DNA of 64,000 nt from an uncultured delta proteobacterium (GCA_963842085.1 CAWJET010000001.1:1824001-1888000); one strand, 5' to 3'; positions 1 to 64,000 are shown, counted from the first letter of the stretch. The notes: generated from the sequence alone by a model not told the origin. Numbers and translations: made by a program.

Positions 1-728
1 TGACCGGCGTAAAACAGCGAAAGATAGAGCGCATAGAGAAAAAACAAGCTCAGACGCGGCCGGATGTCGAAAATCAGGAGCAGCGACAGCGCCGCACCCG
101 CCCAGCATACGGCCCGAATGGCAAAATCGCTTTGGTCCAGCCAGAACACCATCGGAACCCGCCAGTAGCTTTCTGAACCAAGCTGGCTCCGGACAGCGCC
201 GGCGAATTCGGATAGCGGCAGGATGCCGTGGCTACCGATCAATCCCAACGCCTGCACGCCAAATGAAACAAAGGCGGCAAGATAAATCAGCCCTATGGCT
301 CGCAGAAACAGCCAGGCAACCAGATCGAAACGCGGCGGCTCATAGTCGCGCCCCCATAGCCATAGGCTCGTGGGGTAAAGCGCGGAGCGGTACGCAGCAG
401 CGAACGCGTACATGCGCTCGGCGACTGCTGCAAAGCCGGGAACATGCCGATAAAGCGTCAGCCAGAAGCCTTTGCCGCTCGCGTGCCTTAAGGTAAGGAG
501 AACGGCTTCGGCGCCGCTCGCGATTTTTCCATCGGGCGCTACGTATTGAACGGCGCGCTGGAACGCGGCCACAGGAATTTCCGGAAATTGTGCGGCGACT
601 TCCTGGTACGGCGCGTAAGTCACGCGATGACCGGTGAGTCTCTGCCAATAGCGCACCCAGTAGAGGCAGAACCCGCAATCACCGTCATAGATCAGAAGCG
701 GCTGGCCGAGGACCGTTGTCGTTTGCAT
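1..728 (-). CDS. DCC1-like thiol-disulfide oxidoreductase domain fused to lipase maturation factor (LMF1) family membrane protein; runs off the window edge
   Basis: Manual translation from ATG at 728: MQTTTVLGQPLLIYDGDCGFCLYWVRYW...(DxxCxxC motif)...WLFLRAIGLIYLAAFVSFGVQALGLIGSHGILP...LYLSLFYAG, which matches the LMF N-terminus. Absent from the ORF track because there is no stop in the window. Confidence 0.88.
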   Translation of the reverse strand, partial: MQTTTVLGQPLLIYDGDCGFCLYWVRYWQRLTGHRVTYAPYQEVAAQFPEIPVAAFQRAVQYVAPDGKIASGAEAVLLTLRHASGKGFWLTLYRHVPGFAAVAERMYAFAAAYRSALYPTSLWLWGRDYEPPRFDLVAWLFLRAIGLIYLAAFVSFGVQALGLIGSHGILPLSEFAGAVRSQLGSESYWRVPMVFWLDQSDFAIRAVCWAGAALSLLLIFDIRPRLSLFFLYALYLSLFYAG

Positions 729-805
729 CACTCCAGATTATGCCCGAAGAGTAAAAGAAGGTCGTGGCGGATCTTAATCCGGAGGACGATGCGGCTCACC
801 GTCAA

Positions 806-2929
806 TCAGGCGGACGCGGCGCTGGCGGCGACAATCCGCTCGCGCGTGATCGGCAAATCCCGGATGCGGAAATCGAGCGCCCGCGCTACTGCATTCGCCA
901 CGGCTGCGGCGGCGGGACCCTGGGCCGCCTCTCCCACGCCGAGCGGTGGGCAGTCTGGGCGCTCGATCAGCTCGACCTCGAGTTCCGGCACTTCATCGAA
1001 GCGCAGAATAGGATACTCTTCCCAGGTCCTGGTGGTCACGCGGCGGCCGTCGAAGACGACTTGTTCCTTGAGCGTCCAGCTGATCGATTGCACGATGCCG
1101 CCTTCGATCTGATTGAGCACCCCGTCCGGATTGATCACCAGGCCCGCATCGACCGCGCCGACGACCTTCGAGACGCGTACGTCCTGATCAACTTCGACCT
1201 TCGCGATCACTGCCACGTATGCGGCCGTGTTCTTGTATCGCGCGAAACCGATACCCGCCGCGCGGCCTTTGCCGCGTTCCGCATCGAATTGCCAGCCCGC
1301 TAAGCGCACCGCGGTCTCGATTACACGGCGCGCGCGCGGGTCCGACAAATAACGCAGCCGGAACTCGACTGGATCGGCGCCTGCGGCGTCGGCCAATTCG
1401 TCCATAAACGATTCGGCGGCGAACACGTTCGCGTAGCCGCCCAGCGTGCGCAGCGCGGAAGTGCGAAACGGCAGGCCCGGGAGGCTGTGCAGCACAATCT
1501 TTCGATGCGGCACCTCGTACGCCGGCTCAGAATTTCGGGCACCGCCGGCAAATCCCGACAGGACTTCGTACGCCTCGGGGAAAGGGATCGGCGGCTCGAC
1601 GTGCGCCGCGGCCAGCAGATTGACCGGTCCGTGCGCCCGGGGACGCTGGCCGTGTGGTCCGCTCCAGATCTCGCTGGACCAATCGACGATGTCGCCGGCC
1701 GGGGTCACCGCGCTCTCCATCTTAATCACCATCGGCGAGCCCAGCGGCGACCATGCGAGCTCGTCTTCGCGGTTCCACTGGATTCGTACGGGACGCGACG
1801 GGACCTGGCGCGCCAGCAGGGCCGCGTCCAGCGCGACATCATCGGCGCCGTTGTGTCCGTAGACTCCGGCGCCTTGGGCGTGAATCACCGCGACGCGCGA
1901 CTCGTCGAGACCGAGAGCTGATGCGAGCGCACCCCGGAGCGGGAAGACACCTTGCGAGTGCGTCCATACCGTCAGACGGCGTTCGTCATAAACGGCGACT
2001 GCGCACGACGGCGCCATCGATGCGTGCGCTAGAGGCGGCCGCGAATAAGTCGCCGACAAGCGCCGCACGCTCGCCGTCCCAAACGGGCGCTCGCCCACCT
2101 CGGTCTCCGAATCGATCGCGCGCAACGTCGGCAGCAATTCGCGCCAGCTGCGAGTGTCGGCGGACACTTCGCTCTCGATCCAGCGCGCGCCTGCACCCAG
2201 CGCTTCGAGCGCCTTGACGGCCTGGTATTCGCGCTCGCAACAAACGCCCACGAAGTCGCCGCTCCGCCAGATTTTCACTACGCCGGGCAGACGCTCCACC
2301 GCCGACGTATCCAGCGAACCCAGCCGCGCGCCGTACGAAGGCGGCCGCAGCACGCGTCCGTGCAGCATTCCCGGCAATTCGAGGTCGTGGATGAAGGCGG
2401 CGCCTGCGACCTTCGCGGGAAGGTCGAGACGCGCAACGCTCTTGCCAAGAGCAGTTGAGTTCCCCGGCGTCGCGAACGGGGCCGTTCCCGTGACCGGCCG
2501 CTTCCAATCAACCTTGCGGGCGACCTGCCAATAGTCGAGCCCCGATGGCGCCCCGTCGAGAAGAATGAGCCCGCCATCGGCAGCAACGCGGGACTCCTCC
2601 GCGTCCAGCATGCGCGCGGCGCTCTCGACGAGCGCGTGGCGCGCCTCGGCACACGCCATCCTGACGGAGGTGCCGCCCACTTCGATCGACATACTGCCGG
2701 CGGTGTAGCTTTCATTCGGGCAGGAGCGCGTATCGCCCGACACGACTGCCACCTTCGACATCGGCAGTTTGAGCTCCGTGGCCGCGATTTGCGCGATAGC
2801 GGTGACGATTCCCTGTCCGATCTCGACCTTGGCTGAAAACACGCGCGCGATGCCCGGTTGGCTGAGATCGACCCACTGGCTAAGCAGCGGATTCTCGTGG
2901 ATGCTCCAGGGAAGGTTTGGCGGAGTCAT
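806..2929 (-). CDS. Xanthine dehydrogenase-family molybdopterin-binding subunit (nicotinate dehydrogenase B / isoquinoline oxidoreductase beta-like)
   Basis: Motifs KVEIGQGIVTA, TAGSMS, AVDAGLVINPDGVLNQIEGG and GVGEAAQGP. ATG at 2929 overlaps the stop of the 2Fe-2S gene (ATGA). Confidence 0.9.
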   Translation of the reverse strand: MTPPNLPWSIHENPLLSQWVDLSQPGIARVFSAKVEIGQGIVTAIAQIAATELKLPMSKVAVVSGDTRSCPNESYTAGSMSIEVGGTSVRMACAEARHALVESAARMLDAEESRVAADGGLILLDGAPSGLDYWQVARKVDWKRPVTGTAPFATPGNSTALGKSVARLDLPAKVAGAAFIHDLELPGMLHGRVLRPPSYGARLGSLDTSAVERLPGVVKIWRSGDFVGVCCEREYQAVKALEALGAGARWIESEVSADTRSWRELLPTLRAIDSETEVGERPFGTASVRRLSATYSRPPLAHASMAPSCAVAVYDERRLTVWTHSQGVFPLRGALASALGLDESRVAVIHAQGAGVYGHNGADDVALDAALLARQVPSRPVRIQWNREDELAWSPLGSPMVIKMESAVTPAGDIVDWSSEIWSGPHGQRPRAHGPVNLLAAAHVEPPIPFPEAYEVLSGFAGGARNSEPAYEVPHRKIVLHSLPGLPFRTSALRTLGGYANVFAAESFMDELADAAGADPVEFRLRYLSDPRARRVIETAVRLAGWQFDAERGKGRAAGIGFARYKNTAAYVAVIAKVEVDQDVRVSKVVGAVDAGLVINPDGVLNQIEGGIVQSISWTLKEQVVFDGRRVTTRTWEEYPILRFDEVPELEVELIERPDCPPLGVGEAAQGPAAAAVANAVARALDFRIRDLPITRERIVAASAASA

Positions 2930-3411
2930 CGCGCGGCTCCCTCGATCGACGCTTTCCACGCGGCCTCGATCGCTTTCACGATTCGCGCATGAGCGCCGCA
3001 GCGGCAGAGATTGGCGTCCAGCGCCGCGACGATTTTCTCGCGCAACGGCTCACCGCCGCTGCCGATTAATTCCGCGGCCGTCATGATGATTCCCGACAGG
3101 CAGTAGCCGCACTGGCCGGCCTGGAAATCGATGAACGCGCGCTGCAGCGGATGAGGCCGGTCGAGCGTGCCCAGGCCCTCAATGGTCGTGATCGATTTAC
3201 CCTCGACAGACCACACCGGCAATTCGCAAGAGCGCTGGGCATGCCCGTCAACCAGCACCGTGCACGAGCCGCAGCTTCCATCCCCGCATCCGAAGCGCGT
3301 TCCCTTGAGACCGAGGTCGTCGCGCAGGACGTAGAGCAGGGGCGTCTCAAAGTGATCGACAGTCACCCGGTGCGGCTGTCGGTTCACGACGATGGTGTGC
3401 GTGGTGCTCAT
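2926..3411 (-). CDS. (2Fe-2S)-binding small subunit of Mo-hydroxylase
   Basis: GCGDGSCGSCTV and QCGYC...NLCRC motifs. Confidence 0.95.
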   Translation of the reverse strand: MSTTHTIVVNRQPHRVTVDHFETPLLYVLRDDLGLKGTRFGCGDGSCGSCTVLVDGHAQRSCELPVWSVEGKSITTIEGLGTLDRPHPLQRAFIDFQAGQCGYCLSGIIMTAAELIGSGGEPLREKIVAALDANLCRCGAHARIVKAIEAAWKASIEGAAR

Positions 3412-3457
3412 CGACTCGGTGCGGCGGCTTGGAACGCCGTCGTTTGAAGACCTCTGG

Positions 3458-4645
3458 TTATCCTGCGCAATGGTTGAAGAATTCGATCACGGTTCGAAGG
3501 AACTCCGCCGCGGGCGCGCCGTCAACCACTCGATGGTCAAACGTCAGGCTGAGCCAGAGCATCGCGCGCTTGGCGATCGCGCCCTTGAAGACGGCTGGCT
3601 TCTCGATAATTCGCCCGACGCCGAGGATTCCGGCCTCGCCGGGATTCAGAATCGGCGTGAACGCGTCGACGCCGAACATGCCGAGGTTGGTTATGGTAAA
3701 CGTGCCTCCGGTTACGTCTTCGAGCTTGAGATTACCGGCGCGCGCCTTTTCGGCGAGCGCGCGGCTTTCGACCGCGATCTCCTGAAGCGACTTGCTCTCG
3801 GCGCGATTCACGACTGGAACGATCAGCCCCTCATCGAGTGCGACGGCGATTCCGACGTTTGCGCTTGCGGAAAGAACAATCTCCGTGCCGTTGAGGCGCG
3901 CATTCATTCGCGGATGGCGCGTCAAAGCGCGCGCGACCGAATAAATCATCATATCGGTGTATGAAAAATCGAATTCGCGGGACTGGCGCGCGCGAAACTC
4001 GGTCGCCGGGGTCACGTCGGCTTCGGCGGTGATGGTGATCTGCGCGCTGGCGTGCAGGCTCTGATGCATCCGCTCGGCAATCACCTTGCGCACGCCGCGA
4101 AACGCGACGCGCTCGCCAGACGGCGCCGCACCCGACAACGGCGGCTGCGTTTTCGTCGAGGAGTGGGCTGTGCGCTCGACGTCATCGCGAGTGATCCGTC
4201 CGCCGGGACCGGTGCCTTCGACGCTATCGAGATTGACGCCGAGCTCAGACGCGAGTTTGCGGGCAACCGGGCTTGCGCTGCGCCGCGCATTGGCGGTGGC
4301 TGTGACGCTTTGATTGTACGGCGGCGGCGAGGTCGCGGGTGAGCCTTGATTGGCCGGGCGCGACGCCGATTTTACGTAACGCGCCGCGATCGTCGCGACA
4401 TCTTCGCCCGCCTCGGCGATCACCGCTACCGCAACGCCGCATTCAATCGTTTCGCCTTCGTCGAACAGCGTGGTCGCCAGCGTACCCGACGCGGGAGCCT
4501 CGACCTCGTAGAGAACTTTCTCGGTCTCGACCTCGTAGAGCGGTTCGCCCGCGCGGACGCGCTCGCCAGCGGCCTTGAAGAACCGCTGAATCGTTCCTTC
4601 ATGCATCGTCAGCCCGAACTTGGGCATCGTAACTTCAACTGCCAC
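3458..4645 (-). CDS. acoC: Dihydrolipoamide acetyltransferase (E2) of acetoin/pyruvate dehydrogenase-type complex
   Basis: Lipoyl domain (VTMPKFG...EVETEKV), E3-binding ASPVARKLA...GTGPGGRITRDD, catalytic DHRVVDGA. Start placed at GTG 4645. Confidence 0.85.
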   Translation of the reverse strand: MAVEVTMPKFGLTMHEGTIQRFFKAAGERVRAGEPLYEVETEKVLYEVEAPASGTLATTLFDEGETIECGVAVAVIAEAGEDVATIAARYVKSASRPANQGSPATSPPPYNQSVTATANARRSASPVARKLASELGVNLDSVEGTGPGGRITRDDVERTAHSSTKTQPPLSGAAPSGERVAFRGVRKVIAERMHQSLHASAQITITAEADVTPATEFRARQSREFDFSYTDMMIYSVARALTRHPRMNARLNGTEIVLSASANVGIAVALDEGLIVPVVNRAESKSLQEIAVESRALAEKARAGNLKLEDVTGGTFTITNLGMFGVDAFTPILNPGEAGILGVGRIIEKPAVFKGAIAKRAMLWLSLTFDHRVVDGAPAAEFLRTVIEFFNHCAG

Positions 4646-4673
4646 AGTCAGTTCCGCAATTTGCCATGCCTGC

Positions 4674-5645
4674 TTATCGTCCGACCACGTCGCGAATCGC
4701 GGCTTCGATGCGAGCCTCGTCCGCGATGGCCGCCTTTTCGAGCGGCGGACTGAACGGAATCGGCACGTCCAGCGACGTGACACGGCGGACCGGCGCATCG
4801 AGGAAGTCGAAGCCCTTGTCAGCGACGATCGCGGCGATATCTGCGGCGGCGCCGCCGCGCAGATGGCCTTCGTCGGCGATCACGACGCGATTGGTTTTCT
4901 CGACCGAAGCGAGGATCGCATCTTCGTCGAGTGGCACCAGCGTGCGCGGATCGATCACTTCAACCGAGATTTTTTCCTGCTCGAGCCTGGCCGCGACGCT
5001 CATCGCCTTCGGCACCATCGCGCCGATCGCCACCACCGTAACGTTCTCGCCTTGCCGCTTGACGGCGGCCTTGCCGAGCGGCACCAGGTGCTCGCCGGCG
5101 GGGATATCCTCCTTGAGGCGGCCGAGCGCACCGTGCTCGAAAACAATCACGGGATTGTTGTCGCGGATAGCGCTCTTGAGCAGGCCCTTCATATCCGACG
5201 GCCCCGAAGGCACGACCAGCTTGAGGCCCGGGACGCTCAGAAACTGCGCGTACACCGTCTCGGAATGCTGCGCGGCCGCGCCACCCATCGCGCCGAACAC
5301 GGCGCGAAACGTGATCGGCATGGTGGCCTGTCCGCCGGACATGTAGCGGAGCTTGGCGGCCTGGTTGCAGACCTGGTCGAAGGCGCAATAGAAGAAGCTG
5401 GCGAATTCGACTTCGCAGATTGGCCGCGTCCCCGCCATCGCGGCGCCGACCGCAGCGCCGACGAAGCCGGCCTCCGAAATCGGGGTGTTGCGCACGCGCT
5501 TGGCGCCGAACTTGTCGACCAAGCCCTTGGTCGCGCCGAACGCGCCGAGCACGACGTCCTCGCCCATCAGGAAGGTCAGCGGATCGCGTTCCATTTCTTC
5601 GGCGATGGCCTGGTTTATCGCCTGGATAAAATTGGTTTGCGGCAT
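4674..5645 (-). CDS. acoB: Acetoin/pyruvate dehydrogenase E1 beta subunit
   Basis: GEDV...RVRNTPISEAGFVG, AAQHS and IDPRTLVPLD motifs. Confidence 0.88.
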   Translation of the reverse strand: MPQTNFIQAINQAIAEEMERDPLTFLMGEDVVLGAFGATKGLVDKFGAKRVRNTPISEAGFVGAAVGAAMAGTRPICEVEFASFFYCAFDQVCNQAAKLRYMSGGQATMPITFRAVFGAMGGAAAQHSETVYAQFLSVPGLKLVVPSGPSDMKGLLKSAIRDNNPVIVFEHGALGRLKEDIPAGEHLVPLGKAAVKRQGENVTVVAIGAMVPKAMSVAARLEQEKISVEVIDPRTLVPLDEDAILASVEKTNRVVIADEGHLRGGAAADIAAIVADKGFDFLDAPVRRVTSLDVPIPFSPPLEKAAIADEARIEAAIRDVVGR

Positions 5646-5669
5646 GACGATACCTCCGCGGGCGGCCGC

Positions 5670-6650
5670 TCAGGTGTTGTTGTAAACGTCGTCGGTGACT
5701 TCCGACGCCGCGGGCAGTTCGCTCGAGCGTGCAAATTCGACCGCGGCGGCGAGTTCCTTTTCGGTGTCGGCGACGATCTGCTTGAGTTCGGCCGAGCTGA
5801 TCTTGCCGCTCTCGGCGCACCACTTTTCGAAGCGAAGCAGCGGGCATCTGCGCTTCCATTCCTCGACTTCGGACTTCTCGCGATACGCGCCGTCGCCAAG
5901 AAAGGCCTGCTCGCCGACGACGTGCCCCTCCCATCGATAGGTCTTGCATTCGAGCAGGGTGGGACCTTCGCCGGCGCGGGCGCGCGCGACGGCCTCACTG
6001 GTGTAGCGAAAGACCTCGAGCACGTCGTTGCCATCGACGATATAGCCGGGGATGTCGTAGGCCTTGGCGCGCACCGCGATGTCCCTGACCGAGGTCACGC
6101 TCGCCATCGGAGTGAACTCGCCGAAGCCGTTGTTCTCGCATACGAAGACGACTGGCAACTTCCAGACCGCCGCCAGGTTCAGCGACTCGTGGAAAGTGCC
6201 TTCGTTGGAGGCGCCGTCGCCAAAGAACGCCGCGGTGACATCGTCCTTGCCGGCGATCACGGCGCCCAGCGCGGAGCCGGTGGCAATCGGCAGTCCAGCG
6301 CCGACGATCCCGTTGGCGCCCAGGATGCCGAGCGAGTAGTCGACGATATGCATCGAGCCGCCCTTGCCTTTGCAGTAGCCGGTGCGCTTGCCGAATATCT
6401 CCGCCATCATGCGATCGAGCCGTCCGCCCTTGGCGATCAGATGTCCGTGCCCGCGATGGGTTGACGTGATGCGGTCGGTCTTGCGCAGCGCGGCGCAGAC
6501 GCCGGTGGCGGAAGCTTCTTCGCCGATCGAGACGTGGACGAAGCCGGGAATCTCGGCGGCCATCGCGAGGTCGCGCGCCTTGGACTCGAAATGCCGGATC
6601 TTCTGCATAGTGCGGTACATCTCGAGCAATTTATCTTTGCTGATATCCAT
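5670..6650 (-). CDS. acoA: Acetoin/pyruvate dehydrogenase E1 alpha subunit (ThDP-dependent)
   Basis: STHRGHGH, GKGGSMH, ThDP motif GDGASNEG...ENN, TYRWEGH. Confidence 0.88.
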   Translation of the reverse strand: MDISKDKLLEMYRTMQKIRHFESKARDLAMAAEIPGFVHVSIGEEASATGVCAALRKTDRITSTHRGHGHLIAKGGRLDRMMAEIFGKRTGYCKGKGGSMHIVDYSLGILGANGIVGAGLPIATGSALGAVIAGKDDVTAAFFGDGASNEGTFHESLNLAAVWKLPVVFVCENNGFGEFTPMASVTSVRDIAVRAKAYDIPGYIVDGNDVLEVFRYTSEAVARARAGEGPTLLECKTYRWEGHVVGEQAFLGDGAYREKSEVEEWKRRCPLLRFEKWCAESGKISSAELKQIVADTEKELAAAVEFARSSELPAASEVTDDVYNNT

Positions 6651-6710
6651 GAAGGACTTGCCTCCGTGAGGATTCGGGGAAATGCGCGTTGAATGTCCCC
6701 GGCGAGCGGA

Positions 6711-6739
6711 AAACTATTCCCAACCGCAGCAACCGTCAA
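6711..6739 (-). promoter_or_regulatory. Candidate sigma70-type promoter for the aco-like operon
   Basis: Minus strand reads TTGACG-17 nt-TAGTTT, about 60 nt upstream of the E1 alpha start. Confidence 0.45.
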
Positions 6740-6815
6740 ATGAGCGAATAGCGGCGGTTCTTTCAGCCGCGACGGCGACGGTTGCGCCACGGCGTTGGCG
6801 CTGCTCATCCAGAGT

Positions 6816-7622
6816 TTATTTTCCCTGGAATTTGGGCTTGCGCTTTTCTGCGAAGGCAGTCGCCGCCTCGCGATGGTCTTCGGTGTTGAAGCTCATCATC
6901 TCATACGCGATCGACGCGTCCAGGATCAAATTGACCTGCTGCTTGAGCCATTTGTTGACCGACAGCTTGGTCCATCGGATCGCCCACGTCGGGCCGTCGG
7001 CCAATTCGCCCGCGATTTCCCGAGCCTTGGATAGCACCTGGTCTCCCGGCACGGCGTGATTGACCAGCCCCATTTTCGCGGCCTCTGATCCGCTGATGAA
7101 CGTTCCTCGCATCAGGAATTCCTTGGCCCGCGCCGGACCCACTAGGAGCGGCCAGATGACTGCGCCGCTGTCGCCGGCAACGATTCCGACCTTGACGTGG
7201 GTATCGGCGATCCGCGCGGTTTCAGAGGCGACGATAACGTCCGACAGCAGCGCGATATTCGCGCCGAGCCCCATCGCGTCGCCATTCACCGCGGCTATGA
7301 TCGGCTGCTCGACGTCCAGCAGGTTCTGGATGATCCTGCGGCCCGCCGCGGCGATCTTGAGCGTCCACTTTCTGCCTTCCTCGGTGCCCCAGCGCGCCGC
7401 CATCGCCTTCACGTCGCCGCCCGCTGAAAAGGCGTTGCCCGCGCCGGTCAGCAAAATCGCGTTCACTTCCTCGTCGTTGGCGAGGTCGAGCCAGATGTGT
7501 TCAAGCTCGTCGTGCAGTTCGGAATTGACCGCGTTAAGCGCTTCGGGCCGGTTCAGGGTCACCGTGGCGAGCTTGTTCTCCTTCTCGACCTTGATGCATC
7601 GATACTTCCGATAGTCGATCAT
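6816..7622 (-). CDS. Enoyl-CoA hydratase/isomerase family protein
   Basis: LNRPEALNA, AFSAGGD and AAVNGDAMGLG crotonase motifs. Confidence 0.93.
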   Translation of the reverse strand: MIDYRKYRCIKVEKENKLATVTLNRPEALNAVNSELHDELEHIWLDLANDEEVNAILLTGAGNAFSAGGDVKAMAARWGTEEGRKWTLKIAAAGRRIIQNLLDVEQPIIAAVNGDAMGLGANIALLSDVIVASETARIADTHVKVGIVAGDSGAVIWPLLVGPARAKEFLMRGTFISGSEAAKMGLVNHAVPGDQVLSKAREIAGELADGPTWAIRWTKLSVNKWLKQQVNLILDASIAYEMMSFNTEDHREAATAFAEKRKPKFQGK

Positions 7623-7737
7623 GAAGACTCCCCTCTCTTCTGACGTTGTCGCCTATGGCTCAATCGGCTACATCTGATGCCATCGGAGACATCGCTGGCC
7701 TGTTCTCAGCTCTGAAGATGAAAGCCGGTGGCCGACG

Positions 7738-8007
7738 CTAATGTGCCAATTGGCTCAAGCAGCCTCGGTTGCAGTCACCGTGTTCGGGCCACCGGGAACA
7801 TCCGGCCAGGCGGAGCCTGCTCATCCCAACTACCGACGTCATCGCAACGTAAGCGGCGTCCGCCGTGATTTGAGCAGGCTCGCCGTTTTCAGGGCAGATT
7901 ACCTCCCTGGGCTTGCTGAATTCTGCGAAGACGCTCAGCCCGACGGGTAGCAGAACGTAGGTGACGCCGATTGCAGCGATAATGCCGAGTGCGATCAAGA
8001 TATCCAT
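7738..8007 (-). CDS. Small membrane-anchored Cys-rich hypothetical protein (89 aa)
   Basis: GGAGG RBS upstream, N-terminal TM helix, four Cys (CPE...CSRWPEHGDCNRGC). Confidence 0.8.
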   Translation of the reverse strand: MDILIALGIIAAIGVTYVLLPVGLSVFAEFSKPREVICPENGEPAQITADAAYVAMTSVVGMSRLRLAGCSRWPEHGDCNRGCLSQLAH

Positions 8008-8049
8008 CGGTCAGACCTCCTGTTGATACGTAGAGACCGAGATCCTTTA

Positions 8050-8065
8050 CGCATTAATCGTACCG
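8050..8065 (-). promoter_or_regulatory. Candidate sigma54 (-24/-12) promoter
   Basis: Minus strand CGGTAC-GATTA-ATGCG (GG-N10-GC), about 43 nt upstream of the 89-aa gene. Confidence 0.5.
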
Positions 8066-8088
8066 CACCCCATGGCGAGACAACTCGG

Positions 8089-8622
8089 TCAATCACCGGG
8101 GCGCGTAATACGGAAGACGGGGTACAAAGGCGCGATCTTCGCGAACTCCGATAACTCGGCCTTGAGATCGATCTCGATATGCGGGCGCGCGCCGGGCGCG
8201 GCCCGAAGATACGCCTTCAGGATGGGCGCGCGCTCACCGACGGGCACTTCCTCGAGTCGCACCTCTTCAACACGACCGTGACGCAATGTCGCAATACCGC
8301 CGGCGGCCCGCACGTTCTGGACCCAACTCGCGTTCTGACCCAGCATCGAGACCAGGTACTGCTCCCCCGCTACCTCAGCAATCACGACGGGAGCCGAATA
8401 GACGCGGCCTGTGCGCCGCCCCACCGTTTCAAGGCTCGCCACCCACTTCGGCGAGATACCGGCGGCGAAAATCCGCGCCGATACAGAGTTCATCCATCCG
8501 GCGAGGGCGTTCGGTCTGCCTCCCGGATACAGCATCGCGCGGTACCATGACCGCGGCATCCAAAGGACGGCGCTCAAGAAGGCCGCAACGATCAGTGCCA
8601 CGATTGTGATCAGGTAGATCAA
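8089..8622 (-). CDS. Deazaflavin (F420)-dependent nitroreductase/Ddn-like family protein
   Basis: LETVGRRTGR...WVQNVRAAG...YPVFRI, typical of the Ddn/split beta-barrel family. Confidence 0.75.
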   Translation of the reverse strand: MIYLITIVALIVAAFLSAVLWMPRSWYRAMLYPGGRPNALAGWMNSVSARIFAAGISPKWVASLETVGRRTGRVYSAPVVIAEVAGEQYLVSMLGQNASWVQNVRAAGGIATLRHGRVEEVRLEEVPVGERAPILKAYLRAAPGARPHIEIDLKAELSEFAKIAPLYPVFRITRPGD

Positions 8623-8661
8623 CGTGTCTTCTCGCCGATCGTCCCGAATAGTCCAACCGCG

Positions 8662-9453
8662 CTAAATCATGAATCCGCCGTCAACGCTGATGACCTGTCC
8701 GGTAACTGCGCCGGCGGCGTCGGATGCGAGCAGCGCCGCCATCGCACCCAATTCATCGGGCTCGACGATTCGCTTCTGGATGTTCTGGCTCTCGGCGAAT
8801 CGCTTGGCCTCGGCCGCGCTCACTCCCATCATCGCGCCCAGCACATTCCAATCCACCATCCGGGTGTTGGTCCATCCGGGACATAGCACGTTCACGTTGA
8901 TGCCATGCGGGGCGGCGGCATAAGCGAGCGAGCGCGTGAAGCCGATGAGGCCGTGCTTCGCGGCCGAGTAGGCGAGCGGGCCGCCGCCGTTTTTCGCATA
9001 GCCGGAGCCGATGCTGATGATGCGGCCCCACTTCTGTTTGATCATGTAGGGCAGCGCGGCGTGAGTCGCATAGAACGCCTGGGTCAGGTTCAGGAACAGG
9101 TTGTCCTCGAACGCACGCGGGTCGTGATTGAGCGGATCGAGGTGAAGCGGGTTCTCCGCGATCACGCCGCCCGCGTTGTTGATCAGGATGTCGAGACCGC
9201 CGAGTTTGCGCGCAGCCTCATCGACGCCCGCGGTAATCCGCTCGCGGCTCATCACGTCGATGATGACCGCGAAGCCACGCTGCCCGCGCTGCCCAATCTC
9301 GCTCGCGACCGCGTCCAGCTCGCCCTGCGAGCGGGCGGCGACCGCGACGTCGGAGCCCGCGTCTGCCAGCGCAAGCGCCATCGAGCGGCCAATCCCGCGC
9401 CCGCCGCCGGTTACCAGCGCACGCCGCCCATGCAGATCAATCAGTTGCTTCAT
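8662..9453 (-). CDS. Short-chain dehydrogenase/reductase
   Basis: TGGGRGIG, NNAG and YSAAK motifs. Confidence 0.95.
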   Translation of the reverse strand: MKQLIDLHGRRALVTGGGRGIGRSMALALADAGSDVAVAARSQGELDAVASEIGQRGQRGFAVIIDVMSRERITAGVDEAARKLGGLDILINNAGGVIAENPLHLDPLNHDPRAFEDNLFLNLTQAFYATHAALPYMIKQKWGRIISIGSGYAKNGGGPLAYSAAKHGLIGFTRSLAYAAAPHGINVNVLCPGWTNTRMVDWNVLGAMMGVSAAEAKRFAESQNIQKRIVEPDELGAMAALLASDAAGAVTGQVISVDGGFMI

Positions 9454-9799
9454 TTCGCTGCCGCTCCATTTGTCGAATGCTTCTTCGGCTTCGATCGTTT
9501 TTGTCTCATCCCTCCGCAGATTTTTGCAAATGGGCGTGGCGCATAATGCGGCCTGGATGCGAACTCGTCTCCGCTTGATCGCGCAAACTCTACGGTTCGT
9601 GTAGGCTTCCCGCGCGTGAGCTCGGGTTACCCGGGCCGATGCCCGAAAGCGCCGATTTTTGTGACGAACTCGCGGAGATGTTGCCGAGCCTGGAGAGTTG
9701 AACGCGGTTCGCCCTGCTTCAATCGGAGCCGTAACCTTCGGACGCTTTCGGAGGTTCTACTAGTCACGCCCCCCCTAGCGATCGCCGAGGAGCAGTCCC

Positions 9800-10186
9800 A
9801 TGAGCGCCACTAACAAGCATATTCAACCCGGCTACACGACAATCACGCCCTACCTGTATGCGAAGCTCGACCTTATAGACTTTCTCAAGAATGCTTTCGG
9901 CGCCGAGGTGAAACATACTCCGGCGCCTGACGCTGAGGGGCAATTTCACGCCGAGGCCAGAATTGGCGACGCGCAACTGCTGTTTGGCAACGGCTATTTT
10001 TCCGATCCCTCGATGGCAGCGGCGATTTATCTCTACGTTCCCGACGTCGATGCGACCTACAAACTCGCGGTGAGCCTCGGCGCCAAAGCAATCAGAGAAC
10101 CGGCCGACATGACCTGGGGCGACCGCGTCGGCGGCGTGAAGGACACCTCCGGCAACACCTGGTGGATTGCTACCAATAAGAAGTGA
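9800..10186 (+). CDS. VOC/glyoxalase (PhnB-like) family protein
   Basis: TITPYL...HAEARIGD...WGDRVGGVKDTSGNTWWI; GAGGAG RBS. Confidence 0.9.
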   Translation: MSATNKHIQPGYTTITPYLYAKLDLIDFLKNAFGAEVKHTPAPDAEGQFHAEARIGDAQLLFGNGYFSDPSMAAAIYLYVPDVDATYKLAVSLGAKAIREPADMTWGDRVGGVKDTSGNTWWIATNKK

Positions 10187-10198
10187 GCGAATCATCCG

Positions 10199-10684
10199 AT
10201 GGCACATCCTCGCATGTATGACGATTCGAATCCTGCGATAAAGCGGTTGCGCGAGATCTGTCTGGCGTTGCCCGAAGTCTTCGAAAAGGAAGCGTGGGGC
10301 GAGTGTACGTTTCGCGTTACCGGCGGAAGCATGTTCGCCATGACCGACAACAATCACCACGGTAGCGGCCACGTCGCAGTCTGGGTCAAAGCGCCCGCGA
10401 TGGTTCAAGAGATTCTGGTCAACTCGGATCCCGAGCGGTTTTTCGTCCCGCCATATATGGGCAAACAGGGATGGGTCGGCGTTCGCATCGACCGCAAAGC
10501 CAAATGGGACCACTTGGCGGCGATTCTTAAAGATGGCTACCTAATGTCGGCGCCTAAAAAATCTCGGGCTGGAGCGCCAGCGCGGCTTGTCGCTGTCGCG
10601 GTTTCGACCGTCTCGCCTCCAAAGCGAACCTCCCGGCCAGCGCGACGAAAAAAAACGTCCGGCCAAGTCCGCTACGAAACCTGA
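10199..10684 (+). CDS. MmcQ/YjbR family protein
   Basis: LREICLALPE...FFVPPYMGKQGWVGV, followed by a basic low-complexity tail. Confidence 0.88.
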   Translation: MAHPRMYDDSNPAIKRLREICLALPEVFEKEAWGECTFRVTGGSMFAMTDNNHHGSGHVAVWVKAPAMVQEILVNSDPERFFVPPYMGKQGWVGVRIDRKAKWDHLAAILKDGYLMSAPKKSRAGAPARLVAVAVSTVSPPKRTSRPARRKKTSGQVRYET

Positions 10685-10832
10685 ACACGCGGAACTCACC
10701 CGCTCATAGACGGCTTTTGCACCGCGTGACGCCAGCCAGCGCCCGCCTGTGCCGACTGTCGGATAATTGCCTTTGCAAACCAACGCTATCGGCAGATAGT
10801 TGTGGTGATCGCTCCGCCACGGGGGTTGAGTT

Positions 10833-11993
10833 ATGGATTTCGAGCTGGATGAAGAGCATCGCATCTTTCGCGACAACTTGCGCAAGTTCCTGGAAGCCGA
10901 ACTCCGCCCGCTCGATGAAAAATGGGGCGACGAGGAGATGGTTCCTGAGCGCGCGCGCCAACTGACGAAAATGCTGGTGCCGTGGGGCTATCTGGGCGAC
11001 GCGCGCAGCGACGATCCTTTCATCAGCTGCATCATGACCGAGGAGCTGGCGCGCATCTTTCCCAGCGCGGCGGGAATCGTCGGCATGACGGCGGGAGCGG
11101 GATGGTCGATTTCCCGGCGTGCGCATCCCGAAGTGGCGAAGCGTTTCGGGCCGCCGCTCCTGGCCGGCGATCTGATCGGCGCCAACGCCATCAGCGAACC
11201 CAATGTCGGTTCCGATCCGTCGTCGATCCAGTGCCGCGCGGAGCGCAAGGGCGATAGCTATGTGATCAACGGCACCAAGTGCTGGATCAGCAACGGCCAT
11301 ATCGCGGACGTGGTGGTGCTGGTCGCGCAGACCGATCCCAAGCTCGGCCCCGCGGGAGTGCGTCAATTCGTGGTTGATCGCCGCGAGTCTCCGTTCAAGA
11401 GCCGCGACATCGAGACCATCGGGCTCAAGGCGTTCCCGACCTCCGAGCTGTTTTTCGACGACGTTGCGATTCCGGCAACTCATCGGCTCGACGGATGGGA
11501 GGACTCGGGCACGGCGGCCGATCCGGCGAAGTCGTTTCCCCAGGTGTTGCAGGCGATCTCCGCGGCGCGCGTCGGAACCGCGCTGATTTCGGTGGGTATC
11601 GCGCAGCGGGCGTTTGAGATTGCGCTCGCGTACGTGAAGGTCCGCAAACAATTCGGCAAGGAGATCGGCCGCTTCCAACTGGTCCAGGAAATGATCGCCG
11701 AGATGGCGACCGACATCGACGCCGGCCGCCTGCTCTGTTATCGGGCGATGCAGCTCTCGCACAGAGCGCGAAGCGACGCAGAGGTATCGATGGCGAAGGC
11801 GTATGCGACTGAGATGGGCGTGCGGGTGGCTTCCACGGCGATTCAGGCGATGGGCGCGATCGGGCTTGCGGTCGAGAACAGAGTGGAGCGATGCCTGCGC
11901 GACGCGCGGATGCTGACGATACCCGACGGCACAACGCAGATTCAGAACCTAATCATCGGCCGCGCCCTGATCGGAATGTCCGCGATCCGGTAA
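10833..11993 (+). CDS. Acyl-CoA dehydrogenase
   Basis: AISEPNVGSD, NGTKCWISNG, RKQFGKEIGRFQ, IPDGTTQIQ. Confidence 0.95.
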   Translation: MDFELDEEHRIFRDNLRKFLEAELRPLDEKWGDEEMVPERARQLTKMLVPWGYLGDARSDDPFISCIMTEELARIFPSAAGIVGMTAGAGWSISRRAHPEVAKRFGPPLLAGDLIGANAISEPNVGSDPSSIQCRAERKGDSYVINGTKCWISNGHIADVVVLVAQTDPKLGPAGVRQFVVDRRESPFKSRDIETIGLKAFPTSELFFDDVAIPATHRLDGWEDSGTAADPAKSFPQVLQAISAARVGTALISVGIAQRAFEIALAYVKVRKQFGKEIGRFQLVQEMIAEMATDIDAGRLLCYRAMQLSHRARSDAEVSMAKAYATEMGVRVASTAIQAMGAIGLAVENRVERCLRDARMLTIPDGTTQIQNLIIGRALIGMSAIR

Positions 11994-11995
11994 TC

Positions 11996-12577
11996 ATGAA
12001 GGCAGACGATCCGATCGCGCGATTTACTCGATGGTTTCGTCAGGAAGTGGCTGCGGGCACCGACCTGCCGGAATCGATGGCGCTGGCTACTTGCGGCCTC
12101 GACGGCATACCCAGCGTGCGCTACGTCCTGCTCAAGCAAGCCGATGAGCGAGGGTTTTCCTTCTACACAGACATCCGCAGTCTCAAGGGCCGGCAAATTG
12201 CGCAAAATCCCCGCGCCGCACTGGCCTTCTACTGGCCGCGGAGGGGACGTCAGATCAGGATCGACGGTTCGGTCGAGCGGATGACCGCGCACGAAGCGGA
12301 CGAGTATTGGGCGACCAGGCCGATAGACAGCAGGTTTTCGGCCAGCGCGTCGCACCAGAACCATCCGCTGAAAAACCGCGAAGAGCTAACTGCGCGGGTC
12401 GCCAGGCTCCGGCGGGAATTGAAGGGCAAGCCGCCGATTCGGCCGAATTACTGGCTCGGACTCCGCGTGGTGCCTAATCGGATCGAATTCTGGGTGCGCG
12501 CTCCCTTCCGGTTGCATCGGCGCGAGTTGTTCGTGCGAAGCGGGGGCCGATGGCGCAAGACACTGCTCCAGCCCTGA
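11996..12577 (+). CDS. pdxH: Pyridoxamine 5'-phosphate oxidase
   Basis: MALAT...PSVRYVLLK...FYT...IEFW...RLHRR. ATG lies 2 nt after the ACAD stop. Confidence 0.88.
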   Translation: MKADDPIARFTRWFRQEVAAGTDLPESMALATCGLDGIPSVRYVLLKQADERGFSFYTDIRSLKGRQIAQNPRAALAFYWPRRGRQIRIDGSVERMTAHEADEYWATRPIDSRFSASASHQNHPLKNREELTARVARLRRELKGKPPIRPNYWLGLRVVPNRIEFWVRAPFRLHRRELFVRSGGRWRKTLLQP

Positions 12578-12713
12578 ACACTGCTTCCGATCGAAACAGT
12601 CCCTGCATCGAAACCACCCAGATTCCAGAAATCCCGCGGAAACAACGCACACAGAAAGGCTCACGCTCCAAGGCTGCAATGTGCGCAAACAACCGTTGGG
12701 ATGCGCGCTTACG

Positions 12714-12729
12714 TGGCACGTTCGATGCA
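12714..12729 (+). promoter_or_regulatory. Candidate sigma54 (-24/-12) promoter upstream of ACAD-CoA ligase-nitroreductase genes
   Basis: TGGCAC-GTTCG-ATGCA, a near-consensus match to TGGCAC-N5-TTGCW. Confidence 0.6.
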
Positions 12730-12805
12730 CCGTGATCGAAAGCTGAAGCCGGTAAGCTGGCGATCACGGCTCTCGGAAGCCGCAGCGCGAGGAGAAAACA
12801 GGCCG

Positions 12806-14077
12806 ATGGATACTTACCGTGAACTCTGTATGGGGGTCCCGAAAGAATACGAGTCGCTGCGCGAGAACGCTCATCGCTTCGCGAAGGAAGTGATGCGTCC
12901 AGCCGCGATCGAACTCGATCGCATGGCAGATCCCAGGGACGTCATCGCCCCGGATTCTCCGCTAAGACGCGTACTGAAGCAGGCCTACGGCCTTGGCTAT
13001 CATGTGGCGGGAATCCCGGTCGCGATGGGTGGGCTGGGACTCGATCCGCTCGCGACTCACATCCTGCATGAGGAACTGGCGTGGGGCTCGGTCGATCTGG
13101 CGCTGGCGATCGGATGCTCAGGGTTCCCGTCGTTCGTCGCCGCCACCAGCGGAAATCCCGATCTGTACGAAAACTTCGTGAAGCCCTACGTCGAGGACCG
13201 CGAAGCCGCCTTCATAGGATGCTGGGCTATCACCGAGCCCAACCATGGCTCAGATCACATAATGGTGGGCACGCCCGAGTATCACAATCCGAAGGTGCAG
13301 GGCGAAGTTGTCGCGCGCGTTGAGGGCGACTCCTACGTCATCAAGGGCCAGAAGTCGTCATGGGTTTCCAATGGCACCATCGCGACTCACGCGGCGCTCT
13401 ATCTAAGAATCGAATCCAATTCGTCTCATGCAGCGACCGGAATGTCCGGCGGCGGCGTCGCAGTGGTTCCGCTCAACTTGCCGGGAGTGTCGAAGGGCAA
13501 GCCACTCAACAAACTGGGGCAACGCGCGCTAAACCAGGGCGAGATCTTCTTCGACAACGTGCGCATCCCGCGCCATTACATGGTGGTGAACTCCGATGCC
13601 TATGAGCAGCACACGATCGCGACGCTGACCGGGGCCAACGGCGGCATGTCCACCGCATTTACCGGTCTCGCCCGCGCCGCATATGAGGCCGCACTCGACT
13701 ATTCGAAGGAGCGCATCCAGGGCGGGCAGCCCATCTGCGAGCATCAGCTCGTGCAGAAGCGCCTGTTCGAAATGTTCACCAAGGTCGAGGCATGTCGCGC
13801 CCTTTCGCGTGCGGTTACCGTTTACAACAGCTCGTCGGGAGCGCCTTCGCTCCAACATGCGATCGCCGCGAAGACCTTCTGCACGCAGGCCGCATTCGAG
13901 GTGACCAGCGATGCCTTGCAGATATTCGGCGGCAACGGGCTGAGCAAGGAATATCCGGTCGAGAAGATGTTCCGCGATGCGCGGGCCTCGCTGATCGAGG
14001 ACGGCACCAACGATGTCCTGAGCCTGGCTGGCGCGCGGCACATCCTGGCCGAGGCCGATGGCCACGCGCACGCGTAG
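12806..14077 (+). CDS. Acyl-CoA dehydrogenase
   Basis: WAITEPNHGSD, KGQKSSWVSNG, ERIQGG...HQLVQ, IEDGTNDVL; GAGGAG RBS before ATG 12806. Confidence 0.93.
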   Translation: MDTYRELCMGVPKEYESLRENAHRFAKEVMRPAAIELDRMADPRDVIAPDSPLRRVLKQAYGLGYHVAGIPVAMGGLGLDPLATHILHEELAWGSVDLALAIGCSGFPSFVAATSGNPDLYENFVKPYVEDREAAFIGCWAITEPNHGSDHIMVGTPEYHNPKVQGEVVARVEGDSYVIKGQKSSWVSNGTIATHAALYLRIESNSSHAATGMSGGGVAVVPLNLPGVSKGKPLNKLGQRALNQGEIFFDNVRIPRHYMVVNSDAYEQHTIATLTGANGGMSTAFTGLARAAYEAALDYSKERIQGGQPICEHQLVQKRLFEMFTKVEACRALSRAVTVYNSSSGAPSLQHAIAAKTFCTQAAFEVTSDALQIFGGNGLSKEYPVEKMFRDARASLIEDGTNDVLSLAGARHILAEADGHAHA

Positions 14078-14118
14078 CAGCTACGGCCGGATTTGATTGA
14101 TCGCGATGGAGGTTGCCG

Positions 14119-15690
14119 ATGGCACGTGCACAGGGAGCGATTGAGCAGCTGATCAGGCTGCGCGTGAAACAGCATCCACACGAAACCTGGCTCAAGTTCA
14201 AAGACCAGGAATTTTCGTGGGAGCAAGTGTTGAGTAACATTCATCGCGCTGCGAACGGCTTGCTTGCTCTCGGCATCGCGCCCGGCGACCGCGTCGCGAT
14301 CATGATGGGCAATCGCCCCGAATTTTTGTGGATCCACTTCGCGATCGGTTTCATCGGCGCGGTGAGCGTTCCCGTCAACACCTCGCAGCGCGGCGTGACA
14401 TTGCATCACGTGCTCGCGGACTCCGACTCCGCGGCGGTGATCTTCGAAGAGCTACTGCGCGATTCAGTGATGGCGGTAAAGGACTCGCTGCCGAGCCTGA
14501 AGGCAATGGTGTCAGCCGACGGCAAGACCGGCAAGGGAGTAGATACCACCGTGGACGCCCTGATGGCGCATCCCGATCGGGAACCCGACGTCGATGTAGG
14601 CTCAAGCGCCGGCGGCGCAAATATGATGTACACCTCGGGCACCACCGGGCCTCCGAAAGGCGTCATCGCCAGCGGCGGGGATAGCACCGCGATCGGTGCG
14701 GTGCTGGGCGCCTTAAAGGTACGCCCCGGCGAGACCATCTACACCGCGCTCCCGCTGTTTCACGGCAACGCGCTGATGATCTCGGGATTCGGCTCGATGC
14801 TGCTTGATACCAAATTCGCGATCGCCGAGCGCTTCAGCGCATCGCGATTCTGGGACGAATGCCGCAAGTACCACGCCGTCGAGTTCAACACTCTGGGAGG
14901 CATGATTCCGATTCTGCTCAAGCAGCCGCCGCGTCCCGACGATCGCAAGCACGAAGTGCGGGTGGTGCTCTCGGCAGCATGCCCGGCATCGGTGTGGAAG
15001 GAATTCACGGATCGTTTCGGCGTCAGGATCATCGAAGTTTATGGAATGGTCGATTCGCCCGGTTTCCTGATGAACGACGTTGACCGCGTCGGCTCGATGG
15101 GCAAGCCGGTCGGCGAGGTCGAGTTCCGCGTGGTCGACGACAACGACATTCCGCTCCCGGCCGGCAAGGTCGGCGAACTCGTCTTCCGGCATCCCAAGGG
15201 GCAGCTCAGTCACTATCACAAGCTGCCCGATGCAACTGCGGAGGCATACCGCAACGGATGGTTTCATTCGGGCGATCTCGCCAGGACCGACGAGGACGGT
15301 TTCTATTATTTCTGCGGACGCAAGAAGGCGTCGATTCGGCGCCGCGGCGAGAATATTTCCGCCTGGGAGATCGAGACCGTCGTTGATCAGCATCCCGCGG
15401 TGTTGGAGTCGGCAGCCTACGCGGTGCCGTCGGAACTCGGGGAGGATGAAGTCAAGATCGCGGTCGTGCTGGCGCCCAACGCGAAACTTCGCCCCGAAGA
15501 GCTCATCGAGTTTTGCCGCGATCGGATGGCCTACTACGCGGTGCCGCGGTATATCGAATTTATCGACGAGCTTCCCAAGACCGGCACTCAGCGCATCCAG
15601 TATGCGGCCCTGAAGGCGCGGGGCGTCGCCGGCGCGTGGGATCGCGAGCAGGCAGGCATCAAGGTCGAACGAGCACGCACGCCGGCATGA
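14119..15690 (+). CDS. AMP-forming acyl-CoA ligase (CaiC-like)
   Basis: YTSGTTGPPKG, YGMVD, WFHSGD, LPKTGTQRI. Confidence 0.93.
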   Translation: MARAQGAIEQLIRLRVKQHPHETWLKFKDQEFSWEQVLSNIHRAANGLLALGIAPGDRVAIMMGNRPEFLWIHFAIGFIGAVSVPVNTSQRGVTLHHVLADSDSAAVIFEELLRDSVMAVKDSLPSLKAMVSADGKTGKGVDTTVDALMAHPDREPDVDVGSSAGGANMMYTSGTTGPPKGVIASGGDSTAIGAVLGALKVRPGETIYTALPLFHGNALMISGFGSMLLDTKFAIAERFSASRFWDECRKYHAVEFNTLGGMIPILLKQPPRPDDRKHEVRVVLSAACPASVWKEFTDRFGVRIIEVYGMVDSPGFLMNDVDRVGSMGKPVGEVEFRVVDDNDIPLPAGKVGELVFRHPKGQLSHYHKLPDATAEAYRNGWFHSGDLARTDEDGFYYFCGRKKASIRRRGENISAWEIETVVDQHPAVLESAAYAVPSELGEDEVKIAVVLAPNAKLRPEELIEFCRDRMAYYAVPRYIEFIDELPKTGTQRIQYAALKARGVAGAWDREQAGIKVERARTPA

Positions 15691-15750
15691 CCCGTTCGCC
15701 TTTGAGGGGCGTATAATGGCGGCACGAGTTCCGCGACCCGAGGAGGGACA

Positions 15751-16533
15751 ATGGAATATCAGGAATTAATCGGCACGCGACGTTCGATTCGCTTCTTCGA
15801 TCCCAAGCGACCGGTCGAACAGGACAAGATTCAGAAAATTCTGGAGGCTTGCCTGATCGCTTCATGCGCCGTCAATGCGCATTGGCTCCGCGCAATCGTG
15901 GTCAAGCGCGATGACATACCGAAGGCCGAACTCGAGAAGCTGAAGAACCCGGTGCAGGCCATCGTTATCGAACTCGCGCCGGTGCATATCTACTTCTATG
16001 CCGACCTCGGCGTTGTGAATCGGGTCAAGGGCGCCCGTCTCCGGCAGTTAGTCGATGCAAATGTCGTGGCATCGACCCACGGCTGGAGCATCAAGTTCGT
16101 CGATGAGGTCGTATATCCGATGATCCTCAAGCCGATGACCGAATCGCCGCACTATCCGGCCATGGCCGCTTTCGATTGCGGCGTCGCGGCGTGCCAGGGC
16201 CTGCTGATGGCGTTCGAACAAGGGCTCGGTGCGTGCCTGACCGCGTTCAACGCACCCATCATCGGCGCGATCACCAAGCCGCCTGCGGACTGGTTCCCGC
16301 TCTATCAGCTCAACATCGGCTACTCGCTGGAGTCTCGCGAAGCGGGCGGGCAGCGGCCGCGGCCTCCGTTCGAGGAGCAGTACTTCCTCGGCAAGTACGG
16401 AAATCCGTTTCCGCGCGATCCCAAAGTGGTCGAGGAGCTGAAGAAATCGAAGATGCTGCAAGCGCCGGCGCCGCTTCCGGGCCGCAAAGAGGAACTGCGC
16501 CGCCTGGCACGGCAGCTGAATCTGCCGGAGTGA
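15751..16533 (+). CDS. Nitroreductase family protein
   Basis: N-terminal RRSIRFF...KILEA FMN-binding signature; GLGAC near the C-terminus. Confidence 0.82.
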   Translation: MEYQELIGTRRSIRFFDPKRPVEQDKIQKILEACLIASCAVNAHWLRAIVVKRDDIPKAELEKLKNPVQAIVIELAPVHIYFYADLGVVNRVKGARLRQLVDANVVASTHGWSIKFVDEVVYPMILKPMTESPHYPAMAAFDCGVAACQGLLMAFEQGLGACLTAFNAPIIGAITKPPADWFPLYQLNIGYSLESREAGGQRPRPPFEEQYFLGKYGNPFPRDPKVVEELKKSKMLQAPAPLPGRKEELRRLARQLNLPE

Positions 16534-16542
16534 TCGCGGCGT

Positions 16543-17361
16543 TCAGGAACGATCGCTGAAGATGCGCGCGTAAGTTTTTTGTGTAGCCGCCGCTTGTTCC
16601 TGCGCCTTTCTGCGCTCCTCGGGCGTTGCCATCCCGGCGATCATCTTTCGCTCCAGAGCAATCGCATCTTTCAGCGGTAGTTCCGCTCCGCGATTAACCA
16701 ACTGTTTTGCTGCTTTGAGCGCATAGGCAGCCCGCTCGACATAAACGCCCGCCATCTTCTCGCACTCCTTGATCAACTCCGCGGCCGGCGCCACGCAATT
16801 AACCAGCCCCACTCGAAGCGCTTCTTCCGCGGTCCACGGAAGTCCGCTGAAAATCATCTCTTTGGCAACGCCGGGCCCGACCAGGCGCGGAAGGCGTTGC
16901 GTTCCCCCGCCGGCAGGGAGAGCACCGAACCGGATTTCCGGGAGACCGATCGTGGCGGTATCAGAAATAACTCTGACGTCGCATGCCAGCGCGATTTCGC
17001 AGCCGCCGCCCATCGCGGCGCCGTTGATTGCCGCGATGACCGGGACGCGGGATTCTTCGAGCGCGCTGAAGAGATCGCGTTGCGGTATCACAAAGTCTCC
17101 GCTGCCCTGACGCTGTGCGCCGATCGACGCGCGCTCGCGGGCGCGCTCAGCGAAGTCCCGCAGATCGGCGCCGCCGCAGAAGTGTTTGCCGGCGCCGGTG
17201 ACAATGACGACGCGGTACTCTGGGTCCGCTTCGACTTCGTCCATCGCGCCGACCACTTCGCGCATGAGCTTGAAGCTGATCGTGTTCGCGCGATCGGGAC
17301 GGTTCAGCGTCAGGTAGCCGATTCCTTCCTTGCGCTCGAGAATTATCGTTTCGTATTTCAT
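16543..17361 (-). CDS. Enoyl-CoA hydratase/isomerase
   Basis: FCGGADL, GGGCEIALACD, GLPEIRFG...GGTQRLPR. Confidence 0.94.
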   Translation of the reverse strand: MKYETIILERKEGIGYLTLNRPDRANTISFKLMREVVGAMDEVEADPEYRVVIVTGAGKHFCGGADLRDFAERARERASIGAQRQGSGDFVIPQRDLFSALEESRVPVIAAINGAAMGGGCEIALACDVRVISDTATIGLPEIRFGALPAGGGTQRLPRLVGPGVAKEMIFSGLPWTAEEALRVGLVNCVAPAAELIKECEKMAGVYVERAAYALKAAKQLVNRGAELPLKDAIALERKMIAGMATPEERRKAQEQAAATQKTYARIFSDRS

Positions 17362-17376
17362 GCTGTTCCCCATCGA

Positions 17377-18168
17377 CTAAATCGCGAACGAATAGCCGCC
17401 GTTGACCGGAATCGTTTGTCCGGTGATCCAGCTCGACGCGTCGGAACTCAAAAACAGGATCATGTTGGCTGCGTCCTCCGGCTCGCCAAGTCGCTTGATC
17501 TGGTAAACCTTTAGCATTCGCTTGACCGTTTCTGGATCGGAGGTGGCGCGCTCGATGGCCGGCGTGCGCGTCGCGCCCAGTGCGACACAATTGGCGGTGA
17601 CTCCCGCGCGGCCGAGGTCCTTGGCCACCGCCCGCATGAAGCCCGCAGCGCCCGCCTTGGCGCCCGAGTAGATTTCCAGGTTAGGCTCGCCCACGCGACC
17701 CGCATCCGAGATCACCGTCACGATCTTGCCGTACTTGTTCGCGAGCATCGCGGGTCCTGCCACTCGCACGCAGTTCAGCACGCCGAAGAGGTTGGTGCCG
17801 AGGAAGGGCTCCCAGTCTTTCGGCTCCTGTTCCCAGAAGGGTTTGCGTGCGACGGCGCTTGGATCGGCGCCGGCATTGCCCGCGTTGTTGACCAAAATAT
17901 CGACTTTGCCGAAAGTCGCCCGCGCTTTTTCAAACATCGCGGTGACCGACGCGAAATTGGTCACGTCGCACTGCGCCGCGATCGCTTTGACGCCCAGCTT
18001 TTCCACTTCGGCTGCCACCGCTTCGGCGCGCTCGAGGCGGAAATCGTTGACGACTACGCCGCCGGCGTTGTTCTGTGCGAAACGAAGCGCGACCGCGCGC
18101 CCCACGCCTTGTCCGGCACCGGTCACAAGGCCGACGCGTCCCTTGAGATCGAGGATATTGACGCTCAC
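17377..18168 (-). CDS. Short-chain dehydrogenase/reductase (3-oxoacyl/hydroxyacyl-CoA type)
   Basis: TGAGQGVG, NNAG, SDAGRVGE, YSGAK. Confidence 0.94.
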   Translation of the reverse strand: MSVNILDLKGRVGLVTGAGQGVGRAVALRFAQNNAGGVVVNDFRLERAEAVAAEVEKLGVKAIAAQCDVTNFASVTAMFEKARATFGKVDILVNNAGNAGADPSAVARKPFWEQEPKDWEPFLGTNLFGVLNCVRVAGPAMLANKYGKIVTVISDAGRVGEPNLEIYSGAKAGAAGFMRAVAKDLGRAGVTANCVALGATRTPAIERATSDPETVKRMLKVYQIKRLGEPEDAANMILFLSSDASSWITGQTIPVNGGYSFAI

Positions 18169-18193
18169 GTTTCACCTCCAAATGATTGGCGTT

Positions 18194-19405
18194 CTAGGCG
18201 AGCACTCCCGCCTCGCCCAATTGCGCGATTTCCGTTTCCGAGATTCCCAAGACCGCGGTCAGCACCTCTTTCGTATGCTCACCGATTCGAGGCCCGCGCC
18301 GCGTCGCGGGAAGGTTGGTGCGAGCGAGCGAGAAACGCGGCCCCTCGATCACTGCCTCGCCGAAAACCCGATCGTTGATCTTGTTAAGGTGTCCCGCTGC
18401 GAGAAGATCGGCATCGCGCGCGAGGTCGCCGCCCCGGCTGACGACATGAGCGGGCACTCCCGCGGCTTGAAGGCGGTGCTCGATGGCATCCACTTCCTGT
18501 CCATGAGTCCAGCCAGCGATCGCCTGGTCCAGCTCGGCGCGATTGCGCAGCCGGCCGATGATCGTGTCGAACTTCGCATCGCGCAACTCGACGCCGATCA
18601 CGGCGCGAAGTGCCTCCCAATGAGTTGGAGCTGAAGCGTCGATCGCGATCCATCGATCCTCCCCGCTGCACGGATATACTCCCTGCGGCGCCTGCAGCGG
18701 CGATCCTGCAACTCCGCGGCGTTCCGGAATCGTGCCGTTCGCGGCGTATTCGTAATATGCGGGCATCATGAACTGAATTCCCGCTTCGGCTTGCGCGACA
18801 TCTATATAGCATCCCATCCCGGTGCGCGATCGGCGATGGAGCGCCGCGAGGATGCTCGCCACGATAAACCTCGGCGTCACCGCGTCGGTCCACGGACCCC
18901 ACGGCCCGGTGGGCTCGCGATCGGTCCATCCGATTTGATACGTCGCGCCTGACATCGCCGCGCCCATCGTGCCGACGCCACTGGTGCCCTTCGCGTACGG
19001 TCCGGTCTGTCCGAGCAGGCTCGTCGACGCCATGATGATCCGGCCGTTGCTATTCTTCAGATCTGCGTAGCCGAGATGAAGCGTCTCGAGCACGCCGGGT
19101 GTAAAGCTTTCCAGCACGACATCCGCCCAAGCCGTCAGTCGCAGGACTATCTCGCGCCCCTCGGGACGGCGGATATCGATCGCGACGCATCGTTTGCCCG
19201 CGTTGAGGTTGTGATAGCTGACCGAGCGTTCGGGCCCCATCTTCCCGTCCTTGAACGGACCGAGCGTGCGAACCGGATCGATGCGTTTCGAGCTTTCGAC
19301 CTTGATCACGTCGGCGCCCATGTCGGCCAGGCAGCGCCCGCTGGCCGGCCCGACCATCACCCAACTCAAATCGAGCACATGAACGCCGTCGAGCGGTGCC
19401 GACAT
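18194..19405 (-). CDS. Class III CoA-transferase (CaiB/BaiF), putative catalytic subunit
   Basis: PLDGVHVLDLSW...LADMGADVIKVE, NAGKR; Asp retained in GPWTDAV. Confidence 0.92.
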   Translation of the reverse strand: MSAPLDGVHVLDLSWVMVGPASGRCLADMGADVIKVESSKRIDPVRTLGPFKDGKMGPERSVSYHNLNAGKRCVAIDIRRPEGREIVLRLTAWADVVLESFTPGVLETLHLGYADLKNSNGRIIMASTSLLGQTGPYAKGTSGVGTMGAAMSGATYQIGWTDREPTGPWGPWTDAVTPRFIVASILAALHRRSRTGMGCYIDVAQAEAGIQFMMPAYYEYAANGTIPERRGVAGSPLQAPQGVYPCSGEDRWIAIDASAPTHWEALRAVIGVELRDAKFDTIIGRLRNRAELDQAIAGWTHGQEVDAIEHRLQAAGVPAHVVSRGGDLARDADLLAAGHLNKINDRVFGEAVIEGPRFSLARTNLPATRRGPRIGEHTKEVLTAVLGISETEIAQLGEAGVLA

Positions 19406-19406
19406 C

Positions 19407-20630
19407 TCAGATTGCTCTGGCGATGAACAGCGCCTGGATTTCAGTTTTGGAAAGTCCGAGTTCCGCTTCAAAGATCTCGGCGGAGTGTTCAGATAATTTC
19501 GGCGCGGGCCGTTTTATCTCGATCGAGTAGTTCGAGAATTGTGCAAATCGCGCGGGCGCATCGATTTCGCGGCCTGCCTCGATGCTCACCCGCGAGAAGA
19601 GTCCGCGCTCGCGGTACTGCTCGTAGGCGGCAACGTCTTTCATGTTCATCACGGGCGACGCGAGCAGTCCAAGTCTGCGTGAGGCCTCCGCGATCTCGGC
19701 CTTGGTCTTCGACTGCGCCAGCGACTTGAGTCCGTCAACCAGCGCTTGCAGATCCGACGGTGAGGTCTTTCCCGCCGACAGGTCGCCGATGAACGAGGGC
19801 CAGCTTATCCCGGCGATTCGCCGAGCCATGCGCCCTTCTTCAGCCGCCCACGCCGCAAGCCGCTGTGTCATCTGCCCGAACACCGGGCCGAAGCCGATCG
19901 TGATCAAGGCGAACCCGTCCGCGCATTCGTACACGCTTGGCACTTGCACCCCGGCTATCGCCATCGCGCCTTGCGTCCGCTTGGCGTCGGGATTGCCCGA
20001 GCCGGGAACAAGAGCCTGTCCGAAGGCGCTCATCATCGCGGCGATCCTGGCCGATACTTCCGCGCGCTGTCCAAGTCCGTCGCGGTCGCGTGCGATGAGT
20101 CCTGCGAGCGTCGCGACCGCCGCGTCAGCGCCAGCTTCCATCATCGCCTGCGGCACCGGGAAAAACAGTGGCGGGCGATCGAGGTCTCCGGTCGTTGCCG
20201 ACGCGCCGCTCGCCGCCATCACGGTAATGTCGGTCGCCGCGTATTCGCTCTTCGGGCCGGTGCGGACGAACGGGGCAACCGTGCATCGGATCGTGCGCGG
20301 TGAAAATTCGATTGCGTCCAGCGGCGACTCTTTGCCCCCGCCGACCGCTTCGAGCACTACGTCGAACCTGGCAGCGAGGTCGCGCATCAGCGCCATTCCG
20401 TCGGGCGACGCGAGCTCAAGCGTGACTCCGCGCTTGTTGTAATTGAGCGCTTGCCAGACGAGGCTGCGCTCGATTCCCGGCGTGTCGTCCAAAAACGGGG
20501 CAGGCCGCCGCCCCGGAGATCCGGCAGGCGGCTCGACTACGATGACATCCGCACCGAGATCAGCAAGGATCCTTCCCGCCAGCATCGTCTCAGGCGCGGA
20601 GATTTCCAGGACGCGAACGTCATCGAGCAT
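19407..20630 (-). CDS. Class III CoA-transferase (CaiB/BaiF), putative non-catalytic subunit
   Basis: LDDVRVLE...LADLGADVIVVEPP, NYNKRGVTL, PAPKLSEHS. Confidence 0.88.
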   Translation of the reverse strand: MLDDVRVLEISAPETMLAGRILADLGADVIVVEPPAGSPGRRPAPFLDDTPGIERSLVWQALNYNKRGVTLELASPDGMALMRDLAARFDVVLEAVGGGKESPLDAIEFSPRTIRCTVAPFVRTGPKSEYAATDITVMAASGASATTGDLDRPPLFFPVPQAMMEAGADAAVATLAGLIARDRDGLGQRAEVSARIAAMMSAFGQALVPGSGNPDAKRTQGAMAIAGVQVPSVYECADGFALITIGFGPVFGQMTQRLAAWAAEEGRMARRIAGISWPSFIGDLSAGKTSPSDLQALVDGLKSLAQSKTKAEIAEASRRLGLLASPVMNMKDVAAYEQYRERGLFSRVSIEAGREIDAPARFAQFSNYSIEIKRPAPKLSEHSAEIFEAELGLSKTEIQALFIARAI

Positions 20631-20756
20631 GAGCGCGGCTCCCGCTCACAGTCGCGGCGCGATGCGTAATGCTCGTCATCGGGCCGAAACATACCCACTT
20701 GCCGGTCAGTATGCAAAATTGACGCGGGCGAAAGTTTAGTCCTATCGTCTCCCATC

Positions 20757-21179
20757 ATGCCCAACCGCACTGCCGCTCATCCCGAACTCTACTCAGCCGA
20801 GCCCGACGACAATCCGCCGCTGAACGGCGGCAAATGCCGCGCTTGCGGCTACGTCTTTTTCCCCCCGCAACGCTATGGATGCGAAGCCTGCGGTGCGCCG
20901 CCCGAAAAGCTCGAGGCAGTACAATTGGCCGGACGCGGCACGCTTCATTCATACGCAACCGTTCATCTCCATATGGGCAAGGACATCGAGGCTCCGTTTA
21001 CGATCGGCCTGATCGTCCTCGACGACGGCCCCGCCGTTCGATCGACGCTCACCGACCGCACGGACGCGGGCCTCGCCATCGGCGATCGCATGAAGAGCGT
21101 GCTGGTTGCGGCCGGTAACGATCAGGCGGGGGTCGAGATGGTCGAGCTACGCTTCGCCAGGGCAGAGGCAAGCAAATGA
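20757..21179 (+). CDS. Zn-ribbon/OB-fold protein (DUF35, ChsH2-like)
   Basis: CRACG...FPP...CEACG followed by an OB-fold; translationally coupled to the thiolase-like gene. Confidence 0.92.
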   Translation: MPNRTAAHPELYSAEPDDNPPLNGGKCRACGYVFFPPQRYGCEACGAPPEKLEAVQLAGRGTLHSYATVHLHMGKDIEAPFTIGLIVLDDGPAVRSTLTDRTDAGLAIGDRMKSVLVAAGNDQAGVEMVELRFARAEASK

Positions 21180-22327
21180 AAAAGAAACTTCGCGACATGC
21201 GTCCGATCTATGTGGTCGGCATCGGCCTCCATCGATACCAGCGCCTCAGCGAGACCACATACGTGACGCTCGGCCTTACTGCGGTGCGGGAGGCGCTAGC
21301 GGATGCTGTCCTTGAATGGCGAGCGGTCGAGTCGGCTTACACCGGCACGGCGCTGATCGGGATGGCGGCGTCGCGGCCAATGCTGCGCCATCTCGGCGCG
21401 ACTGGAATTCCGATGGCCCAGGTTGAGAACGCGTCGGCTTCGGGCTCGACCGCGTTTCGCCAGGCGTGCATCGATGTCGCCAGCGGCTTGACCGATGTTT
21501 CACTCGCGGTGGGAGTGGACAAGCCGGGCCCGGTCGCGATGGCGCCCGGCAAGACCCGTATGCGCGACCTGCTCGGCTCTCGGGTGGTGCCTTTCACCCA
21601 TTTCGCCCTGCTCACGCAGGAGTACATGACTCGCTACGGTGTGAGCGCGGAACAGGTAGCGCAGGTCGCGGTCAAGAACAACCGCAACGGCGCCAACAAT
21701 CCGTACGCGCAGCGCCAAAAGGCAGTAACACTGGCAGAAGTGATGGCTGGGCCGGCAATTTCGGGGTCGCTGACGCGCCTTCAATGCTGCCCCGTCGGCG
21801 AAGGCGCAGCCGCAGTGATCGTCGCCTCCGACGATGCGATCGCGCAACTCCGGATCGATCGCAGCCGCGTCGTCAGAGTCGTCGCGTCGGTGACGAGAAC
21901 CGAGCGGGTGTACCGCGGAGCGAAGAATTTTGACGCGGAGCTGACGCGCGAAACGGTCCAGCAGGCGTTCGACGAAGCCGGCATAGGACCGGGCGACCTG
22001 GATCTGATCGAACTCCATGATGCGTTCACGATTGAAGAGCTGCTGTACGTGGAGGCAATGGGGCTGTGCGCGGCGGGCAAGGCCGCGGGCGCGATCGCGG
22101 CAGGCGAGTTCGACATCGGCGGCCGCTGCGCGGTAAGCGCGTCAGGCGGACTGCTCGCGATGGGCCATCCGATCGGACCGACCGGCGCCGGGCAGATCGC
22201 CGAACTCACGCGCCAGTTGCGCGGCGAAGCGGGCGTGCGGCAACAGCCGAACGCGAGGACAGGACTGGCTCACATGGTGGGCGTCGGCGCCGTTTGCGTC
22301 GCTCATGTTCTCCAGAAGGGCGCGTGA
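21176..22327 (+). CDS. Thiolase-family (SCP2/lipid-transfer type) protein lacking the nucleophilic Cys
   Basis: VENASASGSTA, ELHDAF, SGGLLAMGHPIGPTG. Confidence 0.9.
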   Translation: MKKKLRDMRPIYVVGIGLHRYQRLSETTYVTLGLTAVREALADAVLEWRAVESAYTGTALIGMAASRPMLRHLGATGIPMAQVENASASGSTAFRQACIDVASGLTDVSLAVGVDKPGPVAMAPGKTRMRDLLGSRVVPFTHFALLTQEYMTRYGVSAEQVAQVAVKNNRNGANNPYAQRQKAVTLAEVMAGPAISGSLTRLQCCPVGEGAAAVIVASDDAIAQLRIDRSRVVRVVASVTRTERVYRGAKNFDAELTRETVQQAFDEAGIGPGDLDLIELHDAFTIEELLYVEAMGLCAAGKAAGAIAAGEFDIGGRCAVSASGGLLAMGHPIGPTGAGQIAELTRQLRGEAGVRQQPNARTGLAHMVGVGAVCVAHVLQKGA

Positions 22328-22374
22328 ACGATGCGGTCGAATCGCAGTCCGGAGAAAATCGCGGGCGCTCGCGG

Positions 22375-23613
22375 TCAGTTGCCGAAGTCCCAGCTCTCCC
22401 CATTGTGATAGCGCGCAAGCACGTTCTTCGCGACCAAAATCCTGTGGACCTCGTCCGGGCCGTCCGCTAGCCGCAGCGTCCGTGCGCCCTGGTACATGCC
22501 CGCGAGCGGCAGGTCGCCCGAGACGCCTGCTGCGCCCCACACCTGGATCGCGCGGTCCACCACCCGCTCGTAGGCGGCGGGGACGAAGATCTTGATAGCC
22601 GAGATGTCCGTGCGCGGGTCGGAGCCGCTGTCCATGCGCTCGGCGCAGTGGATGGTCATCAAGCGCGCCGCCTGGATGTCGATGTATGAGTCGGCGATGA
22701 ACCCTTGAATGAACTGCTTGGTCTCGAGCTTGCCGCCGTGCACCTCGCGCATCGTGGCGCGCTCGACCATCAAGTCGAAGGCCCGCCACATCTGCCCGAC
22801 CGAGTTCATGCAGTGATAGACGCGCCCCGCGCCGAGACGATCCTGTGCGGCCTGATGGCCCGAGCCCGCCTGGCCAAGCTGGTTAGTGAGCGGCACGCGC
22901 ACGTCGTCGTAGACGATCTCGCAGTGGTCGCTCGGCCGGCCCCAGATCTCGACGCCGCGCACGATGCGCAGGCCCGGAGTCTCCTTGGGCACGATTATCT
23001 GGGTCATGCGGCCGTTGTCGTGGCCGCTCCCTTCCGTGCGGCACATGACGATCAGGAAGTCGGCGCGAAAGCCGTTTGAGGTGAACCATTTGTGTCCGTT
23101 GATCACCCACTGGTCGCCCTCGCGGCGCGCCGTGGTCTTGATCGACCGCGGATCGGAGCCGGCCGAGTCGGGCTCAGTCATCGAGAAGCCTGACTCCATC
23201 TTGCCCTCGGTGAGCGGCACCAGCCACTTGCGCTTCTGCTCCTCGGTGCCGTACTTCAGCAGGATCTGTTGGTTGCCCGAGTTGGGCGCGACCACGCCGA
23301 ACAACGCCGCCGCTCCCATACTGTAGGCCAGCACCTCGTTCATGTACGCATGCTCGAGGAAGCCCAGCCCGGCGCCACCGTACTCGGGCGGCAGATGTGG
23401 CGCCCAGAGGCCCGCCTGCTTCACCTTCGCCTTAATCGATTCTCGCAGCTCCCGAGAGCTGCGCCGCTCCTCGTCGGTCGAGCCGTCGCGCCATCCCGCC
23501 CAGAGCTTGCGCTCGTTGGGCAGGATGTCGTGGTTTACGATCCGCGCCGTGAGCGCGCGGATCTCGTTGATGCGGGGTTCGAGCGTCGGGATGGGTTTCA
23601 CATTCATTTGCAT
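22375..23613 (-). CDS. Acyl-CoA dehydrogenase (ACAD10/11-like)
   Basis: APNSGN, FSMTEPD, AQDRLGAGRVYHCM, LRLADGPDEVH. Confidence 0.94.
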   Translation of the reverse strand: MQMNVKPIPTLEPRINEIRALTARIVNHDILPNERKLWAGWRDGSTDEERRSSRELRESIKAKVKQAGLWAPHLPPEYGGAGLGFLEHAYMNEVLAYSMGAAALFGVVAPNSGNQQILLKYGTEEQKRKWLVPLTEGKMESGFSMTEPDSAGSDPRSIKTTARREGDQWVINGHKWFTSNGFRADFLIVMCRTEGSGHDNGRMTQIIVPKETPGLRIVRGVEIWGRPSDHCEIVYDDVRVPLTNQLGQAGSGHQAAQDRLGAGRVYHCMNSVGQMWRAFDLMVERATMREVHGGKLETKQFIQGFIADSYIDIQAARLMTIHCAERMDSGSDPRTDISAIKIFVPAAYERVVDRAIQVWGAAGVSGDLPLAGMYQGARTLRLADGPDEVHRILVAKNVLARYHNGESWDFGN

Positions 23614-23713
23614 GGTGGTGTCCTCTTTGGGCTCAAGCGTAGCATTGCGCGACCGCGGCTAAAACTTGTGCCGCTCGCTCCGGGATCAAAGCCACGCTGC
23701 ACAAAGCCTTGTT

Positions 23714-23725
23714 CACTAAGTAGTG
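23714..23725. promoter_or_regulatory. Palindrome, possible transcription-factor operator between divergent ACAD and WS/DGAT genes
   Basis: CACTA-AG-TAGTG inverted repeat in an AT-richer intergenic patch. Confidence 0.3.
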
Positions 23726-23871
23726 TCCTAGTTTGAACGCTGCCAAAAATCCAGCGAGCCGGAAGCTTTCTCCTGTTCGTGCGACCCGACGATCGGAACG
23801 TAGCGATGGTCATGTGGGCGGGCTTCCTGCTAGAACCGCATCATCACGAGCCCGACTCGAGGAGGCGCCCA

Positions 23872-25314
23872 ATGGCCAAGTACGAACGGCTAAGTCCCCT
23901 GGACCGGACGTTCCTCGACCTCGAATATCCCCAAACGCACATGCACGTTGCGGGCGTTACGGTCTTCGAGGCCGGTCCGCTTAGGACTGCTGACGGCGGC
24001 ATCGATATCGATAAGATCCGGCAATACATTGTGTCGCGATTGCATCTCATCCCGCGTTATCGACAGCGGATCGCGCGAATACCGCTCGAGAATCATCCGG
24101 TGTGGGTGGACGACGAGCGCTTCAACCTTGAATATCACGTGCGCCACACTGCACTGCCGCATCCCGGCGGCGACGAGCAGCTCAAGCGGTTGACGGGCAG
24201 GATCGTCTCGCAGCAACTCGATCGCGGCAAACCGCTGTGGGAGTTGTGGATCGTCGAGGGACTCGACGGCGATCGCTTCGCGATGATCAGCAAGACCCAT
24301 CACTGCATGATCGACGGAGTGTCCGCCATCGATCTCGCGTCCGTGCTGCTGAGTCCGTCGCCTGACGCGACGATTCCAGAACCGCAGCCGTGGAAGCCGG
24401 AATCCGCGCCCTCGCGCGGAGAACTGGTGATGGAAGAAGCCTGGCGGCGACTGGCGAGCCCGCTGGAATTCGGCAAAGCGGTCCTGGGCGCTGTGCAAAA
24501 TCCGGCCGAGACAGCGCAGAGCATGAGCGAACAGATTTCCGCGGTAGCCGAAACGCTCGGCGCGGGGCTGTTTCCAGCTTCGGAGTCGCCGTTCAACAAG
24601 CCCATCGGGCCGCATCGGCGATTCGAATGGACGGCGATCGAGCTGGCGGACGTCAAGCGGGTGAAGAACGCTTTGGGCGGGACGGTGAACGATGTCGTGC
24701 TGTCCACGGTGGCAGGCGCGGTTGGATCGTTTCTGAGCGGCCGAGGATACCCTCCCGAAAACATTGCGGCACTCGATTTCCGCGCGATGGTTCCGGTGAG
24801 CCTGCGCACCTCGTCGGAGCATGGCACGCTGGGAAATCGAATCGCGTCATGGGCGGCGCGCCTTCCCATCGCGGAGACCGATCCGCGCCGGCGCCTGCAG
24901 GCGGTCCGCGCGGTCACGGCCGATCTCAAACAGTCGCGGCAGGCGATGGGAGCAGAGGTGCTTGCGCGGGTCAGCGAGTGGACGGTGCCCACGCTGTTGT
25001 CGCTCGCGATGCGTCTGGCGGCGCGTGCGCGCTCGTTCAATTTGACTGTCACCAACGTGCCGGGGCCCCAGATTCCGCTCTATATGATCGGTTCGCGGAT
25101 GTTGGCCGCATATCCGCTGGGGCCGCTGTTCTTGGATCAAGCACTCAACATCGCGCTGCTCAGCTACGACGGCCGGTTGCATTGGGGATTGAATGCGGAC
25201 TGGGATGTGCTGCCTGACCTTGGCGATCTCGTTACGGCAATTCGTGCATCATTCGACGAGTTACTCCAGGTGACTGCGACGGCGGATGCTCAAGCGCGCA
25301 CGCGTCCGGGATGA
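23872..25314 (+). CDS. Wax ester synthase/diacylglycerol O-acyltransferase (WS/DGAT)
   Basis: ERLSPLDRTFL, catalytic HHCMIDG, TNVPGPQIPLY; GGAGG RBS before ATG 23872. Confidence 0.95.
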   Translation: MAKYERLSPLDRTFLDLEYPQTHMHVAGVTVFEAGPLRTADGGIDIDKIRQYIVSRLHLIPRYRQRIARIPLENHPVWVDDERFNLEYHVRHTALPHPGGDEQLKRLTGRIVSQQLDRGKPLWELWIVEGLDGDRFAMISKTHHCMIDGVSAIDLASVLLSPSPDATIPEPQPWKPESAPSRGELVMEEAWRRLASPLEFGKAVLGAVQNPAETAQSMSEQISAVAETLGAGLFPASESPFNKPIGPHRRFEWTAIELADVKRVKNALGGTVNDVVLSTVAGAVGSFLSGRGYPPENIAALDFRAMVPVSLRTSSEHGTLGNRIASWAARLPIAETDPRRRLQAVRAVTADLKQSRQAMGAEVLARVSEWTVPTLLSLAMRLAARARSFNLTVTNVPGPQIPLYMIGSRMLAAYPLGPLFLDQALNIALLSYDGRLHWGLNADWDVLPDLGDLVTAIRASFDELLQVTATADAQARTRPG

Positions 25315-25372
25315 CCCACAGGTGTCCAGCGAAGAGGATTCGGGTCCAGCCGAGAAGTCGGGGGAGACAACG

Positions 25373-27274
25373 ATGAAGGACGCAACCGACGCGACGCGTG
25401 CCGCAAACCGCGCAGCGCTGGCGCAGGCGCCGCTTGCGGATCGGCAGTCGTTCGAAGATGCGCGGCGCGGCTTTATCGAGGCGCTGGGCGACAAGCTGAT
25501 CACGCGCACCGACGGCCGTCTGGTGTGGACGCTCCAAGGCTACGAGTTTCTCGAAAACGAGCAGGCGCCGGACAGCGTCCATCCGGGGCTGTGGCGGCAT
25601 GCCCGAGTCAACACGGCCAACGGCCTGTACCGGGTGGCGGATCGTGTCTATCAGCTTCGCGGCTTCGACGTATCCAATATGACAATAATCGAGGGCGACA
25701 GCGGTCTCATCGTGATCGACCCGTTGATCTCAACCGAGGTCGCCAAAGCCGCGATGGACCTGTATCTGAAGCATCGGCCCAAAAGGCCGGTGGCCGCGGT
25801 GATTTATTCTCACAGCCACGTCGATCACTTTGGCGGAGTCCGCGGGGTCGTCAGCGCCGACGACGTTGCGGCCGGAAGGGTGACGATCTGGGCGCCGGCG
25901 GGCTTCATGGCGGCCGCGGTCGGCGAAAACGTGATCGCTGGGAATGCGATGCTGCGCCGCGCCCTGTTCCAGTTCGGTGCGATGCTGCCGCGCGGCGAAC
26001 GGGGCCAGGTCGATACCGGACTGGGCAAAAGCGTCTCGCTGGGCACGGTCACACTGATTCCGCCGACCAATCTGATCGAAAAGCCGGTCGAAACGCATCG
26101 GATTGACGGCGTCGAGATCATCTTCGAGCTGACGCCCGACGCCGAGGCGCCGGCCGAACTGATCATGTACTACCCGGATTTCCGCGTCCTCAACATGACG
26201 GAAATTACCACCCAGAATTTTCACAACCTGCTGCCGATGCGCGGGGCGCTGGTGCGCGACTCGCTGGCATGGTCGAAGTACATCGGCGGCGCGCTGCACC
26301 GTTACGGCGCATCGAGCGACATCCTGATAGCGCAACACAACTGGCCCGTTTGGAGCGGCGAGCGCGTGCGCGCCTTTTTAAGCAAGCAGCGCGATGCCTA
26401 CAAGTTCGTGCACGATCAGACCGTGCGCCTGATGAACTACGGCTACGTCGGCGCTGAGATCGCCGAGATGGTCAAGCTGCCGGCGAGTCTCGACCAGGAA
26501 TGGTCGGCGCATTCCTTTTACGGCAGCCTAAAACACAACGTCAGGGCAATCTATCAGCGCTACCTGGGCCACTACGACGGCAACCCCGCGAACTTGGACG
26601 CTCTGCCGCCGGTCGAGGCCGCGAAAAAGAGCGTCGAGTACATGGGTGGCGCCGAGGCAGTGCTGAAGAGGGCGCGCGAGGATTATGCGCGCGCGGAGTA
26701 CCGCTGGGTCGCGCAAGTGGCCTCGCAACTCGTGTTCGCCGATCCCGCCAATCGCGACGCGCGGGAGCTTGCCGCCGACGCGCTCGAGCAGTTGGGCTAC
26801 CAGGCCGAATCGGCGACCGCGCGAAACGCGTATCTGCAGGGAGCATTTGAGCTGCGCAACGGCGTGCCTAATCTCCCGGCCGGATCCGGCGCGGCGCCAG
26901 ACATAATCCGGTCGCTGCCGCTCGACATGTACTTCGACTTCATGGCGGTGCGGCTCAACGGCGACAAGGCCGCCGGCAAGACTATCGTGCTCAACTGGCG
27001 GTTCACCGACACGAAGCAGAACTACGTGCTCAATCTCGAGAACAGCGCATTAACCTGCGTACCCGACATGCAAGCGGACCACGCCGACGCGACGCTGACC
27101 TTGACGCGGGCGACGCTGGACGAGATCTCGCTGCAAAAGAGCACCTTTCCAGCGGCTTTGCAGTCCGGGCAGATCGCGGTCACGGGCAAGCGTGAAAGTC
27201 TCATCGAGTTGCTGGAGATGATCGACACGTTCCCGATACGGTTCCCGGTCGTCGAGCCACGCCCGACGCGCTGA
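25373..27274 (+). CDS. Alkyl/aryl sulfatase (SdsA1/YjcS-like, MBL fold with SCP2-like C-terminal domain)
   Basis: DRQSFEDARRGFI, YSHSHVDHFGG, HNLLPMRGA, YDGNPANL. Confidence 0.93.
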   Translation: MKDATDATRAANRAALAQAPLADRQSFEDARRGFIEALGDKLITRTDGRLVWTLQGYEFLENEQAPDSVHPGLWRHARVNTANGLYRVADRVYQLRGFDVSNMTIIEGDSGLIVIDPLISTEVAKAAMDLYLKHRPKRPVAAVIYSHSHVDHFGGVRGVVSADDVAAGRVTIWAPAGFMAAAVGENVIAGNAMLRRALFQFGAMLPRGERGQVDTGLGKSVSLGTVTLIPPTNLIEKPVETHRIDGVEIIFELTPDAEAPAELIMYYPDFRVLNMTEITTQNFHNLLPMRGALVRDSLAWSKYIGGALHRYGASSDILIAQHNWPVWSGERVRAFLSKQRDAYKFVHDQTVRLMNYGYVGAEIAEMVKLPASLDQEWSAHSFYGSLKHNVRAIYQRYLGHYDGNPANLDALPPVEAAKKSVEYMGGAEAVLKRAREDYARAEYRWVAQVASQLVFADPANRDARELAADALEQLGYQAESATARNAYLQGAFELRNGVPNLPAGSGAAPDIIRSLPLDMYFDFMAVRLNGDKAAGKTIVLNWRFTDTKQNYVLNLENSALTCVPDMQADHADATLTLTRATLDEISLQKSTFPAALQSGQIAVTGKRESLIELLEMIDTFPIRFPVVEPRPTR

Positions 27275-27277
27275 ATT

Positions 27278-28153
27278 ATGCGCCGCACTTTCACTGTTCT
27301 CTTGATGTTCATTGCGCTGGCTCTCGCACGCCCCGCCGGCGCGCAAGAGGCGTGGTTGCGTCTGCCGCCGACACCGGTCCTACCCAAACCTGAGACCAGC
27401 GGCATCGCGCCCGTCAACGGCATCCGCTTGTGGTACGCGGAGTTTGGCCACGGTGCGCCGGTCATCCTGGTCCATGGCGGCCTGGCCAGTTCAACTTATT
27501 GGGGATTGCAGGTGCCGGTCCTCGCCGCGCACTACCGTGTGATTGTTCTGGATAGTCGCGGCCACGGACGCAGCACAGAAACCGACACGCCAATCGGTTA
27601 TGATCTGATGTCGTCAGACGTCCTGGGGTTGATGGACTACCTGCATATCGGCAAGGCTGCCCTGATCGGATGGAGTGACGGAGCGATTGTCGGCCTCGAT
27701 ATCGCGATCCACCATCCGGACCGCCTGACGCAGCTGTTCGCATTTGCCGCCAATTCCGATCCATCGGGAGTGAAGGATGTGAGCAAGAGCCCCGTCTTCG
27801 CTGCCTATATCCAGCGCGCAGCGAAGGAGTATACGCAACTCTCGCCGACCCCGACGCGGTTCAACGCCTTTGTCACGAACGTCGAGCACATGTGGGCGAC
27901 CGAGCCGCACTTTACCGACGATCAACTGAGCCATATCAAGGTGCCGACGTGGATCGTCGATGGGGACCACGATGAGGCGATCAAACGCGAGAACACCGAT
28001 CACATGGCAGCACTAATTCCCGATTGTGGCGAGCTAATCCTCCCCGGAGTGAGTCATTTCGCGTTCCTGCAGGATCCAGTGATGTTCAATGAGTCGCTGC
28101 TGCACTTCCTCTCGGTCGAAGACGGCGCTCATTCCGCGCCACGTGTGGAGTGA
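27278..28153 (+). CDS. Exported alpha/beta hydrolase
   Basis: Signal peptide, HGG, nucleophile elbow GWSDG, D..H triad residues. Confidence 0.9.
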   Translation: MRRTFTVLLMFIALALARPAGAQEAWLRLPPTPVLPKPETSGIAPVNGIRLWYAEFGHGAPVILVHGGLASSTYWGLQVPVLAAHYRVIVLDSRGHGRSTETDTPIGYDLMSSDVLGLMDYLHIGKAALIGWSDGAIVGLDIAIHHPDRLTQLFAFAANSDPSGVKDVSKSPVFAAYIQRAAKEYTQLSPTPTRFNAFVTNVEHMWATEPHFTDDQLSHIKVPTWIVDGDHDEAIKRENTDHMAALIPDCGELILPGVSHFAFLQDPVMFNESLLHFLSVEDGAHSAPRVE

Positions 28154-28180
28154 CATTGAACTGAGGGAGACACGAATAGG

Positions 28181-28639
28181 ATGTTTTGGCTGGTAACAGC
28201 CGACCTCGTAGCGGTGATTCACGCGGCTTACGTCGCGTTCGTGGTCATCGGATTCGTCGCGATTGTGGTTGGCTGGGCAGCCCACTGGGATTGGGTCCGA
28301 AACCTCTACTTTCGCGTTGCCCACCTCGCGATGATTCTGCTCGTGTGCTGCGAGGCGCTCATGGACACAACCTGCCCACTCACTGCGTGGGAGAATGCGC
28401 TCCGCTTACGCGGAGGCGAATCCGGCTACTCGCGCGACTTCATCGGCTATTGGCTCGACTGGCTGATCTTCTATAGGGCTCCCGATTGGGTGTTCACAGC
28501 CGTCTATCTAACCTTCGGCGGCCTGGTGCTTCTGGCGTTTTGGTTCGTGCCGGTGCACTCGCGCACTGCGAACCGCTCCGGCGCGTCGAACCTCGTTCGA
28601 CGAGATTCAGACGCCGCCAGGAAGGCCGGAGGTCACTGA
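28181..28639 (+). CDS. DUF2784 family membrane protein
   Basis: ADLVAVIHAAYVAFVV...FRVAHL...CPLTAWENALR...FIGYWL. Confidence 0.85.
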   Translation: MFWLVTADLVAVIHAAYVAFVVIGFVAIVVGWAAHWDWVRNLYFRVAHLAMILLVCCEALMDTTCPLTAWENALRLRGGESGYSRDFIGYWLDWLIFYRAPDWVFTAVYLTFGGLVLLAFWFVPVHSRTANRSGASNLVRRDSDAARKAGGH

Positions 28640-28675
28640 CTCATCACACGCCCTACTGTTTCGATTGAGCTCTTT

Positions 28676-29723
28676 TCACTCGAGACGCTTCAGAAAATCA
28701 CGTAGCACGCGATCCCACTTCTGCCAGTCGGCGCCGCTTGCAAGATGACCCTTGTCGCTGTCGATCTCGAAGTAAGTAGCATCGACGCCCGCGGCCTTCA
28801 GTTTCGCCATCACGTCGGGCGCGATGCTCGGCGGAAACAGCTTGTCAGTGCGCGAGAGGACGTAGAGCACTTTCGCGCGAAGCTTCGCGAACTCCTTCTC
28901 TGTGTTGTAATGCGAGCGCGCCCGCGCCAGCGCAATCAGCGAATTAGGGTCGAAGACCTTCGCCCACGGTTCCGCGAGCTGATGGATCGCGGCCTCCCTC
29001 TTCGCCGGATCGGGAAACCTCGCAGCGAGCTCAGCCTCGATGCCGTAACGCTTGAGCGTCGCAACGCGCAGCTCGGTCATGAAGCCCACCATTTCCGCGT
29101 TGCCGTAATGATGGCCGCCGTTCCATCCTGGAGCCTCGGCAAAGTGCGCCCGCAGATCGGCCACCATCCGGTCGTCGTCAGTTGCGCTGGGCGCCGTGAC
29201 GACAGGGACGATACCGCTCATCGCGTCGGGAAACGTGACACCCCATTGAAACGCCTGGTAGCCGCCGAACGACGGCCCTGCAACCGCGACCAGATGCTTC
29301 ACACCGAACGCGTCGAGCATCGCGTGCTGCGAGGTAACGATGTCGACGAGCGTGTAGTTGGGAAAATCCGGACCATACTGCTTGCCGGTTCTCGGATTGA
29401 TGCTCGCCGGTGCAGTGGAACCGTACGACGAGCCGAGCATGTTCGATGACACGACGAAATACTTCTTGGTGTCGATCCCCTTGCCGGGTCCGATCAGCCC
29501 GTCCCACCATCCGGGCTCGCCATTCGCGTCGAGTCCCGCCGCGTGCTGGCTCGAGGTATAGCCATGAGTGGGCGAGGATCGCGTTGCGTCCGTCCGGCGC
29601 GAGAGTTCCGTAGGTCTCATAAGTGAGCTTGAGCTCGGGCAGGACCTCGCCGCTTTGAAGGCGGAAGTTCGTGGTCGAGAAACTTTTTACTTCAACTACG
29701 CCGAGGCCGCTTTCATTTGCCAT
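28676..29723 (-). pseudogene. Homoserine O-acetyltransferase (MetX)-like alpha/beta hydrolase with one frameshift near 29570
   Basis: N-terminus (LTYETYGTLAPDGRNAILA) is in one frame and the continuation (THGYTSSQHAAG...GWWDGLIGPGK...AGPSFGG...DKGHLA) in another. There is one extra C in GCC-C-ACT. Confidence 0.8.
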
Positions 29724-29752
29724 CGTCTTGCTCGCAGTTCGTCGATTTCGGT

Positions 29753-30385
29753 TCAGCGTTTAGGCGTGCGGCGGAAGGTCCAGAAGCGAACGCCACTCAT
29801 GCCGGCCTCTTCGCCGTTTACGATCATGTCGAAGCCGTGTTTCAGATAGAACGCGACGTTGCGCTGGTTCTCCGTCTCGAGATAGCACGCGAGCTGCGCG
29901 GCGTCGGCGCGCTCGAGTATCGGGCGCATCAATGCGCCGCCAAGTCCGCGCCGCTGACGGCTCGGCTCGACCCCGAGGATAAACAGGTACCAGCAGGAGC
30001 CGGTCATGTCGCGCTCGCGCGCCTGCCATTCGCGTCCGACCACTTCTCGATAGCGCCGATACGCGTCGTCGCCAATGAGGGTCGCAGTCTCGTGCATCCC
30101 CGACGCTTCGATATTCTCGCGCGACCATTTCGCGTCCGGTGGGAGCCAGAGCGCGACGCCCTCGAGCGCGCCCGCGGTCGCATAGACTTCGCCGGCGAGC
30201 ATGCCGAAGCGGATCATCCTCGCATACACTCCGGGCAGCAGCCGCTCGCGGTCGGCCGGGCCGGGAATCGCGTAGCGCATGAGCGGATCGTCGTGAAACG
30301 CGCGCGCCAGCGTCGCCGCGGCCGCAGGTATTTGCGCGTCGCTCAGTCTTACAATTTTCGCACTCACGCGCGCATCTTCGCACAC
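29753..30385 (-). CDS. GNAT family N-acetyltransferase
   Basis: LARAFHDDP, WYLFILGVEPSRQRRGLG, YLET...NVAFYLKHGF. The true start may be the GTG slightly downstream. Confidence 0.92.
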   Translation of the reverse strand: MCEDARVSAKIVRLSDAQIPAAAATLARAFHDDPLMRYAIPGPADRERLLPGVYARMIRFGMLAGEVYATAGALEGVALWLPPDAKWSRENIEASGMHETATLIGDDAYRRYREVVGREWQARERDMTGSCWYLFILGVEPSRQRRGLGGALMRPILERADAAQLACYLETENQRNVAFYLKHGFDMIVNGEEAGMSGVRFWTFRRTPKR

Positions 30386-30408
30386 CGCGCGTCAGGCTTG
30401 TAGGGAGG

Positions 30409-32223
30409 TCATCGATACGCGTCGGCCTGGATGCCGTAGAGCTCGGCGTACTGTCCGCCTTTGGCCATCAGTGCTTCGTGGGTGCCGACCTCTGCGACGC
30501 GTGCGCCGTCAAGCACGACGATCTGATCGGCCATCCGCACGGTACTGAACCGATGCGATATCAGAATCGTGATTTGCCCCTGACGTGCGTTGCCGGAGCT
30601 GCCATCGCGCCGCGCACTGCGAGCGGCCGCGGCGTAGCGCTCGAACAACGCGTGTTCGGTCTCGGCGTCCAGCGCCGCAGTGGGTTCATCGAGCACGAGC
30701 AGAAGCGGGTGATCGCGCATGAAGCCGCGCGCCAGCGCCAGCTTCTGCCATTGCCCGAAGCTCACTTCGACGCCATTGGGCCAGGTCGGCCCGAGTTGCG
30801 TATCGAGGCCGGCGGCCAGCCGCGCGACCACGTCGTCGGCGCCGGCGCGATTGACGGCGGTCACGACAGCCGGCTCGTCATCGAGCCGCGGCACGTCGCC
30901 GAGGCCCACCGTGTGGCGCACGCAAAACTCGAAACGGAAAAAGTCCTGGAACGCTCCGGCGACGTGCGCGCGCCAGTCGTCAGCGGGAATCCGCGCCAGG
31001 TCCACTCCGTCGACGAGGATTCGTCCCGCGTCGGGCTGATAGAGCCGGGCCAGCAGCTTGACCAGCGTAGTTTTGCCGGCGCCGTTCTCGCCGACGATCG
31101 CAACCACTGACCCTTGTTTCAGATCGAGGCTCACATCGTCGAGCACATGGCGTGTCGTCCCCGGATAGGCAAACGAGACATGCTCCAGGCGGATTCCGTC
31201 GACGAGGTGGTCGGGCGCCGGCGTGTCCGCATGCTCGGTTAACGCGGCAGCATAGTCCTCCAACCACGCCAGCCGGCGGGAACCGTCAAGCCAGATGCCG
31301 CGCAGAAATCCAATTTCGCCGACCGTCGCGCCGATATACGCCGAAAGGCGCGAGCCGGCGGCCAGCACCAACAGCACCTGCCCTGACGTCGCGTGGAGTC
31401 CCACGGTGACGAACACGATCGCACCGATGTAGCCGGTGCCGAAGATCAACCACGCGACCGTATGCCACGCCGCACTTCCCCAACGCGCGGAGGCCACGGG
31501 TCCATACCAGCGCTCCCACGCGTCGCGCCGCAATTTCACCAGGCGGTTTCCAATTCGCGTGACTCGCACTTCTTTTCCGGGAGGCGCAGTGGTGGCGATG
31601 GTGAAGAGATGCCGCGCGAGGCGGTTCGCCGATGCGCCACGCTCTTCCGCGGCGCGTTCGATACCCGGCCGCCAGGTCGAGGTCAGCACCGTTGGCAGTG
31701 CGAAGGCAGCCAGCAGCGCCAGGATCGGGCTAATCGACATCAGTAGCACGACCGTCACGCCGAGCCGCAGGATCCATCCGCAGGTCGAGAACAGCGACAT
31801 GTACATGTGGTCGAGCACGAAGACCTGGTCGCGCAGCACTGCCAGCCGGTCGAGGTATTCGGGACGTTCGTGATGAGCGATAGTTGCGACGGTGGCCTGC
31901 AGCCGTGCCACGTGAGACTCCAGCGCGATGGTCAGGCGATCGCGGAAGCGGCGCTGAACGCGATCGCTGGTCACGCGCAGAAACCAGGTGCCGACGGCGG
32001 ACACGCCAAGCCCCATCGCGGATGCGCTCACCTCAAAGCGATCGTGGCCGGTCACTCCGTTGGCCAGCAGCATCAGCCACAGTGCCAACAACGCGTCGGG
32101 CAGCGCCGCGAGCAGCGACAGCCCGAACGCGACCGTCAGCAGGCGAGGCTCCGCTTGATAGCCGCGCTTGAGCGCGCGCCACATCGCGGGAATCGCGGCC
32201 GGCAAATCGTCACGCGGGCTCAT
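30409..32223 (-). CDS. ABC exporter, fused TMD-NBD subunit
   Basis: GENGAGKT, degenerate signature VSFGQWQ, LVLDEPT, ISHRFST. Confidence 0.93.
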   Translation of the reverse strand: MSPRDDLPAAIPAMWRALKRGYQAEPRLLTVAFGLSLLAALPDALLALWLMLLANGVTGHDRFEVSASAMGLGVSAVGTWFLRVTSDRVQRRFRDRLTIALESHVARLQATVATIAHHERPEYLDRLAVLRDQVFVLDHMYMSLFSTCGWILRLGVTVVLLMSISPILALLAAFALPTVLTSTWRPGIERAAEERGASANRLARHLFTIATTAPPGKEVRVTRIGNRLVKLRRDAWERWYGPVASARWGSAAWHTVAWLIFGTGYIGAIVFVTVGLHATSGQVLLVLAAGSRLSAYIGATVGEIGFLRGIWLDGSRRLAWLEDYAAALTEHADTPAPDHLVDGIRLEHVSFAYPGTTRHVLDDVSLDLKQGSVVAIVGENGAGKTTLVKLLARLYQPDAGRILVDGVDLARIPADDWRAHVAGAFQDFFRFEFCVRHTVGLGDVPRLDDEPAVVTAVNRAGADDVVARLAAGLDTQLGPTWPNGVEVSFGQWQKLALARGFMRDHPLLLVLDEPTAALDAETEHALFERYAAAARSARRDGSSGNARQGQITILISHRFSTVRMADQIVVLDGARVAEVGTHEALMAKGGQYAELYGIQADAYR

Positions 32224-34030
32224 CGAGCGCCACTCCTTCTTCGGTGCCGGCCCCGGTTTCGCCGAAGCGCGACGCCTGCAGCTCGAACATCGTGCGGTAG
32301 CGTCCGCCCGCTGCCATCAGTTCATCATGCGTGCCGAGTTCAACCACGCGCCCGTGTTCGAGGACGCAAATGCGATCGGCGTGACGCACGGTCGAGAATC
32401 GGTGCGATATCAGGATGGTGGTGGCGTGATGGGTCGCGGTAAGGATGCGATCGAAGATTTCGCTCTCGCCGCGCACGTCGAGTTGCGCGGTTGGCTCGTC
32501 GAGCAGCACGACCCCGGCGCCGAGCTTGACCGCGCACAGTGCGCGCGCGAGGGCAATCCGCTGCCACTGACCGCCGGAGAGATCGGTGCCGCCCTGGTAT
32601 CCGCGGGCGAGCACGGTGTCGAGTGACGCGAGATGCGCCGCGCCTGCTTCCGCGAGCGCCTGCTCGATCGCCTCGTCGGGCGCGCCGGCAGGCGAAACAT
32701 TGTCGCGCAGCGGCAGCTCGAAGCGGGTGAAATCCTGGAATACAGCCGCGACGCGCGCGCGCCACGCCTCAAGATCGAGTTCCCGCAGATCGACGCCATC
32801 GATCTCGATCGCTCCTTGGTCCGGGTCATAGAGACGGCACAGCAGCTTTGCCAGCGTGGTCTTGCCCGCGCCATTCTGGCCCACGATTGCGAGCGACGAG
32901 CCCGCCGGAATTGTCAGGTCGAAGCCGGCCAGCACCCGGTCTCCCGTCGTGGGATATGCGAAACTGACGTTTCGGAACCGAATCTCGCGCGCCGGCATGC
33001 TCTGCGCCGCATGCGCTCCCCGCACAAGATTCCCGGCCGGAGCCATCGCATCTTGCAGTCGAAGCACAGCGCCAGCCGGCGCCGCCGCACCATCCAGTGC
33101 CCACGACAATCCGCCGAAAGCAATCATGCTTGTGCTGACCGCCGCGCTGGCGAAGGTAACGACGTGGCCTACCAGGACGCGTCCGGCGGCGGCGTCTGTT
33201 GCCAGCGCCCAGAACACAACCAGGTTGGCGGACAACACCAACAGCAGGCTCCATAGGACAGGCCGCTCGCGCAGCCGCGTCGCTTCCCAGCGGAGATCGA
33301 ACAGGTGCCGCCTGCGCGAGGTGAAGCGCTCGATCGTCCATGACGCAAGTCCGAACAGCCGCAGCTCTTTGGCCGCAGGCGGATCGACGGCAAGCCGATA
33401 AGCATAGTCGGCGTGGCGCTGCGCCTCGCGCACCTCCGTCGTATTGCGATCGCGCCAGACGCCGCTCTCTCGCAGCAGCCAATGCGTCGCGAGCCATGCC
33501 CCGGCGAGCAGCAGCGGCGCCCACCACGCGTAGGCTGCCAGTACCGCAGCGGACAGCAATCCTCCGACCATCTCGACCAGCCCCGACGCGATAAAGTCCA
33601 TCGAGATGCTCATCGGCGGTCCGCTGATTCCCAGGTCGAAATCGCGCGCCATCGCAAGGTCGGTGGTAAGGCGCGGGTCTTCGAGATGTCCCATGCCGGG
33701 CGGGCTGACGCAGGCGATTGTCAACTGGTCGTAGAGCCAGGCCGCGGTCCGGCTGCCGAGATTCGCACCGACGGCATGATGGAACGGCGGCGTTATCTGA
33801 AGCAGGACGAACACCGTGCCGACGGCGATTAGCGGCGTGGCGAGTGGATTGCCGCGCTGCACGGCGCCGACGAGCACGCCCATCGCAATCGCGAACAGGG
33901 CCGGCAGCAGTCCGCGCAATCCGAGCGCCGCCCACCAGGCGACCGCGAGCGCGCGATCGGCTTTCAGCAAAACGCCGAAGAACTTCCATTCATCACGCGC
34001 CTTTAGACGATCGAGCATCGGCACCGTCAT
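32210..34030 (-). CDS. ABC exporter, fused TMD-NBD subunit
   Basis: GQNGAGKT, LSGGQWQ, LLDEPT; overlaps the partner gene, suggesting a heterodimer. Confidence 0.93.
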   Translation of the reverse strand: MTVPMLDRLKARDEWKFFGVLLKADRALAVAWWAALGLRGLLPALFAIAMGVLVGAVQRGNPLATPLIAVGTVFVLLQITPPFHHAVGANLGSRTAAWLYDQLTIACVSPPGMGHLEDPRLTTDLAMARDFDLGISGPPMSISMDFIASGLVEMVGGLLSAAVLAAYAWWAPLLLAGAWLATHWLLRESGVWRDRNTTEVREAQRHADYAYRLAVDPPAAKELRLFGLASWTIERFTSRRRHLFDLRWEATRLRERPVLWSLLLVLSANLVVFWALATDAAAGRVLVGHVVTFASAAVSTSMIAFGGLSWALDGAAAPAGAVLRLQDAMAPAGNLVRGAHAAQSMPAREIRFRNVSFAYPTTGDRVLAGFDLTIPAGSSLAIVGQNGAGKTTLAKLLCRLYDPDQGAIEIDGVDLRELDLEAWRARVAAVFQDFTRFELPLRDNVSPAGAPDEAIEQALAEAGAAHLASLDTVLARGYQGGTDLSGGQWQRIALARALCAVKLGAGVVLLDEPTAQLDVRGESEIFDRILTATHHATTILISHRFSTVRHADRICVLEHGRVVELGTHDELMAAGGRYRTMFELQASRFGETGAGTEEGVALDEPA

Positions 34031-34063
34031 TATGATCGCATAACCGTCGAGGCGTCGCTTGGG

Positions 34064-34186
34064 TTACGCAGCCGCGCGCGATGGCATCATTGCCACCGCC
34101 TGAACGCCGTCTTCAGCGAGAGCGGCCGCACCGCGGAGTTCTTCCTGGCTGAGGCGCTCGACCGCGCGAGCTTGAGCACCGCGCAT
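34064..34186 (-). CDS. Possible 40-aa small protein upstream of the ABC pair
   Basis: GGGGAGG RBS 10 nt before ATG; MRGAQARAVERLSQEELRGAAALAEDGVQAVAMMPSRAAA. Confidence 0.3.
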   Translation of the reverse strand: MRGAQARAVERLSQEELRGAAALAEDGVQAVAMMPSRAAA

Positions 34187-34332
34187 CGGGCGATTTCCTC
34201 CCCACTCGACGCGCCAGGCATTCTCGTCAATCCAGAGCCAGCAGCTTCGTCACCGGCGCCAATATTCGAATTGAGGCGACTTTCTCAGTCAGCCGATCTG
34301 ACTATTTCAGGAATCCAACTTTCTGCCGTGTG

Positions 34333-35805
34333 TTACCCTTCACGCGTCGATGACGAGGAAAGCGGGGCGGCGATCTGTTCCAGGCTCTTGCGCTCCGCGC
34401 TCACGCCCAGGAGTAACTCGACGATGGCAGCCGCAAGCATCAGCGCGACGGCTGTCATGTAGCCGCCAAACAGGGCCTGGCGCGATCCGGTGTCGATAAG
34501 CATTCCGAAAAACCACGGCGCCACGATTCCGCCAACCGCAGTTCCGGCGGAGTAAAACACCGCGATAGCGAGCGCCCGAATTTCCAGCGGGAAAATCTCG
34601 CTTACCGTGAGATATGCCGCACTCGCAGCGGGAGACGCGAAGAAGAAAAGCAGCGTCCAAAGGCTGGCCTGGGCGAAGGCCGATAGCATCCCGTGCGCAA
34701 ACATCCATCCGGTGAGCGCGAGCACCACGGCCGAGGCGGCATAGGTGCCCGCGATCATCTGACGGCGACCAATGGTGTCGAAGAATCGCCCGAGCAACAA
34801 CGGACCCATGAAGTTGCTTATCGCGAAGGGCAGCATGTACAGCCCGGTGTCGTCGGGACGGACTGAATAGTATCGAGTCAGCACCAGCGCGTAAGTGAAA
34901 AAAATCGCGTTGTACACGAAGGCCTGCGCCGTCATCAGCACGAACCCGACAATCGAGCGGCTAAGGTAACGCCGAAAAATCGCTTCGAAGATCACGTCGA
35001 GGCCGAAACGCTGGCGTTGCGTGATGCGCAGCATCAGGTCGCTGGACGGCGGCGGCAATCTGACTGTCCCGTTCGCGGACGCGGTTTGCTCGATGTCGCG
35101 CACCACGCTCTCCGCCTCTGCCATCCGGCCATGGGTCAGAAGCCATCGCGGGCTCTCGGGCACGAATCTCCTGAGGTACAGAATCGCGGCTCCTATGAGC
35201 GGGCCGATCGCAAAGCCTATACGCCATCCCACGTTTATCGGTAGGAGTGCGGGATTGAGCGTGACCAGCGTAGACACGGAGCCAAGCGCCGCGCCGACCC
35301 AGAAGCTGCCGTTGATCGCGAGATCGATCCTGCCACGGAACTCTGCCGGGATGAGCTCATCGATCGCGGAATTGACCGCCGAGTATTCGCCGCCGATTCC
35401 CGCCCCCGTGATGAAGCGAAAAACCGCGAAGCTCAACAGGTTCCAAGAGCATGCCGTCAACCCAACGCCGGCAAGGTAGAGCGCCAGCGTAATGAAGAAA
35501 AAGGTGCGCCGGCCGAACAAGTCCGTAAGATGCCCGAACACCAGGGCGCCGATCACCGCGCCCGTGAGATAGCAGGAACTGAGAAATCCGATCTGCGCCG
35601 CGCTGAAATTGAGGGTCTGCGGATGCTGCAGAACCGCGGCGACCGCTCCCATCAGGGTTACTTCCAACCCGTCGAGCGTCCACGTGATACCGAGCGCAAC
35701 TACCAGCAGCCAATGAAATCGGCACCACGGCATCCGGTCCAGGCGCGCCGGTATCAGCGTCTCGATCTCGTCGCCATGCTCGTGCACCGCAATCGGCATC
35801 GCCAT
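34333..35805 (-). CDS. MFS sugar-porter-like transporter
   Basis: IPARLDRMPW...LDGLE...DLFGRR...GIGGEYSA...VPESPRWL; many TM segments. Start placed at ATG 35805. Confidence 0.92.
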   Translation of the reverse strand: MAMPIAVHEHGDEIETLIPARLDRMPWCRFHWLLVVALGITWTLDGLEVTLMGAVAAVLQHPQTLNFSAAQIGFLSSCYLTGAVIGALVFGHLTDLFGRRTFFFITLALYLAGVGLTACSWNLLSFAVFRFITGAGIGGEYSAVNSAIDELIPAEFRGRIDLAINGSFWVGAALGSVSTLVTLNPALLPINVGWRIGFAIGPLIGAAILYLRRFVPESPRWLLTHGRMAEAESVVRDIEQTASANGTVRLPPPSSDLMLRITQRQRFGLDVIFEAIFRRYLSRSIVGFVLMTAQAFVYNAIFFTYALVLTRYYSVRPDDTGLYMLPFAISNFMGPLLLGRFFDTIGRRQMIAGTYAASAVVLALTGWMFAHGMLSAFAQASLWTLLFFFASPAASAAYLTVSEIFPLEIRALAIAVFYSAGTAVGGIVAPWFFGMLIDTGSRQALFGGYMTAVALMLAAAIVELLLGVSAERKSLEQIAAPLSSSSTREG

Positions 35806-35861
35806 GACCGGTGACTTTGGTGGTCGTCCAGAACCACGCTCGAAATCAGACTGAAAGAAAT

Positions 35862-36662
35862 CTAGCCGCTTTCGACCGAGGATCGCTCCTCGCACGCCGC
35901 GGCGAGTGCACGGAGCTCGCGGGCCACCGCTCGCGGACTCGCGACGCGGTAGCGCGCGAAACTCTCGCGTGCCGGTCCGACCAGGATGCCGAGGTCGTCC
36001 TGGTCGAGCGCGGCGAAGGCTGATTCGTCGGTAGTATCGTCGCCAAAATAGACCGTGACGAAAGAGCGCGGCGCGTGTTGCTTGATGCGTTTGACGGCCA
36101 GGTCCTTGCCTCCGGCCCGAGGGATCGCCTCGAGCATCATCTTGAGCGGCAGCAACTTCAGCGACGGTGCGTCCCGAGCCACGAAGTCGGCGAATCGCGC
36201 GCATAGCCGCGAAGATTGGCCGGGATCGGCATTGCGATAGTGCAATCCCACGGCGACGGTTTTGTCTTCGATCCAAAAACCGCGCTGTGGCGGCACGTGC
36301 TTTCCAAGCCATCGCCGGACCCGGGCAAGCTCGGGCGCGCACGCGAGCGCAGCCTCGATGAATTTGATCTCGCCGTCACGATCGGTGAACTCCATTCCGT
36401 GAACACCTGAGAAATGCGCGCGCGAACGCAGCGGAAGCAGCCGTTTGACCTCGGCAATCGGCCGGCCGGTGACGATGGTCACCATTGCGCGAGAGTCGCC
36501 GCCGGCGATTTGATCGATTAGGCGCGCAACTCCGGGAATGGGCATTGCCTGCGACGGATCGCTGACGATGTCCGCGAGGGTGCCGTCGTAGTCGAGCAGC
36601 AGATTCAGGCCGCGGGCTGCGGCCAGCCGGGCGAGCAGTCGAGGTGGCAGCGGCTGCGGCAT
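35862..36662 (-). CDS. otsB: Trehalose-6-phosphate phosphatase
   Basis: HAD motif LLDYDGTL, IEDK...HYR, GDDTTDE. Confidence 0.93.
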   Translation of the reverse strand: MPQPLPPRLLARLAAARGLNLLLDYDGTLADIVSDPSQAMPIPGVARLIDQIAGGDSRAMVTIVTGRPIAEVKRLLPLRSRAHFSGVHGMEFTDRDGEIKFIEAALACAPELARVRRWLGKHVPPQRGFWIEDKTVAVGLHYRNADPGQSSRLCARFADFVARDAPSLKLLPLKMMLEAIPRAGGKDLAVKRIKQHAPRSFVTVYFGDDTTDESAFAALDQDDLGILVGPARESFARYRVASPRAVARELRALAAACEERSSVESG

Positions 36663-36663
36663 C

Positions 36664-38157
36664 CTAGTTCGCGGAGAGACTTTCATCGATTCGAAGCTTG
36701 CGCCCACGGAATAACGTACCAAGAAAGTTCTGCGACCAGGACTCCAGGTCGTTTTCCTCGACCTGCTTGCGCAACTCGGTCAAACGCGCGTGCCGCTCTT
36801 CCATCGGCATCTCGACCGCCTGGTGCAAACGCTCGGCGATCTGATCGATGTCGTAGGGATTGACTTCCAGGGCCGCTTTCAGTTCGTTTGCTGCTCCGGC
36901 GAACTCGCTCAGTATCAGAACGCAACTATCGCCCTGGTGCGAGACAACGTATTCCTTCGCCACCAGGTTCATGCCATCGCGCAAAGGAGTCACCAGCGCG
37001 ATGTCGGCGGCTTGATAGTAGGCCACCAGTTCGTCAACCGGGAATTGATTGTATATGTACCGAACCGGCACCCATCCTCCCGACGAGAATCTACCAACCA
37101 GGTGACCTACCAACTCGTCGACGTGCCGCCTTAACGCGGTATACTCGGCAACGCGAGTGCGGGACGGAACGGCAATCAGCACCAGCGATACGCGCTTGCG
37201 GTATTGCGGATAAAGTTCCAGAAACCGTTCAAACCCCAGCAGACGCTCAACGATGCCCTTGGTGTAGTCCAGGCGATCGACGCCAAGCACTACTACAGGC
37301 GTGTGCAACGCCTTTCGGATTCGTCGTGCGCGCGCGCGGACCAGCGCGCTGGTCGAGAGGCCGCGAAAATAATCGACCGCAATCCCCAGCGGGAATGCTC
37401 CGACTCGCGTGGAACGTGAACCGTGAAAGACCACCCCGCGCGCGCGGTCTACTTTGAGTCCTAGAATCCTCTCGCAGCAGTCGAGAAAATGCTTGACATA
37501 GATAGGAGTGTGAAATCCGATCAAATCGCTTCCCAGCATCCCGGTTAGAAACTCCGATCGCCATGGAAACACGCGAAACACCTGTTCGGGCGGCCACGGC
37601 ACATGCCAGAAGAGTCCTATGGGAACTTTCATAGTGCTCTCGCGCAATAATCCGGGTACCAGTGCCAGGTGAAAGTCCTGGACCCAGACGCAGTCATATG
37701 GTGCGCTCTCGGCCTCGGCGGCTCGCGCGAAGATGTGGTTGACGCGGCGGTAAGACTCCCATTGCCCGGCATCGAAGCGGCAATTCAGAGTCATAAAGTG
37801 CATCAGCGGCCACAGCGCGCGATTACACGCGCCGTAATAGAACTCCGAGATGTCGCGTTCGCTCAGCGTCACAAAGGACAGCGTAAAACGTGGATTACCC
37901 GGCGGCATCTCAATCCGCTTCGGGCTGTTCCTTCCCTCAAACCACGCGAGCCACACCCCGCCGTGCTTGTCCAGCAGCCTTAGAAACGTGGAGCCTACGC
38001 CGCCGACCGTCGGTTCGATCTGTCTGCGCCCCCGTGCGCGGACCAAACGCACCGGCGCGCGATTTGACATCACGAGTAAGCGGGGCGCGTCGCGCGTGGG
38101 CTGCGCGGCAATGCGCTCGCTGGTCGAGGCGTCCGAGGTACTGCTGGAAATGCTCAT
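36664..38157 (-). CDS. otsA: Trehalose-6-phosphate synthase
   Basis: [40 protein letters not shown]. Confidence 0.95.
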
Positions 38158-38285
38158 CGTCCGTTCAAAAGTCCGCAGCCCGCCTTGCGCGGAGTTGAAT
38201 CAAAAGTTGAGCTGGATGAATATCTTGATAGTAGCTCACGTCGTCTTTGATCGGCAACCCATTCCGCCCGGCTCTGGATGTGACG

Positions 38286-38945
38286 ATGCCTGAGATTGCC
38301 CGAGAACCGTTCGAGTTTGAATCGCGCCTCAACCTGACCCTGCTCACCGGGTTGAGGGCGCGTGACCTCGCGCAGTTGCTCGAGAACTTGCGCACGGTGC
38401 CGGGTGCAGTGATTTACTTTCACACGCACCATTTTCTCGTTCAGCATCAGTTCCTTTCGCCCGAACCGCCGAACGACTTCGCCTATTGGGTGTCGAACGT
38501 TCTGCTGGAAGAGAGGCTGGGCGAAGAACTGGCCGCGATCGACATTCTGCGTTTTCGTACAATCCACGACCTGCGCCAGGATCTGATCCGGGTGATCGAG
38601 AATTACCTGGAGCGCGGCGCGGAGATCCGCGTCGCGCCGCCCGGGATGGAGTTTCATTTCGAGCGCTCGGTGTCATTCGTGCTTAAAACTGGCGTGGTCG
38701 CTCACAATTTGCGCGAGTTCCGCGATGCGCTCGAGCACATCTCGCTGAGCTCGATTTCATTTCATATGTTCGACGCCCGCCTGCGCCTGGAACGGGGCAA
38801 CAACGACTTCTCGATCTGGCTCGACAGGGTAATGGGTGAAAAACAATTGGCGAAGGATTTGCAAGTGCTCGATCCGTACACTCACACCGAAGACGGTTTG
38901 CGGCGCGCGATAGCCGCATTGGTCGACAAAGCATTGCGGAGGTAG
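38286..38945 (+). CDS. DUF5752 family protein (two internal repeats)
   Basis: Twice-repeated unit F.F...A..L...L...I.FH...NDF..W...LA; sits directly upstream of treT. Confidence 0.8.
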   Translation: MPEIAREPFEFESRLNLTLLTGLRARDLAQLLENLRTVPGAVIYFHTHHFLVQHQFLSPEPPNDFAYWVSNVLLEERLGEELAAIDILRFRTIHDLRQDLIRVIENYLERGAEIRVAPPGMEFHFERSVSFVLKTGVVAHNLREFRDALEHISLSSISFHMFDARLRLERGNNDFSIWLDRVMGEKQLAKDLQVLDPYTHTEDGLRRAIAALVDKALRR

Positions 38946-38947
38946 CC

Positions 38948-40174
38948 GTGCCGGCTGGGTTATCCGACTACGTTCCAATCGTGGGCGACGGCGTCGTGGC
39001 GGAACTGCGCCTGCTGGGCGAGCGCTTGGCGGGAAAACGCGTGCTGAATGTCAATTCCACCAAGGTCGGAGGCGGTGTCGCCGAGATTCTGCTGCGACTC
39101 ATACCGTTGCTGCAAGAACTTGCAATCGATGCGCAATGGGAGGTGATCAACGGAACCGAGGATTTTTTCCGTCTGACCAAGAACCTCCACAATGCGCTTC
39201 ATGGCGCGCCGATCAACTTCACTCCCGCCGATCGTCAGATTTTCAACGAGGTAACCGAGATGAACCTCGCTTCGCTCGACCTCGAGGCCGACGTCAAGTT
39301 CATCCACGATCCGCAACCCGTGGGGCTGATCAGAGCGCGCGACGGGCGCGACGGAAACTGGATGTGGCGATGTCATATCGACGTGTCGGCGCCGGCGCCG
39401 GGAGCCTGGGAATTTATCGCACCGTTGGTCGAGCGCTACGATCTATCGGTTTTCTCGGCGCCGCAGTTCGCGCGACCGATACAGATACCGCAGGTCCTGA
39501 TCGCGCCGTCGATCGACCCGCTTTCGGACAAGAATCGCGAGCTTTCGCAATCGGAAGTAGACGCGGTCCTGACGCGGTTCGGAATTCATAGCGACAAGCC
39601 GATTGTATCGCAGATTTCACGCTTCGATCGGTTGAAGGATCCGGTCGGCGTGATCAAGGCATGGCGGATGGTGCGAAGCCGCTTCGATTGCCAGTTGGTC
39701 CTCGCGGGCGGAGCTGCCACCGACGATCCCGAAGGAGTTGCAGTTCTCAACGAAGTGCGGGAGCAGGCCGACGACGATCCCGATGTATTCATTCTCGATC
39801 TTCCACCGACTTCGAACGTGGAGATCAACGCACTTCAACGTGCCTCGGCAGTCGTTCTGCAGAAGTCACTAAAGGAAGGCTTCGGCCTGACCGTTTCGGA
39901 GGCGTTATGGAAGGGACGGCCGGTCATCGCGAGTGCGGTCGGCGGCATACCGCTTCAGATAACTCATAAGTATTCAGGCATCCTGACTCATACGATCGAG
40001 GGCACTGCCTACTGGATCAAACAATTGCTGGGCGCACCGGACTTTGCGCTAAGGCTCGGCGAAAACGGGCACAATTACGTTCGTGAAAACTTCCTGCTAA
40101 CCCGCCATATGCGCGACTACCTGCTGTCGTTCCTGTTCATGGCCAACGGTGAGTCCGACGTAATTCACCTTTGA
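38948..40174 (+). CDS. treT: GT4 glycosyltransferase, trehalose synthase TreT-like
   Basis: VNSTKVGGGVAEIL, IHDPQP, WRCHID, SRFDRLKDP, QKSLKEGFGLTVSEALWK. Confidence 0.88.
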   Translation: MPAGLSDYVPIVGDGVVAELRLLGERLAGKRVLNVNSTKVGGGVAEILLRLIPLLQELAIDAQWEVINGTEDFFRLTKNLHNALHGAPINFTPADRQIFNEVTEMNLASLDLEADVKFIHDPQPVGLIRARDGRDGNWMWRCHIDVSAPAPGAWEFIAPLVERYDLSVFSAPQFARPIQIPQVLIAPSIDPLSDKNRELSQSEVDAVLTRFGIHSDKPIVSQISRFDRLKDPVGVIKAWRMVRSRFDCQLVLAGGAATDDPEGVAVLNEVREQADDDPDVFILDLPPTSNVEINALQRASAVVLQKSLKEGFGLTVSEALWKGRPVIASAVGGIPLQITHKYSGILTHTIEGTAYWIKQLLGAPDFALRLGENGHNYVRENFLLTRHMRDYLLSFLFMANGESDVIHL

Positions 40175-40248
40175 GGAGCTGGGTGCGTCGGTCAATAGAC
40201 CGCCGCATCGTTTGCGATATCCCCAGTTAATCGCTTTGCACAGCTCTC

Positions 40249-40896
40249 CTATAAGGCGATGTGACGAAAGGTCAGGTTCACCCGCGGACCGCATCGACGC
40301 GTCTCCTTCGCGATTCCGTGCTGCCAATAGCGCTGCGTTTCACCTTTCATCAGCAAAAGACTACCCGACGCAAGCCTCAGCCGGACCGGCTTCGCAAGCT
40401 TGTTTGCCTTGTGCTTCAAAACGAAGGTCCGCTCTTCACCTAGGCTCAGCGACGCGATGATGGGCCTTTCGCCCAGCTCCGGTTCATCGTCGCTATGAAA
40501 CCCCATGCTATCTCGATTATCACGGTAATAGTTCAGCAGTACGCTGTTGAAAGATGCCGCCGTCGCAGCCTCGACGTGTCTCCTTATCTCGAGCAAAAGA
40601 TCTGTCCAGGGCAGCGGGGTCAGTCTCAGGCCTGAATAGGTGTAGTAGCTGCCCAAATCTCCATACCAGGCGGCCAAGCGCGGCTGCTGAAACACTTTGC
40701 CCCAAACAAGAATCTTTTCCTGTCGCCAAGGCACGTCAGCGATCAGCGTACGCAAACCTTCATCGTGACCGCGCCCGAGTTCAAGGTCGCTCAAGTAGTA
40801 CACTTCCGCGTCTGCTATAGGAACCTTCTCAAAAAGATTGGTATTCTTAGTCACGATGCGTCGAGTCGCATGCCGCTCAGGCATGAGGGTTGCCAC
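40249..40896 (-). CDS. AlkB-family 2-oxoglutarate/Fe(II) dioxygenase (ALKBH2/3-like)
   Basis: QPRLAAWYG, FNSVLLNYYRD...HSDDE, WQHGI, RVNLTFR. Confidence 0.93.
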   Translation of the reverse strand: MATLMPERHATRRIVTKNTNLFEKVPIADAEVYYLSDLELGRGHDEGLRTLIADVPWRQEKILVWGKVFQQPRLAAWYGDLGSYYTYSGLRLTPLPWTDLLLEIRRHVEAATAASFNSVLLNYYRDNRDSMGFHSDDEPELGERPIIASLSLGEERTFVLKHKANKLAKPVRLRLASGSLLLMKGETQRYWQHGIAKETRRCGPRVNLTFRHIAL

Positions 40897-40913
40897 GATG
40901 AGATCGATCCCTG

Positions 40914-42104
40914 TCAGATGCCGATCGCATCGCGCAATGCCTTGGTCCAGCCGATCCAGCGGGGGTCGGGACCGCTAATGCCATCCCATACCATGTTGTT
41001 GCATACATAGGCCACTGCGGTGCCGGATTCCGGATGCGCGAACGCCATGCGGCCGCCCGCGCCTCCATGACCGAAAGAGCCCGCGCCCAGCATCGGCTCG
41101 ATCGCGCGCGGCAACTCGAAACCGAGGCCAAATCTTTGCGGTCCCGGCCCGGCCAGCGGCGTCAACGAAGCGGGCGCTCCAAGCCCCTCGTTCTGCGATT
41201 CGCGCGCACGCTCAATCGTCTCAGGCGTCAGTAGCCGGATGCCATCGATCTCGCCGATGCACGCGGCGTACATCTTTGCCAGCGCGCGCGCATTCGCGAT
41301 GCCGTTGCCGAACGGCAGCTCGGCGGCGTGAGCTTCGCGCGTGTTGATCAGATTGAGACCCTCGGCGATGGTTGTGGCCATGTTGAACGCGGCGCGCACC
41401 GGGCGTGAGTTCATATCGAGTCCCAGGCTGGAGAACAGCGCGCGGCATTGCTCCTCGCTTAGCTGCGCCGCCGGAACGATGTGCGGCGCGACGCGATACT
41501 CCTGTTCGGACGGGAGCCCAATCCACAGGTCGAGCTTGAGCGGACCGGCGACTTCCGCATCGACAAACTCGCCGACGGTCTTTCCGGAGACCGTTCGTAC
41601 GACCTCGCCGGCCAGGTAGCCAAAAGTCAAAGCGTGATAGAAGTAAGCCGAGCCCGGTTTCCACCATGGCTCCATGTTCGCGAGCGCCGCGGTGCAGCGT
41701 TTCCAGTCGAAGAGAGTGCGGCCGGATATTCCGGTTTCCTCGTCGAAGCCCATAAGGCCCGCTCGATGTGCCAGGATGTCGCGAATCGTGATTGCCGCCT
41801 TTCCTTTCGCCGCGAACTCCGGCCAATAGCGTGCAACGGGCGCGTCGTAGTCGATCAGCCCGCGCTCGGCCAGCAGGTGCACGCAAACGGCGGTGACCGC
41901 CTTGGTGCACGACATCAAGATCGTGATCGTATCCGCGGTATACGGACGGCGATTGAGCTTATCCATTCCCGCCCACAGATCGACAACTCTCCTGCCGTGC
42001 CGATACACGCATAACTGGGCGCCGCCTTCGTCGTGGGACTGGCCCTCGGCGAATGCGTCGCGCACGGCATCGAACCCCGGTTCCACCGTTCCTTCAACAG
42101 GCAT
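40914..42104 (-). CDS. Serine hydrolase, beta-lactamase/esterase family VIII
   Basis: MPVEGTVEPGFDAVRDAF, SxxK (SCTK), YHALTFG, FGHGGAGG. Start placed at ATG 42104. Confidence 0.92.
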   Translation of the reverse strand: MPVEGTVEPGFDAVRDAFAEGQSHDEGGAQLCVYRHGRRVVDLWAGMDKLNRRPYTADTITILMSCTKAVTAVCVHLLAERGLIDYDAPVARYWPEFAAKGKAAITIRDILAHRAGLMGFDEETGISGRTLFDWKRCTAALANMEPWWKPGSAYFYHALTFGYLAGEVVRTVSGKTVGEFVDAEVAGPLKLDLWIGLPSEQEYRVAPHIVPAAQLSEEQCRALFSSLGLDMNSRPVRAAFNMATTIAEGLNLINTREAHAAELPFGNGIANARALAKMYAACIGEIDGIRLLTPETIERARESQNEGLGAPASLTPLAGPGPQRFGLGFELPRAIEPMLGAGSFGHGGAGGRMAFAHPESGTAVAYVCNNMVWDGISGPDPRWIGWTKALRDAIGI

Positions 42105-42206
42105 ATTCGGCACCTCGCATTGATTCTTCTCCAGCCTATGCCAATTAGCCGGATCGCACAGAAAGGTGTAGCTGAATTTGCGAGCAAGTGTTAATTCGCT
42201 AGGCCA

Positions 42207-42663
42207 ATGGCCCGGCGAAGTTGCGCGACCTCTTCCAAGGCGATTGGCGTTGGCGGGAACCTCAACTATCAGGTGGCGGGATTCAGCCGCTACTACGAGC
42301 TGAAGTTCAATCCGGATCCGATCTGCGATCTCATATACAACGGCGTCGCGGCAAGGATTCTCCACACAGGCTTCGTCAACGGAGTGCAGGGAGACACCAG
42401 CTACCGGTTCGATTCGCGTCACACGCTGCGCGGGATTCTACCTGAGTGGCGAGGCGATTGAGCTAGACGATCATGCGGAGACGTTTCCCGCGATGGACGG
42501 AGTGCAGACCGGCGCCACGCCGATCATCAATGTCTTCGATCACGCGTATCAGATTCGCAATGGCAGCGGGATTGGCGTGTTTTCGCCGTCGTATGGCGCG
42601 CGCCGCGCTTTGTACGCGGGAATAAAAATTCCGCTGGCGCCACTGGTCAAAGGATCGCCCTGA
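42207..42663 (+). pseudogene. Probable remnant of a TonB-dependent outer-membrane receptor (frameshifted, internally deleted)
   Basis: Beta-strand-like segments NYQVAGFSRYYELKFNPDP.DLIYNGVA...DTSYRF..HTLR, a frameshift near 42432, then GFYLSGE..., then a TBDR-like C-terminus INVFDHAYQIRNGSGIGVFSPSYGARRALYAGIKIPL. Family recognised from memory, not by search. Confidence 0.6.
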
Positions 42664-42733
42664 CGTTTATGCACGTTGCCTCCGGTGAATACCATGGTGT
42701 ACAAATTCCTGGGGGATTCGGAGGAGTTCAAAT

Positions 42734-42883
42734 ATGAGTGACTGGAAAAAGCCTGAGTTCGTCGAGATCCGGATGGACGCGGAAATCAACTGCTACAGTT
42801 CGGCCCTCACTGACGATCCCAGGGTGCGAGTCCTGAAGCAGCCGTTGAGTCGCGACAACTCGGAAACCAGCCAGGAATCGTAA
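42734..42883 (+). CDS. pqqA: PQQ precursor peptide (49 aa, C-terminally extended)
   Basis: GGAGGAG RBS; MSDWKKPEFVEIRMDAEINCYSSALTDDPRVRVLKQPLSRDNSETSQES, with W-x-x-P and E-x-x-x-Y motifs; ends 12 nt before pqqB. Confidence 0.93.
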   Translation: MSDWKKPEFVEIRMDAEINCYSSALTDDPRVRVLKQPLSRDNSETSQES

Positions 42884-42895
42884 GACCCGGCCGTC

Positions 42896-43795
42896 GTGCG
42901 GGTCCATATCCTTGGTTCCGCTGCCGGTGGCGGCTTCCCCCAGTGGAACTGCAATTGCGTCAACTGCCGGGGGTTCAGGACCGGGTCGCTTCGCGCGAAA
43001 GCACGGACGCAATGCTCGGTAGCGGTTAGCGCGGACGGCTCGCGATGGGCGATTCTCAACGCGAGCCCCGACCTTCGAGCGCAAATATTCTTATTCCCCG
43101 ACCTGCTGCCAAATAGCCTCGTGAGAGGTTCATCGATCGACGCGGTTCTGCTCTCCGACGCCGAACTCGATCACATCGTCGGACTTCTTTCGCTGCGAGA
43201 GGCACAACCGATTCGGCTCTATTGCACGTCGCAGGTTTTCGATTGGGTGTTTGGGTCGAATCCCATTTTTGGCGCGTTGAATTCGCCGGAGAAATTTCGC
43301 TGGAGTAAGGTGCAAGATCGCAAAGTCGAGACGATCGGATGCGGTCTCGGCTTCGAGCCATTTTTCGTCAGCGGCAAGGTGCCGAGCTACGTGAAAGCGC
43401 CGCCGGTCAATTACGACGGGGCTACGGTCGCCTACAAGCTCATCGACGTCCGCGCCGGCTCCTCTATCCTCTATGTTCCGGCGATCAAAGAAATCGACGG
43501 CCGGTTTGTCGCAGCCGCCGCAGAGTGCGACTGTCTTCTGTTCGACGGCAGCTTCTGGTCCGAGAATGAAATGGAGCTCCGCGGCGCCGGGATGCGGACC
43601 GCGTCCGCGATGGGCCATGTCTCCATCTCGGGGCCGCGCGGCAGCCTGGCGCAGCTCCGCGATCTCTCGATTAGAAAAATCTATACTCACATCAACAACA
43701 CAAATCCCATTCTCGATGAAACCTCGGCCGAGCGCCGCGAGGTCGAAAAAGCGGGATGGGAAGTCGCCGAAGACGGCATGGATTTTAGGGTGTGA
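42896..43795 (+). CDS. pqqB: PQQ biosynthesis protein B
   Basis: LGSAAGGGFPQWNCNC, NASPDL, MGH, THINNTNP. Confidence 0.97.
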   Translation: MRVHILGSAAGGGFPQWNCNCVNCRGFRTGSLRAKARTQCSVAVSADGSRWAILNASPDLRAQIFLFPDLLPNSLVRGSSIDAVLLSDAELDHIVGLLSLREAQPIRLYCTSQVFDWVFGSNPIFGALNSPEKFRWSKVQDRKVETIGCGLGFEPFFVSGKVPSYVKAPPVNYDGATVAYKLIDVRAGSSILYVPAIKEIDGRFVAAAAECDCLLFDGSFWSENEMELRGAGMRTASAMGHVSISGPRGSLAQLRDLSIRKIYTHINNTNPILDETSAERREVEKAGWEVAEDGMDFRV

Positions 43796-43813
43796 CTTCG
43801 GGCTTGAACGATA

Positions 43814-44554
43814 ATGACAGAAAGCAGAGCTGACTCGCCTGAAAAATTTGTCGCGCGCCTGCGGGCGATTGGTGCTGCGGCCTATCACGACAAGCATCCC
43901 TTTCACCTGCTGATGCATCAGGGCAAACTCACCAGGCGGCAACTGCAGGCGTGGATCGAAAATCGTTTCTATTATCAGTGGACGATTCCGAAAAAGGATG
44001 CGCTCATCCTGGCCAAGGCCGACGACCCGGAATTTCGCCGCGCATGGATCACGCGGATCATCGACCACGACGGGACGCGCGACACCGAGGGCGGCATCCG
44101 CAAGTGGTACAAGCTGTCGGAGGCCGCGGGGCTCGACGCCGCCGATGTCGCGAGCCTGCGCTACGTGCTGCCGGGCGTGCGGTTTGCGGTCGACGCCTAC
44201 CTGCATCTGTGCGCGTCGCGCCCGCTGACCGAGGCGGTCGCCTCGTCGCTGACGGAACTATTCGCGCCAACTTTGATGGCCGATCGTATTGCGGTTCTCG
44301 AAAAACTCTACCCGTGGCTCGACAGCCGCGGCCTGGAATATTTTCGCGGACGCCTGGTGCAGGCGCCGCGCGACTCGGAGTTCGGCTTGCGCTATGTCGT
44401 CGCGCATTGCACCACGCGCGAGTCGCAGGATCGCGCGGCTGACGCGCTCACGCTCAAGTGTCACATACTGTGGGGCCTGCTCGACGCGATTCACTACGCG
44501 TACGTTTCACCCGGCTATTTGCCGCCGCTATGGCACGATACGCGGAAACTCTGA
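43814..44554 (+). CDS. pqqC: PQQ synthase
   Basis: YHDKHPFH, NRFYYQ...IPKKDA, RIIDHDG, SSLTELFAP. Confidence 0.97.
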   Translation: MTESRADSPEKFVARLRAIGAAAYHDKHPFHLLMHQGKLTRRQLQAWIENRFYYQWTIPKKDALILAKADDPEFRRAWITRIIDHDGTRDTEGGIRKWYKLSEAAGLDAADVASLRYVLPGVRFAVDAYLHLCASRPLTEAVASSLTELFAPTLMADRIAVLEKLYPWLDSRGLEYFRGRLVQAPRDSEFGLRYVVAHCTTRESQDRAADALTLKCHILWGLLDAIHYAYVSPGYLPPLWHDTRKL

Positions 44555-44829
44555 TGGGCTCCGACGACGCATGGCGGCCGCGGCTGGCGGCGCGCGCGCG
44601 GCTCAAGTTCGACCCGATCGCGAACCGGGAAATGCTCCTGTTCCCGGAGGCTGCGTTGGCTCTCAACGAAACGGGCGCCGCGATCGTGCGGCTATGCGAC
44701 GGCGCGCGCTTGATAAGTGAAATCGTCGAACAACTGTCGCAAAAGTATCGCGACGCAGACCGCGACGCGCTGACGCGCGAGGTCGTCGAGTTCCTCGCCA
44801 CGATTCGCGCGCGCGGGTTGCTCCAATGA
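44554..44829 (+). CDS. pqqD: PqqA-binding chaperone (RRE domain)
   Basis: RPRLA...LLFPE...LNETGAAIVRLCDG; TGATG coupling with pqqC. Confidence 0.95.
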   Translation: MGSDDAWRPRLAARARLKFDPIANREMLLFPEAALALNETGAAIVRLCDGARLISEIVEQLSQKYRDADRDALTREVVEFLATIRARGLLQ

Positions 44830-45926
44830 GCGCGGCGCCGCGCCCATACACGCTCGTCGCCGAGCTAACCTATCGATGTCCGCTGCGATGCCTGTACTGT
44901 TCCAACCCCGTCGATTTCCACCGCTCGCGCCGCGAACTCTCGACCGACGAGTGGCGGCGGGTTTTTTCGGCGGCTGCGGAACTGGGTGTCATGCAGTTGC
45001 ATCTCTCGGGCGGCGAGCCCGTTCTTCGCGGCGATCTCGTCGAACTGATTCAGCATGCGCGAGCCTGTGACCTCTACACCAACCTGATAACCGGCGGCAC
45101 GCTGCTCGACGAGGACAAGCTGCGGCAGCTTCGCGCGGCGGGCCTCGACCATATTCAACTGAGCATCCAGGGCGCGGCGCGCGAAAGCGCCGAGAAGATC
45201 GCCGGCGTCCGCTCGCATCGAAAAAAGCTCGAGGTCGCGCGGCTCATCGGCAAAACCGGCTTTCCGCTTACCCTCAACGTGGTGCTCCATCAGATGAACA
45301 TCGCCGAGGTGCCCGAGCTCATCGCGCTCGCATTGGAGCTCGGCGCGGATCGGCTCGAGCTGGCCAATACCCAGTTCTACGCGTGGGCGGCCGAGAATCG
45401 GCGCGCCTTGATGCCGACTCGCGAAGATTACGATCGCGCCGAGGAAATCGCGCGCGCGGCGATCGCGCAGTATCGTGGCACGCTCGAAATCGCGTTCGTG
45501 CAGAACGACTATCTCTCGGGCGAGCCCAAACCCTGCATGGGCGGATGGGGCCGCAGCTACATGTGCATCAATCCGGCCGGCGAAGTGATGCCGTGCCACG
45601 CCGCCTCGGTGATCCCAGGCATGCACTTCGACTCGGTACGCGACAGCGCGCTTCGAGAAATCTGGCGCGACTCACCCGCGATGAATGCGTTTCGCGGCGA
45701 CGACTGGATGATGGAACCGTGCCGCAGTTGCGCCAGGAAGGAAATCGATTTCGGCGGATGCCGATGTCAAGCCTTCATGCTGACCGGAAATGCCGCCGAG
45801 GCCGATCCGATCTGCCGCCTGTCACCGCATCGCGCGGTAGTCGCGTCGATGCGAAACGATTCCGCCGCGGACGTCGCGCTGATCTATCGTGACGCAAAGA
45901 CCAGCCGGGAGATCGAACGAAGATAG
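44826..45926 (+). CDS. pqqE: PqqA peptide cyclase (radical SAM/SPASM)
   Basis: AELTYRCPLRCLYCSNP, PKPCMGGWG, DFGGCRCQA. Confidence 0.97.
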   Translation: MSAAPRPYTLVAELTYRCPLRCLYCSNPVDFHRSRRELSTDEWRRVFSAAAELGVMQLHLSGGEPVLRGDLVELIQHARACDLYTNLITGGTLLDEDKLRQLRAAGLDHIQLSIQGAARESAEKIAGVRSHRKKLEVARLIGKTGFPLTLNVVLHQMNIAEVPELIALALELGADRLELANTQFYAWAAENRRALMPTREDYDRAEEIARAAIAQYRGTLEIAFVQNDYLSGEPKPCMGGWGRSYMCINPAGEVMPCHAASVIPGMHFDSVRDSALREIWRDSPAMNAFRGDDWMMEPCRSCARKEIDFGGCRCQAFMLTGNAAEADPICRLSPHRAVVASMRNDSAADVALIYRDAKTSREIERR

Positions 45927-46333
45927 ACGAACAGCGCGCCCGAGAGCAACACGGCGTCCAGCGCAAGCTCCACCCACATTCGCGGCCGCGACGGAGCGCC
46001 GAGGCCGAAGCATCCGCAGTCGAGCGTGAGGCCTCGAAGCAGCGCGGACGACAAGGCCGCTAAGAACATCACGGAGATGACCGCAACCGCGAGCGCTCCG
46101 ATGCGTCTGGTCGGTGGGGCGAACAGCAAGAGGCCGCATGCGATCTCGAATGGCGGCAGACCCAGCGCCAGCAGGTTGATGAGCACCGCGGGCAGGATCG
46201 CGAACGCCGCGATGCTGTCCGCGAACTGCAGCGGGTCGCGGATCTTGTCGACACCCGCGTAAATGAAGACGGCAGCCACGGCGATGCTGACCGCGAGCAC
46301 CGCGTAGCGGCGCGAATTGTCGGAGGACATCAT
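45884..46333 (-). CDS. MauE/DoxX family membrane protein
   Basis: FIYAGVDKIRDP..FA, RGLTLDCGCFG; about four TM helices. Confidence 0.9.
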   Translation of the reverse strand: MMSSDNSRRYAVLAVSIAVAAVFIYAGVDKIRDPLQFADSIAAFAILPAVLINLLALGLPPFEIACGLLLFAPPTRRIGALAVAVISVMFLAALSSALLRGLTLDCGCFGLGAPSRPRMWVELALDAVLLSGALFVYLRSISRLVFASR

Positions 46334-46923
46334 CGTCCGCTCCCTGTGGATGCCGGCAGCCTGGCCGCCGACCACGCATCCCAGCCGCCAGTGAAGACGC
46401 TGACGTTGCTGAAGCCGAGACTCAGCAACGCGTTCGCCACGAGGCGGCTGTCATGACAGTCGCCGCCGGAGCAGTACACAATGATCGGCTTGTCATGGGC
46501 GGCCTGCAACACGCCGGCCAGGCGCCGATAGTCTTGCGCGAAATCGTCTCGCGCGAGGTTCAACGCGCCCGGCACGTGTCCATTTTCGAAGAACACCGAC
46601 GGCCGGGCATCAAGGATGAGTGCGCTCTTGCGGTCGACGGCTGAACGGAATTCATCAAGTGTGACAGTTGCCGCGGGCGCGATCTTGAAAGGCGGCGCCG
46701 CGACCAGAGTCGTCAGCTCGGCATCGAAGCGCTGTTCAGGCGTTTGGTAGACCATAGGAAGTGGCGCGGCCGAAAAACGGTTCATCGCGAGCCCGGTGGC
46801 CAAAGCCGCTATAGCGAGCAGGGCGACGCTAACGAGGTCGCGCAGAATCTGCGATCTGAGACTCCTCGCTGGAGGCAGGTGCGACGGCTTGTTGGTGACA
46901 ATCGATGACACTGCTGAAGTCAT
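46330..46923 (-). CDS. Membrane-anchored rhodanese-like domain protein
   Basis: TM helix, LDARP..F..GHVPGALNL, IIVYCSGGDCHDS, GGWDAW. Confidence 0.9.
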   Translation of the reverse strand: MTSAVSSIVTNKPSHLPPARSLRSQILRDLVSVALLAIAALATGLAMNRFSAAPLPMVYQTPEQRFDAELTTLVAAPPFKIAPAATVTLDEFRSAVDRKSALILDARPSVFFENGHVPGALNLARDDFAQDYRRLAGVLQAAHDKPIIVYCSGGDCHDSRLVANALLSLGFSNVSVFTGGWDAWSAARLPASTGSGR

Positions 46924-46987
46924 ATCAGCCGATCGGCGCTCCTGAGCGTGCCTGTCAGATCGCGTTGCCATTACGCTCGAACCTGAA

Positions 46988-48400
46988 CTAGCGCCAGGCC
47001 GGGGGATCGCTGCCCAGCGGCGCAGGCGAGAGATCCCATCGAGGCGGCGTTTCCGACATCCGCGCGATCGGCCCCAGCCGCGACAGTCGGCCCCAAGCGC
47101 TATCCATCTCAATCATCCAGGGAGCAATCGACGCCGAGTCGAATCCTCCGGGCTTGGCATCGGGCGCGGTGCGCGGCAACGACATGATCCACATCGATGT
47201 GCGCGCGAGCGACACGCGAACGTGCCAGGTCCCGCCTTCGGTTGTGCGTCGCGCGAGCGCACACATCACGCCCAGCGCGCCAAGATAGCCCGTCGTGTAG
47301 TCGTTGATCGCGGCGGGTACGAGCGCGGGATGCTCGTCGCCGGCTTGCTCGTGCGCCATGCCGGTGACGGTTTGCGCGAGTTGTTCCCATCCGGGGCGGC
47401 CCGCAAACGGGCCTTCATGTCCGTAGCAGTCGATCGACACGACGATGATGCCGGGGCGCACCCGCGCCAATTCTTCCGGCGCAAAGCCGCGCCGCGCGAG
47501 AGCGCCGGGCCGGTACCCTTGCGAGAACACGTGCGCATCGCGGACCAGCGCGCGCAGTTGCTCGACGTCTTCTTTGTGGTCGAGGTCGAGATAGCACGAA
47601 CGCTTGCCGGGATTCGTGTCGATGACGAAGGGCTCGATTGACGGCAGTTTGGGACTTCGCACGTGCAGCACGTCGGCGCCGTGCTCCGCCAGGGTCCGCG
47701 CGCAGGTCGGTCCAGCCAGCACGCGCGTAAGGTCGAGAACGCGCACACCCCAGAGCGGCCGTGCACCGCGCTCATCGGCGCGAGGTCCGGGCAGCAGCTC
47801 AGGAGGTGCGTCGCCGAGGCGAAGGATCTCGACGACGGGCACCCGCGCAAGCGCGATCCCTTGCGGATGAACGCGCCACTCGTCGGCGCTGCGGAGCTTC
47901 GCGCCGCATACGCCGCGCTCTGCGAGCGTATCTTCGAGCACTTGCGCATCCCACGTCGCGACCGCCTTGGCGAGCGCGCTCGCGTCATCGTCGCATCGCA
48001 AAAGTGCAAGCGTGCCTTCGCGCGAACGGAATCCGCCATGCAGATGAACCCATCGCCCGCCACGGGCTTGATAGAGCGCGGTCGTCGGCTGCGCTCGCCG
48101 CTCGAACGAGGCGCCTTGATACCTCAAGTATGCGAACGACACGAGCGACGCGGCAGCGGCGCGCACGTCCACTTCGATCCGCTGCGGACGGCCGCCGCGC
48201 GTGCACCACAAGTCGGCGGCGGCGGTCGCATTCGCGGCAAGAACCGCGGCGGCAGCCTCGCCGGCGCGAAATCGCGTTGCGATTACCGGATCGCTTCCGG
48301 TGATGTGAAGCGCGTGCCGATTCGAAGTATCCGCGCATCCGAGCGAAGCAAGCAGATCGCGGATCCACCCCACCGGTTCCATCGCTGAAGAGGTCGCCAC
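46988..48400 (-). CDS. Class III CoA-transferase (CaiB/BaiF, extended N-terminus)
   Basis: PLWGVRVLDLTRVLAGP...GADVL, GKRSCYLDL, INDYTTG. Confidence 0.9.
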   Translation of the reverse strand: MATSSAMEPVGWIRDLLASLGCADTSNRHALHITGSDPVIATRFRAGEAAAAVLAANATAAADLWCTRGGRPQRIEVDVRAAAASLVSFAYLRYQGASFERRAQPTTALYQARGGRWVHLHGGFRSREGTLALLRCDDDASALAKAVATWDAQVLEDTLAERGVCGAKLRSADEWRVHPQGIALARVPVVEILRLGDAPPELLPGPRADERGARPLWGVRVLDLTRVLAGPTCARTLAEHGADVLHVRSPKLPSIEPFVIDTNPGKRSCYLDLDHKEDVEQLRALVRDAHVFSQGYRPGALARRGFAPEELARVRPGIIVVSIDCYGHEGPFAGRPGWEQLAQTVTGMAHEQAGDEHPALVPAAINDYTTGYLGALGVMCALARRTTEGGTWHVRVSLARTSMWIMSLPRTAPDAKPGGFDSASIAPWMIEMDSAWGRLSRLGPIARMSETPPRWDLSPAPLGSDPPAWR

Positions 48401-48511
48401 GCGCCGAAGTTAGCACTCGAACAAATCGATCGGGAAACGCTCGATCACAGTGACTTGAGAAGTTTGCCGATCGCTGTGAGACCTGCTTGAATCGGCTTCG
48501 AGGACGGCACC

Positions 48512-49396
48512 ATGAATCCGGAAATCGAATTGCGCGATCATGTGTTCGTCGGCCCGTTGCGCCGATCCCAGAACAACGCTCGCAACGTTAAGGGCAGCAT
48601 CCATGATGATGCGACGGCGACCAAGCTCGGGTTTCGCGGCGGCACCGTCGCCGGCTCGATCCACCTGGAACTGTTTCCGCCGCTCCTGCTGAAAGCGTTC
48701 GGCAAGCGATGGTTCGAACACGGCACAATCTCCATGTACTTCCTCAACGCGACGACTGACCGCGAGGCGGTCCGCGCGTTCCTCAAAGAGTCGCCGCTCG
48801 ACGCTACCGACGCGCAGGTCGATATCTGGATCGAGCGCGATGACGGCATGCGCGTTGCCGAGGGCACTGCGTCGGTCGGAAGCCCCGAGGAGCCGAGCGC
48901 ATTGCTGCGCCGTCCGCTCGATCGGTTCGACGCAGGTGAGTTGCGGATCCTCGGCGGGCTCAAGGTCGGCGATCGTTTCGAGGAGTGCGATGCGTTTCTG
49001 ACGAAAGACGCGATGACCGAACGGATGAAAGTCATCACCGAACCGCTGGAATGGTACACCAAGCCCTCACCGTGGGGTGGTGCGATCGCAACTCCAGCAA
49101 CGATGGTGCAGCTTCTCTACGCGCAATCGATCGCGACCCTGCGCGGCAAGCTCGGCCAGGCGGTGGGACTGTTCGGCGCGATCGAGTTGCGCAACATCAA
49201 CGGGCCGGTTCTGGTTGAACATCCGTATCGCGTGAACGGGAGTATCGTTGCGCTGGGCCAGAGCCCGAAGACGGAGTACATGTGGTTCGAGACCGCGCTG
49301 AACGAAGCGGACGGCAAGCGAATCGCCGAGATGAGGATGCTCCTGCGCTTCATGAAGGCGTCGTCGCCGAAGTACAAGGACGCCGTCGCAAGCTGA
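48512..49396 (+). CDS. Hypothetical double hot-dog (MaoC-like) fold protein
   Basis: SIHDDATATKLGFRGGTVAG resembles the MaoC hydratase motif; divergent from the CoA transferase. Confidence 0.65.
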   Translation: MNPEIELRDHVFVGPLRRSQNNARNVKGSIHDDATATKLGFRGGTVAGSIHLELFPPLLLKAFGKRWFEHGTISMYFLNATTDREAVRAFLKESPLDATDAQVDIWIERDDGMRVAEGTASVGSPEEPSALLRRPLDRFDAGELRILGGLKVGDRFEECDAFLTKDAMTERMKVITEPLEWYTKPSPWGGAIATPATMVQLLYAQSIATLRGKLGQAVGLFGAIELRNINGPVLVEHPYRVNGSIVALGQSPKTEYMWFETALNEADGKRIAEMRMLLRFMKASSPKYKDAVAS

Positions 49397-49492
49397 TCCG
49401 TCGCGGCAGGCTCGAACGCGATCTAATCCGCTCGGAGCGGGCGGCAGGAGAGGAATCATTCTGCCATCATGCTCTCGCGCCCAGACTTCGGC

Positions 49493-50449
49493 TCAGGCAA
49501 TACCTTCGAACAGTGCCGTGCTCAGGTACCGCTCGCCGGAATCAGGCAGCACGACGACAATGGTCTTGCCCGCGCTGGCCGGGCGCTTGGCGATGCGCGC
49601 GGCGACCGCGACGGCGGCTCCGCATGAAATGCCCGACAGGATTCCTTCTTCGCGGGTCAGTCGCCGCGCGTACTCGATCGCCTCTTCGTTGGTGACCTGC
49701 TCGACTACATCGACCAGCGAGAGGTCCAGATTTTCGGGCACGAACCCCGCGCCGATGCCTTGGATCTTGTGCGGGCCCGGCTTCAGCGGTTGTCCGCTGC
49801 GCTGCTGCGTGATGACCGGGCTGGCACTCGGCTCGACGGCCACCGAAACGATCGCCTTGCCCATCGTTCGTTTGATGTAGCGCGAGACTCCGGTGATAGT
49901 TCCGCCGGTACCGACCCCCGACACGAAAATATCGATCGCGCCGTCAGTATCGTTCCAGATTTCCGGTCCGGTGGTCGTTTCGTGAATCGCGGGATTCGCG
50001 GGATTCTTGAACTGCTGCAGCAAAACGTAGCGCTCGGGCGCCGACGCTACGATTTCCTCCGCCTTCGCGATCGCGCCGGTCATGCCGCGCGCGCCCTCGG
50101 TCAATACCAGCTTGGCGCCGTAGGCAATCAGCAGTTTGCGGCGCTCGAGGCTCATCGTATCCGGCATCGTCAGGGTCAGGGGGATCTTGCGGGCAGCTGC
50201 GACGAACGCCAGCGCAATGCCGGTGTTGCCGCTGGTCGGTTCCACCAGTTCCTTGCCCGGACCAAGCAGGCCGCGCTTTTCCGCGTCCCATACCATTGCC
50301 GCCCCGATTCGGCATTTGACGGAATAGGCAGGATTGCGTCCTTCGACCTTGCCCAGAACTATGGCCGGCGCGCCGTCGATGACGCGGTGGAGCCGCACCA
50401 GCGGCGTATGTCCGATCGATCGTGAATTGTCTTCGTACCAATGTGGCAT
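49493..50449 (-). CDS. cysK: Cysteine synthase A
   Basis: [42 protein letters not shown]. Confidence 0.97.
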
Positions 50450-50501
50450 CGGTCTGTCTCCTTATTGAATCGTCGATTGATATCGGGTGCGTCTTTCGAT
50501 G

Positions 50502-50882
50502 CTATCGGCGTGATCGGCGCCTGCGCGCGCGATGCCTGCCTCTGGCAAGAGAACCCGCGCCGATGACCACTATGCCGATTAACCCGCAGACCGCCCACCA
50601 TTGAAGAAAGATTCCCAGGAACAAGACCAACCCAGCCAGCAGAAAGGCCGTGCCGACTGCCCCCGCGCATAGCCAGACGAAAGTTGCGTGGGCGTTCGCT
50701 ACGGCGGAATCGAGAAACGCCATCACGTTGTCTTCGAACTCATGCAGTTCAGCGCTGACTACTCCTTCGACTATGCGCGCGAGGAGCCGGGGCCACTCGG
50801 CGTCTGAACTCGACGCTTTGCTTGCGCTTGGCGGGGGTTCGGCAGACTGCTGTGGTTCGTCCGAGTGATCTTTAGATGACAT
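50502..50882 (-). CDS. Hypothetical two-TM membrane protein (YqjE/holin-III-like topology)
   Basis: GGAGG RBS, acidic N-terminus, two TM helices, Arg-rich tail. Confidence 0.6.
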   Translation of the reverse strand: MSSKDHSDEPQQSAEPPPSASKASSSDAEWPRLLARIVEGVVSAELHEFEDNVMAFLDSAVANAHATFVWLCAGAVGTAFLLAGLVLFLGIFLQWWAVCGLIGIVVIGAGSLARGRHRARRRRSRR

Positions 50883-50973
50883 GGCGCAATGACCTCCGAA
50901 GCGCGCCGTTATCGGGTCTTGGATTAGCGAATCTTTTTGCCTGCGCTGACGACTACTCGACTTTGATCCAACC

Positions 50974-51264
50974 TCAATTAATAGGTTTCTGGCACGTAGT
51001 TATATCGCCGTTTTTTGGTTCTACATAGCGACGCGGCTCCTGTCTCTTAGGCAGCTTCAAAGGAGCGCGTTTCACCTCTTCGTATGGAATCAGGGTTTCT
51101 GTATCGGTTGCAGCCATCATTTCGTCGCGGGCCCGCGAGTAATCGTACCAGCGCCGATGCGACTCGAGATCGATCTTCACCCAGACAACGAGAAGAACAA
51201 GCCCGACGAGCCGAACTAAAGCGAGCAGTCGCGCGAGCCTTTTTCCCGTGATGGCAGACATCAT
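50974..51264 (-). CDS. Hypothetical single-TM protein
   Basis: ORF fills the gap between co-oriented genes and has a hydrophobic N-terminal segment. Confidence 0.5.
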   Translation of the reverse strand: MMSAITGKRLARLLALVRLVGLVLLVVWVKIDLESHRRWYDYSRARDEMMAATDTETLIPYEEVKRAPLKLPKRQEPRRYVEPKNGDITTCQKPIN

Positions 51265-51315
51265 ACACGTCTGTCGTTTCTCGCCACGTTCCTCCGGCGC
51301 CGAGGTGTAAATGAT

Positions 51316-52038
51316 TTATCCGCGCAGGAAGTGGGTGACCAGAAAAATTACGAGCATCCCAACGCAAGTGGCGACGGCGACCAATGGAGAGTCGTGCTCG
51401 CGCGCTTCAGGCAGTAGATCCGAGGCGCCAATATAAAGAAAAGAACCGGCGAAGAATGCCAGCAACCACGGCAGGAGTCCTGCCCTCAAGTTGAACATCA
51501 GCGTCGAGGCTGCACCGAGAACCGGCGTCGACATGTCGATTAGCAGCCAGAAAACGGCGCTGCGGTGCGAATTCCCATGGGCGAGGACGACCGTCACGGT
51601 GTTCAGCCCATCGCTGAAATCATGCGCGATTATGCCGAAGGCAATCACGAGTCCCATCTGAACGCTGGTCTGAAAGCCGACACCGATTGCAACGCCGTCC
51701 AGGAAACTGTGGAAGGCCAGGCCCGCCGCGGACATCGCGCCGAGCTCCGGCTCATGCGCTTCCACCAGATGAGGGTGTTCGCGGGCGCGGTGCATCGCCG
51801 TATAACGTTCAAGTCCGAAGAACGCAAGGAATCCCAGCGCGGTGATTGGCATGTACGATGCGCCGTGGTCGAAGGCGAAGACTTCCGGCAGTATGTCGAA
51901 CAGAGCGACTGCCAACACGGCGCCGGAACTGAAGCCGAGCAACAGATGGAGCCGGTCGCGCAACCGAATGGCTGCCGTCCCGCCCAATCCGGTAGAGAGG
52001 AACGTTGCAAAAGCGAGCAGAATCGGCGCGAATCGCAT
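51316..52038 (-). CDS. ZIP family metal transporter
   Basis: HSFLDG, AHDFSDG, FLYIGASDLLPEA. Confidence 0.92.
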   Translation of the reverse strand: MRFAPILLAFATFLSTGLGGTAAIRLRDRLHLLLGFSSGAVLAVALFDILPEVFAFDHGASYMPITALGFLAFFGLERYTAMHRAREHPHLVEAHEPELGAMSAAGLAFHSFLDGVAIGVGFQTSVQMGLVIAFGIIAHDFSDGLNTVTVVLAHGNSHRSAVFWLLIDMSTPVLGAASTLMFNLRAGLLPWLLAFFAGSFLYIGASDLLPEAREHDSPLVAVATCVGMLVIFLVTHFLRG

Positions 52039-52124
52039 GGATGGATTTTGCTCAGACTTCAGGGTCGATGGTCAAATTCAAACCTGCTTCGGGGAACCAG
52101 ACGCGAGTCTCGGGCGTTGCTAGT

Positions 52125-52781
52125 ATGATGAACATGACATCGCGAACGAAGTGGATATCAACGCGCTTGCTTGCCCTGGGCATTTTATTCGGCCTGACGA
52201 CGGTCGACACTTTCGCGCAGAGCAGCGGCAACGACAGCGCTACTGCGGTTTTTTCGGGCGGCTGTTTCTGGGGCGTGGAGGCCGTCTTCAAGCATGTAAA
52301 GGGCGTGACCAAAGTCGTTTCCGGATACGCTGGAGGAGCGGCAGACACCGCGCACTACGAGATCGTCAGCACGGGAACGACCGGACACGCGGAGTCGGTG
52401 CAGGTTACCTACGATCCGTCGAAGGTCTCTTACGACGACCTCTTGAAAGTATTTTTTTTCGTCGCTCACGATCCGACCGAACTGAATCGGCAGGGCCCGG
52501 ATTCAGGAACTCAGTATCGCTCTTCGATTTTCTACGAGAACGACGCACAGAAGAAGATGGCGGATGACTACATCGCGCAACTCGATCGCAAACACGCATT
52601 CTCCAAGCCCATCGTGACCAAGGTTGTTCCGCTCACCGGCTTCTATCCGGCCGAAGACTACCATCAGAACTATCTGGAGCTTCATCCGGATCAACCCTAC
52701 ATCGTGTACAACGATTTGCCGAAACTGGAACGGTTTCAGAAAGACTTACCCGGGCTGTACCAGCAACAGGCCGCAAACTAG
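52125..52781 (+). CDS. msrA: Peptide-methionine (S)-S-oxide reductase with signal peptide
   Basis: GGCFWGVE, TGHAESVQV, AEDYHQNY; N-terminal export signal. Confidence 0.95.
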   Translation: MMNMTSRTKWISTRLLALGILFGLTTVDTFAQSSGNDSATAVFSGGCFWGVEAVFKHVKGVTKVVSGYAGGAADTAHYEIVSTGTTGHAESVQVTYDPSKVSYDDLLKVFFFVAHDPTELNRQGPDSGTQYRSSIFYENDAQKKMADDYIAQLDRKHAFSKPIVTKVVPLTGFYPAEDYHQNYLELHPDQPYIVYNDLPKLERFQKDLPGLYQQQAAN

Positions 52782-52782
52782 A

Positions 52783-54573
52783 TCAGCCGGCGGCGGCGCG
52801 GCGGAGCTCGATCTTTCGCATCTCCGCGGCGCGCGATTGGGCCTGCTCGGCGGCGCGGCGCGCTGAATCCGTCGCGTGGTATAGCTCGAGATCGGCGTCG
52901 AACTCGCTATCAACGACCGGGCTGAGCGCGACATCGGTATAGAGCTTCGACACCGGATCGTTTTCGATCTTGCGTCGCAGCCGTTCCAGACGCCAGAAGA
53001 ACCACAGCCCAGGCACATAGGTCGCTGCCATCTCGCGCGCGCGCCGCGCAAAAAAGCTGAGTGCGTTTTCGCGCGGAACTCCGGGACGGCGTTGCGTGCG
53101 CGGCTTGCGGCGAAGGATGCCGCCTTGCAAGGGATGCACCCGTTCGAATGCATGACTCCCGTAGAAATAGAAAATCATCGAGGTAATTCGCCGCGTACGC
53201 ATTCCGCTGGCGACCGCCCGCTTGATCAGCGTCTCGATGTGCGCCGGCGAATAGTACAGGTGCCACGCCCGCTGGTAGATATCCTGCCATTCGGCGGCGC
53301 TCATCCGCGGATGAGCGGCGGTCGCATGCTCGGCGTCATACTTATTGGTGTCCGCTTCCATCCGCTCGCCGCGCAGGTACATCTCCTGGTGATCCTTGGA
53401 GCCGGGCAGCGGCGTCAGCATGAAGAACTCCATGATGTCGATCGGGAGTTCGCGCTGGATGATCCCGATGTCGCGCTCGATGCTCGCGGGCGTATCGGAC
53501 GGGAAGCCCAGGATGTAGCCGGCGTAGGTGAGCACCTTGGCGCGCTTCCACGCCTGGAGCATCTTGCGGTACTCAGTGATGCGATTCTGACCCTTCGATG
53601 CGCCCTTGAGGGAGTCGGGATTGATGCTCTCGAGCCCGATGAAAACTTTCTTGCACCCTGCGCGCACGGACTTCTCGACGAAGTTCGGGATTTTGTGGCA
53701 CATGGTGTCGACTTGCATGATGATGTTTATCTTGAGCCGGTCGCGGCGTTTGAGTTCGATGATGCGGTCGAGGATCGGTTCCCAATTCCGGTTGCGCGCG
53801 AAATTGTCGTCGGTGATGAAGAAACTGCGCACGCCCTGGGCCGCATGCGCGCGAATCAACTGCTCAATGTCGTCGGCGGTGCGATGACGGGACTTGCGCC
53901 CCTGCACATTTATGATCGTGCAGAAGCTGCAACTGAAAGGGCATCCGCGCCCCGCGTCGAAGCATCCGAGCGCGCCGGCGTAGCGCTTGACGTATTTGAT
54001 CGGAAGGAACGGCAGCGGCTCACCGTCCATCGCCGGCAAATCGGCCATGTAGTTGTAAACCGGCGCGAGACGATTCTCGAAGGCCGCGACGAGCAGCTCG
54101 TCGAGCCGGCGCTCGGCCTCGCCCGCGAACAGCGTGATTCCGAGCGCGAGCGCGTCCTTCATCTCGGGCGGCATCTCGGGCAGCATCGCGAGGCATCCGC
54201 TGACGTGGAATCCTCCTATCGCGACCTGGATTCCGGCGGCACGCATTTCGCGCGCGATATCAACGGCCCGCGCAAACTGGTTGGTTTGCACTCCGACCAA
54301 CAGAACGATGCCGCGGTTCGCGTTGCGCTTGAAGCGGCGGATTATCGAACGGACCCGGACTTTCGCATTAGTCTCGTCGTGCGCCTCGATATCGAGATCA
54401 ACGCCGTCGCCGAGGATGCGCCGCGTCTGCGCGTCGAGCGCGAGGCCGTAGAGGTTCGACAACGAGCTGGACGGCACGAATCCGCGCCACCATTGGATCA
54501 GGTAGCCGTCGTCGTCGTAGTGCGAGGGTTTGATGAGCTCGACGAGAAATCTAGTGCGATGAGCTTCGTTCAC
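52783..54573 (-). CDS. Putative cobalamin-binding radical SAM protein
   Basis: N-terminal B12-binding-like domain (IGGFHVSG), GRGCPFSCSFC, ITDDNF. Confidence 0.88.
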   Translation of the reverse strand: MNEAHRTRFLVELIKPSHYDDDGYLIQWWRGFVPSSSLSNLYGLALDAQTRRILGDGVDLDIEAHDETNAKVRVRSIIRRFKRNANRGIVLLVGVQTNQFARAVDIAREMRAAGIQVAIGGFHVSGCLAMLPEMPPEMKDALALGITLFAGEAERRLDELLVAAFENRLAPVYNYMADLPAMDGEPLPFLPIKYVKRYAGALGCFDAGRGCPFSCSFCTIINVQGRKSRHRTADDIEQLIRAHAAQGVRSFFITDDNFARNRNWEPILDRIIELKRRDRLKINIIMQVDTMCHKIPNFVEKSVRAGCKKVFIGLESINPDSLKGASKGQNRITEYRKMLQAWKRAKVLTYAGYILGFPSDTPASIERDIGIIQRELPIDIMEFFMLTPLPGSKDHQEMYLRGERMEADTNKYDAEHATAAHPRMSAAEWQDIYQRAWHLYYSPAHIETLIKRAVASGMRTRRITSMIFYFYGSHAFERVHPLQGGILRRKPRTQRRPGVPRENALSFFARRAREMAATYVPGLWFFWRLERLRRKIENDPVSKLYTDVALSPVVDSEFDADLELYHATDSARRAAEQAQSRAAEMRKIELRRAAAG

Positions 54574-54830
54574 GAAACCTTTCCAACAAAACGTCGCTTC
54601 ACTCTAGTGGTAATCGAGGTTGTTCGCTACCTCCACGATCGCGGCTGCTCGCACGGAGGATCTTCGGTATGGATTTCTGCGTGATTGGATTCGGCCGATA
54701 GAAAGAGTAGGTATTTGCCCTGATACGAATTGGCATGCGCTCCTATCCGGACTGCGATAGGACGCGAATCGCGTGGACAGTTGCAGAAAGGCGTGAGCTG
54801 CGTATAGCAACCTCGCCAAAGGAGCCAACC

Positions 54831-55064
54831 TTGGACCTGAACAAATTAGTCGCGGACTTGAAGAAGGAGAGAGACAGGCTCGGTCGCGCTATCACGGCGC
54901 TCTTGGGATCGGCCATGTCGGGGAGTGGCAGAAGGACGAGCGCCGGCAGGCCTAAGGGGAGCACGTCGAAGAGGCGCAAGCGCGGCCTGACGCCGGAAGG
55001 CAGACGGCGCCTGTCACTTGCGATGAAAAAGCGTTGGGCCGAGCGCAGGAAGAAAGGTTTGTAG
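54831..55064 (+). CDS. Small basic hypothetical protein (possible nucleic-acid binder)
   Basis: AAGGAG RBS before TTG; coiled-coil N-terminus, GRP motif, LSLAMKKRWAERRK. Confidence 0.75.
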   Translation: MDLNKLVADLKKERDRLGRAITALLGSAMSGSGRRTSAGRPKGSTSKRRKRGLTPEGRRRLSLAMKKRWAERRKKGL

Positions 55065-55131
55065 CGGACGGACTGATCGACAGAAATACGTCCTGAGCTG
55101 TGCGCGAGTTGGCTAGGCAAATCCGAAAGAA

Positions 55132-55602
55132 GTGATTCTGACGCGGCTGCCGATTCTCATAGTGGCGATCGTGGCGCTCGCAGGATGCTCCGGCGTTCAG
55201 CAGGAAGAGCAGCACGTCGATCAGGATGTCGCCCATCTACAGCAGCAGCAAGACGCCTTAAGCGCCGCGATCAAGAAGATACAGGTTGTCTCCGGCGCCA
55301 ACGTCAAGGGTCATCCGCAGTACACCACGCTCGGACGTGTGGAGGGCTACTGCTTCGACCGGCCGAATTCCAGGAGCGGCCCGGCAGTCCACGGCGACCG
55401 ACTCAAAGCTGCCGCATATCGCAAGTACGGCAACCAGGTTGATGCGATCGTGAAGACGAGCGTATGGTTCGCCTCAGACGACAACTATGCTCCTTCCGAG
55501 CCCTACACCGAAAGTGGATACTTCGAATGCGCCGGCACCGCTGTCCACTTCACTGGTGAATCGGCGCCGCCGGCTCCGCCTGCGCAGCCGCCAACTGGTT
55601 GA
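55132..55602 (+). CDS. Hypothetical lipoprotein
   Basis: Lipobox LAGC after a hydrophobic stretch; two further Cys. Confidence 0.75.
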   Translation: MILTRLPILIVAIVALAGCSGVQQEEQHVDQDVAHLQQQQDALSAAIKKIQVVSGANVKGHPQYTTLGRVEGYCFDRPNSRSGPAVHGDRLKAAAYRKYGNQVDAIVKTSVWFASDDNYAPSEPYTESGYFECAGTAVHFTGESAPPAPPAQPPTG

Positions 55603-55643
55603 CCCGTGACTCGTATACTCAAACCAATCCAGGGGAGATCGGG

Positions 55644-56225
55644 ATGGCTATACTGATAGCACCGTTGGGCATCGAAGAGGTGAGGGCGCATCGTACCTGG
55701 TTTCTCTGCCTGGGAGCGGCGCTGATCGTCATAGGCACGATTGCGATAGGCAGCGCCGAGCTGATGACGATGGTTTCCGTGCTCTTACTCGGCTGGCTGT
55801 TAATCTTCGGCGGCTTGTTCGAGATCGTTCACGGTTTCGCGCGACGCGCCTGGGGCGGTTTTTTCATCAATCTCATGGGCGGTCTGCTCTATGCGGTGAC
55901 CGGCCTCCTGATAATCTCGCATCCGGGGGTAGCTGCCGTGACCCTAACCCTGATGATCGCGATGCTGTTGATCGTCGCGGGCACTTTCAGAATCTTCGTG
56001 GCTTTTTCGACTCCAATACCTCATCGGGGATGGCTGGTCCTCAACGGTGCAATTTCACTGTTTCTCGGATTTTGCATCATGAGTTCGTGGCCGGTTTCAG
56101 GACTGTGGGTCATCGGACTTTTCATCGGCATCGATATGATTTTCGACGGCTGGACTGAAGTGATCCTCGCATTGAGCAGCGGAAGCGGTGGAGGATCCGC
56201 ACCCGCCCAAACAACGGCTGCGTGA
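55644..56225 (+). CDS. HdeD/DUF308 family acid-resistance membrane protein
   Basis: About six TM helices; WPVSGLWVIGLFIGID. Confidence 0.9.
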   Translation: MAILIAPLGIEEVRAHRTWFLCLGAALIVIGTIAIGSAELMTMVSVLLLGWLLIFGGLFEIVHGFARRAWGGFFINLMGGLLYAVTGLLIISHPGVAAVTLTLMIAMLLIVAGTFRIFVAFSTPIPHRGWLVLNGAISLFLGFCIMSSWPVSGLWVIGLFIGIDMIFDGWTEVILALSSGSGGGSAPAQTTAA

Positions 56226-56244
56226 TCCTGCTTTCGAGCGCCGC

Positions 56245-56625
56245 TCAGGGCGGCGCGTGGCTGGAGCGAAAAGCTTCCAGCGCGGCGCGGACGCGTTCCG
56301 TTTCCGCGACCATGGAGTCGATCGCCGCTTGCAGGCCGTCGGTTTCTCCCCACCTGATCAGGTCCTCGATCTCACCAGACAGCTCCATCAGCCGCACCGC
56401 ACCAAAATGACTGCAACTGCCCCTTATCGCGTGTGCCGTCGTCGCAATTCCGGCGCGGTCGTTGCTGCTCATCTGCGCGCCGATTTTGCGTGCGCGTTCG
56501 CTCAAGTCGGCAAGAAATACGTCGATGATTTCGGCGATAAATTGCTCGCCCAAATCGTCGCCTTCGGCGAGTTGGGTGATCGCCCGCATGTCGATCGCGG
56601 GAACGCTTGCCCCTTCAGTGCTCAC
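56245..56625 (-). CDS. Stand-alone Hpt phosphotransfer protein
   Basis: AHAIRGSCSHFGA with the phospho-accepting His; start uncertain. Confidence 0.85.
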   Translation of the reverse strand: MSTEGASVPAIDMRAITQLAEGDDLGEQFIAEIIDVFLADLSERARKIGAQMSSNDRAGIATTAHAIRGSCSHFGAVRLMELSGEIEDLIRWGETDGLQAAIDSMVAETERVRAALEAFRSSHAPP

Positions 56626-56816
56626 TCTGCTTTCCGGCACCCTTGATCGATCCAAGTTGCGTGCCGCAGCTGCCGATCGCCCTGCGCATCGCGACCGACG
56701 CCACCAATAATTGGCTGCGGCAGGCAATCGCGCGCCTCATGAACTAATGTGAGTTATCAACCTCAACCAGGATAGGGCACGCGAACCTCGCCAGCCGTCT
56801 GAATCGCACCGCAGCG

Positions 56817-57746
56817 TCATTCCTTTGCCGGTGAGTCATTCGAGGAAGGTCTTTTTGAGGTTGCGGCGCGCGGCTCGAGTAGCGCCATGAGCCGGCCTGG
56901 CAGAGCGCTGAGGAAGGCCATCGGGGCGCCTGACGCCGGATGGCAAAACTTCAGCTCACACGAATGTAGCGCCAACCGCCGGGCAGGATCGCTGGTCGCA
57001 CCGTACTTGCGATCGCCGACGATGGGATGCCCAAAGCCCGCCATCTGCACGCGGATCTGATTTTTGCGGCCGGTTTCGAGCGTTAGCTCGATCAGCGAGT
57101 TGTCTCGACCTGTTCGTAAAACGCGGTAGTGAGTGATCGCCAGCTCGCCACCCCGCTCGACGCGATGCATCTTGAATGACTTGCTCTCAGCAAGATTGTC
57201 GCGGAGCGTCCCCTCGGTCTTCGCGGGCACGCCCTCCACCACGGCAAGGTATTTCTTTGTGACGCTCTTCCAGTTTTTCTGAAGCGCCGCCTGCATCGGG
57301 CGGCTTCTCGCGAACAGCATCAGGCCGGAGGTCTCGCGATCGAGTCGATGCACGATGAAGACCTGCTGCAGCGGCGAATTGGTGAGCGCCTTCAGATGTT
57401 CGTTGAGAATCCGATACGCGGTCCTCTCCTTCTCGCCCGCCGAGCCCATCGAAAGCAGACCCGCTGGTTTGTCGACGACGACGATATCATCGTCGCGATA
57501 CACGATTTTCAAGCCGTGGCGCTCGATCGATGCGGCCGGGAGTTGCTTGCCTGCCGCGATAGTCACGACGTCGCCGGGCTCCAACTGGGTGTTGTGCCTC
57601 ACGGTGGTGAAACGAGTTACGGCCACTGCCCGGAAGCGCAGCAGATCCTTCGCGTGTTTGCGCGACAATCCGAGCGGCAGCGTGAGCAGATACGGCAGCA
57701 GTTCGCAGCGCGACGAGACGCTAAACCGGTGGTCACGCGTAGCCAT
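56817..57746 (-). CDS. RluA family pseudouridine synthase
   Basis: VDKPAGLLS, VHRLDRETSG, ETGRKNQIRV, HPIVGD. Confidence 0.95.
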   Translation of the reverse strand: MATRDHRFSVSSRCELLPYLLTLPLGLSRKHAKDLLRFRAVAVTRFTTVRHNTQLEPGDVVTIAAGKQLPAASIERHGLKIVYRDDDIVVVDKPAGLLSMGSAGEKERTAYRILNEHLKALTNSPLQQVFIVHRLDRETSGLMLFARSRPMQAALQKNWKSVTKKYLAVVEGVPAKTEGTLRDNLAESKSFKMHRVERGGELAITHYRVLRTGRDNSLIELTLETGRKNQIRVQMAGFGHPIVGDRKYGATSDPARRLALHSCELKFCHPASGAPMAFLSALPGRLMALLEPRAATSKRPSSNDSPAKE

Positions 57747-57849
57747 TGCGGTAATATTGGTCGCCCACTACTCTTCACGCACCAGCCCATAGCAGAACAC
57801 ATCCGCCGCAAGGATCAGGCGCAACCCACTTCTTTCCCCTGCGCGACGC

Positions 57850-59346
57850 CTACGCTTTCGCCCAATCGACGCTCTGTTCGTACGCGTAGGCGATCTTCAG
57901 CGGCGTCGAATCCTCGAAATGCCGCCCGACGATCATCAACCCCACCGGAAGTCCGTTGGACATCGCGCACGGCACGCTTACCGCCGGATGTCCGGTGATA
58001 TCGAATGGCGCCGTGTTGGTGATCATCGAGTAGGGCGCGCGTTCGTCGATGCGATGCGCCTTCATGGGCGTCGCGGGCATCACGAGCGCGTCGTACTCGC
58101 CGAGCGCGGCATCGTATTTTGCCGTCAGCACCGGCCGGTAGCTCTGCGCCTTGGCGTAAAACTTACCGTGATAGCGCTCGCGCATAAGGTCCCCGAACAC
58201 CAGCATAAACTTGACGGTCAGCGCGACATCGTTCGCCCGTTCCGGGAACCGCTCTCCGAAGTGCGCTGCGAGTTCCGGCATGTACGCACCAGCATGATGC
58301 GTCCCTTGCAGATTGGTCCGCGCCAGCATCGCCATCCCCTCGGGCACTATCGCGTAGAGCAGGTCGGAGGCATTTCGATGCTCGGGGATCGAAATCTCGG
58401 TCGCGCGCGCCCCAAGTTTTCCGAGCGCCGCAAGCGCGCGATTCACCGCGGCGTTCACGTCGTCTTGGGCGCCGGCTTGCGTAAAGCCCTGGCGCACGAC
58501 TCCCAGCCTGATTCCGTCGAGCGACTTCCCCAGCGCCTCGCGATACGGCGCGGTCGTGACCTCGCGCTGGCGCGGATCGAACGGATCCTTGCCCGCGAGC
58601 ACTTCGAGCAGTAGCGCAACGTCGCCCACACTACGAGCCATCGGCCCGACATGATCGAGCGTTGGGTCGATACTCATCACTCCCGTGTAAGGAACGAGAC
58701 CGTAGGTCGGCTTGATACCGACTACGCCCGACCACGACGCTGGAATCCTGATCGAGCCGCCCTGGTCGGTGCCAATGGTCAGATCGATATCGTCATAGTA
58801 AAGCGCCGCCGCCGAGCCGCACGACGAGCCACCCGTGCAGTCTTCGGGATTGTGCGGATTGCGCGCCGGTCCATAGAAGCTGGTGCGGCCGTCGCCCGAA
58901 AGCGCGAAGTCGTCCATGTTCAACGTGGCGACAATTTCCGCGCCCGCGTCGAGCATCCGCGCAACGATCGTTGCGTCGCGCTCCGCCACGTAACCCTTCA
59001 GCACCGACGACCCGCCGCTCGCCGGTATCCCCGCCACGCACACGCTGTCCTTCACTCCCACCCGCTTGCCCTTGAGCGGGCCGCCGGACGCGCCCTTGAC
59101 GCTACACCGTGTGACAATCGCGTTCAGCGGATCATCCTTCGGCGAAGGCCGCACGCCCGCCTTGCGATCGCGATACCGCGTCACCGAATCCTGTGGCGCG
59201 ACCGCGATCGCGTCGATCTGCTCGAGGATCGCCATTTGTCCGGGCATCATGCCCTCAAGCGCCGCGAGTTCCTCGGCCGTCAGCTCGATATGATTCGCAC
59301 GCGCAACTCTCTTCAATTCGTCTGCACTGGGGACCTGGAACGCCAT
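57850..59346 (-). CDS. Amidase (amidase-signature family)
   Basis: GVKD, GGSSCGS, GTDQGGSIRIPAS. Confidence 0.95.
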   Translation of the reverse strand: MAFQVPSADELKRVARANHIELTAEELAALEGMMPGQMAILEQIDAIAVAPQDSVTRYRDRKAGVRPSPKDDPLNAIVTRCSVKGASGGPLKGKRVGVKDSVCVAGIPASGGSSVLKGYVAERDATIVARMLDAGAEIVATLNMDDFALSGDGRTSFYGPARNPHNPEDCTGGSSCGSAAALYYDDIDLTIGTDQGGSIRIPASWSGVVGIKPTYGLVPYTGVMSIDPTLDHVGPMARSVGDVALLLEVLAGKDPFDPRQREVTTAPYREALGKSLDGIRLGVVRQGFTQAGAQDDVNAAVNRALAALGKLGARATEISIPEHRNASDLLYAIVPEGMAMLARTNLQGTHHAGAYMPELAAHFGERFPERANDVALTVKFMLVFGDLMRERYHGKFYAKAQSYRPVLTAKYDAALGEYDALVMPATPMKAHRIDERAPYSMITNTAPFDITGHPAVSVPCAMSNGLPVGLMIVGRHFEDSTPLKIAYAYEQSVDWAKA

Positions 59347-59371
59347 CGTCGAGTCCTCTTGGTCACGTCTA

Positions 59372-60385
59372 TCAGGTGAAATACGGCATCAGATGCCGAT
59401 GCGCGTCGTCCATCGTCTGTCGCGGCGGCACGCCCGGCACTTCGAAGAACACCGGCGCCGTCACGCCCGCTTCGACGAGCCGGGCCAGGTTCTCGCGGCA
59501 TCGCGCGGGGCTGCCGGCAATCGTAAATGTATCGAGCATCTCGTCGGTCACCATGTCCGCTGGCACTTTTCCGCGCGCGAAAGTCTCGCCGAAGGCGCGA
59601 ATCGTGTCGGGCGCCAGTGCGGCCGCCGCGAAGATCGGCGTCGTCGGCTGCGGCGCCATCAGGGAGATCAAAATCGCGACGAACGGCCGAAGCCGGTCGC
59701 GCGCCGCGCGTTCGTCCTCCGAAATCGACGACAAGATATACGCGCCGACACCGAACGCGCGCTCGTCGCGGCCTGACTTCGCAAGACCTCGCCGCACGTG
59801 CTCCATCGCGAACTTCACGTACGCCGGCGACGACATCACGCTGAGCAGCAAGCCGTCCGCCACTTCTCCCGTCAGCTCGCAATTCTTTGGCCCGAGCACG
59901 CCGAGATAAATTGGAATCTCCGTGCGCACCGGCTTGAAACTCAGCTTGATTCGCTCGGTCTGAAAGACCTTTCCCGGGTACGTGACCTCTTCGCCACGAA
60001 AGAATCGCCGAACGATCTCGATACTCTCGCGCATCGCCACCGTCGGTTTTGTGTATGGAATTTTGAGGCGTCCCGCGATCCAGTCTTTCAGTCCAGCGCC
60101 GATGCCGAGAATTGCGCGTCCTTCCGCGACCTCGTCGAGCGCCGCGAATTCCATCGCGGTGAGCGCGGGATGCCGCAAATAGGGATTCACGATGCCGAGC
60201 CCAATCTTGATCTTCGACGTACCGCACGCGATTGCAGATCCTACCGTGAACGCACCGCGGTAGAAGGGATCCTCGGGCACCCAAAACGTCCCGAAGCCGA
60301 GTTCTTCGGCGTGCCTGGCGTGCGCGACGAACTCGCGCGTGTGCAGCGTTTCGAAACCGACGCCGAATTCGCGAACTTTGGCCAT
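59372..60385 (-). CDS. LLM-class flavin/F420-dependent oxidoreductase (Mer-like)
   Basis: AEELGF..FWVPED, IGLGIVNPYLRHP, GRAILGIGAG, GEVADG. Confidence 0.9.
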   Translation of the reverse strand: MAKVREFGVGFETLHTREFVAHARHAEELGFGTFWVPEDPFYRGAFTVGSAIACGTSKIKIGLGIVNPYLRHPALTAMEFAALDEVAEGRAILGIGAGLKDWIAGRLKIPYTKPTVAMRESIEIVRRFFRGEEVTYPGKVFQTERIKLSFKPVRTEIPIYLGVLGPKNCELTGEVADGLLLSVMSSPAYVKFAMEHVRRGLAKSGRDERAFGVGAYILSSISEDERAARDRLRPFVAILISLMAPQPTTPIFAAAALAPDTIRAFGETFARGKVPADMVTDEMLDTFTIAGSPARCRENLARLVEAGVTAPVFFEVPGVPPRQTMDDAHRHLMPYFT

Positions 60386-60860
60386 TGCCTTAAGCCTCGT
60401 CCTCGAATGCCATCCGCGGACCTTGCGCGCACCACGAGAAGTGGCAATGCCACATCTTCCAGGCCGGTTTCCCGTGCTCATCTTCGCGCACGTACACCTC
60501 GGTGCTGCGGAACTTGCCGCTGCCCGGCAGCGGCTTGCCGTCGTCGAGCGTGATCGTGAAGGCCGCGCTGCACGAGAGCCATCCCATGTCGCCGCGCACG
60601 CGCACGCGCAGGTCTTCGTCCTCGCCCAGAGTCGCTTTCGCTTTCGACTTGCCCAGCCACTCCCACAGCGTCGCCCACTCTTCGATCCCGTCGTACGAAA
60701 AGCCGTTGAGATTCCATCCGAAGAACTTGTCGCCTCCGACGAACGCGTCGCGCATCATCGGGATGCTGCCCGTCCGATTTGCTTTCACCCATAGATTGTG
60801 CAGCCGGACGATCTCGTCGATATCCTGCTGCGGGCCTTCGCCGCGAACTTTTGCCATTGC
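60370..60860. repeat. 19-bp direct repeat (18/19 identical) covering the start codons of two adjacent genes
   Basis: cgcgaactttggccattgc at 60370-60388 and cgcgaacttttgccattgc at 60842-60860; both genes begin MAKVR. Confidence 0.75.
60390..60857 (-). CDS. NTF2/SnoaL-like domain protein
   Basis: GGAGGAG RBS; VRVRGDMGW...RSTEVY...WKMWHCHFS. Confidence 0.85.
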   Translation of the reverse strand: MAKVRGEGPQQDIDEIVRLHNLWVKANRTGSIPMMRDAFVGGDKFFGWNLNGFSYDGIEEWATLWEWLGKSKAKATLGEDEDLRVRVRGDMGWLSCSAAFTITLDDGKPLPGSGKFRSTEVYVREDEHGKPAWKMWHCHFSWCAQGPRMAFEDEA

Positions 60861-60977
60861 AACTCCTCCGTTGAGCGCGTTCGTACGCGAGTAGCTATAC
60901 CTCAGTTCGCACCGAACATTCACGCTTGGCGAATCTCCAAAGTTCGGGCTAAGTTGGCGCCAGACAGGAGGCTCGCA

Positions 60978-61841
60978 ATGGACCAGTTCAAAGTCGGCAA
61001 CGTCAAGATAACCCGGATTGTCGAGAGCGAGGCGCCATGGCCCGGCACCTGGCTCCTGCCCGACGCAACTTACGAGAACGTGAAGCAGGAAGCCGACTGG
61101 CTCTATCCCACTTTCTCCGACGAGAAGGGCAAGCTCCGCATGAGCATCCACGCGCTCGTCATCGAGTCGCAGGGCAAGCGCATCATCGTCGACACCTGCA
61201 TCGGCAACGACAAGGTCCGTTCGAACCCGGTGTGGAGCAATCTGAAGCTGCCGTTCCTGAGCGACCTGGAAAAGGCCGGACATACGCGCGACAACATCGA
61301 TCGTGTCATCTGCACGCATTTGCACGTGGACCACGTCGGCTGGAACACGATGCTCAAGGACGGCAAGTGGGTGCCGACGTTCCCCAACGCCCGCTACCTG
61401 ATTGGCGGCACCGAGTGGGATTACTGGTCGCACTTCGACGGCAAGGACGCGCGCGACCCGGTCGAAGATTCGGTGCGCCCGGTTGTCGACGCTGGCGTTG
61501 CCGATCTGATCGACTCAAACTTTCGTGTCACCGACGAAGTGTGGCTCGAGCCGACGCCCGGTCACACTCCGGGGCATCACAGCGTGCGGATTTCGTCGAA
61601 CGGGCAAGAGGCAGTGATCACCGGCGACCTGATGCATCATCCGATTCAATGCCGCTATCCCGAATGGGACGACAGTTTCGATTCCGACGGCGCGATGGCC
61701 AAGAAGACGCGGCGCGCATTCTGCGAAAAGTATGCCGACACCAACGTCGTCGTTTTCGGAACGCATTTCGCGACGCCATCGGCGGGAAAGATCTCGAAGA
61801 AAGGCGACTCGTTCAGGTTCACGGCATCCAAATCACAGTAG
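60978..61841 (+). CDS. MBL-fold metallo-hydrolase
   Basis: THLHVDHVGWN, TPGHTPGH, GDLMHH; AGGAGG RBS. Confidence 0.93.
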   Translation: MDQFKVGNVKITRIVESEAPWPGTWLLPDATYENVKQEADWLYPTFSDEKGKLRMSIHALVIESQGKRIIVDTCIGNDKVRSNPVWSNLKLPFLSDLEKAGHTRDNIDRVICTHLHVDHVGWNTMLKDGKWVPTFPNARYLIGGTEWDYWSHFDGKDARDPVEDSVRPVVDAGVADLIDSNFRVTDEVWLEPTPGHTPGHHSVRISSNGQEAVITGDLMHHPIQCRYPEWDDSFDSDGAMAKKTRRAFCEKYADTNVVVFGTHFATPSAGKISKKGDSFRFTASKSQ

Positions 61842-61845
61842 CGTC

Positions 61846-62499
61846 ATGGGTGACGTTGCGCTTTCGTTCGACAATGGCCCCGATCCCGCCGTGACGCCGG
61901 TGGTGCTCGACGTGCTCGCGCACCGCGGCGTGAAGGCGTCGTTCTTCGTCCTCGGAAAAAATCTCGCGATGCCGGAGCGGATGAAACTCGCCCAGCGCGC
62001 GGCGGCCGAGGGGCATCGAATCGGCAATCATTCGTACACGCATCGCATACCACTAGGCGACGACCCCGCTGCGGATGCCGTCGATTCGGAAATCGCAAAA
62101 ACCGAGCGGCTGATCGGCGCGCTCGCCGAAACGCCGAAACTGTTTCGTCCGTTCGGCGGCGGCGGCAAGATTGGGCCGCATCTGCTGAGCCGCGCCGCGG
62201 CCGATCACCTGGTCGCCAATCGTTACACCTGCGTGCTCTGGAATTGCGTGCCCGAGGATTGGATCGATCAGGACGCGTGGGTCGAGCGCGCGCTTCGCGA
62301 CGTCTCGACGCGGCCGCATACGCTGGTCGTGATGCACGACATCCTGCTGCGCGCGATGAGCCATCTCGATCGCTTCATCGGCGCGCTCGAGGACGCTGGA
62401 CATCGCATGACGCGCGAGTTTCCCGCCGAATGCGTGCCGATCGAGCGCGGCCAGATCGTCCGCGATATTTCGGGAATCGTGTCTTGCGCGCGCGTTTGA
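61846..62499 (+). CDS. Polysaccharide deacetylase (NodB/CE4) family
   Basis: LSFDNGP, IGNHSYTH, LFRPFGG, VMHD. Confidence 0.9.
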   Translation: MGDVALSFDNGPDPAVTPVVLDVLAHRGVKASFFVLGKNLAMPERMKLAQRAAAEGHRIGNHSYTHRIPLGDDPAADAVDSEIAKTERLIGALAETPKLFRPFGGGGKIGPHLLSRAAADHLVANRYTCVLWNCVPEDWIDQDAWVERALRDVSTRPHTLVVMHDILLRAMSHLDRFIGALEDAGHRMTREFPAECVPIERGQIVRDISGIVSCARV

Positions 62500-62511
62500 T
62501 AGCCTGACGAC

Positions 62512-63018
62512 ATGGGCACGCATTCTCGCGAAATTTTCCGAGCGCGCCGCTCAATCGTATTTGCGATTGCCGGTGCGATCGCTTTGTCGCTGACCGCGCC
62601 GGGGTTCGCGTTCGACATCGGGGCGCTGCTCAACAACAAGCCAAAAGAGCCGGACAAGTTCGCGATCATCCGCGTCGAACAGCTTGCTTCGCTGATGGCC
62701 GATCCGAATTCGCACGTCAACATCTATGACGCGAACGGATGGGGCCTGCGTTCGACGGCCGGCGTGATTCCCGGCGCGCATCTTCTCACCAGCGACGACA
62801 AGTACAACGTGGCGAAAGAGTTGCCCCCCAACAAAAGCGCGAAGCTGGTCTTCTACTGCGCCGACCTGCATTGAACCGCGTCGCATGAAGCCGCCCGGCG
62901 GGCGGCAGCAGCGGGTTATACCGATGTGAGCGTGATGAGCGACGGCATCCAGGGCTGGAAGCACGCCGGCAAGCCGGTCAATTATCCAAGTCTTGACGGC
63001 AACACGAAGACCGACTGA
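62512..63018 (+). CDS. Exported rhodanese-domain protein, probable selenoprotein (TGA at 62872-62874 read as Sec; 168 aa)
   Basis: Signal peptide and GVIPGAHLL. The frame continues through the TGA as LVFYCADLH-U-TASHEAARRAAAAGYTDVSVMSDGIQGWKHAGKPV, completing the rhodanese fold; next stop at 63016-63018. Confidence 0.85.
62875..62917 (+). promoter_or_regulatory. Putative bacterial SECIS element
   Basis: Stem GCCGCCC (62890-62896) pairs with GGGCGGC (62900-62906); the G-starting loop GGC begins 22 nt after the UGA; possible lower stem CCGC/GCGG. Confidence 0.7.
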
Positions 63019-63069
63019 TCTGAGCTACTCTCTCGCGCCCGCCATCGCGCGATGACATATAGTGTCGGC

Positions 63070-64000
63070 GTGCAGCGCGACATTCCAATTCCAGAGCCGT
63101 CGACTGCGCCGCTGCGTGAACTGACGCGTCGCAGTATCGTGCTTGGCATCGCACTGGCGCTGATCCTCGGCGCGGCGAACGCCTACCTCGGCCTGTACGC
63201 GGGCCTGACCGTCTCCGCGAGCATCCCGGCTGCCGTCATCTCGATGGCGATTCTGCGGATTCTTGGCGGCTCGACGATTCTCGAAAACAACGTGGTGCAA
63301 ACGATCGCGTCGGCAGGCGAAGCGGTTGCAGCCGGCGCGATTTTCACGTTCCCGGCGCTGGTAATCCTTGGCGGCGTCAGGACGCTGCCGTACGTCGAAG
63401 TGACGGCGCTATGCGTCGTCGGCGCGACGATGGGCTCGTTGCTGGTGGTGTTCTTGCGCCGTGCGTACGTCGTCGAGGAGCGCCTGCCGTTTCCCGAAGG
63501 GGTCGCGTGCGCGGAGGTGCTTCGGGCCGGTGACGCGCAGGCGAATGTTCGTCCGTTGGTAGTAGGCGGTTTGATCTCGGCGGCTCTCAAAGCGCTTCAG
63601 GACGTCGCCGGAATTATTCCCGGCGCCGTCTCAGGCGCGCGATGGGTCGGAAGCGCCGCGATCGCCGGGTCGCTTGATATTTCGGCGGCGCTGCTCGGCG
63701 TCGGTTACATAATCGGAATCAGGATCGCGGCGCTGGTATTCGCAGGCGGCGCATTCGCCTGGCTGGTCGCGATTCCGGTACTAACGGCGTCACATCCCGC
63801 ATACGGAACGGGCGACGCCGGCACGACCGCGTCGCAACTGTGGAGCACCCAGGTGCGCTATCTCGGGGTCGGCGCGATGCTCACGGGCGGGGTCGTGACA
63901 CTATGGCGGCTGCGCACGCGCATCGCCTCCGCAATCGCCGAGAGCATCCGGATCGTGCGCTCGGCGCACGCCGTCGCCACGGCGCGCGAGGACACCGATC
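63070..64000 (+). CDS. OPT family oligopeptide transporter (partial, runs off the window)
   Basis: Manual translation: LRELTRRSIVLG...AANAYLGLYAGLTVSASIPAAVISMAIL...ENNVVQTIASAGE...LPFPEGVACAEVL. Confidence 0.93.
   Translation, partial: MQRDIPIPEPSTAPLRELTRRSIVLGIALALILGAANAYLGLYAGLTVSASIPAAVISMAILRILGGSTILENNVVQTIASAGEAVAAGAIFTFPALVILGGVRTLPYVEVTALCVVGATMGSLLVVFLRRAYVVEERLPFPEGVACAEVLRAGDAQANVRPLVVGGLISAALKALQDVAGIIPGAVSGARWVGSAAIAGSLDISAALLGVGYIIGIRIAALVFAGGAFAWLVAIPVLTASHPAYGTGDAGTTASQLWSTQVRYLGVGAMLTGGVVTLWRLRTRIASAIAESIRIVRSAHAVATAREDTD

Follow-up and report, generated by a model that had tools for sequence, protein, structure and literature searches.

A putative rhodanese selenoprotein with a predicted export signal, a Cys-x4-Sec active-site loop and a SECIS-like hairpin in an uncultured delta proteobacterium

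Rhodanese-type selenoproteins have been known since 2005 (PMC1088965; PMC1976440), and five rhodanese forms are described in a catalogue of 2026 (PMC13188914). As labelled in that catalogue, form 1 carries the motif UxxS (WP_010941598.1), forms 2 and 4 carry UxxG, form 3 carries CxU (NF041203) and form 5, named TsoB (NF045694), carries UxxxxU. The bacterial SECIS model given in the same source has an apical loop of 3-9 nt and an upper stem of 4-16 bp, the first two loop positions hold G, mostly as G[G|U], the distance from UGA to the loop is 16-37 nt, and the MFE is -7.5 kcal/mol or lower (PMC13188914).

A gene of this kind was found in the window analysed here, which is a single stretch of 64,000 nucleotides (Table 1). 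With translation table 11, the ORF starting from ATG 62512 stopped at TGA 62872-62874 after ...LVFYCADLH and gave a product of 120 aa (62512-62874). The same frame extended past this TGA for 47 codons (TASHEAARRAAAAGYTDVSVMSDGIQGWKHAGKPVNYPSLDGNTKTD) up to a second TGA (63016-63018), giving a read-through protein of 168 aa. The Pfam Rhodanese model (PF00581) matched residues 56-151 of this protein with 40.6 bits (cut-off 22.2, E 3.7e-10), so the rhodanese domain crosses the first TGA. Both the ORF ending in the middle of a domain and the frame staying open beyond it had been proposed in the original prediction, and both were confirmed. The in-frame UGA thereby lies inside a conserved domain whose coding sequence is conserved before and after it. 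It can be stated with high confidence that 62512-63018 is a genuine selenoprotein gene which was mis-called as truncated, with UGA-121 decoded as Sec. The statement as a whole, namely an exported Cys-x4-Sec rhodanese selenoprotein with hairpin-directed Sec insertion and redox-couple chemistry, is considered probable.

Table 1. Features of the putative selenoprotein gene, its downstream neighbour and the other rhodanese gene of the window
Feature	Position	Strand	Basis
Putative selenoprotein CDS, 168 codons, UGA-121 read as Sec, with the true stop TGA 63016-63018	62512..63018	+	frame, HMM, orthologs
Predicted signal peptide, residues 1-33	62512..62610	+	sequence and alignment A1
Rhodanese homology domain, residues 56-151	62677..62964	+	PF00581, AF2, Foldseek
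Cys116 (TGC), canonical rhodanese catalytic position, first loop residue	62857..62859	+	invariant in A1
In-frame TGA, predicted Sec121, end of the six-residue loop C-A-D-L-H-U, before helix 122-133	62872..62874	+	
SECIS-like hairpin within the CDS, with a GGC triloop on a 7-bp GC stem	62890..62906	+	published criteria, register and codon-entropy tests
OPT-family oligopeptide transporter, running off the window	63052..64000	+	TIGR00733, 283 bits (cut-off 182.5)
Second rhodanese of the window, 260 aa	46330-47112	minus	

The N-terminus of the protein was composed of a basic n-region with the twin-arginine-like stretch RARRSIV, a hydrophobic core and a likely cleavage site between G-F-A and F-D. 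An RR-x-hydrophobic motif existed in 21 of the 27 rows of alignment A1 and was missing in 6, and the Pfam TAT_signal HMM gave no match at E<=5. Export from the cytoplasm is suggested by these sequence features, and a Sec-type signal is as possible as a Tat signal.

All 27 members of A1 matched PF00581. The AlphaFold2 model built with A1 was confident over a domain spanning roughly residues 50-160 (10-residue block-mean pLDDT 74-94) and showed a low-confidence N-terminal helix (7-27). In this model strand 111-115 is followed by the loop C116-A-D-L-H-U121, which leads into helix 122-133. The top Foldseek matches were all rhodanese domains with probability 1.00, including 3tp9, 6mxv, 2hhg, Sud (1qxn), YgaP and persulfide dioxygenase fusions. 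In the HMMER alignment with E. coli YgaP, Cys116 fell on Cys63, which is changed in PDB entry 5hbq ('C63D'), and U121 fell on Arg68, the sixth loop residue. The protein thus has an HMM score above the gathering cut-off, the rhodanese fold and the catalytic Cys after the central strand. The C-x4-[C/U] pair was invariant across the family, and a PDB sequence search returned ordinary one-Cys rhodaneses only, with no solved C-x4-C relative among them.

When compared with the models of NCBIfam release 20, the protein scored below every cut-off. The best match was TsoB (NF045694), in which residues 96-160 were aligned on profile positions 96-160, and by its description in the catalogue TsoB also has a pair of chalcogen residues in the rhodanese loop, four residues apart (PMC13188914). 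Going by the catalogue motif rather than by sequence, the second U of TsoB would occupy the same column as U121. However, the match reached 44.4 bits against a cut-off of 805 and covered the rhodanese part only, and the protein here is a stand-alone one of 168 aa without the DsbD-like membrane part, with one Sec and with Cys as the first residue of the pair. In the literature searched, TsoB was named only in PMC13188914.

The LYCAU type (NF041203) is likewise a one-domain rhodanese that retains the canonical Cys and carries an additional Sec close by, but the score was 33.5 bits against a cut-off of 115, and Sec is located at +2 (CxU) in that type and at +5 here. Forms 2 and 4 (UxxG), from the Sargasso Sea and Olavius symbiont studies, share the fold and the decoding mechanism, whereas Sec replaces the catalytic Cys in them; the protein here retains that Cys and has Sec as a second, additional residue. 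As for form 1 (UxxS), the sequence is U-T-A-S here and U-x-A-S in 27 of 27 A1 rows, with A123 and S124 invariant in A1; this comparison was made by motif label only, and if the family is the same, the protein would be a further member of form 1. Wolinella Sud (1qxn) and E. coli YgaP (2moi/5hbl) are alike in fold and in the position of the catalytic Cys, but their identity to the protein is 13-25%, they have one Cys only, and Arg or another residue stands at the Sec/Cys position. The Sud entry 1qxn is titled polysulfide-sulfur transferase, and Sud is periplasmic.

The motif 'CxxxxU' is absent from the main text of PMC13188914, whose supplementary tables may list the family, and the literature searched gave nothing specific on a C-x4-U rhodanese or on selenoproteins of this lineage. 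Since no NCBIfam model was matched and the C-x4-U motif was unlisted, the protein is regarded as a new variant, with the comparison to form 1 limited to its motif label. With that caveat, what would be new within the known kind of rhodanese selenoproteins is that the Cys is kept, Sec is added at +5, the protein is predicted to be exported, and the gene is linked to an OPT gene. An extracytoplasmic (predicted) Cys-x4-Sec rhodanese could be added in this way to the short list of exported bacterial selenoproteins. For specialists the finding is solid but unsurprising, and its value lies in the C-x4-U architecture, the clean SECIS contrast between Sec and Cys forms, and the rich rhodanese selenoproteome.

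The codon at position 121 was compared among relatives by a six-frame search of the genomes of 60 relatives. At E <= 1e-30, with the gene itself counted, 34 strong matches were obtained, 29 with an in-frame TGA and 5 without. The relatives' genomes returned 31 gene copies in 30 loci, and the same column held TGA in 26, TGC in 4 and TGT in 1, within the shared motif F-Y-C-x4-[U/C]-x-A-S-H-E-A-A. Two copies from genomes marked unpublished, L018 (G023) and L035 (G018), were omitted from A1, and the conclusions are independent of both. The 47 downstream codons rank among the best conserved of the protein in A1, and the invariant residues there include A123-A128, G135, Y136, V139-M142, D144-I146 and G148-W149.

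A second survey was carried out on the GTDB set with one genome per species, and 80 named public loci were returned, nearly all from MAGs labelled Candidatus Binatus, Binataceae or 'delta proteobacterium', with a few labelled Myxococcota and one labelled Bdellovibrionota. The motif was present in 80 of 80 loci, and the 84 copies comprised 62 TGA, 17 TGC and 5 TGT forms (the first motif pattern gave 81 copies in 77 loci, and the three remaining loci were also TGA forms). This survey overlaps in species with that of the 31 copies, and the two are not independent. Orthologs with Cys at the column therefore amounted to 5 of 31 and 22 of 84 copies, as expected by the original prediction, which had also named a nonsense mutation private to this genome as a result that would overturn it; the TGA was not private.

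A maximum-likelihood tree was computed from the 79 unique sequences after masking of the variable residue. It required 11 changes between Sec and Cys, at least 6 of which were forced by well-supported branches. Such repeated switching between Sec and Cys is typical of genuine selenoprotein families. Sec and Cys paralogs were found in tandem in four loci (L069, L082, L108 and L115), and such paired paralogs, sometimes in tandem, constitute a natural experiment on the benefit of selenium in a rhodanese active site. When the A1 profile was searched against 1.84 billion representative proteins, 3,415 matches were obtained (814 at 1e-10 and 73 at 1e-30). Among the best 150 of these, 141 were C-x4-C, 7 ended exactly at +5 and 2 were of other kinds; the 7 proteins ending at +5 are truncated calls of Sec forms.

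The hairpin downstream of the TGA was formed by GCCGCCC (62890-62896), the loop GGC (62897-62899) and GGGCGGC (62900-62906), with the stem starting 15 nt and the loop 22 nt after the TGA. A 7-bp GC stem with a G-starting loop had been predicted and was found; the 22 nt given for its distance apply to the loop and not to the stem. The hairpin fits the SECIS model of PMC13188914, with a loop of 3 nt starting with G-G, 7 bp, a distance of 22 nt and -15.7 kcal/mol. The fold of the 70 nt was unexceptional (z -1.12; 29 of 200 shuffles folded equally well), and a single-sequence fold is not informative in GC-rich DNA such as this (61% GC). No Rfam family was matched when the whole 64-kb window was scanned at gathering thresholds. 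Throughout the genome, 77 of 134,776 TGA trinucleotides preceded a stem of at least 6 bp with a G[G/T]C triloop at 16-26 nt, and 17 of these 77 were located in open frames, including this gene and three others resembling real selenoprotein genes.

Among the unique 48-mers following the codon, at least 5 contiguous pairs were kept in register in 55 of 56 TGA forms versus 4 of 23 Cys forms, and all 7 pairs were kept in 35 of the 56. The loops of the TGA forms were GGC (38), GTC (16), GGA (1) and GTA (1), all of which obey the G[G|U] rule, and the rare stem changes were one-sided, to G-U pairs. Since the hairpin lies over the conserved peptide AARRA, its conservation is partly driven by the protein. 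This effect was addressed by a contrast of synonymous sites, for which there were fewer Cys forms, some of them more distant. Limited to the genes encoding AARRA, the register was kept in 54 of 55 TGA forms versus 4 of 14 Cys forms. The codon entropy at Ala+6, Ala+7, Arg+9 and Ala+10 was 0.29, 0.12, 0.21 and 0.00 bits in 59 TGA forms, and 1.48, 1.55, 1.84 and 1.24 bits in 22 Cys forms, while the other invariant Ala/Gly columns of the TGA forms (+2, +13, +14, +24 and +27) had 1.4-1.8 bits. At Arg+8 the TGA forms used CGG or CGT only, bar one AGG, and the variable base is loop position 2, which is G or U.

Synonymous sites were thus nearly frozen in the TGA forms and free in the Cys forms, which argues that selection on RNA structure acts only where the codon is TGA; the SECIS check proposed at the outset was passed on both the published model and this contrast. 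As far as sequences can tell, the hairpin by itself is weak evidence, and the comparative evidence for the hairpin together with the TGA column is decisive. A lineage-specific SECIS consensus (stem plus G-G/U-C triloop, 17-22 nt after UGA) could be used to mine the remaining selenoproteome.

The genome consists of 4.93 Mb in 2 contigs, with an estimated completeness of 100%. It encodes SelA (510 bits), SelB (SelB-wing_3, 69.9 bits, in a 661-aa frame) and SelD (379.7 bits), and contains a tRNA-Sec with the anticodon tca, so that the whole set of Sec machinery sought (selA, selB, selD and tRNA-Sec) was found. The selD gene itself has one in-frame TGA, which is followed by the hairpin GGUCC-GGC-GGACC with the same G-G-C loop as in the rhodanese hairpin. 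Within the 60 relatives, SelA was found in 26 of the 27 other genomes carrying the TGA form, and the remaining one, G020, has a completeness of 64%. Seven genomes of the same genus gave no SelA match, namely 4 without the rhodanese ortholog (G002, G005, G008 and G014), 2 with the Cys form (G010 and G018) and G020.

DNA contigs of two runs, X1 and X7, span 62400-63150 with 0 and 1 differences, respectively; the single difference in X7 is at 62534, the TGA was unchanged in both, and X1 is possibly the source sample. Contigs of RNA libraries (metatranscriptomes X14 and X16) also bridge the TGA, and they derive from relatives, since they are 85-99% alike to the window. Among the rows listed for X14 and X16, no difference was found within 62848-62905, and the flanks were rich in differences. 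These contigs are weak evidence because presence in such a library does not prove transcription; X14 and X16 hold small shares from relatives only, and expression of 62512-63018 is not implied.

If the TGA were a true stop, the gene would be a pseudogene or a 120-residue fragment with the 47 codons as untranslated remnants. Table 11 does give a stop here, and dozens of public entries of 106-154 aa agree with it, but this reading is very unlikely in view of the conservation of the downstream codons and of a TGA retained in 62 of 84 copies down to ~46% identity, where it alternates with Cys; in addition, the domain would end before its final helices and strand. Misreading or misassembly of a TGC or TGT codon as TGA would need one base change, and Cys is what 22 relatives have. 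This is effectively refuted and scarcely credible, as X1 and X7 carry the same letters, TGA recurs in 62 independently assembled copies, and the frozen hairpin accompanies the TGA forms and is absent from the Cys forms. The UGA might also be read through with no Sec, either by near-cognate Trp or Cys insertion or by a local recoding signal independent of SelB, and the inserted residue is indeed one predicted from sequence. Yet this is highly improbable: Cys is the sole alternative residue at the column, the hairpin fits the SelB-type bSECIS model, the TGA forms are confined to SelA-positive genomes bar one incomplete one, and TGA is also the ordinary stop of the same gene. The reading as a hidden selenoprotein is accordingly the one supported by the TGA/Cys column, the selected hairpin and the Sec machinery.

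It had further been predicted that annotation pipelines would report such a gene as truncated, and public databases bear this out. At the top of a word-indexed search of 5.8 billion proteins stood some twelve full-length Cys forms (152-168 aa, with PF00581) and some hundred shorter entries, about 106-154 aa long, which covered 63-71% of the query. Most of the best 120 database entries were fragments ending at the Sec codon. The short entries were unnamed or called 'hypothetical protein', with a few called 'rhodanese-related sulfurtransferase', and two of them were NCBI records labelled Candidatus Binatus sp. A systematic annotation error could be corrected in this way, and no NCBIfam model would rescue the fragments.

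For the selenoprotein reading, the following route can be proposed. SelB with Sec-tRNA(Sec) would be recruited by the mRNA hairpin 62890-62906, with its G-G-C loop 22 nt after UGA, and the ribosome would therefore insert Sec rather than terminate. The signal peptide would be removed after Ala33, and the domain would then be extracytoplasmic. Cys116 may act as the canonical persulfide carrier, and Sec121, five residues on at the mouth of the same loop, may form a redox couple with it. The selenolate of Sec121 could attack the sulfane sulfur (or selenium) on Cys116, or Cys116 itself, to give an intraloop selenenylsulfide, which a periplasmic reductant might re-reduce; a three-domain DsbD gene is present elsewhere in the genome. 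By such chemistry the enzyme would reduce or transfer chalcogen of the persulfide or polysulfide type, bound to small thiols or peptides, and the product might feed the OPT permease encoded downstream. A periplasmic couple for S/Se redox or transfer is put forward tentatively as the catalytic role, the least certain part of the whole reading, from the invariant C-x4-[C/U] pair, the TsoB module as the best NCBIfam match, the DsbD gene, and the OPT gene found downstream in 56 of 80 loci.

The protein could instead carry out no sulfur transfer and be a periplasmic thiol/selenol-disulfide oxidoreductase, in which Sec121 attacks oxidised or disulfide substrates, Cys116 resolves, and DsbD reduces the enzyme. 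Most catalogued bacterial selenoproteins are described as thiol oxidoreductase-like (PMC9312934; PMC1976440), and TsoB, the nearest model, is described as a rhodanese/DsbD fusion. The DsbD gene of this genome would suit such a role as well, and the loop A-D-L-H has no basic residue, in which it differs from thiosulfate-binding rhodaneses. On the other side, the catalytic Cys occupies precisely the persulfide position of rhodaneses, and the loop, with six residues, has sulfurtransferase length. Pure oxidoreductase activity is judged somewhat unlikely. The two chemistries overlap, as persulfide reduction needs both.

The OPT gene begins 33 nt after the selenoprotein stop, and no terminator-like site was found between the two genes. 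In the 56 loci mentioned above it lies on the same strand, down to ~47% rhodanese identity, and the upstream MBL-fold and deacetylase genes were kept in only 32 and 30 of the 80 loci. Each of the 36 same-genus genomes had an OPT gene, as did the 8 among them in which no rhodanese ortholog was found, and a strict co-occurrence of the two genes was rejected on this account. The link between rhodanese and OPT is loose and not obligatory, and the literature searched held nothing on such a pair. That the exported (predicted) Cys-x4-Sec rhodanese and the adjacent OPT constitute a chalcogen-scavenging module is improbable on present grounds. Were it true, the enzyme would act in the periplasm on sulfane S or Se bound to glutathione or peptides (persulfides, GS-Se-SG selenotrisulfides) and hand the product to the OPT permease for import, which would make it a selenoprotein for S/Se acquisition and not for energy metabolism or antioxidant defence. 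The C-x4-[C/U] loop would in that case define a distinct and widespread redox class of rhodaneses. OPT is not adjacent in 24 loci, and a scan of 51 ORFs around 22 of them showed no common neighbour theme; the neighbours there included acyl-CoA dehydrogenase/MaoC, DFP, an efflux pump, proteases, regulators and, in L120, an SBP56-like gene.

Other rhodaneses were also identified in this genome. The second rhodanese of the window contains YCSGGDC, which BLASTP aligned without gaps with YCADLH[U], so its second Cys falls on U121. The original prediction had placed a Cys of this protein exactly at the TGA position, and this part stood; the gene extends over the interval in Table 1 and not over 46330-46923 as first given. 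A rhodanese at C2:241425 contains a TGA and a similar hairpin with a G-G-C loop, and a UxxG-type rhodanese selenoprotein (FFUAGGGRS) is located at G000 C1:749401-749868. Three C-x4-U members exist in the genome, one of which is fused to a K+ channel, and the rhodanese-type selenoproteins number at least four. The uncultured soil lineage labelled Binatus/Binataceae thus invests heavily in selenoproteins of this type.

The genome under study (GCA_963842085.1, contigs C1 and C2) encodes a 422-aa protein in which a rhodanese domain with the loop YCGKFTU, whose in-frame TGA lies at C1:131837, was N-terminal and a potassium-channel domain (Ion_trans_2, with TSVGYGD) was also identified by Pfam. Frames of similar size were present in relatives, with one TGA in, for example, genomes G015, G007, G004, G009, G033, G001, G026 and G020, and without TGA in G012, G030 and G006. 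The rhodanese-channel fusions appear to form a second family with a C-x4-[U/C] loop, in which the channel is possibly gated by a selenoprotein domain.

A third C-x4-U rhodanese of the genome is a 245-aa protein, which carried YCRDSLU within the rhodanese domain and, 20 nt downstream of the TGA (C2:241425), a hairpin with an 8-bp stem and GGC triloop; its C-terminal half had no match in Pfam. The 260-aa rhodanese of the window contained YCSGGDCHDS, an all-Cys version of the C-x4-U loop, with a hydrophobic, membrane-anchor-like stretch upstream of it; this protein is possibly a C-x4-C relative that lies outside the cytoplasm or is tethered to the membrane. Among the Cys-form relatives, some had two rhodanese domains in tandem (247-308 aa) and were matched over two stretches.

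Among the putatively exported rhodanese at window 62512-63018 and its TGA-form orthologs, 50 copies place His immediately ahead of the UGA (window 62869-62871), and 49 of them encode it by CAT (entropy 0.14 bits). The Cys forms had mostly Gln at this position, with both Gln codons in use. The CAT bias may reflect a codon-context preference for Sec insertion. At one distant locus, a single case, the opposite-strand neighbour of a Sec-form rhodanese (L120:3477-4895, minus strand) gave a match to the SBP56 family of 56-kDa selenium-binding proteins (E 9.6e-13).

Sec is predicted at the catalytic position of a 156-aa rhodanese (FFUAGGGRS), as in the catalogued UxxG type, and its TGA was followed 23 nt downstream by a hairpin with an 8-bp stem and G[G/T]C triloop. 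A 365-aa AhpC/TSA-Redoxin protein, with the active site W-U-G-C and a matching hairpin 21 nt past the TGA, is probably a peroxiredoxin-like selenoprotein. The selD gene, which selB adjoins, had its own in-frame TGA (CKAAGU AGKLGP) and then GGUCC-GGC-GGACC.

Coordinates of rhodaneses, other selenoprotein-type genes and Sec machinery
Feature	Position	Extracted locus	Strand	Basis or remark
Rhodanese + Ion_trans_2 fusion, 422 aa	C1:131594-132859, outside window	L044:1501-2766	+	Pfam
Rhodanese-domain protein, 245 aa	C2:240889-241623	L126:190-924	-	Pfam
Rhodanese, 260 aa	window 46330-47112		-	YCSGGDCHDS loop
Two-domain Cys-form rhodanese examples		L117:1048-1788	+	further examples among the profile matches include P0125, P0127, P0133
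Rhodanese, 156 aa	C1:749401-749868	L127:402-869	+	hairpin scan after TGA; Pfam
AhpC/TSA-Redoxin protein, 365 aa	C1:1724862-1725956	L128:363-1457	+	Pfam; hairpin scan
selD	C1:2099530-2100754	L002, L003	-	with in-frame TGA
tRNA-Sec	C1:2126874-2126969			26 kb from selD
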